Shown: positions 1 to 64,000 of the stretch, piece by piece
How positions within the stretch are numbered: position 1 is the stretch's first letter
How the letters are laid out: each line of letters begins with the position of its first letter
Origin: Octopus vulgaris
Lineage: Eukaryota
Direction: 5' to 3'
Assembly (NCBI GenBank): GCA_951406725.2
Contig: OX597818.1
Location: 117,924,001-117,988,000 of the forward strand
DNA length: 64,000 nucleotides
Program-made: the position numbers and the translations under genes
The notes under the pieces: model-generated
Databases searched by the model: none
Seen by the model: the letters and a program-made list of their open reading frames with translations, nothing else
What the model was told of the DNA's origin: nothing

Positions 1-629
1 ACTGTTCAAGAAATCTGTATAGATGAAATCTACTTTCTTTCACATTTGGTTTGCAAATTTTGAATACACTTTGATAATAGTTTAAAAGAATCCTTACGGA
101 TTATTTCGCAGAATACATTATTATCTTTCTGTTATTAATTATTTTTTCTAAATGCATTGCTAATTAATCTGCAAACCATTCCAGCTTGAAATTTATCTTT
201 CCATTCCACAATTGTAAGCAGTTTTAGAATATAAATTCCTTATAACAAAAGTTCCCATATGTATTATTGAATTGCATGTTTCTGGGAGGTTACTGAACAT
301 ATTATAGGTCAGATCATTCCATGTAAAACTGATACCTGTTTCAGCATTTGATTCAGTAAGACGGTTAAGAGGATTTAATGTTGAATCAAGTAATAACGGT
401 CTTAATTATAAATGATTTAGTGGTAAAGCATTAATAGATATAGCTGTGCTCCTGGCAAGCCTCTTTTATTATCAGGGATTTGGGAATTATCGGTAAGCAC
501 AAAATAACTAACAAGATTTATCCATAAATAAGTTATATAATCAGATTCTTTATCCATTGAGCGTTATGTGTACAATTGCTAATACCCCAAAGATTCGCCG
601 TAATTTTCAGTTAGTCATTGTTATTTAAA

Positions 630-872
630 GTGGAGGCGCGTGGCTTAATGTTTAGGGTGTCAGCATCATAATCGTAAGATTGTGGTTTCGATTCCTGGAC
701 TGGGCGACGCGTTGTGTTCTTGAGCAAAACACTTCATTTCACTTTGCTCCTGTCCACTCAGCTGGCAAAAATGAGTAATGCGGCGATGGACTGGCGTCTC
801 GTCCAGCTGGGGAACACATGCGCCATTGAAACCGGGAACCTGGATAGGCTTTAAAAGGGCGCATTTATTTAT
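630..872 (+). mobile_element. tRNA-derived SINE (family A)
   Basis: A-box-like TGGCTTAATG, B-box-like GGTTTCGATTCC, central GCGATGGACTGGCGTC..GTCCAGCTGGGG domain and ATTT tail. Homologous copies lie at 4925, 33597 and 57040. Confidence 0.85.
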
Positions 873-1949
873 TATAGTTATTTAAACATTTTATAGCGTA
901 CCTTCTCTGATTCTATCAAGAAACTGTGCTCCTCCTGAAAAAAAATCTTTTTTGCCAGAATTTCATCCGTTCGAATTTTCACATACAGTGTCCCTTCCTT
1001 AGTTCTTTTTCATTGTTAAAATATTAAGCACTACTACTTTTATGAAGAGTCATTCATTTATAATAACAAAGTCATCCTCTTACTTCGGTTGTTGTTTTTA
1101 CGCAAGCTTTCATTTTGTTTTCCTCAAAAGCAAGACACTCGTATTCTTCGTTCATTTAGACTTGAATTTCTTTACAGTGGAACTTTCTGGGCATTGAAGT
1201 TCAGTTGGTCCGTCTTGCATTTCGATTCTACATTTTTGCAGAAGCTTCCAGAAGAAATCCGTCTATCATTTTCCTGCATTCAAATTTCATTTGGTCATAC
1301 ATTGCATGGTATATTTCTTCCGTGTCGCGATGATCAAAATTATTGTCATTCAATTTAAATCCTAGCTTTTGTATTATTTCTCGAACGTATCTTCGCTCCT
1401 TGCGGTTTTCCTGATCTTCAGATTATTTGAACTTTGCCTGGTATTAACTTCGCATAGCATAGTTTGTAGTTATTTGTCAGCATGCTTCAAAATATGATCA
1501 GTCTTGAAATATAGTTTGTAATCCAATGGTTGCTAATGTCCTTTTAATTTAGGAACACAATCTTGGCATGTTTCAATAATACATTTCCTTGCTCTGCTTG
1601 CCTTTATGCTAAATCTTATTCGAGAATATTGAATTTATATTTCAATATAATTGTTGTATATTTACACTGACCCGGTTTGAAAGGTTTCTTATTTCTTTAC
1701 TTTTCTGGGAATTCTCGGCAAACGATAGAACTCAACTCACATTTTCATAGTAAGTTTTAAAAAAAATATATTTAATTACTTCAGAAAACCTGCGTTTAAA
1801 ACTTAAATAAAAATTTCCAATTTTGGAAGCATTTGCGTTTAAAAGAATAGCACGCAATTACGAATAAAATTCAAGAAATTTCACGCAAATTATATTTAAA
1901 ATAAAGCATAAAATATTCTATAAATTTTGAGCTGTGGCACCACCTTTAA

Positions 1950-2100
1950 GAGTTTTAAGCCAAATTAACTGACTCCAGTACCTCCAAGACTTATTATTTA
2001 AAATCTGGTAGCGATAACTGCAGCCGATCTGATAAGTCCCCGAAACTAAATACACCAACACCAGTGGTCAAGCGGTGGTGGGGGACAAACGCGGACACAC
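1950..2100 (-). mobile_element. Degraded 3' half of SINE family B
   Basis: Reverse complement matches the GTTTGTCCCCC..CGCTTGAC..GGTGT segment of the 9243 copy. Confidence 0.6.
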
Positions 2101-3354
2101 GCAAAACACATACACGCTCAAACAGGCACAAACACACACATACGCATACATATATATATATATACATATATATAAATATAATTATTACAAATTTGGGATA
2201 TATACCAATAAATAAGCAACTCCTATTTCAGGATAACCTCATGGGATATATTCAGTACCGGACAAGGATTTTGCATTATTTGTTATATTTACTTTACCTG
2301 GTTACGATCTTACGTACACTTTCAAGTCTTTCTCAGTCATCTCCCTTTAGGCTGTTTAAAGATGTTTCTTTTCTTTCCTCACTTATTAATTTTACTCGCG
2401 TCTCTCTCTTAGCAGAAACTGATTGATACAGAATTCAAGATACATAAACAAACGGCAGCAAAACATTCAGAAATTAAATAACACTAACATATTTTTATAA
2501 TATATATATATATGTCATATACATATATACATACATCTATAAACCGATCTAAAGCAACAGGAATACCAAAGGAAGGCCGGAATTTAAATTCAATGGAGAA
2601 ATTTGATGTGTAAAACGAGTAAATCTTAAGACAAGCACGGGTAGCGAAAAAATTAAACTCGTACTGCGAGGTATTACTGTATAAGTGAGGTCTGTGTGAA
2701 AGAGAGCAGGAAAGTTTACTATTTCAATGTGAAATTACATCCAAGGAACAAAATAACAACAACATGAATATTAATCTATTTCTTTAAAATTCCTATTTAT
2801 ACATTTCAGATTTCTTTTACATTCAAACATATATTTTGCTGTATTTGTATAAGTAAATACACACATATGTATGTTTAAATAAAACTTCGTATCTCTACAG
2901 AGAAATACAGGTTTAGAAACTTAAATTTATATGATATTTATATCAACATTCGCTATAGATTTTACTGCTGGGTTTTTTTTCTTTCCTTGTGTTATATAAA
3001 TTTATATGTATATTTTAGATAGCTTCCGTATTTCAATTATTTCATATTTCTTTTCAGTGTATATTTACATACTTCTAGTTTGTTTCCCTCGATAATATTG
3101 TATCACTTTCTTCTGCAATACAAAAAGTGATATATGTCAGAAAAGCTACTGAACGTGTTAACATCTGTAAACGCGCTTTAAAATACATGTCAAAATTTTA
3201 AATCTCGTTAGCGTTGATCACGGGTAATATCAAAAGCCCAAACTGATAAATATCTTTTACTGATTCAATAAAGATCACACACACACACACACATGCACGC
3301 ACGCACGCATTCACACACACAAACACACACACACGCACATACACACACTCATGG

Positions 3355-3460
3355 TAGTCCCATGGAATGGCACCTTGGGCAAGTGTCTTCTACTATAGCC
3401 TCGGGTCGACCAAGCCTTGTGAGTCGATTTGGTAGACAGAAACTGAAAGAAACCTGTCGT
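3355..3460 (+). mobile_element. Partial SINE family B (5' half)
   Basis: GGCACCTTGGGCAAGTGTCTTCTACTATAGCC...GAAACTGAAAGAA is shared with the 9243 copy. Confidence 0.75.
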
Positions 3461-3565
3461 ATATATATATATTAATATTAGGGAAGTTATTTCCGAGTTC
3501 ACAGGTGAGAGAAGATCAATTTAGTGGTACTCAAATGAACTACTCACTGTATTATATACATAAAT

Positions 3566-4560
<995 letters not shown>

Positions 4561-4924
4561 GGCTCTCTGAGTGTATGTATATATTTGTGTGTCTGTTTTT
4601 GTCCCCCCACCGTCGCTTGGCAACCGATGTTGGTTTGTTTACATCCCCGTAACTTAGTGTCTCAGGGTTCGATGTAACTGAATTATACTCTCCTACGAAA
4701 TCGCTGACCTTGGGATCGAATTTCATGCCAAATAAGTTCGCGTGTGTGGCAAGCTTGCTGACCCACCCGAGCGTTGGTACAATTTCATCTTTATCACATC
4801 CCGTTGCAGTCAACTTTGCCAATCAGCCATTGGGTGGCTATAAAATTAACCCAATCATGCCGATTGTCGGTTTAAACTTAACTTATAAGGATATAAAACA
4901 TGTGTTGTTTGTTCTTTCTCAAGA

Positions 4925-5183
4925 TACGCCTAGCTCATTAGGGCCGGTTTCCCAGTTTCCTTGGCGTATAAGTTGCCCACCTGGCCGAGACGCCGGTCCG
5001 TCGCAGGTGAGCTGCAAGAAGCAGCAGGAATGAGTCAGCAGAAGTTTCGCTTTTACCTCCTGCCGGAGTCGCATGGAACTTAGGTGTTTCGCTCGTAAAC
5101 ACACCACATCGCCCGGTCTGAGATTCGAACCCGCAATCCTCCGACCGCGTGTCCGCTGCTCTAACCACTAGGCCAAGTGCCTC
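4925..5183 (-). mobile_element. tRNA-derived SINE (family A)
   Basis: Reverse complement begins GGCACTTGGCCTAGTGGTTAGAGCAGCGG...GGTTCGAATC; homologous to the 33597 copy. Confidence 0.85.
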
Positions 5184-5738
5184 TACATATATAACATATA
5201 CATCATAGAAATTGTGATTTGTGTATGATCTGTATCAAAGAATGAAAATATTCTGAACGCGTATAAAATTCTGTATCAAACGGATTTCAATGAAATTATA
5301 TTCAGTTTTTATTTAGGTCAAAACAATGGTATCTGTGAATCTTCAAGCAATTTCATTTACTAGAAAATCTCGACACGAATGGGTTAAAGCAGGATGCATA
5401 ACCTCGACCAAACTGCCTCCCCTCAAATCTGATCTTCTTGTCTCTAATTCAGAAACCATTGTTATTACTGATGCCGTTGATGGCATCAAAAGCAACGTGG
5501 TCATTAGCAATGGATTCTTCTTCTATTGTGTTTGGCTTTTGTGAAGCTGTTAATTTCTTTCAGTTTGTACATTATCCGAATTACATAGTCTCTGGTGTAG
5601 CTTAAGTGCAATCTATCACATCTGAAACACCTGCTGAGAAAATGATATTTAAATCCCCCCATATTCTCAAATTACGGAAACTAGAAAGTAATCATTAAGC
5701 TTTATGTCTTTATATAAGGAATGAAATATTTGTGAATA

Positions 5739-5763
5739 ATGATGATGATGATGATGAGAAGAA

Positions 5764-5794
<31 letters not shown>

Positions 5795-6115
5795 AAGAAG
5801 AAGAAGGAGGAGGAGGAGGAAGTGGAGAAGAAGGAAAAGGAGAAGAAGAGGAGGCAAAAGAAGTAGGAAAAGAGGAAGAACAACAACAAGAAAAAGTAGG
5901 AAAAGAGGAGAAGAAGAAGAAGAAGAGAAGAAGAAGAAGAAGAAGAAGAAGAAGAAGGAGGAGTAGTAGTAGTAGAAGAAGAAGAACAAAAAGAAGAAAA
6001 GTTAGAAGAAGAAGAAGCAGAAGAGAAGAAAAATAGGAGAAGAAGAAGAAGAAGAAGAAGAAGAAGAAGAAGAAGAAGAAGAAGAAGAAGAAGAAGAAGA
6101 GCAGCAGCAGCAGCA
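5739..6115. repeat. (GAA)n-rich trinucleotide microsatellite
   Basis: Direct reading (GAT/GAA/GGA/GCA tracts). Confidence 0.97.
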
Positions 6116-6237
6116 AATATTGATGTATTTCTCAAAATACGTAGGAAAGGAAAATCATAGATATTGCAGTAACTGGGAAAGTACGAATGGTTGACAAAAA
6201 CTGACAAAGATTGAAATGTAGAAGCAATTAAAAGATA

Positions 6238-7075
6238 AGTAGTTAGTTAGTTAGTTAGTTAATTTGGCTCAAAAGCAAATAGCAAGGCCATGTAAGGGGA
6301 CATGGAGTTAACTACAGGCTGGTGTTCATGTAAAGAGTTCAGGCCACTTGAGGTCAAGGGAGGCTTTGAACAAAGCGGTCGTCGGCATCTTCACCATCTC
6401 GTCTGGCAGCTTGTTCCACGGATCCGCAACCCGGACGGAGAAAGCTGCTCTCCTTCGATTGAGATGAAATTGTCGCAGGTAGAGCTTTTCGGAATGACCC
6501 CGCAGCCGACGCTCTGGAGCAGGAGTGAAGAACAGCTCTTTCGAGAGGTTACACTTTTCGCTTATGATGTTGTGGGCGAGAATGAGATCACCACGGCGGC
6601 GGCGTTTTTCTAGAGAATAAAGGTCGAGCGTCCTCAGCCTTTCTTCATAGGACAAATTTTTGAGACCATGAACCATGCGGGTAGCCAGCTTCTGGACCCT
6701 TTCGAGATGCTGTATGTCTTTGAGGAGATAAGGAGAAGAGGCTTGAATCCCGTACTCCAATATGGGTCTCACCAGCGTGACATAGAGTGGTAGGAATATG
6801 GCTGCTGTGAGCATTCCGAATGACCGTCGAATCAAGAACAGAATTCTGCGTGCTTTGTTGGTAGCATGGACGCACTGGGCCGAAGGCGAAAAGGAGGAAT
6901 CCACCAAGATACCCAGGTCCTTTACCTGATCGGTAAGAGCAATGAAGAAAGTAAATGTAATTCCAACCGGGTTTCAGAAATTTCTTGGAGAAAATGGGAT
7001 CGACACGGGGGCTGGACATGCCCAGAAAATTGTATTATTGGGGGCAGTTAATGTTTTGATATTGATACTTGACCA
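6238..7075 (-). mobile_element. CR1-clade LINE, 5'-truncated 3' end (ORF2 C-terminus 6326-6907)
   Basis: Translation includes LYVTLVRPILEY, LERVQKLATRMV, LSYEERL, RRRRGDLI, RGH and FSVRVADPWNKLP, typical of the CR1 RT C-terminus. A (CTAA)n tail lies at about 6238-6260. Confidence 0.92.
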
Positions 7076-7145
7076 GTGGTTTGCATCAACCACCAGAAAT
7101 GGACAAATATTTACATAAACAGCACTGATAAGAAAAGTTTATAAA

Positions 7146-7350
7146 GTTCTATATTTAAGAGATGAGGAATTATTTACGTTATTTACATTTGACGTATATT
7201 TGTCCTCATCTAGTTTGTTGTTAATACAACGTTTCGGCTAATATACCCTCATCAGGTGCCTTCGGGAAATTTTGACTGATATACCCTCAGCAAGAACCTG
7301 GGTTCTCATTGCTAAGGTATTTATAGATGTTATTATTATTATTATTATTT
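7146..7350 (-). mobile_element. 3' part of the tRNA/(AAT)n/HHR element
   Basis: Reverse complement reads (AAT)n...GGCAC CTGATGA GGGTATATTAGCC GAAAC GTT GTATT...CAAATGTAAATAA; homologous to 8423 and 12620. Confidence 0.8.
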
Positions 7351-8094
7351 TCCTATGGCGGTTTTGCTTATTCTACCTTAAACTTTCTCTTAGGTTATAT
7401 TATTTCACTTGGCTTTTTTTCTGAGTAAGGGAGAATATAATGATTAACGTCACTTATACTTAGTGTTATCATTATACCTAAAACCCTAACTACAGTATAT
7501 AACGTCATAGAGACATATACACATGAAACGCTATGAATATTAATGACATGTATGTTGATAAGAAAATATAAATTAAGATGTACAGAAGTGCATACTTATT
7601 TATGCTCAGTTGAAAAACAAACGTGAAGAGAAATATTTTCTTTTAATTAGTTTTATTATATAAATATAACATTTTATATTATTTACAGTAGGAAAGAAAG
7701 ATAACTTTGTCGTGTAGAAGAACGACTATAAATTCATTAACTAATTTCTTAATTCTAACTAATACATTCACAAACAAATCAAAATAGACTTGTGATTAAC
7801 TTTAGACATGGCATGAAAATTACCGAAGTCTCAAAAGAGTGAGTGTCGTGGAGTTCAGTGACATCCAACAAACACTGAAGTTTTTCCCAAAATCCAGGGT
7901 TTTTATAACTGCTCAACTTGACTAAAAAGTATCGAAATCCATGACAAATATTCTTTACGAAACTTTTAGAATCTTTATATGAGCAGTTATATTAACCAAT
8001 GAAAAAAAACGAAAATAATAATTCGTCGGCAAAAACATTACGTCATATTGCCAATTCACGCCATATTTCAAAATGGCTAAAATGGTTATTGCTA

Positions 8095-8124
8095 CATTAT
8101 TATTGTTATTATTATTATTATCAA

Positions 8125-8196
<72 letters not shown>

Positions 8197-8422
8197 GGTC
8201 AGTGCCTGGAATCGCCATATGTCCGTGGGCAATTATGGAGTGAATTTTAGAGCTTGTACATCTAATATTTTCCTACCCTTCCTTAATACCAGTTCCCATA
8301 TGCTGCTTATATCTGCACTCGGTCTGCTTAGGAGGTTGTTGTGTCCTAGCATATGTGCTGTTTCTTTTAGTTTTCGCATTTTCCGGTGGTGTTCTGTGTC
8401 TAGTATTTTAACTTCTGTTGGA
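8095..8422 (-). mobile_element. PLE endonuclease C-terminal fragment followed by a deleted tRNA-like segment and (AAT)n
   Basis: Minus frame EVKILDTEHHRKMRKLKETAHMLGHNNLLSRP resembles the PLE GIY-YIG C-terminus. It is followed by GGACATATGGCG|ATTCCAGGCACTGACC and (AAT)n. Confidence 0.6.
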
Positions 8423-8524
8423 ATGTGGAGTAGTGGATAAGAGAGCGGACTACTAACCCCAAGATTCTGAGTTCTATTCCAAGCAGTTACCTGAATAATA
8501 GTAATAATAATAATAATAATAATG

Positions 8525-8590
<66 letters not shown>

Positions 8591-8614
8591 TTAATAATAA
8601 TAATAATAATATTA

Positions 8615-8680
<66 letters not shown>

Positions 8681-8830
8681 TCGATAAAATACCTTAGGAA
8701 CGAAAATCCAGTTTCGAAATTTCCCCCAAGGCACCTGATGTAGGCTGGAGAGTATACTTGCTGAAATGTTGTGTTAACAACAAACAAGATGAGGACAGGT
8801 ATCAGTCAAATGTAAATAATGTAAATAAGA
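8423..8830 (+). mobile_element. tRNA-like head + (AAT)n + degenerate HHR element, inverted relative to the adjacent PLE fragment
   Basis: TGGAGTAGTGGATAAGAG..GGACTACTAACCCC..AGTTCTATTCC head, (AAT)n at about 8494-8677, and an HHR-like motif at 8730-8775. Confidence 0.8.
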
Positions 8831-9242
8831 TGAGTTTACTTCAGTACCAATATGATTTGAACGCACAACGTAAAGCCTTGGAAGGAAATGAATCTAAGGA
8901 TTTCGTCTTGCGTGAGGTACCGGTATCGATACCCAGATTCTCCACGTTATCATTCATAGGCGCAGGAGTGGATGTGCACGCTGCAATTGTTTCCGTTCCA
9001 GCACACGATCTCAGATCAGGTCACTTGCTATGCAGGTACATCTCCGGACATATTTCAAAAGTACGATACAAGAGTAAACCATGAGTGATCAATAACGAAA
9101 GAAATATAGTACGATAACATTTTATAACATGGATTTCTTCTTTTCGTCTAATCCGATAAACTAGCTTAATATCTGCATTAATTTAAAGAGTGTTTATAGT
9201 AATGTAGCTATGTAATTTATTTATTTATTAAAACATATCATA

Positions 9243-9407
9243 GGCGCAGGAGTGGCTGTGTGGTAAGTAGCTTGCTAACCAACCTCATGGTTCCGGGTTC
9301 AGTCCCACTGCGTGGTATCTTGGGCAAGTGTCTTCTGCTATAGCCCCGGGCCGACCAATGCCTTGTGAGTGGATTTGGTAGACGGAAACTGAAAGAAGCC
9401 TGTCGTA

Positions 9408-9484
<77 letters not shown>

Positions 9485-9693
9485 TTGTGTGTCTGTGTTT
9501 GTCCTCCTAGCATTGCTTGACAATCGATGCTGGTGTGTTTACGTCCCCGTCACTTAGCAGTTCGGCAAAAGAGACCGAAAGAATAATTACTGGGTTTACA
9601 AAGAATAAGTCCCGGGGTCGATTTGCTCGACTAAAGGCGGTGCTCCAGCATGGCCGCAGTCAAATGACTGGAACAAGTAAAAGAGTAAAAGAG
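9243..9693 (+). mobile_element. tRNA-derived SINE (family B) with internal (TA)n(TG)n
   Basis: TGGCTGTGTGG A-box, GGTTCAGTCC B-box-like motif and AAAAGAGT tail. There are many homologous copies in the window. Confidence 0.9.
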
Positions 9694-9811
9694 TATAAGA
9701 AAAATTATCTACGAATGTTTTATTACGTTATCAAACGATGGTGGTTACATAAGAATGAATTTCCAATGGCTAAATAAATTTATCATACTATATTTCTCTC
9801 GTAATTCATAA

Positions 9812-9855
<44 letters not shown>

Positions 9856-10130
9856 GCGGTCAGACATATTTGTCATAAGTACCACACCATATATTTACTA
9901 GGGTTCAATCGATTAAACTTATGAGGCATATATTTAACAAGGTGTTAAATTTTTTTAGATATATATTTTTATAATTTCATTGGACTCAAATTATTGAATA
10001 TGTTATTATACGTAGTAACTAATTGTTTTTCGTATAGCATATATTCTGTTTCTGATTCCGTTTACTTTCGTTTTTAGAGACCCATTAGGATTCATTTTAT
10101 CTACTTTGTAGAATTTAAATTCTATGGATC

Positions 10131-10131
10131 C

Positions 10132-10204
<73 letters not shown>

Positions 10205-10215
10205 CCTAAGTGTGT

Positions 10216-10260
<45 letters not shown>

Positions 10261-10437
10261 TATAAATATACATACATATATACACACACATACATATATA
10301 CACGCATATATAAATATGCATACATATATATACATAGATGCATATATATATATATATACATATATATTTATACACACATATATTTATATATACGCACACA
10401 CACGCGTGCACACACACACATACACACATACACGCAA

Positions 10438-10511
<74 letters not shown>
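10131..10511. repeat. (ATCT)n/(TA)n/(CA)n compound microsatellite
   Basis: Direct reading. Confidence 0.97.
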
Positions 10512-10516
<5 letters not shown>

Positions 10517-11093
10517 GCAATGAAGATCCCCATGCGAATTGCATTCTTCAAAACAGCTGTCATGAATATGAATATTCACTTTTTTTTTTGAAATTTTGTT
10601 CCACATTCTTTGAATTCCATTACATTTTTATGTTGTTATATATAGAATTGACAACAAAAGGAATGGTTGCAAATATGTAAATTCTTAATGTTATTTCAAA
10701 TTGTCTTTATTGTCAGAATCAATTATACTTTTATAAATATTCCTCATATTTATGTAATATTTTGTCTTTAGTTAAACTTTAAATTTCGTTTTCTCAATGC
10801 GTATTTCTTTTCTCACCGTCGAAAGTTTGTTTCTGTATTTTTCTTTTTTTTGCATCATATAAAACCATAAGAACGTTATGTCAGAGAATTTCCGGGTAAC
10901 GAATTCTACTATTCCGACTAAACAAATGCAGGAAACGCTTGACAAATGTTGGAAATCATTACAGTTTACGATGTCAAAACCTGAATAGCACATACTTATT
11001 GCAATCTACCATTGGAACCTCCGTTGAAACATACAGCCCTTTCTTTAACAACTTTTGTCACTACTCTCATTTTCTTTCTTTCAGTCTGTCTGC

Positions 11094-11141
<48 letters not shown>

Positions 11142-11159
11142 CTCTCTCTACCTCTCTCG

Positions 11160-11490
11160 AAGATAGGTGTATCAACACAAGCAAATGTATTAGATTTGAC
11201 ACGCGGTGAAAATGGAAGTCTTTTAGATTTCGAGCCAACACTCTTCGACTGAAAGGAATACGAGGAAATAAAATGAGAAAGAATGAAAGAAAAAAAAGTG
11301 TTGAGTTCAGTGGTCCAACATGGCGAATTATTGGAAAACAAGGTTAAATGAAAGGGACATAATAATAAAGGGAAGTTGAATGAAGGAGAAATACTTCATG
11401 GTGATGCCGAAAAGAGGAGGAGCGCAAGCGATTGTGAGTACCTGACAATGGTATGTGTGAATGGGGGAGAGTGAGTTTGACGTGAGAGTG
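11160..11490 (-). mobile_element. Degraded PLE-type terminal repeat (same family as 29050-29395)
   Basis: Reverse complement CAGTCGAAGAGTGTTGGCTCGAAATCTAAAAGAC is similar to 29261-29294. Confidence 0.55.
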
Positions 11491-12065
11491 TGTGTGTGTG
11501 TGTGTATGAAAAGTGTGTGGGTTCATATGTCTATATATGCACACACACACATACACACACACACACACACAAGCACACGCATACACACATATATCGTCAA
11601 GAGATGGAAGCTAGATTTTCTCAGTACAGTAAACGCGTAGTAGTTCCCAAATAGATTTGAACTTAAACCCTGAATTCTTAATTCAGAGCAAGAGCCGCAA
11701 TGTCAAGGATGGCTGTAATAGTATTCCAGAAAAACTTGATATGGGGGTAGTGATGCAGATAAATTCAATTGGATTTGACATCTATATATATTTTGCATTC
11801 TACAAAACAGCTGTCATGAATATGAATGTTGTCTGTTTAAAGTTTGCTCTATATTTTTTGAATTCCATTAAATCATATATATGTGTGTGTGTTTGTTGGT
11901 GTGTGTGTTTGTTGGTGTGTGTGTTTGTTGGTGTGTGTGTTTGCGTGTGTATGAGTATATAAAATTTTATAGGATTCAAAGAATATGGAACAAACTTACA
12001 AATTTTAAACAAACATATATATGATTTAGTGTATATATATTCTTGTTTATGCATGTTTTTGTATG

Positions 12066-12118
<53 letters not shown>

Positions 12119-12213
12119 ATGTATATATATATATAAATATATATATATAAATTTGTATAAATATACGTATATATACATATATATTTATATTTATACACAC
12201 ACACGCATATGTA

Positions 12214-12610
12214 GGTGCAGAAGTGGCTGTGTGGCAAGTAGCGTACCTACCAACCATATGGCTGCTGGTTCAGTCCCACTGTGCGGCAACTTGGACAAGT
12301 GTCTACAACTATAGCCTTGTGCCGACCAAAGCCTTGTGAGAGTATTTGGTAGAGGGAAACTGAAAGAAATCCATGTATATATATGCATATATACATGCAT
12401 GTTTGTGTGTCTGTTTTTGTCCCCCTCCACCACCGTTTGACAACAGATGTTGGTGCGTTTATGTTCCTGTAACATAGCGGTTCGGCAAAAAGACCGATAG
12501 AATTAATTTTGGATTTAAAAAGAATAAGAACTGGGGTCAATACTCCGACTACAGTCGGTGCTTCGCCTTGGCCCCAGTTAAACGACAGAAACAAATGAAA
12601 GAATGAAATA
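12214..12610 (+). mobile_element. tRNA-derived SINE (family B)
   Basis: Colinear with the 9243 copy. Confidence 0.88.
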
Positions 12611-12619
12611 ATAAAAGAA

Positions 12620-12709
12620 GACATATGGCGTAGTGGTTAAGAGCGCTGGCTACTAACCCCAAGATTCCGAGCTCGATTCCAGGCAGTGACCTGAATAATA
12701 ATAATAATG

Positions 12710-12751
<42 letters not shown>

Positions 12752-12890
12752 TCGAAAAATACCGAGATTCGAAATTTCCCCAAGACACCTGATGAATGGT
12801 GGAAGGTACATCAGCCGAAACGTGTTAACAACAAACAAGATGTGGTCAAATATCCGTCAAATGCAAATAATGTAAATAATGAAAATAATT
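12620..12890 (+). mobile_element. tRNA-like head + (AAT)n + HHR element
   Basis: GACATATGGCGTAGTGGTTAAGAGCGCTGGCTACTAACCCC..GAGCTCGATTCC, then (AAT)n, then GACAC CTGATGA...CAGCC GAAAC GTGTT at 12784-12826. Confidence 0.82.
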
Positions 12891-13063
12891 CATACATACA
12901 GATTTACATGGAACACGATATAATATATACGCAAGAGCTATTTCAGGAAGCTGCGTGCTACGTAATAAACCTAATTGCATTAATTTTTTAAGAGCTCTCG
13001 TGTTTTGAGGGATTTTCCTCAGAAAATATATATCAACTCGTGTGTTCCTTTTCAACCTTCTAC

Positions 13064-13135
<72 letters not shown>

Positions 13136-13715
13136 TATATAAATTTTAAACTAAATGGGTATTATTACCATTATTAAAAATAAAAATCTAGTATATTAAT
13201 ATTCTTGTGTTTTTATCCGTCACAACATGTGAATTGGAAAGGAAGAGGTGATAGATGAATAAGGAAGATGTGTAAAACATAAAACAGCGTTTCATCTCTG
13301 TTTGTCTATGTTTGTGTGTTTGTGAAAAAGGGACTATGTGAATATTTGTGTGTGTGTGTGTGTGTGTGCAATGGAAGTGGGATGGTGAATATTCAACGGT
13401 GAAAAGGAAAAACTCAAACAGCGTTTCAACTCTGTGTGGGTGTATGTGTGTGCGTGTACAAGGTAAGTGTGTGACCGTTTGTATGTGTGAACCAGCGTTC
13501 TTTCTGTAATAAACGATGATCGATATCACATCTCTAGAGACAACCACTAGATAACTTTGGCAAGTGTATTAATTTGATTTACCATCCATATTCTATGTTT
13601 TGTTAAAAGTAATTACTACAATCACACACACCTACACATACATATACATATGCATGGCCCGTTTGTCACACTTTGTGGTATTTTTCAAATATATATATCA
13701 ATGTTCAGATTCGAG

Positions 13716-13794
13716 GTTCCGATGAAGCTTTAGAGCGTTACTCAAACACTCAACTATGAGTCCACCGCATCAAATAGCAGAAACAGCTATAAAC
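13716..13794 (+). ncRNA. Degenerate minimal hammerhead motif
   Basis: GTT CCGATGA AGCT...AGCA GAAAC AGCT ATA AAC. Confidence 0.45.
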
Positions 13795-14362
13795 GAATGC
13801 AGTTCATAAGATAATACCTTCCTTCGTCATCTCATTTTCTTATTTCTCCTCTGTAGTCGAATAAAGCATATGTATATCGAGTTCTACACCAGGTTATTTG
13901 TACATATAAATGCATACACATCCATATATGCATACATACTTACATACACAAGCGCACTTGCAGCAATCTCTCCCCCTATATATATTCTTTTAATTGTTTC
14001 TGTCATTTGACTGCAGCAATGCTGGAGCACCGTCTTATCTATATATATGATATATGTATATATAACCTGTTTTATGTATGCATTTCATTATTTATAATCG
14101 CTAAATACGTTGTTATTTAATTTTTTTGTAAGACGAAATAACTTGCAGAGAGACATCTCCTGCTTTTATTGCGTCAGAAATAAATCTGAAATAAATTTCC
14201 GCCTTCAATGTTGACAAGAATATCAAATGCTATGAGATTTCGATTTGAATTCTCGTGAATAAATTGTGAATTCCGTCAACACGTAACCTCGTCTAATTAG
14301 GATGAAAAGGAATGGTTTATCCACCTTCCGTGATTTGAGTGGCAACTTGCATTTCCTTTCTG

Positions 14363-14364
<2 letters not shown>

Positions 14365-14403
<39 letters not shown>

Positions 14404-14960
14404 CATGCATACGCACACACATAGACACACATGCATACACACGTACACAGACATTCATACATACACCACACGCGCACACACACATGCAACATACATACGT
14501 ACACCACACGCACACACACGTATACATACACCACACGCACACACACATGCACACCCGCGCACACACAAACGTACAAACATTCACACTCACACACCCACAC
14601 AGACATACATTCTCTACACGCACACATACATACACACGCACGCACGCACATATAGATAATACACACACACGCACACACACATATGCGCACACATGAATAC
14701 ACAACACGCACACACACATGTACAAACATATACACACACACACGCACACACACACATACACCACACGCACACACGCACATGTACACACGCATACGAACAC
14801 ATGCACACAAACATATTTGTACATTCGCGCATTCAAACTGACACATCGTTGTAGACACGCACTCAGACACATGCATTCACATATACGTATATATGCATGT
14901 GTAATGGTGTGATGCATGTGTGTTGTGCGTGTTTTATGTATGTGTGCGCGTGCGTATACA
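14365..14960. repeat. Degenerate (CA)n low-complexity tract
   Basis: Direct reading. Confidence 0.95.
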
Positions 14961-15933
14961 TGTATGTATTTGTAATACTCTTGCGCCTATCTATTAAGTA
15001 TTTCAAGTTATGCATTGACGAAAAATCTTTCGCCGATGAAATATTTTTCCGGTAAATATTTAGTTTCTTGTCGATATATGTACAATCACCCAGGGCTACG
15101 AAATTTATGATTCGATCATAGGACGCATGCATTTCTGCGTTGTTACTAAACATAAGCTGGAAATACCAAATCAGGCCTTGGCAGTCCAATGAAGTTCGTT
15201 TAGTTCGTATGTTAGAACAGCATGCAGTGCATTCGCCCATGTGTGCAAACAGTGTCGAAGACAGAATTAAACAAAGTTAGTCATACTAAGTAATGTTTGA
15301 TTACATATATTTATGCAAATGTGTATTCAGCACATTGAGTACACTTGGACGTGGGATGACCTTTCGCTGCAGAAGTATTCTCAGTAGAATATTCTCCTCC
15401 TAGACTACACGTGTAAGAAGAGTCTGGGTAGTGAATGTTGACAAATCGCCAAATATGCGAAAAGAATCAAATGGTCAGTAGGGTTTATATCATAGATATA
15501 CATAAAGTCCACATCTTGAGTAGATTCACAGCAAATAAGAAATGCTTTGACAGAATTTTGAATATTCAATGGATCTGAAATCAAAGAATTGTGCCAGCAT
15601 TTAGATATGACCCAGACTTTAAAGAATAAGGAAAAGAATATTGGAGCCTTTGTCCTGTTTTGTAAAAGAGGATCCTCTGGCGTTTGCTTTACTCCTTGCG
15701 GAAATTGAACTACTTATTATGCGTTATGCTTTCTATACAACGATATAAGGACTTAGTTTTATATCTAAATTGGCCATTCATGCAGAAGCGACATCTGATG
15801 TTTTTTTTTTACCTTCACCTGTCGTCCAGAGCTCTTGTTCGTTGCCAACCTGGGTGCATTTATCAACTGTTTGGCCCACTCGTTTTTGTCCATTATAAGT
15901 GCAGTAACCGAGTTAGTTGATTACTTGTGGATA

Positions 15934-15998
15934 GCATTAGTTTATTACATAGGATACCATTAGTTTATTACATAGAACACCATTAGTTTATTACATAA
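15934..15998. repeat. Three tandem copies of a ~23-bp unit (CATTAGTTTATTACATA...)
   Basis: Direct reading. Confidence 0.9.
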
Positions 15999-17247
15999 AC
16001 TTGATTTTGACTCATGCAACGAATTCTCGATGGCTCGCGGCCTTTACGCATCACTTCGTTTTTTCTTTCTTTTCGCTTCTCAGATGAAACAGCCAGCTGA
16101 CTGTCTCATAACATCTAAGGATTTGTTCTCCTCGCCATACAGTTATCAACGGAAGACGTGTCGCAAATGGTCAATCTCAGGCATAGTCAGTAAATACTGA
16201 TGGAAAAGTGTAATTACACTATTATTCCAAGTCAGGGCTTCGAGTCAAGTAGGAGGCGCGTTTCCTGAACTCAACTTTTATTAGTTGATTCAAGATGCTT
16301 TTCTGAAGAACTGTTTCTTTATATTCTATTTTGCTCTTATAACGTATGTCGTTTATCTTCATATCTATTAATAAACGAGTTTCCTATGGCGAATCGGAAC
16401 TAAACTGAGGTGTTCCCAAAAGGAGAATGGGACAAAATCAAATTTCTTAGTACATAAATCTGGTGCATATGCTGAGCTCTCCGTGAAAATGGTGCAGAGT
16501 CTGTAATTAGTACGGTTGAAATTTTGAGCTGTACGTGTTTTATGTTTGGGTGTATAATTTGGCGGCCGTAAGTTATTTGTTTAAATCTTAGATGTGTGTT
16601 TTCAATTATTTTGTGTTTTCAATGTCTTTTTCACATGTGGGCCAATCATCAAAAGCGGAATTTTGTGACGAATAATTTCGTGTAATTGTGTTATTGTTTA
16701 AAGTTATCCACTCTAGTCTTTCGGGTATTGGATTTCTGGAACATCATCTTTCGCGGGTTTTCTTATTTGATGTAATCATGCAGATTCATCATGTCAGGTT
16801 GGAAGGCATATTTGCGCTCATTTGTTTTGCATAGCAAGACGAAAATAGCAGATAATATTTAAGTCTAGCAGTCTAAAATAAAATGTCGCATTTTATATAT
16901 GTATTTGGAGATATCGAAAGAAAGTACTATATTCTTTATTACTGTATTCCATTGAGAATTACAGAGATAGTAATCTGGTTTTTAAACTCACAAAATTGAG
17001 CAAGACTGTGTGCCCAGAATTTTAATCAATTGTTAGGCAAGGTCTCCCGCTATCGAATACATATTCAAGGTAGATATTGCTGAACTTACATCTGGGGATA
17101 TTCGTTATTTAAACCTCTAAATATACCCTGACCATATTTGCATCTGTGGAGGTTACGTTCATGCCCCTCAGAGCCCCATATATACGTTTTCAGGTGTTGA
17201 CGATGTAAAAGATATTTGATAGTATGAATTTTTGCCAGAGATAAATA

Positions 17248-17812
17248 TTGGGTTGTCCGGTAAGTTCGTGCTGATTTATAGTAGCTTATCTTTCGACTTA
17301 TTCTAGAACATGGTTGAATCCATAAAATAGGATTTGACTACACCGCCATTTAGAGCACAGTTTAAGCTATTTTTCGTGGAAGAAGGTTTATCTTCCTATA
17401 ATCTGTGTTAATTCTGTAACCCTTTAAAATGGAAGATAAGAAAGTTCCTTTTCGGCACTTGATGAATCGGGGACCAGACAAAAATTGCTGCGGCTCGGCT
17501 GGGATGTGTTACCCCACCCTCCATATTCACCAGATATTGCTCCTTCGGATTTACACTTATTCAGATCTCTGCAGAATAGTCTTAATGGTAAAAATTTCAA
17601 TTCCCTTGGATGATGTAAAAAGATACCTTGATGAATTCTTTGCCATGAAACCACCTCAATTCTGGGAAGAGGATAGTTTCAAGTTAAAGGAAAGATGGAA
17701 TGAATTGTGCAACAAAATGGTTCATATTTGGTTGATTAAAAATGTAATGGCAAGTATTTATTGACCTTTTTCTTTCCTTTAAAAATCGGCGTGAACTTTC
17801 CGGACAACCCAA
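17248..17812 (+). mobile_element. Internally deleted mariner element
   Basis: TIRs TTGGGTTGTCCGGTAAGTTC / GAACTTTCCGGACAACCCAA with a TA on the left. Transposase C-terminus reads WDVLPHPPYSPDIAPSD.HLFRSLQNSL. Confidence 0.93.
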
Positions 17813-18765
17813 AGTTTTCTCAATTCCTTAGTATATCGTTTAGAAACAATTATTCCAGCCAGAATATGGTACCTTCTATTCCGCATTCGTGCTGAAGTAT
17901 ATATGTGTCCCAACATGTCCGTAGCTTGGAGCTGAAACCGATAAAAGAATATACATATAAAATATAAGGCCAATACTACGACCTGATATGAGAAGAGTTC
18001 CTTTTATGATATTCTCATCAATGTTTAGAGATTTTTCCGCTAGGTACAAATATACCCGCGCAAACTGTACTTTCTGTGTATGTGTGTGTATATATTTTTG
18101 AGTAAATACTTTATTCAATATTGTTTATCTCAGCTATTTGTGAGAATTTCTGCTTTCCTTTCCTGAAAATGAATTAATCTTTATCTCTCATGACTACTTT
18201 CTAAAGAAATGAAGATACAACCAGCAAATTTATGAGGTCTCAGCGCTGGATATAATAGAACCATGTGTTAATTATTTATGTTTCTGCGGGTTAGAGCAGC
18301 AGGCAATATATTAATCGTATTGCCGAAGCAATCTATAAACATTTTATGTTGGACATAGGAAATGCGCATAAATCATGAAAGGATATAAATTGTGGACACT
18401 TTATTTGGGAGACTAAACACCTTTTAGATTGGAGAACCTATTGTTACAAAAGTATATGGGAGGATACAATGAAATCTGTATATATCTTAGATTTCACGAA
18501 ATGGTTCTTTGTATTAAAATGCTTATTTTCTGAAGGCGATGTCTCAGCAGAACAGCGGTCCAGTCATTTTAATAGAAGGAGGTAAAAGGATATTCAATGT
18601 TAAGGAACTTATAACAGATAACAGTGTCAAATATGAAAAAAATAACGCCATTGCTTAATATTCAATATATATTCTGTATAAACATAATGTTTGAGATATT
18701 TGAGATAAACATTACTTAAAATTAGGAAATAATTCGATAAATATATTGTTTCAAAAATTCTAATA

Positions 18766-18805
<40 letters not shown>

Positions 18806-18817
18806 TACATATACACG

Positions 18818-18875
<58 letters not shown>

Positions 18876-19212
18876 AAATGAGGGTGAGTAATTGGATATT
18901 AATTTAATATCAATCTAACACCAGTGGTCTACCATATTAAAATCTGAAGGTTCAGTAAGTTGCATAATATACATATGAGATAGATGACCCCCTACGTGGA
19001 CAACCCTTATGCCTATAGCCGATCTACTTCTAGCATAAGGTTTGTGCACATAATGGTCATCCCTCTCATATGTATATATATATATATATATATACCTATG
19101 TGCGTGTGTGTGTTTGTGTATGTTTGTGTTTGTGCGCTATTAAGATACGTGCGTATGCATGAGTTTTACTAAAATAAGTGTGTATGTATGTATATATGTA
19201 TATATATTTATA

Positions 19213-19271
<59 letters not shown>

Positions 19272-19292
19272 AAATGTATATATATATATACT

Positions 19293-19344
<52 letters not shown>

Positions 19345-19593
19345 CGTACATATAATGTGTAAGTATGTGTGTCTATGATCCGAAAAGAGTAGAACTTCGT
19401 TGCCCCGTGAAATTGTTTAAATAGTTGAAAGATCCAAAGAATAAAATTCATAGAAAGTAAATTGCTTGAAAATTTCCAATGTTTGCGTACATCTTGTTTG
19501 CAATGTGGATATTAAGCAGGCTCTTTACAATATGAAATATTATTGGAATTATATTAGCCGCAAGGGAACCTGTCAGAAATATACGCCATCGAA

Positions 19594-19651
<58 letters not shown>

Positions 19652-19771
19652 AAATGTTCTTAATGAACGAAATAAAAGAAAGGAAAACATGAAAATGTCA
19701 AATGTATCTGTTTATTCACCCACTAATACACAAGCACACTCTCACACACATGCAAATATTTGTGCACATAT

Positions 19772-19825
<54 letters not shown>

Positions 19826-19870
19826 GTAGCTAAATATGTAAACACTCTTTCTCTGATCCTTTATATATAT

Positions 19871-20022
19871 TTTTCAAATACAGCAACTCAGTTTAAATTT
19901 CAAGGCCTAATATTCGAAATCTCCTAAGCATTCCGATTTTAAATGTAAGCATTACAATCGGAATTCTTACGGGATTTGAAATATAAGGCCATGAAATTTA
20001 AACCCAATTGCTGTATTTGAAA
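19871..20022. repeat. ~150-bp imperfect palindrome (fold-back/MITE-like)
   Basis: TTTTCAAATACAGCAA..TTTAAATTTCA.GGCC..TCCGATT pairs with AATCGGA..GGCC.TGAAATTTAAA..TTGCTGTATTTGAAAA. Confidence 0.85.
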
Positions 20023-20566
20023 ATCAATGAAGCCCTAGGGTGGTGAATCTCTTTCATGCCAACATGAAAGTGAATGAATATTAGTTGCAAATATCAAATA
20101 ATCCTTGAAAGAATACTTAAATGTACTTTCTCTAGAATGGAGAATGTGTCTTATCTAAAATACAACGTTGCATGTTTCTGACAGTCACTTAGTTTTCTTG
20201 TCATGTACACAAATATAGGTAAAGCATCCCAAAAGTAATAAAGAACGTGAAGCTTTATAAACATAAAAAATCTAAACAGATTTAATTAACCTAAAAGACG
20301 TAACTCAGTAACGGATAACATCCATTATATTGTAAATGCTGTAAGCACTTGAACTGAAAGTGTGCGAGTTATTGCAATTAGTAAAAACAATAAATTTATA
20401 GCAGGTTTAAATAAGATTATTAGAGCGATTACTTTCTCTGTTTTACCTAAATTCATATATTTTTTCTCTCTTCGGTCTCTGTTTACATGGACGTATTTGT
20501 TTACGAAACATCGTAGCTTACTGTGCAGGCTTTGAATTCTAAAGAAAAAATATTAAAATAAATTGG

Positions 20567-21560
20567 TTATGTAGCACAATGTTTCGAGATAATCAAGTCC
20601 AGGAGAAAATGATTGCCTCCAGCGAATAATATGAGCTGGCGATCCTTTGCCTGTGAGGTGTATCTCATAAATGTCTTATGTTGTTGTACACTAAACAATT
20701 TGGAAAGAGTGCGGTAAGAGAGCCTGTTTAATTTACAACGGGAATTATTCGTTTTCTGACTAACAACAGCCACAATAAAGGAAAGATCGTAAAGACTACA
20801 GTCTTGAAAATCGCTTATTAATACTTGATGAAAATGTTGCTACTCTACGGCAACCAATTCTGTCTCTTTCTGCAGTATGTCAGGGGACCGAATTCTATTG
20901 CCCCGTATAAGGCCTTCTAGCAGCAACATCCATTTTGCGGCAACTTCACATAGCCCTGTGTATTGTTCCCAAGATCCTGATTAAAGATGTTGGGTTCCAT
21001 GACGACACCCTCACGAGAGACACAAGCAAAGACCAGTGATGGCCATGGCATCGTAGTATCTGTGCATGTCAAAATTTACAGCCATTGCAGTGTTCACGGC
21101 ACACTGAGCCACAATCATGATGTCCTCATTTTGATTTTGATAGCCGAGTGCGAATCATCAGGATAGAGACATGTATTTTCTAACCTTTAGATGATTTCCA
21201 GTTCTCACTATCAGCTAATTTTCCTCAACTATAGCACTAGTCTGTATACTCTACAAAGTCCTTCACTGTTCACCATGGCATCAATCTCTTCCTGAAAGAA
21301 AGAGAAGAAAACAGCCCGAATATCGTATACGTGGGCGATCGGCAGATGTAGAGTATCGGTTACATTTGTAATAGTTCTCATGGCTTCCTGTGATTTCACT
21401 TCCAGCTTGCAATTATGAATTTCACAAATGGGCCTACTGATCTCGATAAATAATGTACTAACCAAATAGTCGTGCAAACGGCCCTCACTGCAATTTTGTG
21501 ATCGTGTGTATTTCTCCTGACTATGTTGTTTCTGGCGGAGTGATCATTTTACATATAAAC
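20567..21560 (-). pseudogene. Highly degraded Mutator-like (FLYWCH/MULE) transposase remnant
   Basis: N-terminal frame YTRSQNCSEGRLH...EIHNCKLEVKSQEAM is FLYWCH-like. C-terminal KTNNSRCKLNRL...QLILFAGG resembles the RTNN..EGWH.KLN motif. There are many stops and frameshifts. Confidence 0.45.
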
Positions 21561-22789
21561 AATAATCCGTGAACGTCTGAAGCAGTTAGCGAAACGTTGC
21601 TACCTGATGATTCTGAGTTACCCTTGTTGTTATGTATGTATGTAGTTTACTTTGGAATAGATTAAAATATTTCTTTTGCAAAATTCTCTTCGTTCATCAT
21701 CAGTTTGACAAGGCTCTTTTCTTTATGTGAATATATCACTATATATTTGTCGTTAACTAAAATAATTGATGTATATGTATATGAGTGTATTTGAGGAATA
21801 ACGTGAAGTCGTGTAATGGATGTGCGTACCAAGTGAATACAAAAGAGCGTGTCTTCAGTGATGTTTATGTACATGCTTGCAGATGCATTCTATAGGTAAA
21901 TGTAACTATTTGTATTTATTCTCCCAGGGACTACAAGCATGTTATCTCTGGAACGTCTGATAAATCTTCACTCTACTTATCGTTGATATACAGAGTTTTT
22001 GCTATCAGCGTAACTTACACTTTCCTGGGTTATCCGAATATGTTTAGGATTTTCTGTCATAGGAGCTGTGCTGTTGTTAAGAAGCGCAATGCGGTTATGA
22101 CAACAGGAATAAATTAAAATATATATTCCTGACGTAATTACGTTTCTTATTAATTTCACAAAGATGGCCTTTTCCGCCACTTTGGCTGCTGATCACAGTG
22201 ATTCACGGATTGTACTCCACCTCGGGGAAAAGAAAAAATCGGGTGGTTGTGTTTTCACCTGTGTGCAATTTATATTTGAACATTCCAAGACCGCTCTTTA
22301 CTGTTCAAGGGGTATACTTTGAGGGTTTAAGTGTGATGTTGATTTAGCCATGAAGGCAATGCTTCCTGTATAAACTATTGTAAACGCCTTGCAAGACATT
22401 ATATGACTCATGGGCAGCTAATGTCTTTAGTAATGACTAGTAATGTAATATCATTGGCATCGGTCGGCATAGGTATAGTGGTTGATTTTTATCACAGCCT
22501 AGATTTGGAGGCACACCAATATTTTTCATTTTGATCAGGTACTTATTACTCTCTGTTGGTTTTTGAATAGCAAAAGCGAAGTCTAACAGGTGAGATGGGT
22601 TACACTTATACTAGAGGTATGTATGTATGTACGTATGTATGTATCTTATGTACGTATGTATGTATATGTTTGCATGTATGTATGTTTGTATAAATGTATG
22701 TATGTTTGTATGTATGTATGTATGTTGTATGTATGTATGAATGTATGTATTTATGTATGTATGTATGCATGTATGTATGTATGCACGTA

Positions 22790-23060
22790 TGTATATGTGA
22801 AGATTTGTATGTTTTGTTTTATGATACACTTCTGGAAAGTTTTTCAGATTTTTCAGTTCCAGTGATGGTTTTGGATCTATAGCTTTCGAATTAGCTTTCT
22901 CCTTTCTGGTTTTGAGAAGCCTAATTTCTCAAGATTGGTATTTAAGCAATGTGTTACATATCCCAAGGCCCCAATAATTTCAGGTATAAATTGAACTGGA
23001 TAGAGAGTAACTACAGATTTCCCAATTTTTTCCCAATAGTAGAGCATAGGTATTCTCTTC
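22790..23060 (-). mobile_element. R4/Dong-like RLE LINE, short 3' end embedded in (CATA)n
   Basis: LYPVQFIPEIIGALGYVTHCLNTNLEKLGFSKPERRKLIRKL is a paralog of the 23388-23681 translation. Confidence 0.8.
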
Positions 23061-23093
<33 letters not shown>

Positions 23094-23299
23094 TGTATGT
23101 ATGTATGTATGTATGTATGTATGTATGTATGTATGTATGTATATATGTATGAATGTATGTATGTATGTATATGTGTCATTATTCACTTTATTTCAAGATT
23201 TCTTTCAAAGAAAGGACCGATTTCTAACCAAGATCCAAGTTTCCTTCATTGGAATTTAAACATCAAGAACAGGGTATTTTTGTATGTAAGTATGTATGT

Positions 23300-24290
23300 A
23301 TGTAAGTATGTATGTACAGATTTGTATGTTTTATGGATGCATTCTCATGCATATAGTTGCATATCTAGACATGCTCATATATATATTTTAAATGATAAAC
23401 TTCTGGAAAGTTTTAAATATTTTTACATTTTTTCCAGTGATGAATAGGATTTCTAGTCTACGAATTAGCTTTCTCCTTTTTGGTTTTAAGAAGCCTACTT
23501 TCTCAAGATTGCTATTCAAGGAGTGTGTTATATATCCCAGGGCCCTAATAATTACAGGTATAAACCTGAACTTGTAATCTGGATAGAGTAACTGCAGATT
23601 TCTCAATAGTTCAGCATAGGTGTTCCCTTTTTCACTGATCTTCAGCTTTATGTTAATATCAGCTGGGCAGTTAATTTCCACAAGTGTGCCCCGGTGTTCT
23701 TCTCTATCCCAAACCGTTATATAAGGTCTATTGTACTTACATTTTATTGAGGTCTTCCACCAATAATCGGGTTTTAATTATGAGTGGCTATGGCTTCTAA
23801 CATATTGTGGGTTCTTATTTCTTGTCCTCGGGATTATCCTTCCGACGGATTTCATTATAGAGTATCCTAGCTACAACATCATGTCTCATCGGTAGATAAT
23901 ACCGAGATGACATTTTCAGACAGCTGCTTATGATGTGGGTGATATCTTCAGTGTGAACTCCACAATGTCTGCATCAGTTGTCACATTTTACGGCCTTTCC
24001 TGCATCTCTATCCATTTTGTGCATGGCGTACTTGTTTGATATTTCTTGTACCTGGATTACAGACGCATACCCTTCAAAGTGAGAGGTAATAATCCAGCTA
24101 TTCGTCCATGATAAACTGCTTTGATGATCGATGTTACAATCATCACGGAGCTTTCTACTAACATTTCCATGCGTAGTCTTCTGCTCATAGAGACTCATCC
24201 TTTCATTTGATGATACGTTGCACTCGATTCGTCCGACTTTGCGCATGTATTCTAGGTTATCGGATAAGAGTGTTGCTTAAGAAGCTGCCT
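23300..24290 (-). mobile_element. R4/Dong-like RLE LINE 3' fragment (zinc knuckle + restriction-like endonuclease)
   Basis: CRHCGVHTEDITHIISSC, RHDVVA, RPYITVWDRE, EINCPAD..EK..Y and PVII.ALG motifs. It is flanked by (CATA)n and has stops and frameshifts. Confidence 0.88.
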
Positions 24291-25040
24291 TCCAAATCTT
24301 ATGTATGTATGAATGTATGTATTATGTATGTACGTGTGTCTGTGTATATGTGTGTATTTGTGCATGTGTATATGTATCTATGGTTGGATGGATGGACGGA
24401 TGGATGTTTATGTGCACAGATATATGTGTGTGTGTGTGTGTGTGCGGGCGCGCACGTTTGCATATGTGTGTGTATTTGTGAATGTGTTGTGTTTGTGTGT
24501 GTGTGTGTGCGTGTGTACCTGTCCTAAGTCGGGATCTACTACATCATTACTTAGTCCAAAACGGTGAATTCGAAATTTCAGATTAAAATATAATTTATGA
24601 TAATAGATTACCCAAAAACATAAAGAATTCGTCGCTGGCCTATTACATAAATATATATTCTGTTATTTGAACGACGCAACCCATCAGGCTTAAATCTATA
24701 TTAAAATGTACTTTTTCATCTAAAGACATTCATGAGCTCAAAAAAAAAAAGCAGTACATAGCGTATGAGTTACATGAACTTCTAACATCCGAATACCATG
24801 TAAACGATCCGTAATATACACTTACGTTTCCCACTTAATCCGAATGAATACAAAGGCTTAGTATGAATATAACAGTTTCAACAGTATAGCTGTTTTACTA
24901 AAAGACTTGTCTAGGGCTTGTAATGGTAGCATTAGCAAGATAACCGTACAATGAAAGTGACTGATAATAAAGAACGATTCTTGTAACTACAGTGCTGTAG
25001 CATTACGGAAAAGAAAAGTTAAAACAGGGCAGTACTACTG

Positions 25041-25048
25041 TGACGTCA
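25041..25048. promoter_or_regulatory. Palindromic CRE/ATF site TGACGTCA upstream of the start exon
   Basis: Exact match 130 bp before the ATG at 25171; further TGACGT half-sites lie nearby. Function is not shown. Confidence 0.4.
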
Positions 25049-25170
25049 AAATAGATGTCTGACGTTTGAATGCATTTGAAACATTGAAATAGCAGAAGAA
25101 ATTTAAACCAAGACATGTAAAAGTTAGATTCTTTTACGGAAAAGGTGATATTTAAAGTAACAGCAAAGAT

Positions 25171-25205
25171 ATGGCGAGACCACCGGACACCATAACTGTA
25201 AAATT
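25171..25205 (+). CDS. Probable first coding exon (MARPPDTITVK-) of the Ubl-domain gene
   Basis: ATGG context, in-frame TAA at 25153, and a GTAAGT donor at 25206. The phase-2 end matches the phase of the 32379 exon (TT+C = Phe). Confidence 0.6.
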
Positions 25206-25949
25206 GTAAGTTTTAATCCAGAACACATCCATGAAACACTTCTGTTAGTTACCTAGCAGTTTTCTTCATATAGTAAAACTCAAATCAATCATCGCTAACT
25301 TACTTATTTCAAAATAACTATCATAAAATATATTGCGAAAATCCAATGCATTATCGCTCCAAATGACGTCTTGTATCGCTACTTCATTAACCAGTAAACC
25401 ATTTATAATCACGTCAATATATCGTTGAAAAACGTCGTTATAGATGCTAGACATCTGTTAATATATGGTGTTATATCCGAGCATCATTCATTATGTGTCA
25501 GTGACGTATATAACCGCAGGAATTATAATTCTTCATTCTGTACAATTGTTATTATTCTTAGATTAAGCAGACTGTAGAGCATAGAATAGAAACTTAAAAA
25601 GTAGATTATGTTTATATCTTTAGACGTATTTCACTCTAGGCATGAACATAATTTCAAAATATAGCTTCTTGGTCAGTTTTCAGGAGCTTATGTTGCGAAA
25701 GAGAAGTTCAATAATGACAAAGCAAATAACGCTAAACTTTGGCAATGCCGTAGGTGAAATGTTTCTGTCTAGGACTGAGCTGAAAGTAATTTGGAGTTAG
25801 ACGAGTGTTTCATTCTGCTTGGGATTTATTTGACGTCAAGGGTATGTCTCATTTTCGAACACATGCCGAACATTTAAAACTGGACGGATAATTAATACTT
25901 ACGCAGAAAATATTTACATACACAAACGCACACACACACACACACACAC

Positions 25950-26000
<51 letters not shown>

Positions 26001-26500
26001 AATACATACAAGATAATATGTAAAAGCATATGTCATGCATATACATAGATACACGCACACACACACGTATCATATGCATGTGTGCGTGTGTCTGAGTGTA
26101 GCGTGTGTGTATGTATATGTGTGTTCATGGGCATTTATGTACCACTAAGGGGAAATTATAGATGACACATGAACCTTAGAGATCAGCAGTATGTCTCAAG
26201 GCGTGATCATTTCTTTAGAATTTAGTTGATGGTGGACGCATTAGTTGCTTAATAAAGTTCTCATTCTTGTCACCTAAACTGGGAAATGCAGTTTTAATGA
26301 ATTAAAGCTGGGGCACGTTTGAATGGTTTGGAGCTTTATATGGAAATTTTACAAGAATTTGCTTGTGAAATTTTACAGTTTTTCTACGAGTATATAAAGT
26401 GTAGTTTATTGCGTTCAGTCATTGATGTTTGTTCAAATCTTACTCGGATCACGTTTGTACTCCCTTCTATTATGCAGAATTATAGTCGATATAATGAATA

Positions 26501-26900
26501 AGGCGGCGAGCTGGCAGAGTTGTTAACACGCCGGGCGAAATGCGTCGCCGTATTTCGTCAGCCGTTACGTTCTGAGTTCAAATTCCGCCGAGGTCGACCT
26601 TGCTTTTTATTCCTTCGGGGTCGATTAAATAAGTACCAGTTACGCACTGGGGTCGATATAATCGACTTAATACGTCTGTCTGTCCTTGTTTGTCCCCTCT
26701 GTGTTTAGCCTTTTGTGGGTAGTAATGAAATAGGTATTTTGTCTGCCGCTACGTTCTGAGTTCAAATTCCGCCATGTCGATTTGCCTTTCATTCTTCCGT
26801 GGTTGATTAAATAAGTACCAGTTCCGCACTGGGGTCGATATAATCGACTTAATCCGTGTATCTGTCCTTGTTTGTCCTATATGTGGGTAGTAAAGAAATA
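26501..26900 (+). mobile_element. tRNA-derived SINE family C (Nin/Deu-like domain), partial dimer with TSD
   Basis: GAGTTCAAATTCC B-box and TCCTTCGGGGTCGATTAAATAAGTACCAG core, repeated from about 26735. Flanking ATATAATGAAT duplication. Confidence 0.88.
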
Positions 26901-27640
26901 GATATAATGAATTAAATATTTGGATAACAACTATGGGGGATAATATACGATATTATCCTTCATAGTTGTTATCCAAACATTACAATTAATAAAGTATAAA
27001 TCAATATTTAAAAATAGATATCTACCTCTAAATACCTTAAAATCAATGTCTTTTAAACCGGTACAATTTCGTTTCTATGTGTAGTGACATTTGCAGTCTC
27101 AAAGGCATTGATATATAAATAAAAGTTATTGTTCTAAATAACAATCCGGTAATGTTTGAATGAAAGCATAGATACTTTTCCCAAGTTAATGAAATATAAT
27201 AACATCGTACGAGATAGTAAATGGTAAAATCAGGAGGATCTGAAGAGTAGAAACATAACAGAGTAATACATAATTAGAAAAATAAAACAGAACTGGAATA
27301 CTCATTAAGAAAATACACGATTTGTGTTTAAAAAAAAAATCCGAACAAGGAAAATAGATATTGATAAAATAAAATATAGAAGAAAAAAAAAATATTTTCG
27401 AAATATCAAAAATATCAATGAGACGAAGTTAAATAAGAAAATGAACATAAAATATGCGAAGTAATAACGAAAGATGAATAGAAATAAAAGCGAGGCAGCT
27501 TTGGTTGAATATGACACGTATCAATTACTTGTTTCTTAATATTTAAGGATTACGTATTTTGTAATTTAATTTCCACTACATGCTATGTTTTCTTGTACTT
27601 CTTTACGTTCATTCCATTAGAAAGGAAATATTTATGGTTT

Positions 27641-27697
<57 letters not shown>

Positions 27698-27703
27698 ACA
27701 TAA

Positions 27704-27769
<66 letters not shown>

Positions 27770-27790
27770 GTATATATACATATATATATA

Positions 27791-28208
27791 GGCGTAGGAG
27801 TGGCTGTGTGGTAAGTAGCTTGTTTATGAACTACTTGGTTCCGGGTTCAGTCCCACTGCGTGGCACCTTGGGCAAATCTCGTCTACGATCAAAGCCTTGT
27901 GAGTGGATCTGGTAGACGGAAACTGAAAGAATCCCATCGTATATATGTATATGTATATATCTATGTGTGTGTGTGTGTATATGTATATATATATGTATGT
28001 GTGTGTTCGTGTGTCTGTGTTTGTCCCCCCAACATCGCTTGACAACAGATGCTGGTGTATTTACGTCCCCGAAACCTAGCGGTTCGGCAAAAGACACCGA
28101 TAGAATAAGTACTTGGCTTACAAAGAATAAGTCCTGGGATCGATTTGCTCGGCTAAAGGCGGTGCTCCAGCATGGTCACAGTCACATGACTGAAACAAGT
28201 AAAAGAGT
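27791..28208 (+). mobile_element. tRNA-derived SINE (family B)
   Basis: Colinear with the 9243 copy. Confidence 0.9.
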
Positions 28209-29049
28209 ATATATATGAATATATATGTATTTATAAAAACATATACACATACAGAAACACACACACACACACACAGATATATGTATATTTATGCGGGGGA
28301 TGTATATGTATATACATATAGATTACTTTCAGAAAAAAGTCCAGTCTTTTGGAAATATATGTCGAGAAATGTTGTATATAGGTGTGTTAAATTTTTCACA
28401 GCTACTTAACTGTTTCAAGATTATGTCAGGTCACCCATAACTCTAAATGTTATACGACAAATCTGATATAATTCCGACATAATTTTTTTTCTCCCTTATT
28501 TAAGATATATGTTACGCTCTATGCTCAAAAACATTTCAGATTTTACATTTCTGAACATCTAAAGTAAATCAGAAATAGGAGCCAACTAGGAAGTGGGTAT
28601 CTCGCTGGAGGACCTGATAGAATTGCCGCTAAATCTCCTTCAAATTGTACCAAATGAATTTAGACGAAATCGAGACAGATCTCGAAGAATGTGCTTTCTT
28701 TTAAAACTTTTTTTGAAAATAATTTAATTAGAGAAGCAAAAGTAACAGTTATATGAAGCTTTTCAGACTTTCGAAACTGGTACAGTGGTGAACGAATTTT
28801 TCATCAGCTGGAACATCAGAGCAGAAAATCTACCACAGGGAATACTTCACTAAAGGTTGCCAAGTAGCAGTAGTATATGTACTACAAACAAGATGAGCAT
28901 TCTGTCCACTGGATTTCGTTCAAAGTAAAAATTCTGTAAAATTATTTCCTTGGGGAAGAAGACGAAGCCGTAATTGGATTGCCACTCAATGCTACTTTGC
29001 TCAGACAAGAACACCATGGTTACTCAATACGCCGACAAGAGCAATTTAC

Positions 29050-29395
29050 ATCAAAATATACGTCAATATCACCAGCCCCTTTCCACACGCACATACAATC
29101 TGTCACATACACACGCATATTTTGGGATCACCACTACTTTATTATCTCCCTTTCTTCCTAGCTCTTCTGTGTCACTCCTCTGTCCGGCATTCGCCATGAT
29201 AGATCGCTGGGAACTATACTTTTTGCTATTTTATGTCCCTGTTTCTTTCTGCGTTCTTTTCTGTTGAAGAGCGTAGGCTCGAAACGTAAAAGACTTTCTC
29301 ATTTCCCGAGCGTTAAACTTATAATTCTGTTTGCTATTTACACACACGTTTTCGTCTTTTGTGTTCTTTTTTTCTTTGTAAAATCTCACTATATC
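29050..29395 (+). mobile_element. PLE-type terminal repeat with HHR-like motif (29255-29293)
   Basis: TCTTTT CTGTTGA A GAGC GTAG GCTC GAAAC GTA AAAGA. Related segments lie at 11160 and 40118 on the opposite strand. Confidence 0.6.
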
Positions 29396-29776
29396 AAAAT
29401 ATAGTTGCTTGTTTCTATATAAGGGCATATGCAAATTTCAAAATTTAGGATAAAACACAATAAACAATCGATGATTGCTTCCAATACTTTAGCTTGTTTT
29501 GGTAGGGTTTATGAAATTTACTAGCATGTGACATGTCATTTCAAATGTTTTTTTCGACAAAGCCTGCCAAAATGGCCAACCTACCAGTGTTATTCAAACT
29601 ACGATTGGATAATAGCTAATTTACTCTCAAGGAAGCATTTGCCATGATATTAACATCACTACAATTAAACGAAATAATTTATCTGCTGAGGAAAATAACG
29701 TAATTGTCCGAAAACTTACGTACACAAACACACAAAAGCACACGCACATATACCCATGGACGCATGAACACACAAC

Positions 29777-29814
<38 letters not shown>

Positions 29815-29819
<5 letters not shown>

Positions 29820-30265
29820 TTTGATGGAATATTATTCCTGACTTACAAGGAAATATATGTATATATATATATACATATATATATAGGTATATATATATAT
29901 ATGTATATTTATACATATATGCATACATATATATATATATTAAATTAGAGATAAAACCACTATTAGGCAAATCAAACAGTGAAAAACATAAGCCATTACA
30001 TAAAATTAATTTAAAAATATAAAAGTAAAAATAAAAAATTATTTAAATAATTAAACTTATAAATTTTATATATATATATACAAAATATATATATATATGT
30101 ATGTATATTTTTATATTTATATATTATTTTATTAATTAATTAATTAATTTTTTTTATATCAAAAGTATTTAAAATTTTAATAAAAGATAAAGAGTAAAAC
30201 ACTACGATCGTTTCATTTAAATTCAATTAATAATTCGAGTTATGGTTACAGTCAATCTTCAGTCA
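29815..30265 (-). mobile_element. AT-rich PLE-type terminus with HHR-like motif (30198-30265)
   Basis: Reverse complement GAC TGAAGA...GAAAC GATC GTA GT. AAAACCACTATT and CTTACA.GGAAA segments are shared with 33190-33430 and 58230-58480. Confidence 0.5.
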
Positions 30266-30349
30266 ATATACATACATACATACATACTAAAATACAAGCA
30301 TACACATATTCACACCCACACTCATATCTGTTTGTCCGCGTTGGTAAGG

Positions 30350-30700
30350 GAACGGCATCAGACAAAAGCCACCACAAATTTAGAAAGCACATTGTGACTA
30401 GTGGTGTATATACGAATGGGTTGAGCAAGAATCTTCCCATCAATAGACAGAAGCGATATCCCACGAGGATTATCACTAACAATGCTGTTTCTTTTGTTCT
30501 TATAAAGATGTTGAATTGAGGCATTCTTGAACTCCTGTGGAACATGGCCTACCATCCAAATATTTATGAAGAGGTCACGTACTTTCTTTAAAAAGCTTCT
30601 GTCCATCATGCTTGTAGGTCAAGAGGGACAGCATCCCTGCCAGGTGCTTTACCAGAAAAGTTCTGTTTAACAGTTTACCACTTCCAGGAAGATTGAATCT
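30350..30700 (-). mobile_element. RTE-clade LINE RT fragment
   Basis: APGRD..P...LFINIW..GHVPQEFKNASIQHLYKNK...DNPRGISLLSIDGKILA. Confidence 0.85.
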
Positions 30701-30929
30701 CTGATATAAAACCAGGTCTTTCATTCCTGAAGATCTCCTTAACAGGGTTGTACTATCAGCAAACTCTGACTCATATGGTAGAATAGGTCCCTATTTTTCA
30801 GTATTCATTTCGCGCATGCGCATTGCCTGTTTCTGATTTTGTCGACAACGCACTATAGTAGGGGCCTTTCGACAACGTCTTTGAAAAAACAGCATCATGA
30901 TGCAATTCACTCTGCCAGAATTTGGAAGC

Positions 30930-31360
30930 GACATGCTATACGGGCGTCAATCTGAGGACAGTGAAACGTGAGGACATACCGAGATTGGTAAAAGTCAAAC
31001 ATCCAGTAAACATCATGTTGTTTGTAGCGATCTGTAGTGATGGCTACTTTATACCCCCATTCATTTTCCCACACGGCCCCAGACTCAACACAGAGGCCTA
31101 CATTACTTGCCTGGAGGAGGTAGTGCTGCCTTGGGTGAAGAGAGTGGCTTCTGGAAGATACTCAGTCTGGCAACAAGACTCTGCACCATACCACACAAGC
31201 AAGAGGACGCAATCATGAATGTCAGACAATTTCTGCGACCACATCACCCCTAACATCTGGCCACCTAACTGCCCAGACAGCAAGCCCTTTGCTTATATGT
31301 TTGGCCCCGTTGAGGGAGAGGCCAACAAAACTCCTTGTAACACAAAACGACGAATTGAAT
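30930..31360 (+). mobile_element. Tc1/mariner-superfamily (maT/DD37D-like) transposase fragment
   Basis: KHPVNIMLF...WQQDSAPYHTSKRTQS*..NF...IWPPNCPD, with an internal stop. Confidence 0.88.
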
Positions 31361-31570
31361 GAAATTTATAGAAAAAAAGCCGCAATAATTATGCACCATC
31401 TTAATATAAGAATCACAACAATCTATATTTGGTGAAGGCTATATGAAAATGTTACACACATTTTACTTAATCCTTTCAACGTCTCTCTTTTTATATTGAA
31501 AGTATGTTGCAATTTTTAAACATATGTCTACAATGTAATTTCAGGAACATCATTATTATTTCTTAACATA

Positions 31571-31661
31571 CAGTAATCCCTCAACTATCGCGGGTACTAG
31601 GTTAAAAAAAAACCCGCGATACGTGAAAATCTGCGAAATAGAAACAGTAATTCATTATATG

Positions 31662-31711
<50 letters not shown>

Positions 31712-32207
31712 AATATATTATTTTTATAATTTTGATATTTTCTCCATAAGTCATCTGACTGCGGCACCGCTTTTAGTCGAACCAGTCGACCCCAGGTCTT
31801 ATTCTTTCTAAGCCTAGTACTTAATCTATCGGTTTCTTTTCCCGAACCACTAAGTTACAGGGACGTAAACACACCAACATCCAGTTGCCAAGCGAGGATG
31901 ATGGCGGACATATACAGACTCACAAATCCATACATACATACATATACATATATATACGACAGGTTTCTTTCAGTTTCCGTCTATCAAATCCACTCAAAAG
32001 TCCTTGGTCGACTTGAGGCTATAGTGAGACTGAACCCGGAACTATGTGGTTGAGAAGAAAGCTTCTTGCCACACATCCACTCCTGCGCCTCTATATATTT
32101 TATTATAAATTCAAAATAACACCACAGAGGAATCTTCGTAAACTTGAATAATAAACCGCGATAGGTGAACTGCGATAGGTGAACCGCGATTTGGCGAGGG
32201 ATTTTTG
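31571..32207. mobile_element. pogo/Tigger-like MITE with a nested SINE
   Basis: TA-flanked TIRs CAGTAATCCCTC..TATCGCGG / CCGCGATTTGGCGAGGGATTTTTG and subterminal CGCGATAGGTGAA repeats. Confidence 0.8.
31745..32089 (-). mobile_element. SINE family B nested in the MITE
   Basis: Reverse complement is colinear with the 9243 copy. Confidence 0.85.
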
Positions 32208-32378
32208 TAATATGTCGAGATGAATTGTACAGTTACGTAACCCTTTAAAAATGTTTTTTTTACCGTATATTTTGAGTTGAAATCATTATCCTTCTATGTT
32301 TTTCCACAGTCTTTGATTGCTGAAACTATTAAACTCATTTGAATGCAATGCATGTAAATATTTTTCGTTTTGCTATAG

Positions 32379-32595
32379 CAAAATTACAGCCAAGACAACA
32401 GCAGGCGATCTGAAGAGAATGGTATACCGCAAGTACAAACTCCCCGTCGAACACCAGCGGTTGATTGTGTCACATAAAGTACCAAAAGAGAATGATTTTT
32501 TATCAATGTATGATGTGAAAGAAGGTAGTGGTGTGTTCCTGTACCTCGTTCCTGCGAAAAAAGATAACTCCTCAACAGCAATATATGATAGATAT
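32379..32595 (+). CDS. Exon encoding a ubiquitin-like domain (HOIL-1/RBCK1/SHARPIN-like Ubl)
   Basis: Polypyrimidine + TAG acceptor at 32378 and GTAAGT donor at 32596. KITAKTTAGDLKRMVYRKYKLPVEHQRLIV...LSMYDVKEGSGVFLYLV fits the beta-grasp Ubl pattern (T..DLK, P...QRLI, L..Y.V..G..V.L). Confidence 0.78.
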
Positions 32596-33158
32596 GTAAG
32601 TTCAAAAGATGAAATGTCCAACAGGGGAGTAAGTTCTCCATTATGAGAGTAAGTCCTTGTAGGTTGATAAACATTTCATGAACAACCAGTTTGAATATCC
32701 ACTTGCCAAGTGCTTTGAAAGTCCATGTTGCTTCAGCAGTTCCTCTTCATCTCGCATGGAAATGTTTCGAATGTTCTTATGAATACACCGTTTTCCACAT
32801 TGGCTGTAAAATATTCAATGAAACAAAATGTAGATGTTACGAAATACCATACAGCTAACTAATGAGCGCATTCGAGGAATACTTTAAAAATTACGGAAAA
32901 ACATAGAAATGTGCAGAAAGAGGAGGATGCGACCCATTGGCAAGTAAAATAGTTAATACAAGTTTCAAAACATTGAAAGACGAAAACCACACAAAATTAT
33001 CGCAAAATAAAATGAAAACGTGCTCTAATAGTGTATTTTTAAAAAATTTCTTTCTCCATCTCTTCTTGCTTTTTATTTGTTCAAATATATCTATGTCTCT
33101 GCTTGAGTATCTCCTGACTGCCGCTCTTCTTCCCTAATCTCTCTCTCTTTCTCTGCGA

Positions 33159-33183
<25 letters not shown>

Positions 33184-33194
<11 letters not shown>

Positions 33195-33354
33195 ATTCGA
33201 GACAAAACCACTATTTTGCAAAACAAACAAGGAAAGACTTAATCAATACATAAACATTTTTTTATTTCTTTATATTAAAAATTTTTATGTATTGATTAAG
33301 TCTTTCCTTGTTTGTTTTGCAAAATAGTGGTTTTGTCTCGAATTATATTATATA
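33184..33354. repeat. Perfect ~70-bp-arm hairpin (fold-back of a PLE-type terminus)
   Basis: 33184-33254 is the reverse complement of 33284-33354. Confidence 0.95.
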
Positions 33355-33458
33355 ATATTTTACTATAAAATCGGATTTAATCCTAAATCTGATTTTTCCC
33401 TGTAAATTTGGATTTATTTCCTAATATTTATTATTATATATATATATATATATATGCA

Positions 33459-33591
<133 letters not shown>

Positions 33592-33596
33592 CGTGT

Positions 33597-33912
33597 GTGG
33601 AGGCGCAATGGCACAGTGGTTAGGGCAGCGGACTCGCGGTCGGAGGATCGCGGTTTCGATTCCCGACCGGGCGTTGCGTGTGTATATTGAGTGAAAACAA
33701 CTAAAGTTCCACGATGCTCCGGCAGGGGTTGGTGGCGACCCCTGTTGTACTCTTTCGCCCCAACTTTCTCTCAGTCTTTCTTCCTGTTTCTTGAGTAACG
33801 CTGCGATGGACTGGCGTCCCGTCCAGCTGGGGGGAACTCATACGCCATAGAAACTGAGAGACTGGGCCCATGAGCCTGGCTAGGCTTGAAAAGGGCGCAT
33901 AAATAAATAAAT
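33597..33912 (+). mobile_element. tRNA-derived SINE (family A)
   Basis: TGGCACAGTGG A-box, GGTTTCGATTCC B-box, GCGATGGACTGGCGTCCCGTCCAG domain and (TAAA)n tail. Confidence 0.9.
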
Positions 33913-33930
33913 ATATATATATATATATAA

Positions 33931-33961
<31 letters not shown>

Positions 33962-34149
33962 CTCCACGTATCCTATCCGTCTCTCTCTTCTATCTTTTCT
34001 CTTGTCAAACACAATATTTCTCCAGCGTTCGCTACTTTACCTCGTCTGGTCTAACAACCCTCCGTGTTTGTTTTCGTTCGGCTTCCTTTTATGGATCTAC
34101 TGTCCTGTTTTTGCTACCAAATTTGAACCTCCGCAAATGCTAGATGTAG

Positions 34150-34490
34150 CATGACCAACTGAAACAAGATATGCGATAAGGAAGAAAGAAAAGTCGAGAG
34201 ATATGAGAGGTTAGCTTGGGAAGTTAAGCAGTTGTGGTCGATGAAAAAGGTAGCATTAGTACCCATAATTGTCGGAGCCCTGGGAACAGTGAGCAAAAAT
34301 CTCGAGAGGTAGGTAGAAAAAATAGGGTTTGCAATAAGGGTGGAGCACTTACAGAAAACAGCACTGCTTGGAACCGCTCAAATACTCCGGAAGATACACG
34401 AAAAATAAGAGGTGTTACCTTAGTTCTCTGGTAGTGAACAGCTGACACCAAAGTATATTTCTAGTGTTAGAAGCTGTGCAAAGGCAATAA
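34150..34490 (+). mobile_element. R4/Dong-like LINE 3' end with (TAG)n/(TAA)n tail
   Basis: KEERKVERYERLAWEVKQLWSMKKVALVPIIVGALGTVSKNL...LQKTALLGTAQILRKI. Confidence 0.85.
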
Positions 34491-34491
34491 C

Positions 34492-34567
<76 letters not shown>

Positions 34568-34582
34568 ATGATGATGATGATG

Positions 34583-34653
<71 letters not shown>

Positions 34654-34655
<2 letters not shown>

Positions 34656-35207
34656 CCTGAGGCAGTACCAGGCAATGACTCTCTTGGCTTCTGATCTTAA
34701 CTGATTGGAAGTGTTATCATGTACATTGTTTTGTCTTGGTATAAAAGATGGACTACAGCAAATATTCTGCTCAATACCACATATTTACTTGTCAGTTGAT
34801 TGACCTTAACCAGTTGAGCATGTTCCTTAATGGCTGACGATATATGCATCTCTGATAACATGCAGGATTAGTGGGAAAGCATCATGGCCATGTGCTGAGA
34901 GGAAGTTTGGGGGTTTTGGATAATTCCCCTATGGAAACATGGGTATTTTGTTCAGCATCCTTAAACAAACCTTATTCAGGCACCTTTTAAACGGGATATA
35001 CTACTGGATCTGAAAAAATTCTAACTGGGACCCACCTGCAAGGTCATGTGCTGTTTATCTTGATATGAGATCATCATGTCGCGCACGTATGTTTGTGATG
35101 CATGTGCCTGGTGTACCTTTATCAGACGGGTAGTCATGATGCGTATACTGGGCTTCGTATATTTTACCCCAGTGTCACTTTGATGCTATGCACTGCTTTC
35201 TTTCTCA
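34654..35207 (+). mobile_element. ~560-bp non-coding repeat flanked by trinucleotide microsatellites (family D)
   Basis: Homologous over its full length to 39219-39904 and to the reverse complement of 43796-44352. Confidence 0.88.
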
Positions 35208-35219
35208 ATAGTAGTAGCT

Positions 35220-35271
<52 letters not shown>

Positions 35272-35787
35272 CAGCAGCAACAACAGCACCAGTAGCAGTA
35301 GCAGTAGTAGTCGTAATATTAGTAGTAGTAAAATAACAACAACAATGTCATCATCATCATCATCGTCATCATCATCATCACCGTTAGTAATGTTATTGCA
35401 CGGGTGATCAGAATTAATACGAGTATTGTTTGTGGGGATAATAAGTAATCGATAATTATTGAACATGTTAATGAATTATTTTCTGATTAGAGTCTTTGGC
35501 CGGATGTATAATAATATCACTTGTGTAGGTGGAGAAATGTTCAGGTTAATTATAAATGGTTATGATAAAATTAATTGCATAGCTATATAGCATGATTAAC
35601 TAATAAGTTCGTACGCCAATGGTTATCTAATGTTAATAACATACGAAGCGCATACATAAATACACACACACACACGAGCACATACATAAATACATGCAAA
35701 TGTATTTAGTTAATTGGAAATTTATGTGACATAAGACAAGTCGTAGGCCATCGCATATTTAATAATTATATATATATATACATACAT

Positions 35788-35830
<43 letters not shown>

Positions 35831-35912
35831 TACACATACACACACGCAAACATATATATCCACATACATACTTGTATATATATATATCTACACACACACA
35901 TATATATATATG

Positions 35913-35984
<72 letters not shown>

Positions 35985-38086
35985 TTCTATATATGCACAC
36001 AAGCAAACATAAATTAAAGGCTGAATTGCCTGTTTATTTCAATCACCATCTTGTATAACCTTGTAGTCTTTCAACAGTTGTTTTTGAGTTTTTGAGTTAT
36101 ACGTGATCAATATATATTTCACTATATATTTCAATAGATAATATATAATGATAAATTGTAAGAGGTAAGATAAAAGTTTAATTAGGTTTATAATTAAAGT
36201 TTAAAGATTCAAAATGTCATTTCAACTTTTCCCTGTCGTATACAGACACTTGTCAGAATGCAAGCCACTTCAGCAAAAAATATGTTGCTTCTAAAATCGT
36301 GTTCTTTAACTTAACAAATATTAAACTAAAACAAAAGAGACGAGTTACTGTGTAATGAAGTTAAACAAACAAACGCTTACTTAGTTGGACAATTAACCAT
36401 TCACCTAATTAAAAAGATGGAATTGAACCAATGCCTGTGTTAACAATATTGGTATAATGATTCTCCCTAGACACAACAAATCTTGAAAGCATGTATTCAG
36501 GTAAAGAATCTTGCAAACCAGATGCAAAAGCAAAGTGGAAGTGTTAAGCTTTATATTCAAATTTGAAAAGTTTCCTTCTAAAGAATTGTATATTACAAAA
36601 CGGCATCGTAAAAATAGTAAAGAAGTGAGAAATTTAGCAGTTACAAAGTTCGAACATTGAACCTGCCTACATTCTTATCAAATTCTTGTTTACTTTTTTC
36701 TTGTTTCATAGATAGGACTTGGGGATACCGAAATAAAATTTTGAAAATGGAAGTTGATTTCGAGTTTAGCATGAATAGAACTACTCTCGTGCTAAGGTGC
36801 AATATTTTTATCAGTCTTTAGAACGATGACTGTGGAGGCAGATGGACTAGTGGTTAGAGTTGCGGACCTGAGGTTGTGGGATCGCGACTTCGAATCTCAG
36901 ATCGGACAATGTCCTTCAGAGCTAGGCGGAACTAAATCGTGTCAGAAGCAACTGCGATGCGACAAAATAAGTATTTCGAGGTTTGTGCAGCTTCTCTATG
37001 TTACGTATGTGTATTACAGAACAAAATCGAAGCAACTGTAGAAATAATGTAAAAAATAAAAACAATACGCAAAGGCGTTGAATAAGGAAAAGGATATTTC
37101 AATTATGAAAACAGCCCTGTAGTAAAAACAATAGCATAGTCAATGTAAGTATGGGGAGCCACAAGAACGGCGACATACGGATCTGAGGCTCTACAGGACA
37201 CGTTTTGGGTGAATTCATTTTGCTTAGCTCAGAAGTATATTGCCTGTATTATTTTTTAGACCATACGTCTATAAATGTGCATGTGTGAGAGAGATTGTGT
37301 AACTAAGTGAGAGGGAGAAAGAGGGAGAGAGAGAGAGAATTTTTATATTCATGTAAAATAATCTTACATTATTCGAATGAAATCCTACAAACAACCGCCA
37401 AATAGGTTTGTTTGGTTATTTTCTTCTGCTTCCAGTTTTTGTTTTTTTTTAAGATTTTTCCTTTCCATTCCATACCTTATGTAATGTCGATGTTACCAAA
37501 TTCTATGAATAAAGATCCTTGAAGCATTCAGAATTTAAATGGCGCTGAGAGACTCATTTTTTTCTTTCTTTAGCTGTATTTCACTAGTAGACAGAATGGA
37601 GAGAGTCGTTATTGAATATTGAATCAGAATGAATTCTTGTAAATTACGCATTCATAAAAAACCACTCTTTTGAATTATGTCTCACGGTAGCATTTTTGTG
37701 ACATATCTCAAGATATTTCACCTCCTTTTGAACATGTTGCAAAGATAAAGAAAAAAAACACCGGCAACCTGAAGAAAAGACATCGTTCAATAGACATTCT
37801 TCTGTACACCTGTTATTTCGTATAATTTTATTATTTTATTTATTACGTAGTTTTGATTCTATTAATTTTTGCGTTTATATTAACACGCTGAATTTTATCT
37901 TTTTATTGTTAGCATGACATATTCCCTTTGGCATAATGTCAACATTCTTAGCCTCTAAAGATATGTGCAGAAAGTTTGCAGGCATAGAAACAAAACTGAG
38001 AAAACACAGGATTCTCGACCACAGTAATGCAGATTTTAAAAAAATGTATCTTACAGAAGCAGAGACATGCCAAAGTAAATATATAC

Positions 38087-38318
38087 GTTTCTTTATTACC
38101 CACAAGGGGCTAAACACAGAGGGGACAAACAAGGAGAGACAAAGGGATTAAGTCGATTACATCGACCCCAGTGCGAAACTGGTACTTTATGTATCGACCC
38201 CGAAAGGATGAAAGACAAAGTCAACCTCGGCGGAATTTGAACTCAGAATGAAACGACAGACGAAATACTGCTAGGCATTTTGCCCGCCGTGCTAACGTTT
38301 CTGCCAGCTTGCCGCCTT
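38087..38318 (-). mobile_element. SINE family C monomer
   Basis: Reverse complement of the 26501 unit. Confidence 0.88.
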
Positions 38319-39047
38319 ACAAGCTTGCAATTCGAATTTAACACAAACACATGCAATTCCAAAAAGCTCTGCGAAAATACAATAGTAAATTTATAGTCTT
38401 TCCTCTCCCTTGTTCCTCTTCCTTTTTAAATAAAATACATTGAGATATAAATGATCGTCTCCAAACGTTATCCTATACCGTGTCGATAATTTGTGTACTT
38501 CCCATGGGTGTGATGGTCACACCCTTGACATATATAGAAAGCATTTGTTTATACTTTTAATCAATTAGGCCTTAAAATTACAGTAGCTACTAATCTGTCT
38601 ATATCCTTAAATCCTTAAAAAATGTTTCAGCCCGAAAGCTCTGACGATGCTGGGGCGGCACCGTTGAGTGTGGTACACTAGTGTGTGAAACCACCTCTGA
38701 TACGTTCCCCTTGGTCAACAAGGGAGTTCGCATCTGTGTTTCCTGCCGAGAGGTAGGTTCATCTGGAACCCCTGACAAGAAGACATCCAGTTTAGGTTTG
38801 AAGAATAGTTGGTTATTTAGATGTTTCTCTTGATCTAAACTCCTCGTATAAACGGTTCCATTAGCCTAATGTCACCCTCCTGTAATATTTAGAAATCTGA
38901 TAGCTAATATTTGTAACAGAGTGTCTAAAATCTCTTCGCCTAAAGAAATTTTCGAGAAACCTGCCCCTATTATAGCAACGCCTTAGAAAATAGTGGCTTC
39001 AAATAAAAATTAATATATATATATATATATATCCTCTAATACTTAGC

Positions 39048-39904
<857 letters not shown>

Positions 39905-40026
39905 ATAATAATAATAATAATAATAATGATAATAATCAGCAACTCACAGATACCGGAAATATTTAATAGGCGTTCTATGAAATGATCATATATCTACTGA
40001 CCCAATGTGATGAGTATCATTACATG

Positions 40027-40073
<47 letters not shown>

Positions 40074-40258
40074 TTATATATGTATAGGCACACACACACG
40101 CACATATATATATATATGGTTGAAATTTACAGAGAAAAAGATGAAGACAGGAGTATAAACAACAAGCAGGTGTATTAGTTCGATGCTTGGGAAATACTAT
40201 ATATAGTAGAGGTCACTTGCCCAAGGTGCCGCGTAGAGGGCCTGAACCTAGAATCTTG

Positions 40259-40325
<67 letters not shown>

Positions 40326-40748
40326 GTATATATACATATATATATATATAAATATATATATATATACATATATATATACGTATGTGTGTGTGTACGTCTG
40401 TTTGTGTATGACTTGGGTGGCGGTACCATCCTGTCCGCATCCGATCATAGACTAATGATACGTTACTTGTGTTGTCCAGTAAAGATGTCGTCAGAAACTC
40501 AACTTGAAATTAATTTACACCTTATTGTCGCTGTTTTTGGCTTTGTTTTTATTCAGGTGAAAATGCGTGGGATGCGCCCACGAAACATTAACACTTACGA
40601 ACGAAAGTCAATCTTATTTTGAAGTAATGTAGAATTACAACCAAATACGTTGAATGTCACATTCTTTCATCTGTCCACTCACATGTACATAAACATTCAT
40701 ATATACGTACACAGACACACACACTCACTCACATTCATACACACACAT

Positions 40749-40803
<55 letters not shown>

Positions 40804-40872
40804 TGTGTATGATTGTGTGCTCGTTTGCGTGTGCCTGTATGAATATATATATATACATATATACATATATGC

Positions 40873-40927
<55 letters not shown>

Positions 40928-41111
40928 CATACATATATATATATATATCCATGTACAAATATAAATTCTGCTTTATCAGGTCTGATGTTCTAAAAACATG
41001 CAAAGGAAAGTAGTGTGCAATTAAAGAGATTTAAGTGCATTTTCATGTAACACTGTTTATATGTCTACTTGCATGGAGTAACATTTCTCAGTTACATTCT
41101 TTCATTACATG

Positions 41112-41149
<38 letters not shown>

Positions 41150-41497
41150 TATGTATGTGTGTACGTGTATACGGAGCAATCGTGAGTCACACAAAGATAT
41201 AAATAGTCAGATACGAAGTAAAGCAAACTGGAGATTATACTTGCTGATCTTTTGAAATTTCATGTTCCGGGGATAATTATCTCCTCAAACCTAATTGTGT
41301 ACCCATGTGAACAGCATATATACATATGAAATGGTAAAACCGTTTTATAATTCTTGAGCTATAGAATGAAATCACACAGACAGAAAAACAAAAACGGATG
41401 GCAAGAACGAACTGAGCTACAGGTTATCGCAAACCGGAGGAGGAAATGCTGTGTGTGTATAAGTAAAGTATTGTAAACTTATGCACCATGTAAAAAA

Positions 41498-41706
41498 GGG
41501 CGGCGAGCTGGCAGAAACGTCAGCACGCCGGGCGAAATGCGTACCCGTATTTCGTCTGCCGTTACGCTCTGAGTTCAAATTCCGTCTTTCATCCTTTCGG
41601 GGTCGATTAAATAAGTACCAGTTACGCCCTGGGTGTCGATATATTCGACTTAATGCCTGTGTTTGTTTGTTATCTCTATGTTTAGCCCCTTGTGGGCAAT
41701 AAATAA
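41498..41706 (+). mobile_element. SINE family C monomer
   Basis: GGCGGCGAGCTGGCAGAAACG...CCCCTTGTGGGCAATAAA. Confidence 0.88.
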
Positions 41707-42086
41707 ATACGGTAGGATGAAAAAGAGAATTGGGAAATGCAAATTGAATAAAATTAAAACCGAAGAGTTTAGGAATCCGCATATCCTTATTTACAAGCAC
41801 AAAGATTAGACATTCACAGCGCGCCCACGAGCATCCACATACATACGTACATGCATGTGTACACTCACATGCCCTCAACATTTCCCCTCTCAGTTTGCAA
41901 AACATTATTTCGTTGTTCATTTTTATGTTCCTAAAAAATATTTTATCGTGCATATAACTAGATTTTATATTACCGTATGTAGTCGGTAGTACATGCAATT
42001 TTTGCTTGATACTTGGAGCTGTGTAGAAAGGACGATTGAACTGATATTATGACATTTAATTCACAAAATATTCAAGGTACAACATT

Positions 42087-42565
42087 TTTTTCTACTCAAG
42101 GCACAAGGCCCGAAATTTTGTGGGAGGGGGCTAGTCGATTAGATCGACCCCAGTACGCAACTGGTACGTATTTAATCGAACCTGAAATGATGAAAGGCAA
42201 AGTCGATCTCGGCGGAATTTGAACTCAGAACGTAGTGGCAGACGAAATAGCGCTAAGCATTTCGCCTGGCGTTCTAACGTTTCTTATTCCTTTACTGCAC
42301 ACAAGGGGCTATACACAGAGGGGACAAACAAGGACAGACAAACGGGTTAAGTCTATTATATCGACCCCAATGCGTAACTGGTACTTATTTAATCGATCCT
42401 GAAAGGATGAATGGCGGAATTTGAACTCAGAACGTAATGGCAGACCCCGAAAGGATGAAAGGCAAAGCCGACCTCGGTGGAATTTGAATTCAGAACGTAG
42501 CGGTAGACGAAATAACGCTCAGCTCTTCACCCGGCGTTCTAACGATTCTGCCAGCTGACCGCCTT
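42087..42565 (-). mobile_element. SINE family C multimer with a 16-bp TSD
   Basis: TTCAAGGTACAACATT at 42071-42086 and 42566-42581 flanks several partial units. Confidence 0.9.
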
Positions 42566-43693
42566 TTCAAGGTACAACATTAAAACATAGATAATTGTTT
42601 CTGCTATACCTCATTTTCCCACGTGTACACGGTTTTATGATGAAAGTAACAAGTGTAATGGGACTAAATGGAATGCCCCGCTTATGTTGGATAATAGATT
42701 GTACGTTATGGACGTAGGAAATAAGTCAATGAGTATAATTCAATTAGTGAGTCATATATCGTTATTAAATTTGACGGTGATAATGGAGAAAATTTATGTT
42801 CACACTCTAATACTCCTAGTTTATGCTGATAGCAAGTTATCTTGCTTATATTTGTCACTAGATTTCTCTCTTTCAAATATATGAATATATGCATATGTGT
42901 GAGTGTGTGTATGCTTAAATGTGTTCACATGCGTCTCCATTTGATCGTACTAGTTCGTGTGTGTACACGTTTGTTCTCTCTTTCAGCTCTATTACAATTT
43001 CTGTTTGGATATGGTAAGCGTTTGCAACCCAATGAATTTTATTTTAATATCTCATCTGTAAAAGATTGGTATTACGAGAAGAGCATAACGCATAGGTCTA
43101 TCTTTGCTAAACTTGATGTTTATCGACTGTGGTGGTCTGGTGTGTTGCTGTGATATTCCAATGCAGCATATGTGTATTTTGTAACTAGATCGGTTGATTT
43201 ACCATATGTTGTGCCCGATCTAAATAAATACTACTTTCTTCTGTTTTCTAGTCACTCCGTTTCGTCACTAGTTGCTTGCCTCCAACGCATTCAGCGAATG
43301 AATGCATTCGGATGTGCTTTGTAAACGTGCGTGCGAGTCTGTAATCTGTATAAATGTATGTGGATATGGGTGAAGCCTATTGCAAAGATTATGACGGGGA
43401 AGTCTCTGTGTAGTTGCTCTATTTTCTGACATAATTGTGTGGTGCGACGCATAAAGTAACCCGACCGCTTTTAACATTGACATGGATTAGGGTGTCCACA
43501 CTTTTCTTCAGACAATTCTGAAACATAAGTCAACTGCGAATGCAAATGCAATAAGATTATTGCATAAGGACCATGACGTCAAAAATATATTGTTACGACT
43601 ATTTTTTATAATAGTGATGGCTGTTGTAAGAAGCGTGGTGGAAATAGTAGTTATCATAGAAATGATATTTTTGGTTGTTGTTATTATTATTAT

Positions 43694-43755
<62 letters not shown>

Positions 43756-43795
43756 TTCTTGTTCTTGTTCTTGTTCTTCTTCTTATTATTATTAT

Positions 43796-44350
43796 TGAGT
43801 GAGAGAGCAGTTCATGCCATCAAAGTGACACTGGGGTAAAATATACGAAGCCCAATATACCCATCATGACTACCCGTCTGATAAGGGTACACCAGGCACA
43901 TACATCACAACCATATGTGCGCGACATGGTGATCTCATATCAAGATAAACAGCACATGACCCTGGAGGTGGGGCCCAGTTAGAATTTTCTTCAGGTTGAG
44001 TAGCCCATCCCGCTCAAACGGTCCCTGAATAAGGGTTGTTTAAGGATGTTGAAAAAACCACCCATGTTTCCAGAGGTGAATTATTCAAACCCCAAAGAAT
44101 CCCTCTCAACACATGGCTATAATGCTCCCCCACTACTTCTGCTCGTGATCAGAGATGCACATATCGTCAGCCACTAAGGGACATGCTCAACTGGTTAAGG
44201 TCAAACAACTGACAAGCAAATCTGTGGTATTGAGCAGAATATTTGCTGTAGCCCATCTTTTATACCAATACAAAACAATGTACATGATGACACTTCCAAT
44301 CAGTTAAGATCAGAAGCCATAAGAGCCACTGCCAGGTACTGCATCAGGGC

Positions 44351-44352
<2 letters not shown>
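43796..44352 (-). mobile_element. Family D repeat
   Basis: Reverse complement of 39347-39904; (TTA)n on both sides. Confidence 0.9.
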
Positions 44353-44410
<58 letters not shown>

Positions 44411-46004
44411 AAGGAGCGGGATGACAAAATCGTTAGCAAGTTTTTAGATACTGTTGAGTGGTATTTGTTTCTTAATCTTTACATTCTCAGATCGAATTAT
44501 ACCGCTGTCGATTTTACGTTTCAAAATTACCGAGGTCTTCTCTAAATTCAGCATAGGTTAAGCGACGGGGTCGATTAAGTTGACTTATGAATACCCTAAT
44601 TTCCACCAATTTTCTCTAAGCATGCACTTGCTACTGGACAAACTCAAGAAAAAAAGAAACATGTATTTCGCGATCCTTTACGGTTTTCGTTTAATGCTGA
44701 TGTATTTCTGTGATTTCTTAATACATTACTTTCAGGAAACATTCTTAAGACGAATACATGGGATAATTTTGTACCATCGGCATTGTTCGTGAGATTGATA
44801 GAGCGCTTGTCTGTGAAAACCGCCACAAACATTGGAGGTCCCTGATGGATGCCTCTGGGAACTTACATTTCCACAGAGAGAGAAACATAGGCTGCATTGG
44901 TCTGGCTTCTGCCTATCAAAAGCCAGGCAGCTGTTCTCCTGCAATTCCGGTTATACCCTATACCCTAGTCACGTAGTTTATGATATGTCATTCGTTTATG
45001 ACATGTCCTACCTTCTCCCAAGTCAAAAAAAGGAAAAAGAAATGCAAAGTTTCGTGCTATATGGATTCAATAACGAATTGATAGATGAGTTTTTTTTTTT
45101 CATGGGACGACGTAAAGAAAGTAGGGACTCCTGGATTTGATAACAATGGGGAATGGCACAGGTGTGTGCTCACAACAAGGGAACAAGAAGATATAATATA
45201 TACGTTTGAACACGGTTACAGCTGTTGGGAGTTGTATTATGACTGGGATTTATTACCAAATTACACGACTTATGATAGGTTATTCGAGGAAACGGGTTTT
45301 CCTATGCTAAAGGGACTAGGTTTTAAAAAGTAGAAAATGGGACTGTTCGTAAGTAGGGCGAGTGTTTCCATTTCATTTTTTCATTTTTCATTGTCATTCA
45401 TATTATCAGTTTTTTTTTCATTGTTATATGCCCCACAGCTCTTGTATTGTCCCGCCACTGTCTGCCCCTTGTGGGCAATAAAGATACGAACCTTTTCGAA
45501 GGCTGTAGCTAGCTCAAAATATTTTACGTCCGCATTTGAGTGTTTGAACTGTTCTTTCAATACCCAGTCATAATAATGTAATAATTGCGTGAGACAACTC
45601 ATTTGTGTGTTTGTTAGTAAGAATATTTTCTTTCGGGAACATGATCAACAGCCTTCTAAAAATGAATCCTATGGCATTGCTAACATGTAAGGCGCGAGAG
45701 ACAGTCCTGTAATTTTTAGCATGTCCTCTGCTTCCTTGATGGTTTAATATTGTGAAAATCGTATTACATGCAATGAAACTCTGAATATTTTGCTGCAGTT
45801 ACTTCACAAGAGCTTTCTTGCGCGTCCTTAAAGGAACGGCAGGAACTACGTCTGGGCCCGTTTCTGAGTACATCTTTTAAATGGCCGATACCTTCTGCCT
45901 CTATGTCGTTGTATTCGATGTTCGTCACATGCACACTAGTATATGCGTATATATCTTATTTCTCACTGTATCAATGTGTACATATAAACACACACATACA
46001 AATG

Positions 46005-46045
<41 letters not shown>

Positions 46046-46047
46046 TT

Positions 46048-46126
<79 letters not shown>

Positions 46127-46407
46127 ATATATAGATACATAGATAGACAGATAGATATATACATACATATATACATAAATATACATACATAAAAACATGC
46201 ATACATATATACACTCAGATATGCGTGTATATCTGAGCCAAATATAAAGACGGGTATATGTGTAACTATACGGGCCATTTAAACTTTAAAATTTCTTTTA
46301 ACCTCCTTCATATCATGTGTTCTTTATAATTTAAATTATATTACATTTGAAATATTGAAACGAAATGTAAGAAGTGACAAGAGAATAATACATAAATAAT
46401 ATATCCT

Positions 46408-46541
<134 letters not shown>

Positions 46542-46625
46542 TGTTCTTATATAGATAAATATATGGAAAGATATGTGGTTGCGTACGCATTTCTGCATAT
46601 ATGGATATGCATATATATATTTACG

Positions 46626-46702
<77 letters not shown>

Positions 46703-46732
46703 AATATGTATATATATATATATAAATATTTA

Positions 46733-47711
46733 AGTAGTTCAATGAGTTATCTTAGTATGGATAATTCGGTTAACCGATACCTGGGTAGCAAATTCACGTC
46801 AGAAAAACACGGTTGAAGCTACATGCCAAGGGCAGAGATCACGTGCTATCGTGTGGGAATTGTGTTTTTTTTTTAATACAAATAAATGAAAGAATGGAGT
46901 TGAATTTTGTGGCGTCTGTAATTCCAAACTGTTTATATATATTGTTCGCCAAATTCCCTTTAGTTAATACAATGTTTGAAAAGTCCTATAGGTGCATGCA
47001 CTGGCAGAAACATACCTTTCACTCATATAAATGATGATTAAAATAGATAACCTCCTTGAATTTTATTAATTTGGTTCCATTTATACATCACCCCCATAGA
47101 CAAATTTTTATACTCATAAAGGACTACTACCAAATTCGTTGAGGTATGTTTTACCTTAGTCTCTCTACCTCGCCCTTCCCTCTCTCTCTCTCTCTCCCTC
47201 TCTCTCTATAGTAAGCACAATCAAACACACAGACACAAACCAGTCACTTCACCACTGTTTGCTTTTGGCATCTACCCAACCATACACACAATCACGCGCA
47301 CACATACACACACATACACACGAATGCAGTTTTATACAGACACACACATATGCACTCAGTCACAAAAGCAAACAACACATCACCATTCATATGACTTGCA
47401 CCCTATCACCTTCTTATTATTAGATCTCTCCCCTCCAACCTTGTTTGAACCGTTGAACTTTCAACCATTTTTGACGTCACTTCTTATAACGGAATATTTT
47501 AAAGAAACACTCATTATCGCTATGGATTCCGTGTGGGCAGTCATCTAAGAGTTTTTGTTCATCTTGATGCTGACATAAGTTCCTTGTTTTTCCTGATGAG
47601 AAGGCGGCATAATGCACCCCTTATTCCTTCGAAATTAGGAATATGCAGCCTTCGAAACATATGTCGAGAATAAAGGAATTTTGTTAAATCGTCGTTCAAC
47701 TCCATTCTTTC

Positions 47712-47712
<1 letters not shown>
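46733..47712 (+). mobile_element. ~1-kb non-autonomous element ending in an HHR-bearing terminus, between (TA)n tracts
   Basis: Both ends are shared with the 150-bp copy at 56051-56200; canonical HHR at 47587-47670. Confidence 0.75.
47587..47670 (+). ncRNA. Minimal type I hammerhead ribozyme motif, canonical core
   Basis: TTTTTC CTGATGA GAAGGC...GCCTTC GAAAC ATAT GTC GAGAA gives an intact core, stem II, a palindromic stem III (ACATATGT), a GUC cleavage triplet and stem I. Confidence 0.8.
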
Positions 47713-47763
<51 letters not shown>

Positions 47764-47933
47764 CATATATATACATATATACATACATATATATACATAC
47801 ATACATATATATATATATGCATATATATATACGAAGGGCTTCTTTCAGTTTACGACTACCAAATCCACTCACATGGCTTTGATTGGCCCGAAGCTATAGT
47901 AGAAGACACACACACACACACACACACGCCCAG

Positions 47934-48004
<71 letters not shown>

Positions 48005-48008
<4 letters not shown>

Positions 48009-48315
48009 GGAGGAGCACTCCATCAGTTACGACGGAGAGGGTCCCTGCTGATACGACCAACGGAAATTCTAGCATGTGAAATTAACGTGAAAGTGGCTGA
48101 GCACTCCACAGACACGTGTTCCCTTAACGTAGTTCTTAGAGTGAATGAGCATGACACGCAGTTTGACAAAGTTGGCCCTCTGAAATACAGGTACTACTCA
48201 AATTTTTCAGCTGAGTGAAATAAAGTGTCTTGGTCAAGTGCAAAATGCGTCGCCGGAAATTGAACTCGCGACCTTACGATAATGAGATCGATGCCCTCCC
48301 CACTAAGCCACGTGC
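48005..48315 (-). mobile_element. tRNA-derived SINE (another family)
   Basis: Reverse complement begins GCACGTGGCTTAGTGG...GAGTTCAATTTCC. Confidence 0.75.
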
Positions 48316-48369
48316 GTTCACTATATATATGTATATATATATGTGTGTGTGTGTTTGTGAATGTGTATG

Positions 48370-48570
48370 TATTTGTATGTCTGTGTTTGTCTCCCCACCA
48401 TTGGTTGACAACCGATGCTTTTGTGTTTACATCACCGTAAGGTAGCGGTTCGGCAAAAGTGACCGATAGAATAAGTACTAGGCTTACAAAGAATAAGCCC
48501 TGGGCTTGATTTGATCGACCAAAGCCGGTTCTCGAGCATAGCCGCAATTACATAACTGAAACAAATAAAA
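48370..48570 (+). mobile_element. SINE family B 3' half
   Basis: Matches 9490-9690. Confidence 0.8.
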
Positions 48571-48635
48571 TAGAAGAATATGTATGTGTTAGCGCGCATG
48601 CATGTATACTTATACATATATGTGCGACTGTGTGT

Positions 48636-48714
<79 letters not shown>

Positions 48715-48768
48715 CATACATATCTATATATCTATATATCTATATCTATGTCTCTCTCTCTCTCTCTA

Positions 48769-48817
<49 letters not shown>

Positions 48818-49242
48818 AATATATATACGTCCGTGTATATGAACGAGTATCGGTGAAGCATTTCTCTAGCAAATGTAATCAACCTGGATCATATTTTAAA
48901 ACGGATGCATCAACGTGAATGTACAGCCATTTAATAATCTAATAAACAGTTAAAATCCCTTTAAAATTAAATCAATCGCACCAAGTGTCTCAATTTTCGT
49001 CACACAACTGCGACATCATCTCTGACACTGCATCGTATTGCAGTAAATCTCTGTGAGAAAACACTTTCCGCTGCACGGCAAGAATTTGACATCTCATAAA
49101 ATATATTTTAATTTGATGTGCATTTAACAGTTTCTTGTTTTCTTTAATGACTCTTCCAGAACGAATTCGCTGTATGTATATCTATATGTCTATTTATTTA
49201 TGTCATTCTGTCTACCTTTCTATCTATTTACACAGGATGTAC

Positions 49243-49295
<53 letters not shown>

Positions 49296-50101
49296 TATAT
49301 ATTCCATTTCTCATATATATATATATATAATTTTTATAATTTAATTAAATGCCACGTATCCATTTCCAAGTGAGTTTATCTTAACCTTTTTTTTGATGGG
49401 ACCCTACTCTATATTGTTTTTTACCCCATCCTTATCTAAATCCCCTTTTCTCCCCTTCACCGTTTTCTATCTATCTATCTGTCTCTCTCCCCATTTTTCT
49501 CTCTCTCGTTTGTCACACCTGACCATCGTCCATCTTTCTTCTCCTCCCATGAGCATGTTTTTTTTCCTACACGACGTTCTAGGGACTGGATGTTTTCTTT
49601 CTCTCTCTTCTATTTTTTCTCTTTTCAAAAAATTTTAATCTCACAGCATTCACTACTTTCCTCTCGTTCTTGTCAAACGTCCCTCCATGTTTGTTTTCGT
49701 TCAGTTTCCTTGTATGTCTCAACTATCCTGTTTTTGTTTTACCCAAATTTGACCCTCCATAAATCCAAAGTTTTATTTTGGAATTAATGGGAGCAACTGT
49801 ATTTGAATACTCATATTGCCGCAGAATGCTCAAAATTTGGAGTAGATACACAGCCGACAAGGAATGAAAGGTCGTTCTCTGGGTTTATTTGCGTATTTAA
49901 CTCATTTGTCTTCGTACTTCATGGTATATAGGTCATATTCCAATACCGGTATTGGAATATTACATATATAACATTCTGCCTAAAAAATGGATCTGCAAAT
50001 TCAATATCCCTACATATCTCACATCTATTTTCTTTCCTCCACCTCACTCTGTAAGTTGTATCACATCTAAACTAAATATGACTTAACCATCCTCTCACAC
50101 C

Positions 50102-50153
50102 GTCTCCGATGAAGGGATACAATTGATAAATATCCTGGAAACAGCTGAAAGAC
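50102..50153 (+). ncRNA. Degenerate minimal hammerhead motif
   Basis: GTCT CCGATGA A GGGATA...TATCCT G GAAAC AGCT GAA AGAC. The cleavage triplet is mutated; the sequence is followed by about 65 bp and then (TA)n. Confidence 0.55.
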
Positions 50154-50217
50154 CTTCTATCAATAAATGTTCTAATATCTACACAGCCTTGTTTATTTAT
50201 CTCATTACGCAAAAAAT

Positions 50218-50273
<56 letters not shown>

Positions 50274-51099
50274 ATGTGTGTGTGTGTGTGTGTGTATGAT
50301 AGACAGATAGATAGATAGATAGAGTGGGAGGTAGAGAGATAGATAGATAGAATGTATGTATTTACCAACGGCGGTATGCTGAAAACTTAAGTGAGTTTCT
50401 CCTTAGCTTTCCTCGAGTACGATTGAACTGGTTTTGGACTTCAATAGCAAAAACAAGAGCATGCATATGTTTTCTCTTTTTCGTCATATTAACGTCATGG
50501 GATACATTACTAAGTGTTGGGGTAATATTGTTCTCTTTGTTATATACTCCTTTTACATACTCTATATACATGTATATTATCTCTTCCTTTTTGTTTATAT
50601 AAATCTAGAGTATTTAATGAGCATGCTTGTAAATGATATGCAAAAAACTGAAACTTATAAAATATTTATATCTTAAAAGGATAAAGAAAAAAAACAGCGA
50701 AGTAACCGTTGCACATTTATGATGCAGCGGAAAAAGAATATAGAAAGAATATAGAAATGAATTTTAAAATATAAAACAAGTATTGGAGATGTATTTTCAA
50801 AGGAATCTATAATAATATAAATGTAAAATTTATAAATTTTGTTTACCCTTTCATTGTCAATCACTCCAACTGTATATGACGTTGGGAAAATTTTAAATGT
50901 CTTCCAAATTAGCGATAGATCGTTCATTGCGGACTAAAATGTCTAATGCTGTTGTCAAAATTAATGGAAGTTAAGCTAAATTCTACACGTTTTTTTAAAG
51001 AAACGTCTTTAGAATTATCTATAATACTTGTCAAGGAAAACAATCGGGTTAACTTTGGAATTTTCTTGTTTCTGGGGGACGTAAGTATTCTACTACAAA

Positions 51100-51240
51100 T
51101 GTGGGAAATTCTCTCTGAGGGTGTGTCTGTGGAGTTGTTGGCTAACTACTCCTACATCGTTTTATCCATTTTGATGAAACTTGACACGTGCGTAGAACTC
51201 CTATCTGGAAATGGCATGGCGTATTCATATTGTTGAAAAA
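51100..51240 (+). mobile_element. Possible Helentron-associated (DINE-1/HINE-like) fragment
   Basis: CTACTCCTAC..TTTTATCCATTTTGATGAAACTTGACAC resembles the recurrent HINE core (recall only). Confidence 0.35.
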
Positions 51241-51332
51241 GTCGATAATAATATATATATAATATATTATATATATGTAATATATTTTATTTTAAAAACC
51301 AAGGGTCATAACACGTTCGAAATTGAAGTGAT

Positions 51333-51380
<48 letters not shown>

Positions 51381-52051
51381 CCAAGGGAAATAATCCATTC
51401 ATTTTCCCAAATTACTTGGAAAAAATGAAATTCAGTTTGCTTATATCTTAGTATATGAACTGCTAGAGTTATTTTCGCAATTTAACCAGTAGAATCCCCA
51501 ACTTACTGAAATTGAAAAGAAAATTGCTAGTTCACGCTTTGAAATTCACCGTTGTAAATTAGAAACATGAAACTAATATAGATATTAAACATAATATATG
51601 TGCGCGCGTGTACGAGAATGTGAGTGTGAGTATGTGTACATGCGGGTATGTAGGTACTCTTTATATGTACATTGAAAAATCCAACCATTAACTTTCCTAA
51701 GCTAACGATTAGGAACACCAGTTCATTGAAAGATCTAACCTTTAATTTATTAATTTATATATATATATATATGTAAATAGGTTAATTTAAGATAAGGTAA
51801 GGTATATAATGCCACTTGCTAAAAACAGAGTCATTGCTCCAAAGGCCACCATAAAAATTACGATAAAGATAGAAACGTGCAATGCAGTGAACCTTTCAGA
51901 AACAGATTTACCTTTGCTTTGAATACATCAATAAATAATGCATATTTCAACACCAATCGATTCCACGCTTTGCATGACAAACATGCTTTGCGATCTTCAG
52001 TTGAAAACAACATTTAACATCTATCTCTCTCTATATATATTTATGTGATTT

Positions 52052-52240
52052 AGTCTGTGTTTGTCCTCACTTGACAACCGATGTTGGTGTGTTTACGCCT
52101 CCGTAACACAACGGCTCGGCAGTAAGGACGATAGAATAATCACCACGCTTACAAGGAATAATTCCAGGGGTCGATTTCTTCGAGTAAAAGGCGGTGCACC
52201 AGCATAGCCACAATCAAATGACTGGAACAAATAAAAGAAA
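52052..52240 (+). mobile_element. SINE family B 3' half
   Basis: Matches 9490-9690. Confidence 0.78.
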
Positions 52241-52507
52241 AATATGAAACGAGGTAATAGGGCTTTATAGTTCAAGAATGTTGATCTTTAAGATGTCGGT
52301 AGTTATGCATTTTTGACTAAGTATGTAGATGAATTAGGGACCATATGCATACGTATATCTGAATATATGGTATGCATCGAGCTCGAGAGAAAGAAAAACG
52401 GAATAGACAATAGCAGCAAAATGAAACACTGCATTCTCTGAGGTATGACGTCTATCGCAATCTCTTATACATGGTGCCAAGTAGAGAACTTTGCTAAATA
52501 ATTATAA

Positions 52508-52616
52508 CCGGGTTCAGCCTCACTGCGTGGCACCTTGGGCAAGTGTCTTCTACTATAGCCTCAAGTCGACCAAAGCCTTGTGAGTGGATTTGGTAGACGG
52601 AAACTGAAAGAAGACA

Positions 52617-52662
<46 letters not shown>

Positions 52663-52870
52663 GTATGTGTGTGTATGTTTGTGCATCTGTGTCTGTTCCC
52701 CAACTGATGCTGGTGTGTTTACATCACCGTAGCATAGCGGTTCGGTGAAAGAGACCGATGGAATAAGTACTAAGCTTACAAAGAATAAGTCCTGGGGTCG
52801 ATTTGCTCGACTAAAGGCGTGCTCCAGCATGGCCACAGTCAAATCACTGAAACAAGTGAAAGAGTAAAGG
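52508..52870 (+). mobile_element. SINE family B, 5'-truncated
   Basis: Colinear with the 9243 copy from the B-box onward. Confidence 0.88.
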
Positions 52871-53020
52871 GTAAAGAGTAATTATAGAGAATTAGAAATT
52901 TGAGGTGTAAGAAAGAAAATTGGAAACAACAATGTAGAAACTAACGACACACACAATTCATATTTTAGCAGGAGTGACAGAGTAATGAAGAAGGGGTCAG
53001 AATTCAGCGATATCAAATAT

Positions 53021-53840
53021 TCTTTTCTACTCTTGGTACAAGGCCCGAAATATTTGGGGATGGTCCATTCGATTAAATCGACCCCAGTACGCAAGTGTTA
53101 CTTAATTCATCGACCTCGGAAGGATGAAAGGCAAATTCGACCTCGGCGGAATTTGAACTCAGAACGTAAAGACAGACAAAATAGAGCTAAGCATTTCGCC
53201 CGGCGTGCTAACGTTTTTTTTTTCTAATTTCTTTATTGCCCACAAGTGGCTAAACATAGAGGGGACAAACAAGGATAGACAAAGGGATTAAGTCGATTAT
53301 ATCGATATCAGTACTTATTTAATCGACCCCGAAAGGATGAAAGGCAAAGTCGACCTCGGCGGAATTTGAACTCAGAACTTAAAGACAGACAAAATAGAGC
53401 TAAGCATTTGGCCCGGCGTGCTAACGTTCTTTTTTTATTTCTTTATTGCCCACAAGTGGCTAAACATAGAGGGGACAAACAAGGACAGACAAAGGGATTA
53501 AGTCGATTATATCGATATCAGTACTTATTTAATCGACCCCGAAAGGATGAAAGGCAAAGTCGACCTCGGCGGAATTTGAACTTAGAACGTAGCGACAAAC
53601 GAAATACCTATTTCTTTACTACCAACAAGGGGCTAATCACAGAGAGGACAAACAAGGACAGACAAACGGATTAAGTCGATTACATCGACCCCAGTGCGTA
53701 ACTGGTACTTAATTTATCGACCTCAAAAGGTTGCAAGGCAAAGTAGACCTCTGCGGAATTTGAACTCAGACCCTGACGACAGAGGAAATACCGCTAAGCA
53801 TTTCGCCCGCCGTGCTAATGTTTCTGCCAGCTCGCCGCCT
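53021..53840 (-). mobile_element. SINE family C tetramer
   Basis: Four GGAATTTGAACT units with an imperfect TSD (TTCAGCGATATCAAATATT / TTCAACGATATCAGATATT). Confidence 0.88.
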
Positions 53841-54528
53841 TCAACGATATCAGATATTATACATCATTCAACAACAGGTTGATATACGTCGAGTGCGATG
53901 GAGAAAAGACTTGGTAAGCAAGCTGTATAAGTCGAAAAATAGTTTGTTTATATGTGAGTGCATACTTGTGTAGGCGTGTACTTGTATGTCTTATATAATT
54001 AAAAAAATCTGAATGAATTTCCTGAAATATTCGTATCGAATGAACAAATTTCAAGGGTCACGCGGTACAATTATTCATCATTACTACTTATGTTGAAATC
54101 TTGCTAGCATTGCGTTTGGTTCTGATCAGGATGTTTATATATTTATTATATGTATGTATTACGTATGTTTGTATAAATATGTGTGTGCGAAAACGTGTGT
54201 GCGTGAGTATGTACTCGTGAGCATGTTGTATATGTTTGTTCGTAAATGTTCTTGTACAATTTATTATGTGTATCATTATATCACACTCGCATATATTAGT
54301 GCATGTGTGTGTGTATGTCTGTGTGTTTATGAATGTGTGTCTGTGTATCTGTCAACACGTATATTCCTCAGAGGTAGTATTAGTACCAATTCCGTAAACT
54401 TATACACACGCAAACGCGCACAAACTCACTCATGTACATATTATTTCATATCTATATAATACACATGATAAATATATATAATGCTGTACGTAGTTTATCT
54501 ATCTATCTATCTTTCTATATCTATCTAC

Positions 54529-54652
<124 letters not shown>

Positions 54653-54710
54653 TTATCTATCCAACCATCTATATTTGTATACACACACACACATATATAT
54701 ATATGTTTGT

Positions 54711-54767
<57 letters not shown>

Positions 54768-54848
54768 CACATCATTTATACACATATATATAATGTATCT
54801 GTGTATAATGCATGTATATATGCATGCATATAAATATATGTATATACA

Positions 54849-54906
<58 letters not shown>

Positions 54907-54942
54907 TAAATATATATATATGCATATATGAGTGCGTGTATA

Positions 54943-54993
<51 letters not shown>

Positions 54994-55530
54994 GTCTGTG
55001 TTAGTGTGTATGTATGTATATATTGTGTGTTGTGTGTGTATATATATATATATAAGACTTTACTAGATTACTAGAAAGAAATGACAAACAGAAAGAAAAA
55101 TAGGAGGAGAGAGCCTGGTACACAGAAAGAATGCCTGGGGTGAGTGATGGTAATAGGGAGACCTAAGAATGTGGTGTGGTAGGAAATGTAAATTATTTGG
55201 AAATTCAATCGCTATTTGCCCACGATGTGGAGAAGCATTCCCGCGAGTGTAATTATTCTTCAAGCACAGTATAGTTTTCATGTAGATTATGTTGGAGTAT
55301 AGAACAAATAAATAAGTAGAGAAATATAGTTAAGACGGAATCTGAATGCAAGAAAAAAAAAAGCAAAAGAAAAATGGAACATAAAAGCATATCAAATGGT
55401 TTCTAATTTAACCGAGCGAACACTAAAACTTTCAGAAAATTATAGTTTTTATTTATTTGTTCTCAGCGAAACATATCTGCCTGTTTGTCTGTCACTCTAT
55501 CTATCAATCTGCTTTGTCCATCTATCTTTG

Positions 55531-55649
<119 letters not shown>

Positions 55650-55651
55650 AT

Positions 55652-55991
55652 ACCGGAGTAAACACATAAATGTGAAACAAGGTGGAAAAAAGAGTACTCA
55701 AATACCAGTGGTATAGTAATATGCTTTATTTAAAGCAGCAGAAAATTCAACAAAACATGTTACTCTGAGTTTCCCGTTGCCGTTCATCGGTGTATATCGT
55801 GTGTACCGTTGGCGATTCTTTTTCCTCTGTCTTCCCTTCTCTGGATCTTTCCTTCTCCTATGTATCCGACGAAGAGCTCCGCTCGAAATGTTAAACCCTC
55901 CTTCTTTCCTTCTTTCCTGAGCGTCCAATAATACTATATCTGTTCCACGTCCTCGCGTTGTCGTGTTTTTTTTGTACTTTCTTGTTTGGAT

Positions 55992-55996
<5 letters not shown>
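55652..55996. mobile_element. Two different HHR-bearing PLE-type termini joined head-to-head between microsatellites
   Basis: HHR-like motifs on - (55758-55793) and + (55862-55896). The left end abuts (TATC)n and the right end abuts (TA)n. Confidence 0.6.
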
Positions 55997-56050
<54 letters not shown>

Positions 56051-56053
<3 letters not shown>

Positions 56054-56200
56054 TAGTTGAATGGATTATCCTAGTATGGATAATTCGGTTAACCGATACC
56101 TGGGTAGCAAATTCACGTCAGAAAACACGGTTAGTCTTCGAAACATATGTCGAGAATATAGGAATTTTGTTAAATCGTCGTTCGACTCCATTCTTTAATT
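56051..56200 (+). mobile_element. Internally deleted mini-copy of the 46733-47712 element
   Basis: The first ~80 bp match 46733-46814 and join directly to CTTCGAAACATATGTCGAGAA.. matching 47650-47712. Confidence 0.85.
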
Positions 56201-56836
56201 TATATATATATGTGTGTGTATGTATATATATATATGTATATATATATTTATGTATGTATGCATGTATGCATGTATGTGCAACATAAAAATTGAATAATTT
56301 CCAAAGGTGAAACCCTGTTTAATCCTCATCAGTTGAAAAGTATTGCCAATTTACATGGGACATAGATCATCAAAGTATTAGTTTGCATTGAAATTGAGTG
56401 AGTTCTTTTCCGATTTTAATCTAGTTTGTTTACCCTAAGTTCTGTTGATGTCCCTTTGGCGTACAAGTTCAGCATTATTTCTCCTTGGTTTATTCTGTCT
56501 AATTTTGTTCTCTGTTCATTTCCTATTTTTTGTTCCGTTAAAGATAATGTTCACAATTTACTGTATAATCATTAATGGCTACTGATGCTGCTCTTTATAG
56601 AGTATTACTGTTTCAGAACAAAGTTTTTCAAGAATGGTCTTATATACATTCACTGAATTTCTCTCTACTAGGAAATGCATTGTAAATTCAAATAATGCCT
56701 TTAATATACATGTGTCGTAAAATTTAAAATTAAGTCATAGTAGACTTTTCAAAATATCCCTTGTTTGATATCCGATAGACTTCATTAAATTTAATGCTAA
56801 AAGTGTGCGTATATATATATATACATATGCATATAC

Positions 56837-56871
<35 letters not shown>

Positions 56872-56892
56872 TATAAATATGCATATACATAA

Positions 56893-57171
56893 CTGTATCA
56901 CGTGATCACGTGACCGACCAGTCCATCAGATGTAGTTACACATCGCTGGTCACAATGCGTTCGCATTGTTTTAGCCTTCGAATGACGCCACCCCGCTGGC
57001 TAAGTGAGCAGGCCAACAGAAGAAAGAGTGAAAGAAAGAGTGGTGAAAGAGTACAGCAGGGATCACCACCCCCTGCCGGAGCCTCGTGGAGCTTTTAGGT
57101 GTTTTCGCTCAACAAACACTCACAACGCCCGCGAGTCCGCTGCCCTAACCACTAGGCCATTGCGCCTCCAC
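56893..57171 (-). mobile_element. SINE with a family A head and a different 3' tail
   Basis: Reverse complement begins GTGGAGGCGCAATGGCCTAGTGGTTAGGGCAGCGG as at 33597; the tail differs after the CTCT tract. Confidence 0.8.
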
Positions 57172-57191
57172 ACATAACTATATATATATGT

Positions 57192-57324
<133 letters not shown>

Positions 57325-58144
57325 ATATGAATAATAACGTGTTAATCCCAGCTCGGGTGGATCTAATATATAACATGTTTCTACTTCCAAATCGTTTCTA
57401 GATGACTGGGAATATCTGAAGTAATTTAGTTCTGATTACACGTCTAATTATTAGTGCAAACAGAACTTGTCAAATTATATGGAGATTTGTTAAGTAAATT
57501 TTGAAACTACAGGTCTGCGAAAGCAGTTAGTTTACGTACTACTAATTGCTTATTAATTTCAGATACACATACGTACTTTTATTTTCACCTCTAATCAACT
57601 CTACTGAATTAAGCATCTGGAAGGGCCTGTTACCTTGCATGCCAGGTTGTTGCATGTATTATTATGTTTATAGGTGAAATACGTAAAGGATTAAAAGCGA
57701 CTTCGAAGTAGTCAGATTTCTAATATATCATGCGTGTAATGCTTTACGATGATGCTTGCTAGAGACGTTTCATAACACTATTTCAGATATAATACAAAGT
57801 TTAATATGGGTAATGGTATCTCAAACTGAATGTTTGGTTTTAGCAATGTTTTACAAATCGTCATATGTACCGTAACATAATATGTGTGTGTGCGTGTGTG
57901 TGTGGTTGTGTGTCTGTGTTCTGTATGTACGAAGGGTATGGATTAATGATTACGGTGCTGCACATATGATCGTAAGTTGCGGTTTCGATTTCTGGATTGG
58001 GCAATGCGTTGTATTCTTGAGCAAATTACTTCATTTCACGTTGTCCCAGTTCACTCAAGTGGCAAAAATGAAACGAACCGGAGCCACGGATACCGGAAAA
58101 ACCTTAAAAAGCTACATAACTCGGAAAGTGTATTTATCCATTAG

Positions 58145-58238
<94 letters not shown>

Positions 58239-58751
58239 GGGAATATAACTCCAAACTTACAGGGAAAAATTCAATTTAGTATAAAATCAAATTTAACAAT
58301 ATAAATATATAATATATATAAATTACAGAAAAACCACTATTATGCAATTCAAACAAAATTAAGCATAAACCTAATCATATATACAGAATAAAATATATTT
58401 TAAAACATAACTAGATCACAAAAAGTACAATAATGAATAAACAATATATAATAAGTAAAAAGAACTACGTACGTTTATAATTTTAATTCGAATTACAATT
58501 AAATTTAAATTTAATCGAAAAACAATTCAATTAACATTTTTGTCACTCCTAAGGCTAATAATGATATCAATAATAGTTAAATAGATAAGCAAATAGAATT
58601 ATCATTTAAAATATTGTGTTGTAATACTTTGATTAATTTCTCCAATGTCAAATATATCAAGTGTGAGGCAGTTCAAGCTATAAATTTGTCCGTTTAACAT
58701 AATTCAAAGGAAAATAGATTCGAATGTGAAAACATATTTAAAGGAATTATA

Positions 58752-58796
<45 letters not shown>

Positions 58797-58883
58797 AAGG
58801 GTGAAAAGGAACACACGAGTTGATATATATGAAAAAACAAGTAAAAAATAGAAAATGCTAAAATAATTTTATAGTGAACATTT

Positions 58884-58921
58884 CAGTACCGGTTTCGGTC
58901 ATTTTGAGACCTTTTCAACTG
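58884..58921 (-). ncRNA. Minimal HHR motif (U3-A8 variant) in the 3' pseudo-LTR
   Basis: Reverse complement reads CAG TTGAAAA GGTC TCAAAAT GACC GAAAC CG GTA CTG. Confidence 0.7.
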
Positions 58922-59641
58922 TAACGATTAAATAATTAAATTTAGAAAAATTAGAAGAAAAGTTTTTTTAAAAGAATATTTCTATAGTAGTGTTCAGATT
59001 TAAGTGGCATTCTGCCTTTCTCTGACTCCCTTGTTTGCACTTGTGTGTTCGAGGTAGTTGTGAGTTCTTGGTAGGGTAGTAGAGGGAAGGCTGGTGAGGA
59101 AAGGGGGATGGGAGAATCTGGGAGTGCCCTGATGGTCGTATTTTGAATGGTCAGTGGCGGCTGGCAGTCTCAGTTCAATTCAGGAGAATATTTATATTGA
59201 CAGGCTTGTTTATAGAATTAGCGTATGTGTTATACTAAAAAACATTAGTGACAAACTTAAGGGGTAGGGGGTGGAGAAGAAGAAAAAGAAGAAGAAGGAG
59301 AAGGAGAAGGAGAAGATGACGATGATGGTGATGGTGGTGATGATTATGACGACGATGATGATGATAACGATGATGATGAAGAAGAAGAAGAAGAAGAAGA
59401 AGGAGGAGGAGAAGGAGAAGATGGTGGGGATGATGGTGGCGATGATGATGATGCCGATGATGATGATAACGATGATGATGAAGAAGAAGAGGAAGAAGAA
59501 GAAAAAGAAAAAAACAGAGAAGGGAGAATATGAATGGGTGTAAATATAGCTATGAAGGGGCTGATTAGTAATGGATTCTATGGAGTGTAGTATTTGTGTG
59601 TGTATATATATATTTTTCTTTTATTCTAAAGTTGAGGTATA

Positions 59642-60755
59642 TTAATTGTTTGTCGTAGACCCGTTAAGAAGTGGCTTGTATTTTGTAATAAAGAGATTTT
59701 CTTTACTTATTCGTTGTCTCGAGGTTGTATCGTCCCTAAATTGGTAGAGGGGAAAAATTCTGAAGTTTGGTGTTTTTTTTGTTGGCGCAAGTATCTATGT
59801 GTTGGCTAAAAGCTATTTTTCTGTTTTGGGGAATTTTTATCTGGGATCTGTGCAGGGCCATTCGTTTACGCAAACCATTTTTTGTTTGGCCTATGTACTG
59901 CTCTTGACACCCGGAGCAGGTTAGTGAGTATATTAGGTTCTCCGAAGCACATGTGAAGTTGCTTTTCACTGTAAAACGTTGTCCCTGTTTGAAGGAGAAC
60001 TCAGAACCCTCGATTAGATAGTCGCATATCCCGCAATTGGGTCTTCCATATTTTTTTACTGTCGGCTTCTGTGTTGAAGAGTCAATTCGGGCTTGTGTAA
60101 GGAGACTTTTCATGGATCTAGGCTGTCTTTTGCTTTTTATGATCGTGTGTGTTTGGAGGATTGTGTTCATTCTGTGGTCTTTTTTTAGGAGGGGTATGTT
60201 GTGGAGGATGGTGTCGAAGGCTTCGTTATTGAGAGGGTTGTGTGTGGAGATGTATGGTAAGGCTTTTGGTTGTAAGTTTTTCTTTGATTTGGGATGTCTC
60301 AGTTCCTTGATGTTAAGTTGAAGGGCACGTTGAATGCATTTGTCAATAAGTGAAGGTGGATAGTTCCTGGTGATTAGGGTATCTTTTAGTTCTTGTAGTC
60401 GTGTGTCTATGGTGTTTGCGTTAGAGACTATAGTGCATATCCTTTTTGCTAGATTGAAGGGGATATTCATCCTGGTGTGTCTGGGGTGGCATGAATTGAA
60501 TGGAAGATATTGCTTAGAGTCTGTAGGCTTATAGTATATGTCTGTTTCTATTATATTATTAGCTTTCTTAATGAGGATATCGAGGAAGGGGAGTTGTTGT
60601 TGGCTATATTCCATCGTGAATTGGATGTTTACGTCCAGTCCGTTTAAAATTTTCTGGAATTCTATGAGTTTTTCTATATTTTTATGCCAAAGGATGAAAC
60701 AGTCATCTAGATATCTCTTCCAGTTGTTTTCTATGTAGATGGAGAAAGGGCTGCC
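59642..60755 (-). pseudogene. PLE reverse transcriptase C-terminal half + GIY-YIG endonuclease (one frameshift near 59775)
   Basis: RYLDDCF, LPFLDI, YYKPTD, SCHPRH, linker (Y)GRPNCGIC, NLIYSLTCSGCQEQYIGQT..LRKRMALH; the shifted frame continues KENLFITKYKPLLN. Confidence 0.93.
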
Positions 60756-60863
60756 ATATCAGAGAAAGGCAGAATGCCACTTAAATCTGAACACTACTAT
60801 AGAAATATTCTTTTAAAAAACTTTTCTTCTAATTTTTCTAAATTTAATATTATTTAATCGTTA

Positions 60864-60901
60864 CAGTTGAAAAGGTCTCAAAATGACCGAAACCGGTACT
60901 G
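60864..60901 (+). ncRNA. Minimal HHR motif (U3-A8 variant) in the inverted pseudo-LTR
   Basis: CAG TTGAAAA GGTC TCAAAAT GACC GAAAC CG GTA CTG. Confidence 0.7.
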
Positions 60902-60950
60902 AAATGTTCACTATAAAATTATTTTAGCATTTTCTATTTTTTACTTGTTT

Positions 60951-61011
<61 letters not shown>

Positions 61012-61012
61012 A

Positions 61013-61100
61013 AGCGGAGGAGTGGCTGTGTCGTAAGTAGCTTGCTTACCATTGAGATGGTCCTGGGCTCAGTCCCACTGCATGGCACCTGCTATAGTTG

Positions 61101-61132
<32 letters not shown>

Positions 61133-61366
61133 GTGTCTGTGTCTGTGTCTGTGTATGTTTGTGTGTCTGTGTTTGTCTCCACAACATCTCTTGACAACCG
61201 ACGCCGGTGTGTTTCCGTCGCCGTACCTAGCGGTTCGACTAAAGAGATCGATAGAATAAGTACTAGGATTACAAAGAATATGCTCTGGTACTGATTAACT
61301 CGCCTGAAGGCGGTGCTCCAATATGGCCGCAGTAAAATGACTGAAACAAGTGAAAGAATAAAAGAG
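61013..61366 (+). mobile_element. SINE family B with an internal deletion
   Basis: Head and 3' half match the 9243 copy. Confidence 0.85.
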
Positions 61367-61389
61367 TCTGTGTGTGCGTGTGTACGAGC

Positions 61390-61426
<37 letters not shown>

Positions 61427-61936
61427 TGTGTGTGTGTATGGTGGTCGCATGTATGTGTGTGTACTTGTATGTGAGAAAGAGAGAGAGAGAGAGAGAGAGA
61501 ATTTGCCTGTGTGTATGTGTATGTATACTGAAGTGTTGGCAAATTTACACATGTAATTCCTTAGATAGAGCAGACGAAAAACAGACGCTAAGATATAGAT
61601 AAATACATATTTAATTTGATGCAATAAATTGTGAAACTTAACTACATATATTTTATTGCCTGCTGTATATTATGTATTAATAAAATGAATATAATTTTAC
61701 TTATCTCTTACTACTAACGTTGGGGAACACATCAGATTAAACAACTAAAAGAAATTTAAATAATTTGCTACTAAAAATAAGAAACAGTGAAAGGAGACGA
61801 TAAATCTGTCCAGACCGATCTATGAATACGCTGCCCCAGATTTGTTTGACCTCTCTATTATCAAGGGTATAGAGTAACCTAAATATATTGATGAACAATG
61901 GAAGTGCTTTCAGGATACCAATTGCATACATAAGAC

Positions 61937-61969
<33 letters not shown>

Positions 61970-62018
61970 TGTATGTATGTATGTATGTATGTATGTATGT
62001 ATGTATGTATGTATGTGC

Positions 62019-62060
<42 letters not shown>

Positions 62061-64000
62061 ACATACATATACATATATTTATATATATAAGATAACGAAG
62101 GCAGTGATATATATAGCATATACGTTTATGTGTCTGTGTATCTGTGTCTTTCCGTCTGTGTATACGTGTTGTCTGTCTGCATGTCTGTCTCTGTCTTTCT
62201 CTCTTTCTCTCTATCTCCCTCTCTCTCTCCCCCATTCTCTCTCTCTCTCCCCAATTCTCTCTCTCTCTCTGTATATATATATATGTGTCTGTTTAGACGT
62301 AAAATATACACGCATGCGTATTCATATATCTCAGTCTGTATACGTAAGGACTTATACAACACTGATATGTCTACGTGCCTAAATATGCGTATAATAACAG
62401 ACTCTTCTCTATATGTGCGTGTATATGTACATGTATGTATACGTAGCCAACAACGGTTTTAGAAGTAACCGAGTACCGTGTCTCCCCTGTGACAGAAATT
62501 GGATCCTCTAGACTTAAATGTGCTTAAAATGCAGTGAATATGACAATCCGTGCCAGCATTCATGAACCGGCTTCGTAGAGTACAGCAAGCTTTTTTCTAA
62601 AACGGCACTTACAGCAAGAGTTGTAGCAGAAATCATTCTTATGTGCTCAAATGAAATGGATCAAGTTGTGATCAGAATTATTAAGACCAGAGACGGCTAC
62701 GATACTAATAATAAAGTATATAAACTCTAAAGATCTTATCTTCTTACGATACACGACCGTTCTCAGAAGAATCAGACAAAAGGTAAAATGTAAAATGATG
62801 AATCAAAGACAAAAGCACACTACCTCTCCTCGTATATATTTTTAAAAGAATTCAGTCAAGTTGGTATGGTTTTGATGGCGAAGAAATAAACGTCAATGTA
62901 ACGGTATTCTAGAATGTTTCTTTATAAGCATCGATTTACAAGCATTTTTGTCTTGAGTGTGAGTGAAAAATAATGAATCGCAACCTATAAAGCAATTATA
63001 GGTTATGTCGTGACATATGAATCTAAGTATGGCAAAAACTAATGTACTTCATGAAATGATTAAGAAATTAGTCGGCCATGGCAAAATTTATTTGAGTATT
63101 ATAGACTAATACCAAATTGCAGTGGAAAAATATAAGAACTAGTAGTGCCTAGAAGAATTTTCCGAGCAACAATTAATACATTTGAATATTTCTGATGGCA
63201 AAACGATTTAGAGTTAGGAAACAATTCTTTGCAATGACGAAACAATGAATATGGAACCGAGGACATCTAAGCCGAAAACGCTTCAACAGAATAGAATGCA
63301 ATGTAACACGAATATATTTATTGCAAACATTCAATTAATGACGAAAGTCAATGACAAATATCACAAATTGATATTACGATGCAAGCTTCAAACCGAGTAG
63401 CATAAAGGAAAGAAATGATTCACGTGTAGAAACCAAACTAGAACTTTAAAATTTCAGTCTAATATTACTAAATCGCAGTTTCAAAAGTCTGCCGCTGTTT
63501 CTATTTTGTATTGTATTAACACTGTTAGAATGTGTTCTATATATATTGTCATCAATATCAACCGTACTACGATGATGGAAGTGTAAGGATATTACAGTTT
63601 TGCAACGAAATATATAGTTCAGTCCCATTCCGTAACACACTAGCAAAGTGTATCCTACAATGGTTTCAGTAAAGCAGGGCCTGGTAGTGAATTTGGTCGA
63701 CTGAAATTGTGTGGAAGTCTATATATATATTTTTTCACTCTATGAAAACTGGGAAAGGACCACAACCAGTCACAAGTTATTCACATAAAAACTGGAGAGC
63801 AAAACTTACATACGTTTGGAGGAAAGTTTCGTGTCTTGCAAATGATCTAAGTGCTTAAATCGATAAAATATATCACAAATATCGAGAATTCCCAAAAGAT
63901 GTTTTGAGTCAATGTATTCTAAAAGTGAAGTGACATTGTGTGTGTGTGTATGTGTGTGAGCAGGTATACATATTTGAAAGTATGGGTATATTTGCATTGA

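Follow-up and report, generated by a model that had tools for sequence, protein, structure and literature searches.

A Penelope fragment among copies of a tRNA-headed module

The window, which is the whole 64,000-nt stretch of Octopus vulgaris DNA analysed here, contains at 8233-8415 on the minus strand the 5'-truncated C-terminus of an ORF for a reverse transcriptase (RT) with a GIY-YIG endonuclease. Judged from its sequence, this remnant is part of a Penelope-like element (PLE) ORF of the Penelope/Poseidon type, with 92 % identity to the ORF of a full-length genomic copy and 67 % amino acid identity (E 1e-19) to the full-length relative P0025. The initial annotation had looked to an HMM match between 8233-8422 and PLE endonucleases. 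A Pfam search with the 62-aa remnant gave no endonuclease match and the remnant did not align with the Anolis protein; its identity comes instead from homologues and genomic copies.

The stop codon of the minus-strand frame (KFTP*) occupies 8233-8235 and, as the annotation had it, is followed by a tRNA-like head, the gap being 8 nt. Also correct was its reading of this head (8197-8224, minus strand) as that of the free-standing copy at 12620 without the middle: the first 11 and last ~18 nt match, and 45 nt are deleted between two CG dinucleotides. An imperfect palindrome (8213-8237, minus strand) covers the stop codon together with the beginning of the head and marks the 5' limit of most short copies of the family, as judged from the hairpin fold in a natural copy (L017) and from the boundary counts given below. 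Next comes the (AAT)n tract of the direct pseudo-LTR (pLTR; 8096-8195, minus strand). The hammerhead proposed to follow this tract is not there, and what is fused to the PLE tail at this point is head and (AAT)n.

The more complete, inverted copy that had been placed against the 5' break of the fragment is present as a head-(AAT)n-hammerhead region at 8423-8828 on the plus strand. Its head (8423-8493) begins 4 nt inside the full head, is 85 % identical to the 12620 head and scores 11.3 bits against a profile built from the genome's own tRNAs. The (AAT)n tract (8494-8678) is followed by the ORF-start region with a degenerate minimal type I hammerhead (8679-8828, hammerhead at 8730-8775), which stops at the first of the two 3'-end clusters described below and has no tail. 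A third module (7145-7353, minus strand), with a short AAT tract, a hammerhead (7223-7260) and a full 3' tail, lies 741 nt beyond the 8095 copy and is possibly its severed 3' half. The 741 nt between the two AAT tracts (7355-8095) had no match among the loci compared; they were either inserted into the pLTR or are flanking DNA that separates two independent insertions. The surroundings of 7145-8828 show no convincing target duplication.

The free-standing copy on the plus strand consists of a tRNA-like head (12620-12693), with an A box (12626) and a B box (12670) at the exact tRNA spacing (15.0 bits, E 0.001), and of an (AAT)n tract, hammerhead region (12784-12826) and 3' end (12694-12880). 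It begins directly at the 3' end of one copy of another tRNA-headed SINE family, found at 9240-9700 and 12210-12615 (plus strand), and several genomic module copies adjoin SINE tails too. The sequence near 9240 resembles an octopus SINE.

Further tRNA-like heads, at 637-696, 5119-5173, 33608-33665 and 48252-48313 (15-25 bits with the genome tRNA profile), probably belong to other SINE families. The window also holds an unrelated second PLE fragment (59739-60785, minus strand), a Neptune-like 340-aa frame with a CxxC-type linker and a weak GIY-YIG match, and a 215-aa frame (6329-6973, minus strand) that resembles the C-terminal part of a CR1/L2-type LINE ORF and has no Pfam match.

The module as pseudo-LTR

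Of 30 genomic copies chosen solely with a foreign endonuclease protein, 28 have the tRNA-like head behind the stop codon. The same holds for 27 of 29 non-self loci selected by DNA, with a query that contained part of the head, and the remaining two have internal deletions. At the other end, the 3' tail of the module is continuous with the ORF N-terminus in 25 loci, which were cut from 46 matches to a query containing the last 40 nt of the tail. The order of the element is thus [head-(AAT)n-hammerhead-tail]-ORF-[same]. Since the head follows the ORF stop and the tail in turn forms the ORF's own 5' end, the apparent 'SINE' is the pLTR of this family, as the initial annotation had suggested in calling it the PLE's own terminal repeat. 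We regard it as practically certain, and as established, that the tRNA-like head/(AAT)n/hammerhead module is a PLE pLTR.

The annotation had also held that unrelated 5' flanks with no PLE ORF, if found in most copies, would count against it. Among 90 head-anchored copies, taken in genome order from the start of the 519 head matches (two of them, L254 and L255, possibly a single insertion), just 17 run into the ORF; an inverted partial copy lies upstream of 44, and the flanks of the other 29 are unrelated. Taken literally this is the outcome said to count against the reading. The low linkage is no refutation, because the short copies bear PLE hallmarks and carry the same two variants as the coding copies. 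The hallmarks are the inverted partial copy upstream (44/90), two internal 3' ends and no poly(A). Partial-tandem pLTRs, an inverted 5' arm and an optional 30-40-bp tail are all present in the family. Of 120 copies, 107 could be aligned at the 3' end; 59 of these stop within the short 9-nt repeats and another 34 roughly 40 nt beyond them. For the anole element, the available text of PMC11167929 describes a tail and two internal sites of RT start, and the two 3'-end clusters match those two sites. The two linked variants occur at 14:33, 2:5 and 11:16 in short, ORF-linked and endonuclease-selected copies, respectively, with about one third of copies unscored.

Measured against what defines a tRNA-derived SINE, the short copies are not a non-autonomous lineage independent of a coding element, given the shared variants and fixed ORF linkage, and they have neither a LINE-derived 3' end nor poly(A), their 3' end being the PLE ORF start. 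A separate SINE made of head and (AAT)n was also considered and is not indicated; the rest of the module is absent after AAT in 17/90 head-anchored and ~7/30 ORF-linked copies (by eye).

Exact 35-mers from the head and the hammerhead occur 519 and 2,370 times in the genome. Scaled by the fraction of copies that retain them, these counts give a copy number of ~1.2-5.6 x 10^4. Eighteen arbitrary 10-kb stretches contained three modules and no ORF pieces, which extrapolates to ~4.7 x 10^4, with a wide margin, for a genome of 2.8 Gb. The (AAT)n tracts (L081-L110, L166-L195) often carry secondary insertions, including copies of the same family (L081), and these are consistent with ATT as the preferred target of the endonuclease. 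L193 and L194, near-identical copies with common flanks ~108 kb apart, represent a local segmental duplication.

The coding element and its relatives

In longer genomic copies the ORF extends through the endonuclease (Y..C.C...Y.G...R....R..EH pattern) and an RT domain, the latter with a Pfam RVT_1 match (E 1e-9). The copy L061 has a full-length but broken ORF of 2.3 kb. The endonuclease region is 43 % identical to P0161, whose corresponding stretch matches Pfam GIY-YIG, and in an alignment of 54 rows the residues Y, C, Y, G, R, R, E, H and H are invariant. The family itself has no direct endonuclease match in Pfam or NCBIfam and the GIY-YIG assignment is made through these homologues; a PDB sequence search gave weak RT matches only. 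The element thus has the single ORF with RT together with a C-terminal GIY-YIG endonuclease with CCHH motif that is expected of its class.

Relatives were found at 55-69 % identity, and the Anolis protein shares 38-40 % amino acid identity with the genomic copies. In a tree of 21 rows, with P0102 excluded and built from sequences other than the named Repbase references (P0127 being counted as PAc-like on its Anolis label), the family groups with P0047, P0025 and P0001 (support 97/96), and two CxxC-linker elements of the same genome separate from it (100/100). It therefore clusters with Poseidon-type proteins and does not have the Neptune CxxC linker. Family DNA is present in sequencing runs from six organisms, so more than one species carries it. 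A first metagenome scan and a viral scan gave no match. Poseidon-type PLEs with hammerheads are also present in contigs filed as bacterial or archaeal MAGs (L366-L381), a placement that is most likely due to contamination from host animals.

The ORF frame begins with an ATG 34 nt upstream of the hammerhead core and reads on across hammerhead and tail; it is conserved in P0047 (E 1e-5) and P0025. The tail contains a frame-compatible GT..AG of 38-47 nt. An intron, an optional feature near the 5' end of Penelope/Poseidon PLEs, is probably unnecessary here since the unspliced frame is open and conserved, and the splice joint was absent among the 15 of 267 joints inspected in the RNA reads.

Hammerhead

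Family copies have the core, a 6-bp stem II, a palindromic 6-nt stem III and stem I of a minimal type I hammerhead within the pLTR. This conforms to the minimal, dimer-type form that the available text of PMC4209133 describes. The sole common non-CpG variant in the core falls at the free position 7 and exchanges Asp for Glu in the ORF frame. The element's hammerhead is predicted to be self-cleaving. None in the window is intact: that at 8730 has two core changes, that at 12784 has lost 3 nt at the cleavage site and that at 7223-7260 has lost part of stem II. Rfam did not detect a hammerhead in the window (gathering threshold) or in L081 (E-value).

tRNA-like head

A and B boxes are at tRNA spacing in the head; the cloverleaf is lost and the stems are broken. 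RNase P processing of a tRNA-like fold is rejected, the acceptor and D stems being unpaired. Compared with 27 distinct genomic tRNA genes, which cover six isotypes only, the head matches tRNA-Arg genes best (the three best, z 7.6-8.8), with Thr and Cys close. The octopus SINEs OK, OR1 and OR2 are reportedly of Arg or Lys origin. With the genome tRNA profile, 29 of 47 ORF-linked copies score at least 6.7 bits. Rfam (gathering threshold on the window, E-value on L081) and ARAGORN found no tRNA, and relaxed ARAGORN output was noise.

The same profile found no tRNA head in other Poseidon-type elements (0/52 loci, no 3' region above 1.7 bits), the 52 being those of 98 loci that include the ORF end and flank. 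A TATA-like word precedes the hammerhead in three of the six other Poseidon-type loci inspected by eye.

The 5' boundary

Of the 73 head-anchored copies that do not run into the ORF, 70 begin no more than 14 nt upstream of the A box, 23 of them exactly at -14. Anchored on the hammerhead instead, 28 independent loci scored by eye comprise 16 that end at the head start, three within the head, seven in the AAT tract or module and two that reach the ORF. Copies selected by the ORF break ~220 to >1,650 nt upstream, at no fixed point; three long ORF-bearing copies (L149, L160 and L162) end at the head start (by eye).

Of the short copies that could be scored, 6 of 31 have the palindrome loop in reversed orientation, against 0 of 30 ORF-linked copies, and we conclude that cDNA snap-back occurs at the head boundary. 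With snap-back at the palindrome, any end from about -10 to -14 is recorded as -14, and snap-back alone produces the -14 peak. The cDNA hairpin at the boundary is weak (-2.6 kcal/mol). The available text of PMC3846280 describes palindromes at the 5' ends of rotifer PLE pLTRs and a self-priming model, and reports no tRNA there. Given that such palindromes are known, a sharp 5' end is by itself no proof of a Pol III start.

Pol III terminators in the ORF

If a long RNA were made by Pol III, the ORF would be expected to be free of T runs. The L061 ORF (2,327 nt) has no T4 run on the sense strand, against 4.7 expected (P=0.008), and 77.6 kb of aligned copies contain 22 sporadic T4 runs, none in more than three copies, versus 1,162 A4 runs. 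The ORF is poor in T (22 %), and when the codon usage of the family is kept constant the depletion has P=0.10; with third-position frequencies it has P=0.002 for L027, and two shorter pieces alone are not significant. Controls in the same genome were five other PLE and 11 LINE-like fragments, selected visually among 132 long frames, with partial confirmation from Pfam. Observed and expected T4 runs are 14 vs 11.3 in the former and 25 vs 24.2 in the latter; the PLE fragment at 59739-60785, one of the controls, has four. In other organisms, the 78 of 98 Poseidon-type loci with long matches have a median observed/expected ratio of 1.40, and one of the 78 has none, where 1.9 were expected. T5 runs are a weak signal, as 1.0 is expected in the ORF and they are likewise missing from 8 of 32 long controls. 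The absence of T4, in what is one master lineage (n=1), suggests but does not prove that Pol III makes the long RNA.

RNA data

Raw reads from three RNA-seq runs, all of a related organism, and one contig set were mapped to L152. Depth was ~1,000 per strand over the module and 1-15 over the ORF, equal on both strands, with module reads exceeding ORF reads by >100-fold, and 92 % of the reads continue into other sequence. The three runs show no position where many molecules start or end and are uninformative on the promoter. No reads end at the predicted hammerhead cleavage site; for PAc, the available text of PMC11167929 likewise reports no read ends there. There were no RNA runs among the listed carriers of family sequence. 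The commonest differences between the runs and L152 were A>G and T>C, and inverted pLTR pairs would be good substrates for A-to-I editing.

Interpretation

The best explanation, and on balance a probable one, is that a captured Pol III promoter took over from the usual Pol II promoter of the pLTR. For it speak the junctions at both ORF ends, the two 3'-end clusters, the boundary near the A box, the boxes at tRNA spacing and the missing T4 runs with their controls; against it count the RNA-seq runs with no start site, the palindrome and its snap-back, the tRNA-less PLEs that have such palindromes, the T-poor single lineage and the degenerate state of all hammerheads in the window. In a tandem master copy, Pol III would start ~10-14 nt upstream of the A box and could traverse the ORF, as no T4 run would terminate it. 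The PLE protein would nick AT-rich DNA, and reverse transcription would begin internally, at either of two sites just inside the ORF, as in the anole element. A start in the first pLTR would give the ~300-nt SINE-like copies; a start in the second would give ORF-bearing copies, mostly 5'-truncated like that in the window. At the 5' end of the RNA the cDNA would fold back on the 5-bp palindrome to form the inverted arm, and the hammerhead would stay mostly uncleaved in the template RNA. The fullest form of this proposal is possible but doubtful: an autonomous coding retrotransposon in which Pol III transcribes the transposition template as well as the message for translation, the ORF is purged of terminators and the SINE-like copies are a by-product of internal priming. 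That an uncapped RNA would have to be translated counts against the Pol III reading.

It is possible, if doubtful, that the head is instead a passenger from an old SINE insertion into the pLTR, that Pol II makes the long RNA from a pLTR promoter or by read-through, and that the boundary reflects a hairpin-driven RT stop or snap-back. The hairpin and the reversed loops in 6/31 short copies fit this, as do the rotifer palindromes and self-priming model in the available text of PMC3846280, the internal, TATA-less, LINE-like promoter of Drosophila Penelope (available text of PMC2377424) and RNA reads that resemble read-through. However, the hairpin is weak and is inferred to fold more easily at a template end than within an RNA:DNA hybrid, and a passenger head explains neither the lack of T4 runs nor a boundary at the position where a tRNA gene would start.

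It is improbable that the short copies form a SINE lineage of their own that propagates itself, has taken its 3' end from a PLE, is mobilized in trans and was picked up by some PLEs. The 73/90 head-anchored copies with no ORF upstream, the >100-fold excess of module reads and target duplications of 11-12 bp at some free copies (L107, L234) would suit such a SINE, but both variants are found in short and ORF-linked copies in similar ratios (see above) and ORF ends nearly always bear the head. In addition, short copies reach no further than the second RT start site and, by analogy with the anole element, would lack the downstream binding region. Finally, an ordinary LINE-dependent SINE inserted by chance beside a PLE fragment, which the SINE-like look and the lone module at 12620 might suggest, is refuted by the identical junction at 28/30 independent ORF ends and by a tail that encodes the ORF N-terminus, leaving it a negligible likelihood.

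The architecture shows how tens of thousands of apparent tRNA-SINEs can derive from a Penelope element, with no LINE, which affects the annotation of cephalopod repeats. Fixed 5' and 3' boundaries also offer a genome-scale readout of PLE replication, namely of what sets the pLTR ends and how inverted arms form. Were the whole RNA made by Pol III, it would provide a naturally occurring example of a Pol III transcript that is translated and would contradict the expectation that autonomous retrotransposons need Pol II, put forward for LTR elements in the available text of PMC10886601.

Comparison with known systems

In the papers searched, a tRNA-derived head in a PLE pLTR is undescribed, and octopus tRNA-derived SINEs are not linked to PLEs. 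The consensus sequence probably has an entry in Repbase or Dfam all the same, even should its architecture be new. Such a head is not described in the available portions of PMC8557442, PMC6962438 and 10.1101/596502, and that of PMC13282606 does not mention hammerheads.

The tRNA-Arg-like head resembles that of octopus tRNA-derived SINEs (Ohshima and Okada 1994), and the short form may be one of these, the comparison being with their description and not their sequence. Metazoan non-LTR retrozymes (PMC7229834) are also short hammerhead-bearing repeats with proposed mobilization by PLEs; they differ in being head-to-tail tandem monomers with canonical hammerheads and circular RNA, and the portion available reports neither a tRNA head nor ORF homology. 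In Schistosoma SMalpha/Sjalpha (PMC6765202, in part) a Pol III promoter likewise precedes a hammerhead in a repeated unit. Those are non-coding tandem repeats with an actively cleaving ribozyme, whereas the octopus module serves as the terminal repeat of a coding element and has a minimal hammerhead, and the promoter function is putative. The TRIMp3 elements Cassandra, Helenus and Ajax (PMC10886601, in part) share a putative Pol III promoter derived from a small RNA in the terminal repeat, probably acquired via SINE insertion. They are non-autonomous LTR elements, whose author argues that the autonomous partners must use Pol II, and here the carrier is an autonomous PLE.

The closest counterparts, as far as the available texts go, are PAc of Anolis carolinensis (PMC11167929) and D. 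virilis Penelope (PMC2377424), which likewise have a single ORF for RT plus a C-terminal GIY-YIG endonuclease, with pLTRs that include the ORF start. Features shared with Penelope/Poseidon PLEs are a hammerhead overlapping the ORF N-terminus, two internal RT starts, an optional tail, inverted 5' arms and AT-rich targets. The mapped promoter of Penelope differs in being internal, TATA-less and LINE-like. Unlike PAc and Penelope, the octopus element has a pLTR that starts with a tRNA-derived A/B-box head and (AAT)n, an ORF that contains no T4 run and a frame that is open without an intron.

Follow-up and report, generated by a model that had tools for sequence, protein, structure and literature searches.

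The question raised by positions 12620-12890 of this stretch of Octopus vulgaris DNA (the 64,000 nucleotides analyzed are referred to here as the window) is whether a tRNA-like head, an (AAT)n tract and a hammerhead make up a SINE of their own or belong to something larger. The first-pass annotation had taken the unit to be stand-alone, a candidate ribozyme-bearing SINE mobilized by a Penelope-like element (PLE), and each part of the layout it described could be located, all on the forward strand. A head derived from tRNA-Arg(ACG), starting from +4 of the tRNA-like sequence and 97% identical to the family majority, occupies 12622-12693 and contains an A box (12626-12636), an anticodon-like loop (12648-12658) and a B box (12669-12680) in which T54 has become C. 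It is followed by an (AAT)n spacer (12694-12749), the length of which differs among copies, by a segment 5' of the hammerhead (12750-12783) that in the family holds the ATG of an 834-aa ORF, by a decayed minimal type I hammerhead (12784-12826) and by a tail (12827-12880) that runs to the "short" 3' end, the inferred reverse-transcription start site 1. Both strands of stem I (5' strand 12784-12788 and 3' strand 12822-12826) and the core motifs CTGATGA (12789-12795) and GAAAC (12817-12821) are still present, but stem II is damaged. This copy has lost 15 nt including the start codon, 3 nt at the predicted cut site (12821-12822) and the G10.1-C11.1 pair, and because of these losses we predict that it does not cleave. 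Scanned with Rfam, this copy and a cleaner member of the family yielded neither a hammerhead nor a tRNA, the only matches in these two or in the window being microsatellite-driven or due to chance, and ARAGORN called no tRNA across the window.

Two further damaged hammerheads, at 7225-7260 and 8730-8775, had been annotated as separate copies. The damaged motifs exist, but these two sit in the two arms of a single head-to-head insertion at 7145-8828, and the window therefore holds two insertions, not three. The left arm lies on the reverse strand and comprises a tail with a "long" 3' end (an extension of ∼30 nt), a hammerhead with a stem II deletion and the remaining (AAT)n (7145-7345), then ∼750 bp of unrelated DNA that splits the repeat tract (7346-8095), a head with an internal deletion together with more (AAT)n (8096-8224), and finally the 3' end of an RT/GIY-YIG ORF with the spacer that leads into the head (8226-8415, 94% to the family majority), within which a TATA-like site at 8260-8254 is mutated. 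The right arm, on the forward strand (8420-8828), has its head at 8420-8493, (AAT)n at 8494-8677, and a tail that bears a damaged hammerhead and stops at the short 3' end. A probable 14-bp target-site duplication, read off the forward strand, flanks the insertion, the left copy (7128-7141) matching the right copy (8825-8838) at 12 of 14 nt. The left arm thus continues for ∼190 nt into the end of a GIY-YIG ORF, and the family is not a stand-alone one. Elsewhere in the window, direct tandem copies of other repeats are found at 26550-26911 (182 bp), 39219-39475 (128 bp, the two copies being identical) and 53099-53606 (210 bp), and a near-perfect 207-bp palindrome at another locus (L330:882-1089) is probably a miniature inverted-repeat element.

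A search with the ORF-end piece of this left arm recovered 29 other loci, in which the sequence upstream of the head runs on for 204-1,698 nt and translates as RT plus GIY-YIG, the ORF stopping ∼30 nt before the head. When the start of the ORF was used instead, a copy of the unit of variable length was found to precede the ORF in most of 30 loci, and in 18 of 29 part of the hammerhead precedes the start of the ORF, which amounts to a partial tandem pseudo-LTR (pLTR). The majority sequence of these tandems has one open frame of 834 aa, the ATG of which falls between (AAT)n and the hammerhead, so that the frame runs through the hammerhead and tail before entering RT and GIY-YIG; two related proteins begin with an identical hammerhead-encoded peptide. 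The RT domain matches RVT_1 (E 1e-9) and shares 40% identity with an Anolis protein of 836 aa that, by description, fits Poseidon_Ac. The GIY-YIG endonuclease was assigned by alignment to relatives, a Pfam search of an ORF fragment giving no GIY-YIG match, and no Cys-rich zinc-finger linker between the RT and the endonuclease could be read from the translation. Because a linker of this kind sets Neptune and Nematis apart from Penelope/Poseidon (PMC8557442), the octopus element probably belongs to Penelope/Poseidon. The unit is the 3' end, or pLTR, of this autonomous element, and a separate SINE family is not supported.

The resemblance to described elements is close. As in Poseidon_Ac, a single ORF with RT and, at its C terminus, a GIY-YIG domain begins within the hammerhead portion of the pLTR (PMC11167929), and as in this and other Penelope/Poseidon PLEs there are two priming sites separated by a tail of 30-40 nt (PMC11167929, PMC8557442, PMC3846280), an inverted 5'-truncated partner, partial tandems and target duplications of ∼9-15 bp. 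Unlike these elements, the octopus pLTR begins with a tRNA-Arg-derived segment bearing A and B boxes and (AAT)n, and the sense strand of the element is free of TTTT. The pLTR of a rotifer PLE has motifs of the TATA/Inr type, and tRNA is not mentioned in the available portion of that article (PMC3846280). No related loci came from an initial scan of metagenomes or from one of viral sequences. The window also holds a second, unrelated PLE on the reverse strand (58830-60920), a Neptune-like 339-aa piece with GIY-YIG and a Cys-rich linker and with inverted repeats at its flanks; a hammerhead-like motif at ∼58922-58884 within it has U at position 3 and A at position 8, the covarying core reported for Cercyon (PMC4209133).

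The family is large. The genome measures 2.8 Gb in ∼30 large contigs, and 138 stretches of 10 kb sampled at a fixed step (1.38 Mb) contained 16 insertion loci, which extrapolates to ∼32,000 per genome (95% range 18,600-52,700), copies being ∼91% identical to their majority sequence. The genome contains 2,965 exact matches to a 25-mer from the head, well beyond chance (0 for the reversed control), and 297 exact matches to a 26-mer across the ORF-head junction; short copies outnumber ORF-linked ones by ∼10 to 1. The body of the element is 2.67 kb (majority sequence 2,672 nt). The (AAT)n tract is often broken by inserted pieces that part head from tail (L008, L010, L021, L024, L282, L293, L297, L300 and others), and we take these pieces to resemble R4/Dong-type LINEs or other SINEs. 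When contigs of four sequencing runs were compared with a near-full copy, all four covered the family, and in three of them loose ends fall at the two 3' ends; since neither the starts and cuts of an RNA nor its level can be read from contigs, we draw no inference on expression from them.

With the majority sequence in hand, the hammerhead can be judged free of the damage seen in the window. In order, it has a 5-bp stem I, CTGATGA, a single additional A, a 6-bp stem II that begins with a G-C pair, then GAAAC, GT, T and finally stem I's 3' strand, in agreement with the full motif that the first-pass annotation had reconstructed from damaged copies (GACAC CTGATGA A GGCTG..CAGCC GAAAC GTT GTGTT). 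The CUGANGA/GAAA core, the possible absence of which had been raised as grounds for abandoning the idea, is thus present, and the majority parses fully as a minimal type I motif with stems I and II, a palindromic junction and an NUH triplet. Hammerheads of this minimal kind in metazoan PLEs lack stem III and are thought to act as dimers (PMC4209133). The octopus motif shares with them CUGANGA, the extra base before stem II, G10.1-C11.1, the 5-bp stem I, the 6-bp stem II, the missing stem III and the palindromic 15-16 region for dimer pairing, and its architecture does not differ from theirs (PMC4209133). The motif is therefore a minimal PLE-type hammerhead, of which cleavage is a prediction. 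The check with the Rfam model Hammerhead_1, which had been proposed for this unit, gave no match in the copy at 12620-12890 or in a cleaner copy, as expected because the motif has no stem III; across the genome, this model gave 73 candidates, and the best 30 of the 73 all belong to other families. At least three other hammerhead families in the genome score with Hammerhead_1 (L061-L090), with eight hits above the cut-off and one with a very long stem II.

There was no stem covariation to count within the family, and the substitution that most commonly separates subfamilies falls at the free core position N7. Beyond the family, the same layout with other stem sequences is found in 9 of 22 related metagenome PLE loci that have 3' sequence, and the cut triplet, GUU in the family, is also GUU in three related loci. 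The strict core is retained in only 21 of 141 tails. The commonest indel is an in-frame deletion of 3 nt placed precisely at the predicted cut (21 of 155 tails), whereas a loss of 3 nt within the AAC repeat close by affects 4 of 161 tails (P 0.0003, with the copies not being independent events). The deletion at the cut is found with both N7 variants, in both subfamilies, and is present in 8 of 26 ORF-linked and 9 of 60 short copies (P 0.14). It is possible that this deletion is a footprint of cleavage, left when the reverse transcriptase jumped across a cleaved RNA via a 2-nt match, but it could also have arisen by slippage or have spread by shared descent. Nine of the listed tails that lack a head start within 7 nt after the cut; they were not counted as a pile-up of 5' ends there because several of the starts are microhomology junctions.

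The insertions carry the signature of a PLE, which supports the proposed copying by PLE machinery. Tails have two fixed 3' ends ∼25-30 nt apart, and among 255 loci and stretches we found 60 head-to-head pairs and no tail-to-tail pair. Fifty of the 60 combine a long with a short end, nine have two short ends and one could not be classified, whereas pairs of two long ends are absent (0 compared with 10.8 expected if the ends were independent). A target duplication scoring 9 or more flanks 31 of the 60 pairs and only 1.3% of shuffled flanks, so that the search for target duplications, which had been called for, was answered positively. This signature fits the in vitro behavior of a Poseidon protein, which cleaves the two strands, extends both of them and uses two internal sites for priming (PMC11167929), and by analogy the octopus copies may arise by the same two-site priming on both nicked strands. 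The copied 3' ends lie ∼55-85 nt downstream of the predicted cut and, because both are past it, cleavage does not set the ends of the insert. Hammerhead mutants likewise inserted normally in the work on the anole Poseidon (PMC11167929).

At the opposite end of the insert, 5' ends were mapped on arms taken regardless of where they end, from 29 tail-selected loci, 30 pattern-selected loci and the 138 random stretches, with identical local sequences merged and three fold-back junctions set to -7. The 66 arms end at +8 to +43 (23 arms), at -8 to +7 (40 arms) or further upstream (three arms, at -66, -487 and -922), and none ends between -8 and -65. Forty of the 43 arms that reach the start of the head end within 15 nt, with a hard limit at -6/-7; the ends therefore pile up at the tRNA start rather than being randomly truncated, which is the outcome that the SINE proposal had called for. 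Because a small, 10-nt palindrome sits at this limit, we had to consider that no RNA starts at the head and that the reverse transcriptase stalls or snaps back at the palindrome, which alone would give the pile-up. Many of the junctions are indeed fold-backs centered there, and palindromes at the 5' ends of pLTRs are already known in PLEs that have no tRNA (PMC3846280). The second-round repeats, which lie upstream in near-full-length copies, argue against such a block: in 30 loci of this kind, nine of them include the 3' end of the head and six reach +7, and four of these six cross the palindrome and pass the head into the ORF end, compared with 3 of 43 first-round arms (P 0.002, n = 6 being small). 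In addition, many ends lie past the 3' strand of the hairpin, several arms end there with no fold-back, and the interval from -8 to -65 is empty. Taken together, we consider a stall at the palindrome very improbable. Since second-round repeats pass it, the 5' limit depends on the template and most likely marks the 5' end of an RNA; read in this way, the tRNA-derived segment is likely to mark where that RNA starts.

If an RNA does start at the head, the many short copies could be either its reverse transcripts or templates in their own right. In the second possibility, Pol III would act on the internal boxes of the short copies, which would be copied in trans and so behave like a SINE derived from the 3' end of a PLE. 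This view draws on their number (∼10 times that of ORF-linked copies), on the presence in them of both boxes and of the priming sites up to the long end, and on the existence of non-autonomous partners of other PLEs (PMC8557442; bioRxiv 10.64898/2026.07.22.740005). As a SINE would, the copies begin at their 5' end with a tRNA-derived head that carries A and B boxes. However, this head is part of the PLE and not absent from the autonomous partner, and the copies finish not in an A-rich or simple-repeat LINE-type 3' tail but at two fixed sites within the element, with the simple repeat internal. Short and ORF-linked tails (60 and 26, small and query-biased samples) share their variants with no fixed difference, and both core variants and the 3-nt deletion are present in both groups; the N7 variant is found in 11 of 26 ORF-linked and 8 of 60 short tails, a difference that query selection may explain. 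Short copies also lack the upstream TATA-like box, and most pairs include a long-end arm. The anole protein needed ∼55 nt of ORF beyond the start sites for priming (PMC11167929), and by analogy the required stretch would be available here only in tandem copies. We therefore regard an independent SINE life for the short copies as improbable. The short copies are instead read, from these comparisons, as probable run-off products of master elements with a complete repeat before the ORF, of which presumed examples are found in 4 of 29 near-full-length loci, and some may be templates themselves. The best explanation of the copy at 12620-12890 is that it, too, is a decayed single-arm product.

Several features bear on which polymerase would make such an RNA. 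The head lines up, in register and at ∼70% identity, with tRNA-Arg(ACG) genes of the same genome, its first G falling at the mature 5' end, with scores of 67-76 compared with 30 ± 5 for shuffles, in a comparison made with Arg(ACG)-type tRNAs only and with a search pattern that leaned toward tRNA-Arg(ACG). Both the A box and the B box match the consensus, and the tRNA stems are broken. In 35 of 44 ORF-linked alignments a TTTATAA, overlapping the stop of the ORF, is placed at -30/-24 relative to G-6; this TATA spacing is one reported for type 2 Pol III promoters (PMC7279448). Two other loci with similar sequence were noted, a probable tRNA-Arg tandem array with 21 T-arm pattern matches in 15 kb, many of them ∼207 bp apart (G000:C2:211891766-211907106), and a tRNA gene, probably a pseudogene, with an Arg(ACG)-type body and anticodon ACA that ARAGORN called Cys (L322:1492-1565).

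The sense strand, in all its 2,672 nt, has no TTTT and 30 runs of four A. In the ORF there are 0 TTTT runs compared with 3.3-4.4 expected from shuffles (P 0.01-0.02), and no T run is common to more than 6% of copies. As a control we used related loci, a single decayed copy of another PLE not being a fair one, and 18 intact relatives contain 77 TTTT runs compared with 61 expected. A related family with no tRNA head (L342, L358) also has no TTTT in ∼2 kb of ORF, compared with 3.6-3.8 expected, and because of this the T-run signal is modest and not specific. In the same family (L342, L358 and L354), up to 2 kb of ORF carries no run of four T, and the 3' UTR is rich in T runs. No GTTC-type B box was found among those related loci for which 3' sequence was available, and no tRNA was called by ARAGORN in 53 of the 79 related loci scanned.

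The element and its run-off copies could also be as described with Pol II starting from the TATA-like box, the tRNA segment then being a passenger or a structure in the 5' UTR. A 2.5-kb ORF needs translation, which normally requires a cap, and a capped RNA would be easier to translate; the head also contains an upstream frame of two codons. The TATA-like box, ∼30 nt before the 5' limit, would place a Pol II start at about G-6; in 6 of 9 parsed loci of related PLEs, TATA-like motifs precede the hammerhead; and Kojima argues that the autonomous partners of TRIMs with Pol III promoters must use Pol II (PMC10886601). Against this, the A and B boxes have been kept at consensus while the tRNA stems decayed, and the whole unit, including its AT-rich UTR, is free of TTTT, whereas eight of the nine parsed relatives have at least one before the hammerhead. 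The repeat could also serve both polymerases. On balance, we consider transcription by Pol II alone unlikely, and these features of the promoter region lead us to favor Pol III over Pol II with some confidence. The reading that we prefer overall, and hold to be somewhat probable, is that the unit is the pLTR of an autonomous PLE and that its short copies are likely run-off reverse transcripts of a predicted Pol III RNA.

Under this preferred reading, TBP and TFIIIC would be recruited by the TATA-like box at the end of the ORF and by the A and B boxes, and Pol III would start near G-6 and, with no TTTT to stop it, could read the whole unit. The protein would nick both target strands and prime at two internal sites in the tail, as the anole protein does in vitro, and each cDNA would run back ∼250-400 nt to the 5' end of the RNA, where the two cDNAs could be joined by the 5'-end palindrome or by microhomology to give a head-to-head pair inside a target duplication. 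For about 1 arm in 10 the template would have no end at the head and the ORF would be copied; such an endless template might be a tandem read-through, or a circle formed after dimeric hammerhead cleavage and ligation.

A fuller version would have an autonomous coding retrotransposon swap its Pol II promoter for a captured tRNA gene and be read by Pol III from end to end, with an ORF purged of terminators and an uncapped RNA translated through a leader made of the tRNA-like segment and (AAU)n. Strong-stop cDNAs would then insert as SINE look-alikes by the tens of thousands, circles from dimeric hammerhead cleavage and re-joining would template the ORF copies, and the 3-nt deletion at the cut site would be a footprint of that cleavage. 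As a whole, we put this forward only tentatively, as a possibility on the doubtful side.

A PLE with a minimal hammerhead, pLTRs, a tail and an inverted partner is already known. A coding PLE with a tRNA-derived pLTR or a Pol III promoter was not found in the literature searched, with most subscription papers and Repbase outside its scope. Schistosoma's Sm-alpha and Sj-alpha repeats are likewise tRNA-related, short and high in copy number and carry a type I hammerhead (PMC2770079, PMC8490949), but they are described as non-coding and SINE-like or satellite, whereas the octopus unit physically ends a coding PLE. A Pol III promoter derived from a small RNA is also found in the terminal repeat of the TRIMp3 elements Cassandra, Helenus and Ajax, which are non-autonomous LTR elements of 0.3-1.3 kb (PMC10886601), in contrast to the autonomous 2.67-kb octopus PLE. 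Non-LTR retrozymes resemble it in being short hammerhead sequences tied to PLE pLTRs (PMC7229834; bioRxiv 10.64898/2026.07.22.740005) but form head-to-tail arrays, whereas in the octopus family no tail is directly followed by a head (0 of 223 tails); the portion of the bioRxiv article that was available does not mention tRNA, Pol III or octopus. A 2026 annotation of octopus repeats lists Penelope and SINE families and, in its available text, does not link them in this way (PMC13282606).

Three octopus tRNA-derived retroposons, OK, OR1 and OR2, were reportedly described by Ohshima and Okada in 1994, OR1 and OR2 being said to be related to tRNA-Arg, as is the octopus head. The short form may already be catalogued under one of these three names.

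In repeat annotation, this one family would probably be divided between a SINE and a Penelope. Its thousands of short inverted inserts lend support, at the level of the genome, to the model developed in vitro, with two priming sites and two nicked strands. Non-autonomous retroelements are known to have Pol III promoters, and a coding PLE with a tRNA-headed repeat tests the rule, argued in one paper, that their coding partners must use Pol II (PMC10886601); use of Pol III by a retrotransposon that encodes its own enzyme would be unusual. If it is true that Pol III reads this coding PLE, the element would show how a SINE can arise within the very element that serves as its partner, a route from an autonomous element to a SINE that needs no recombination between two elements.
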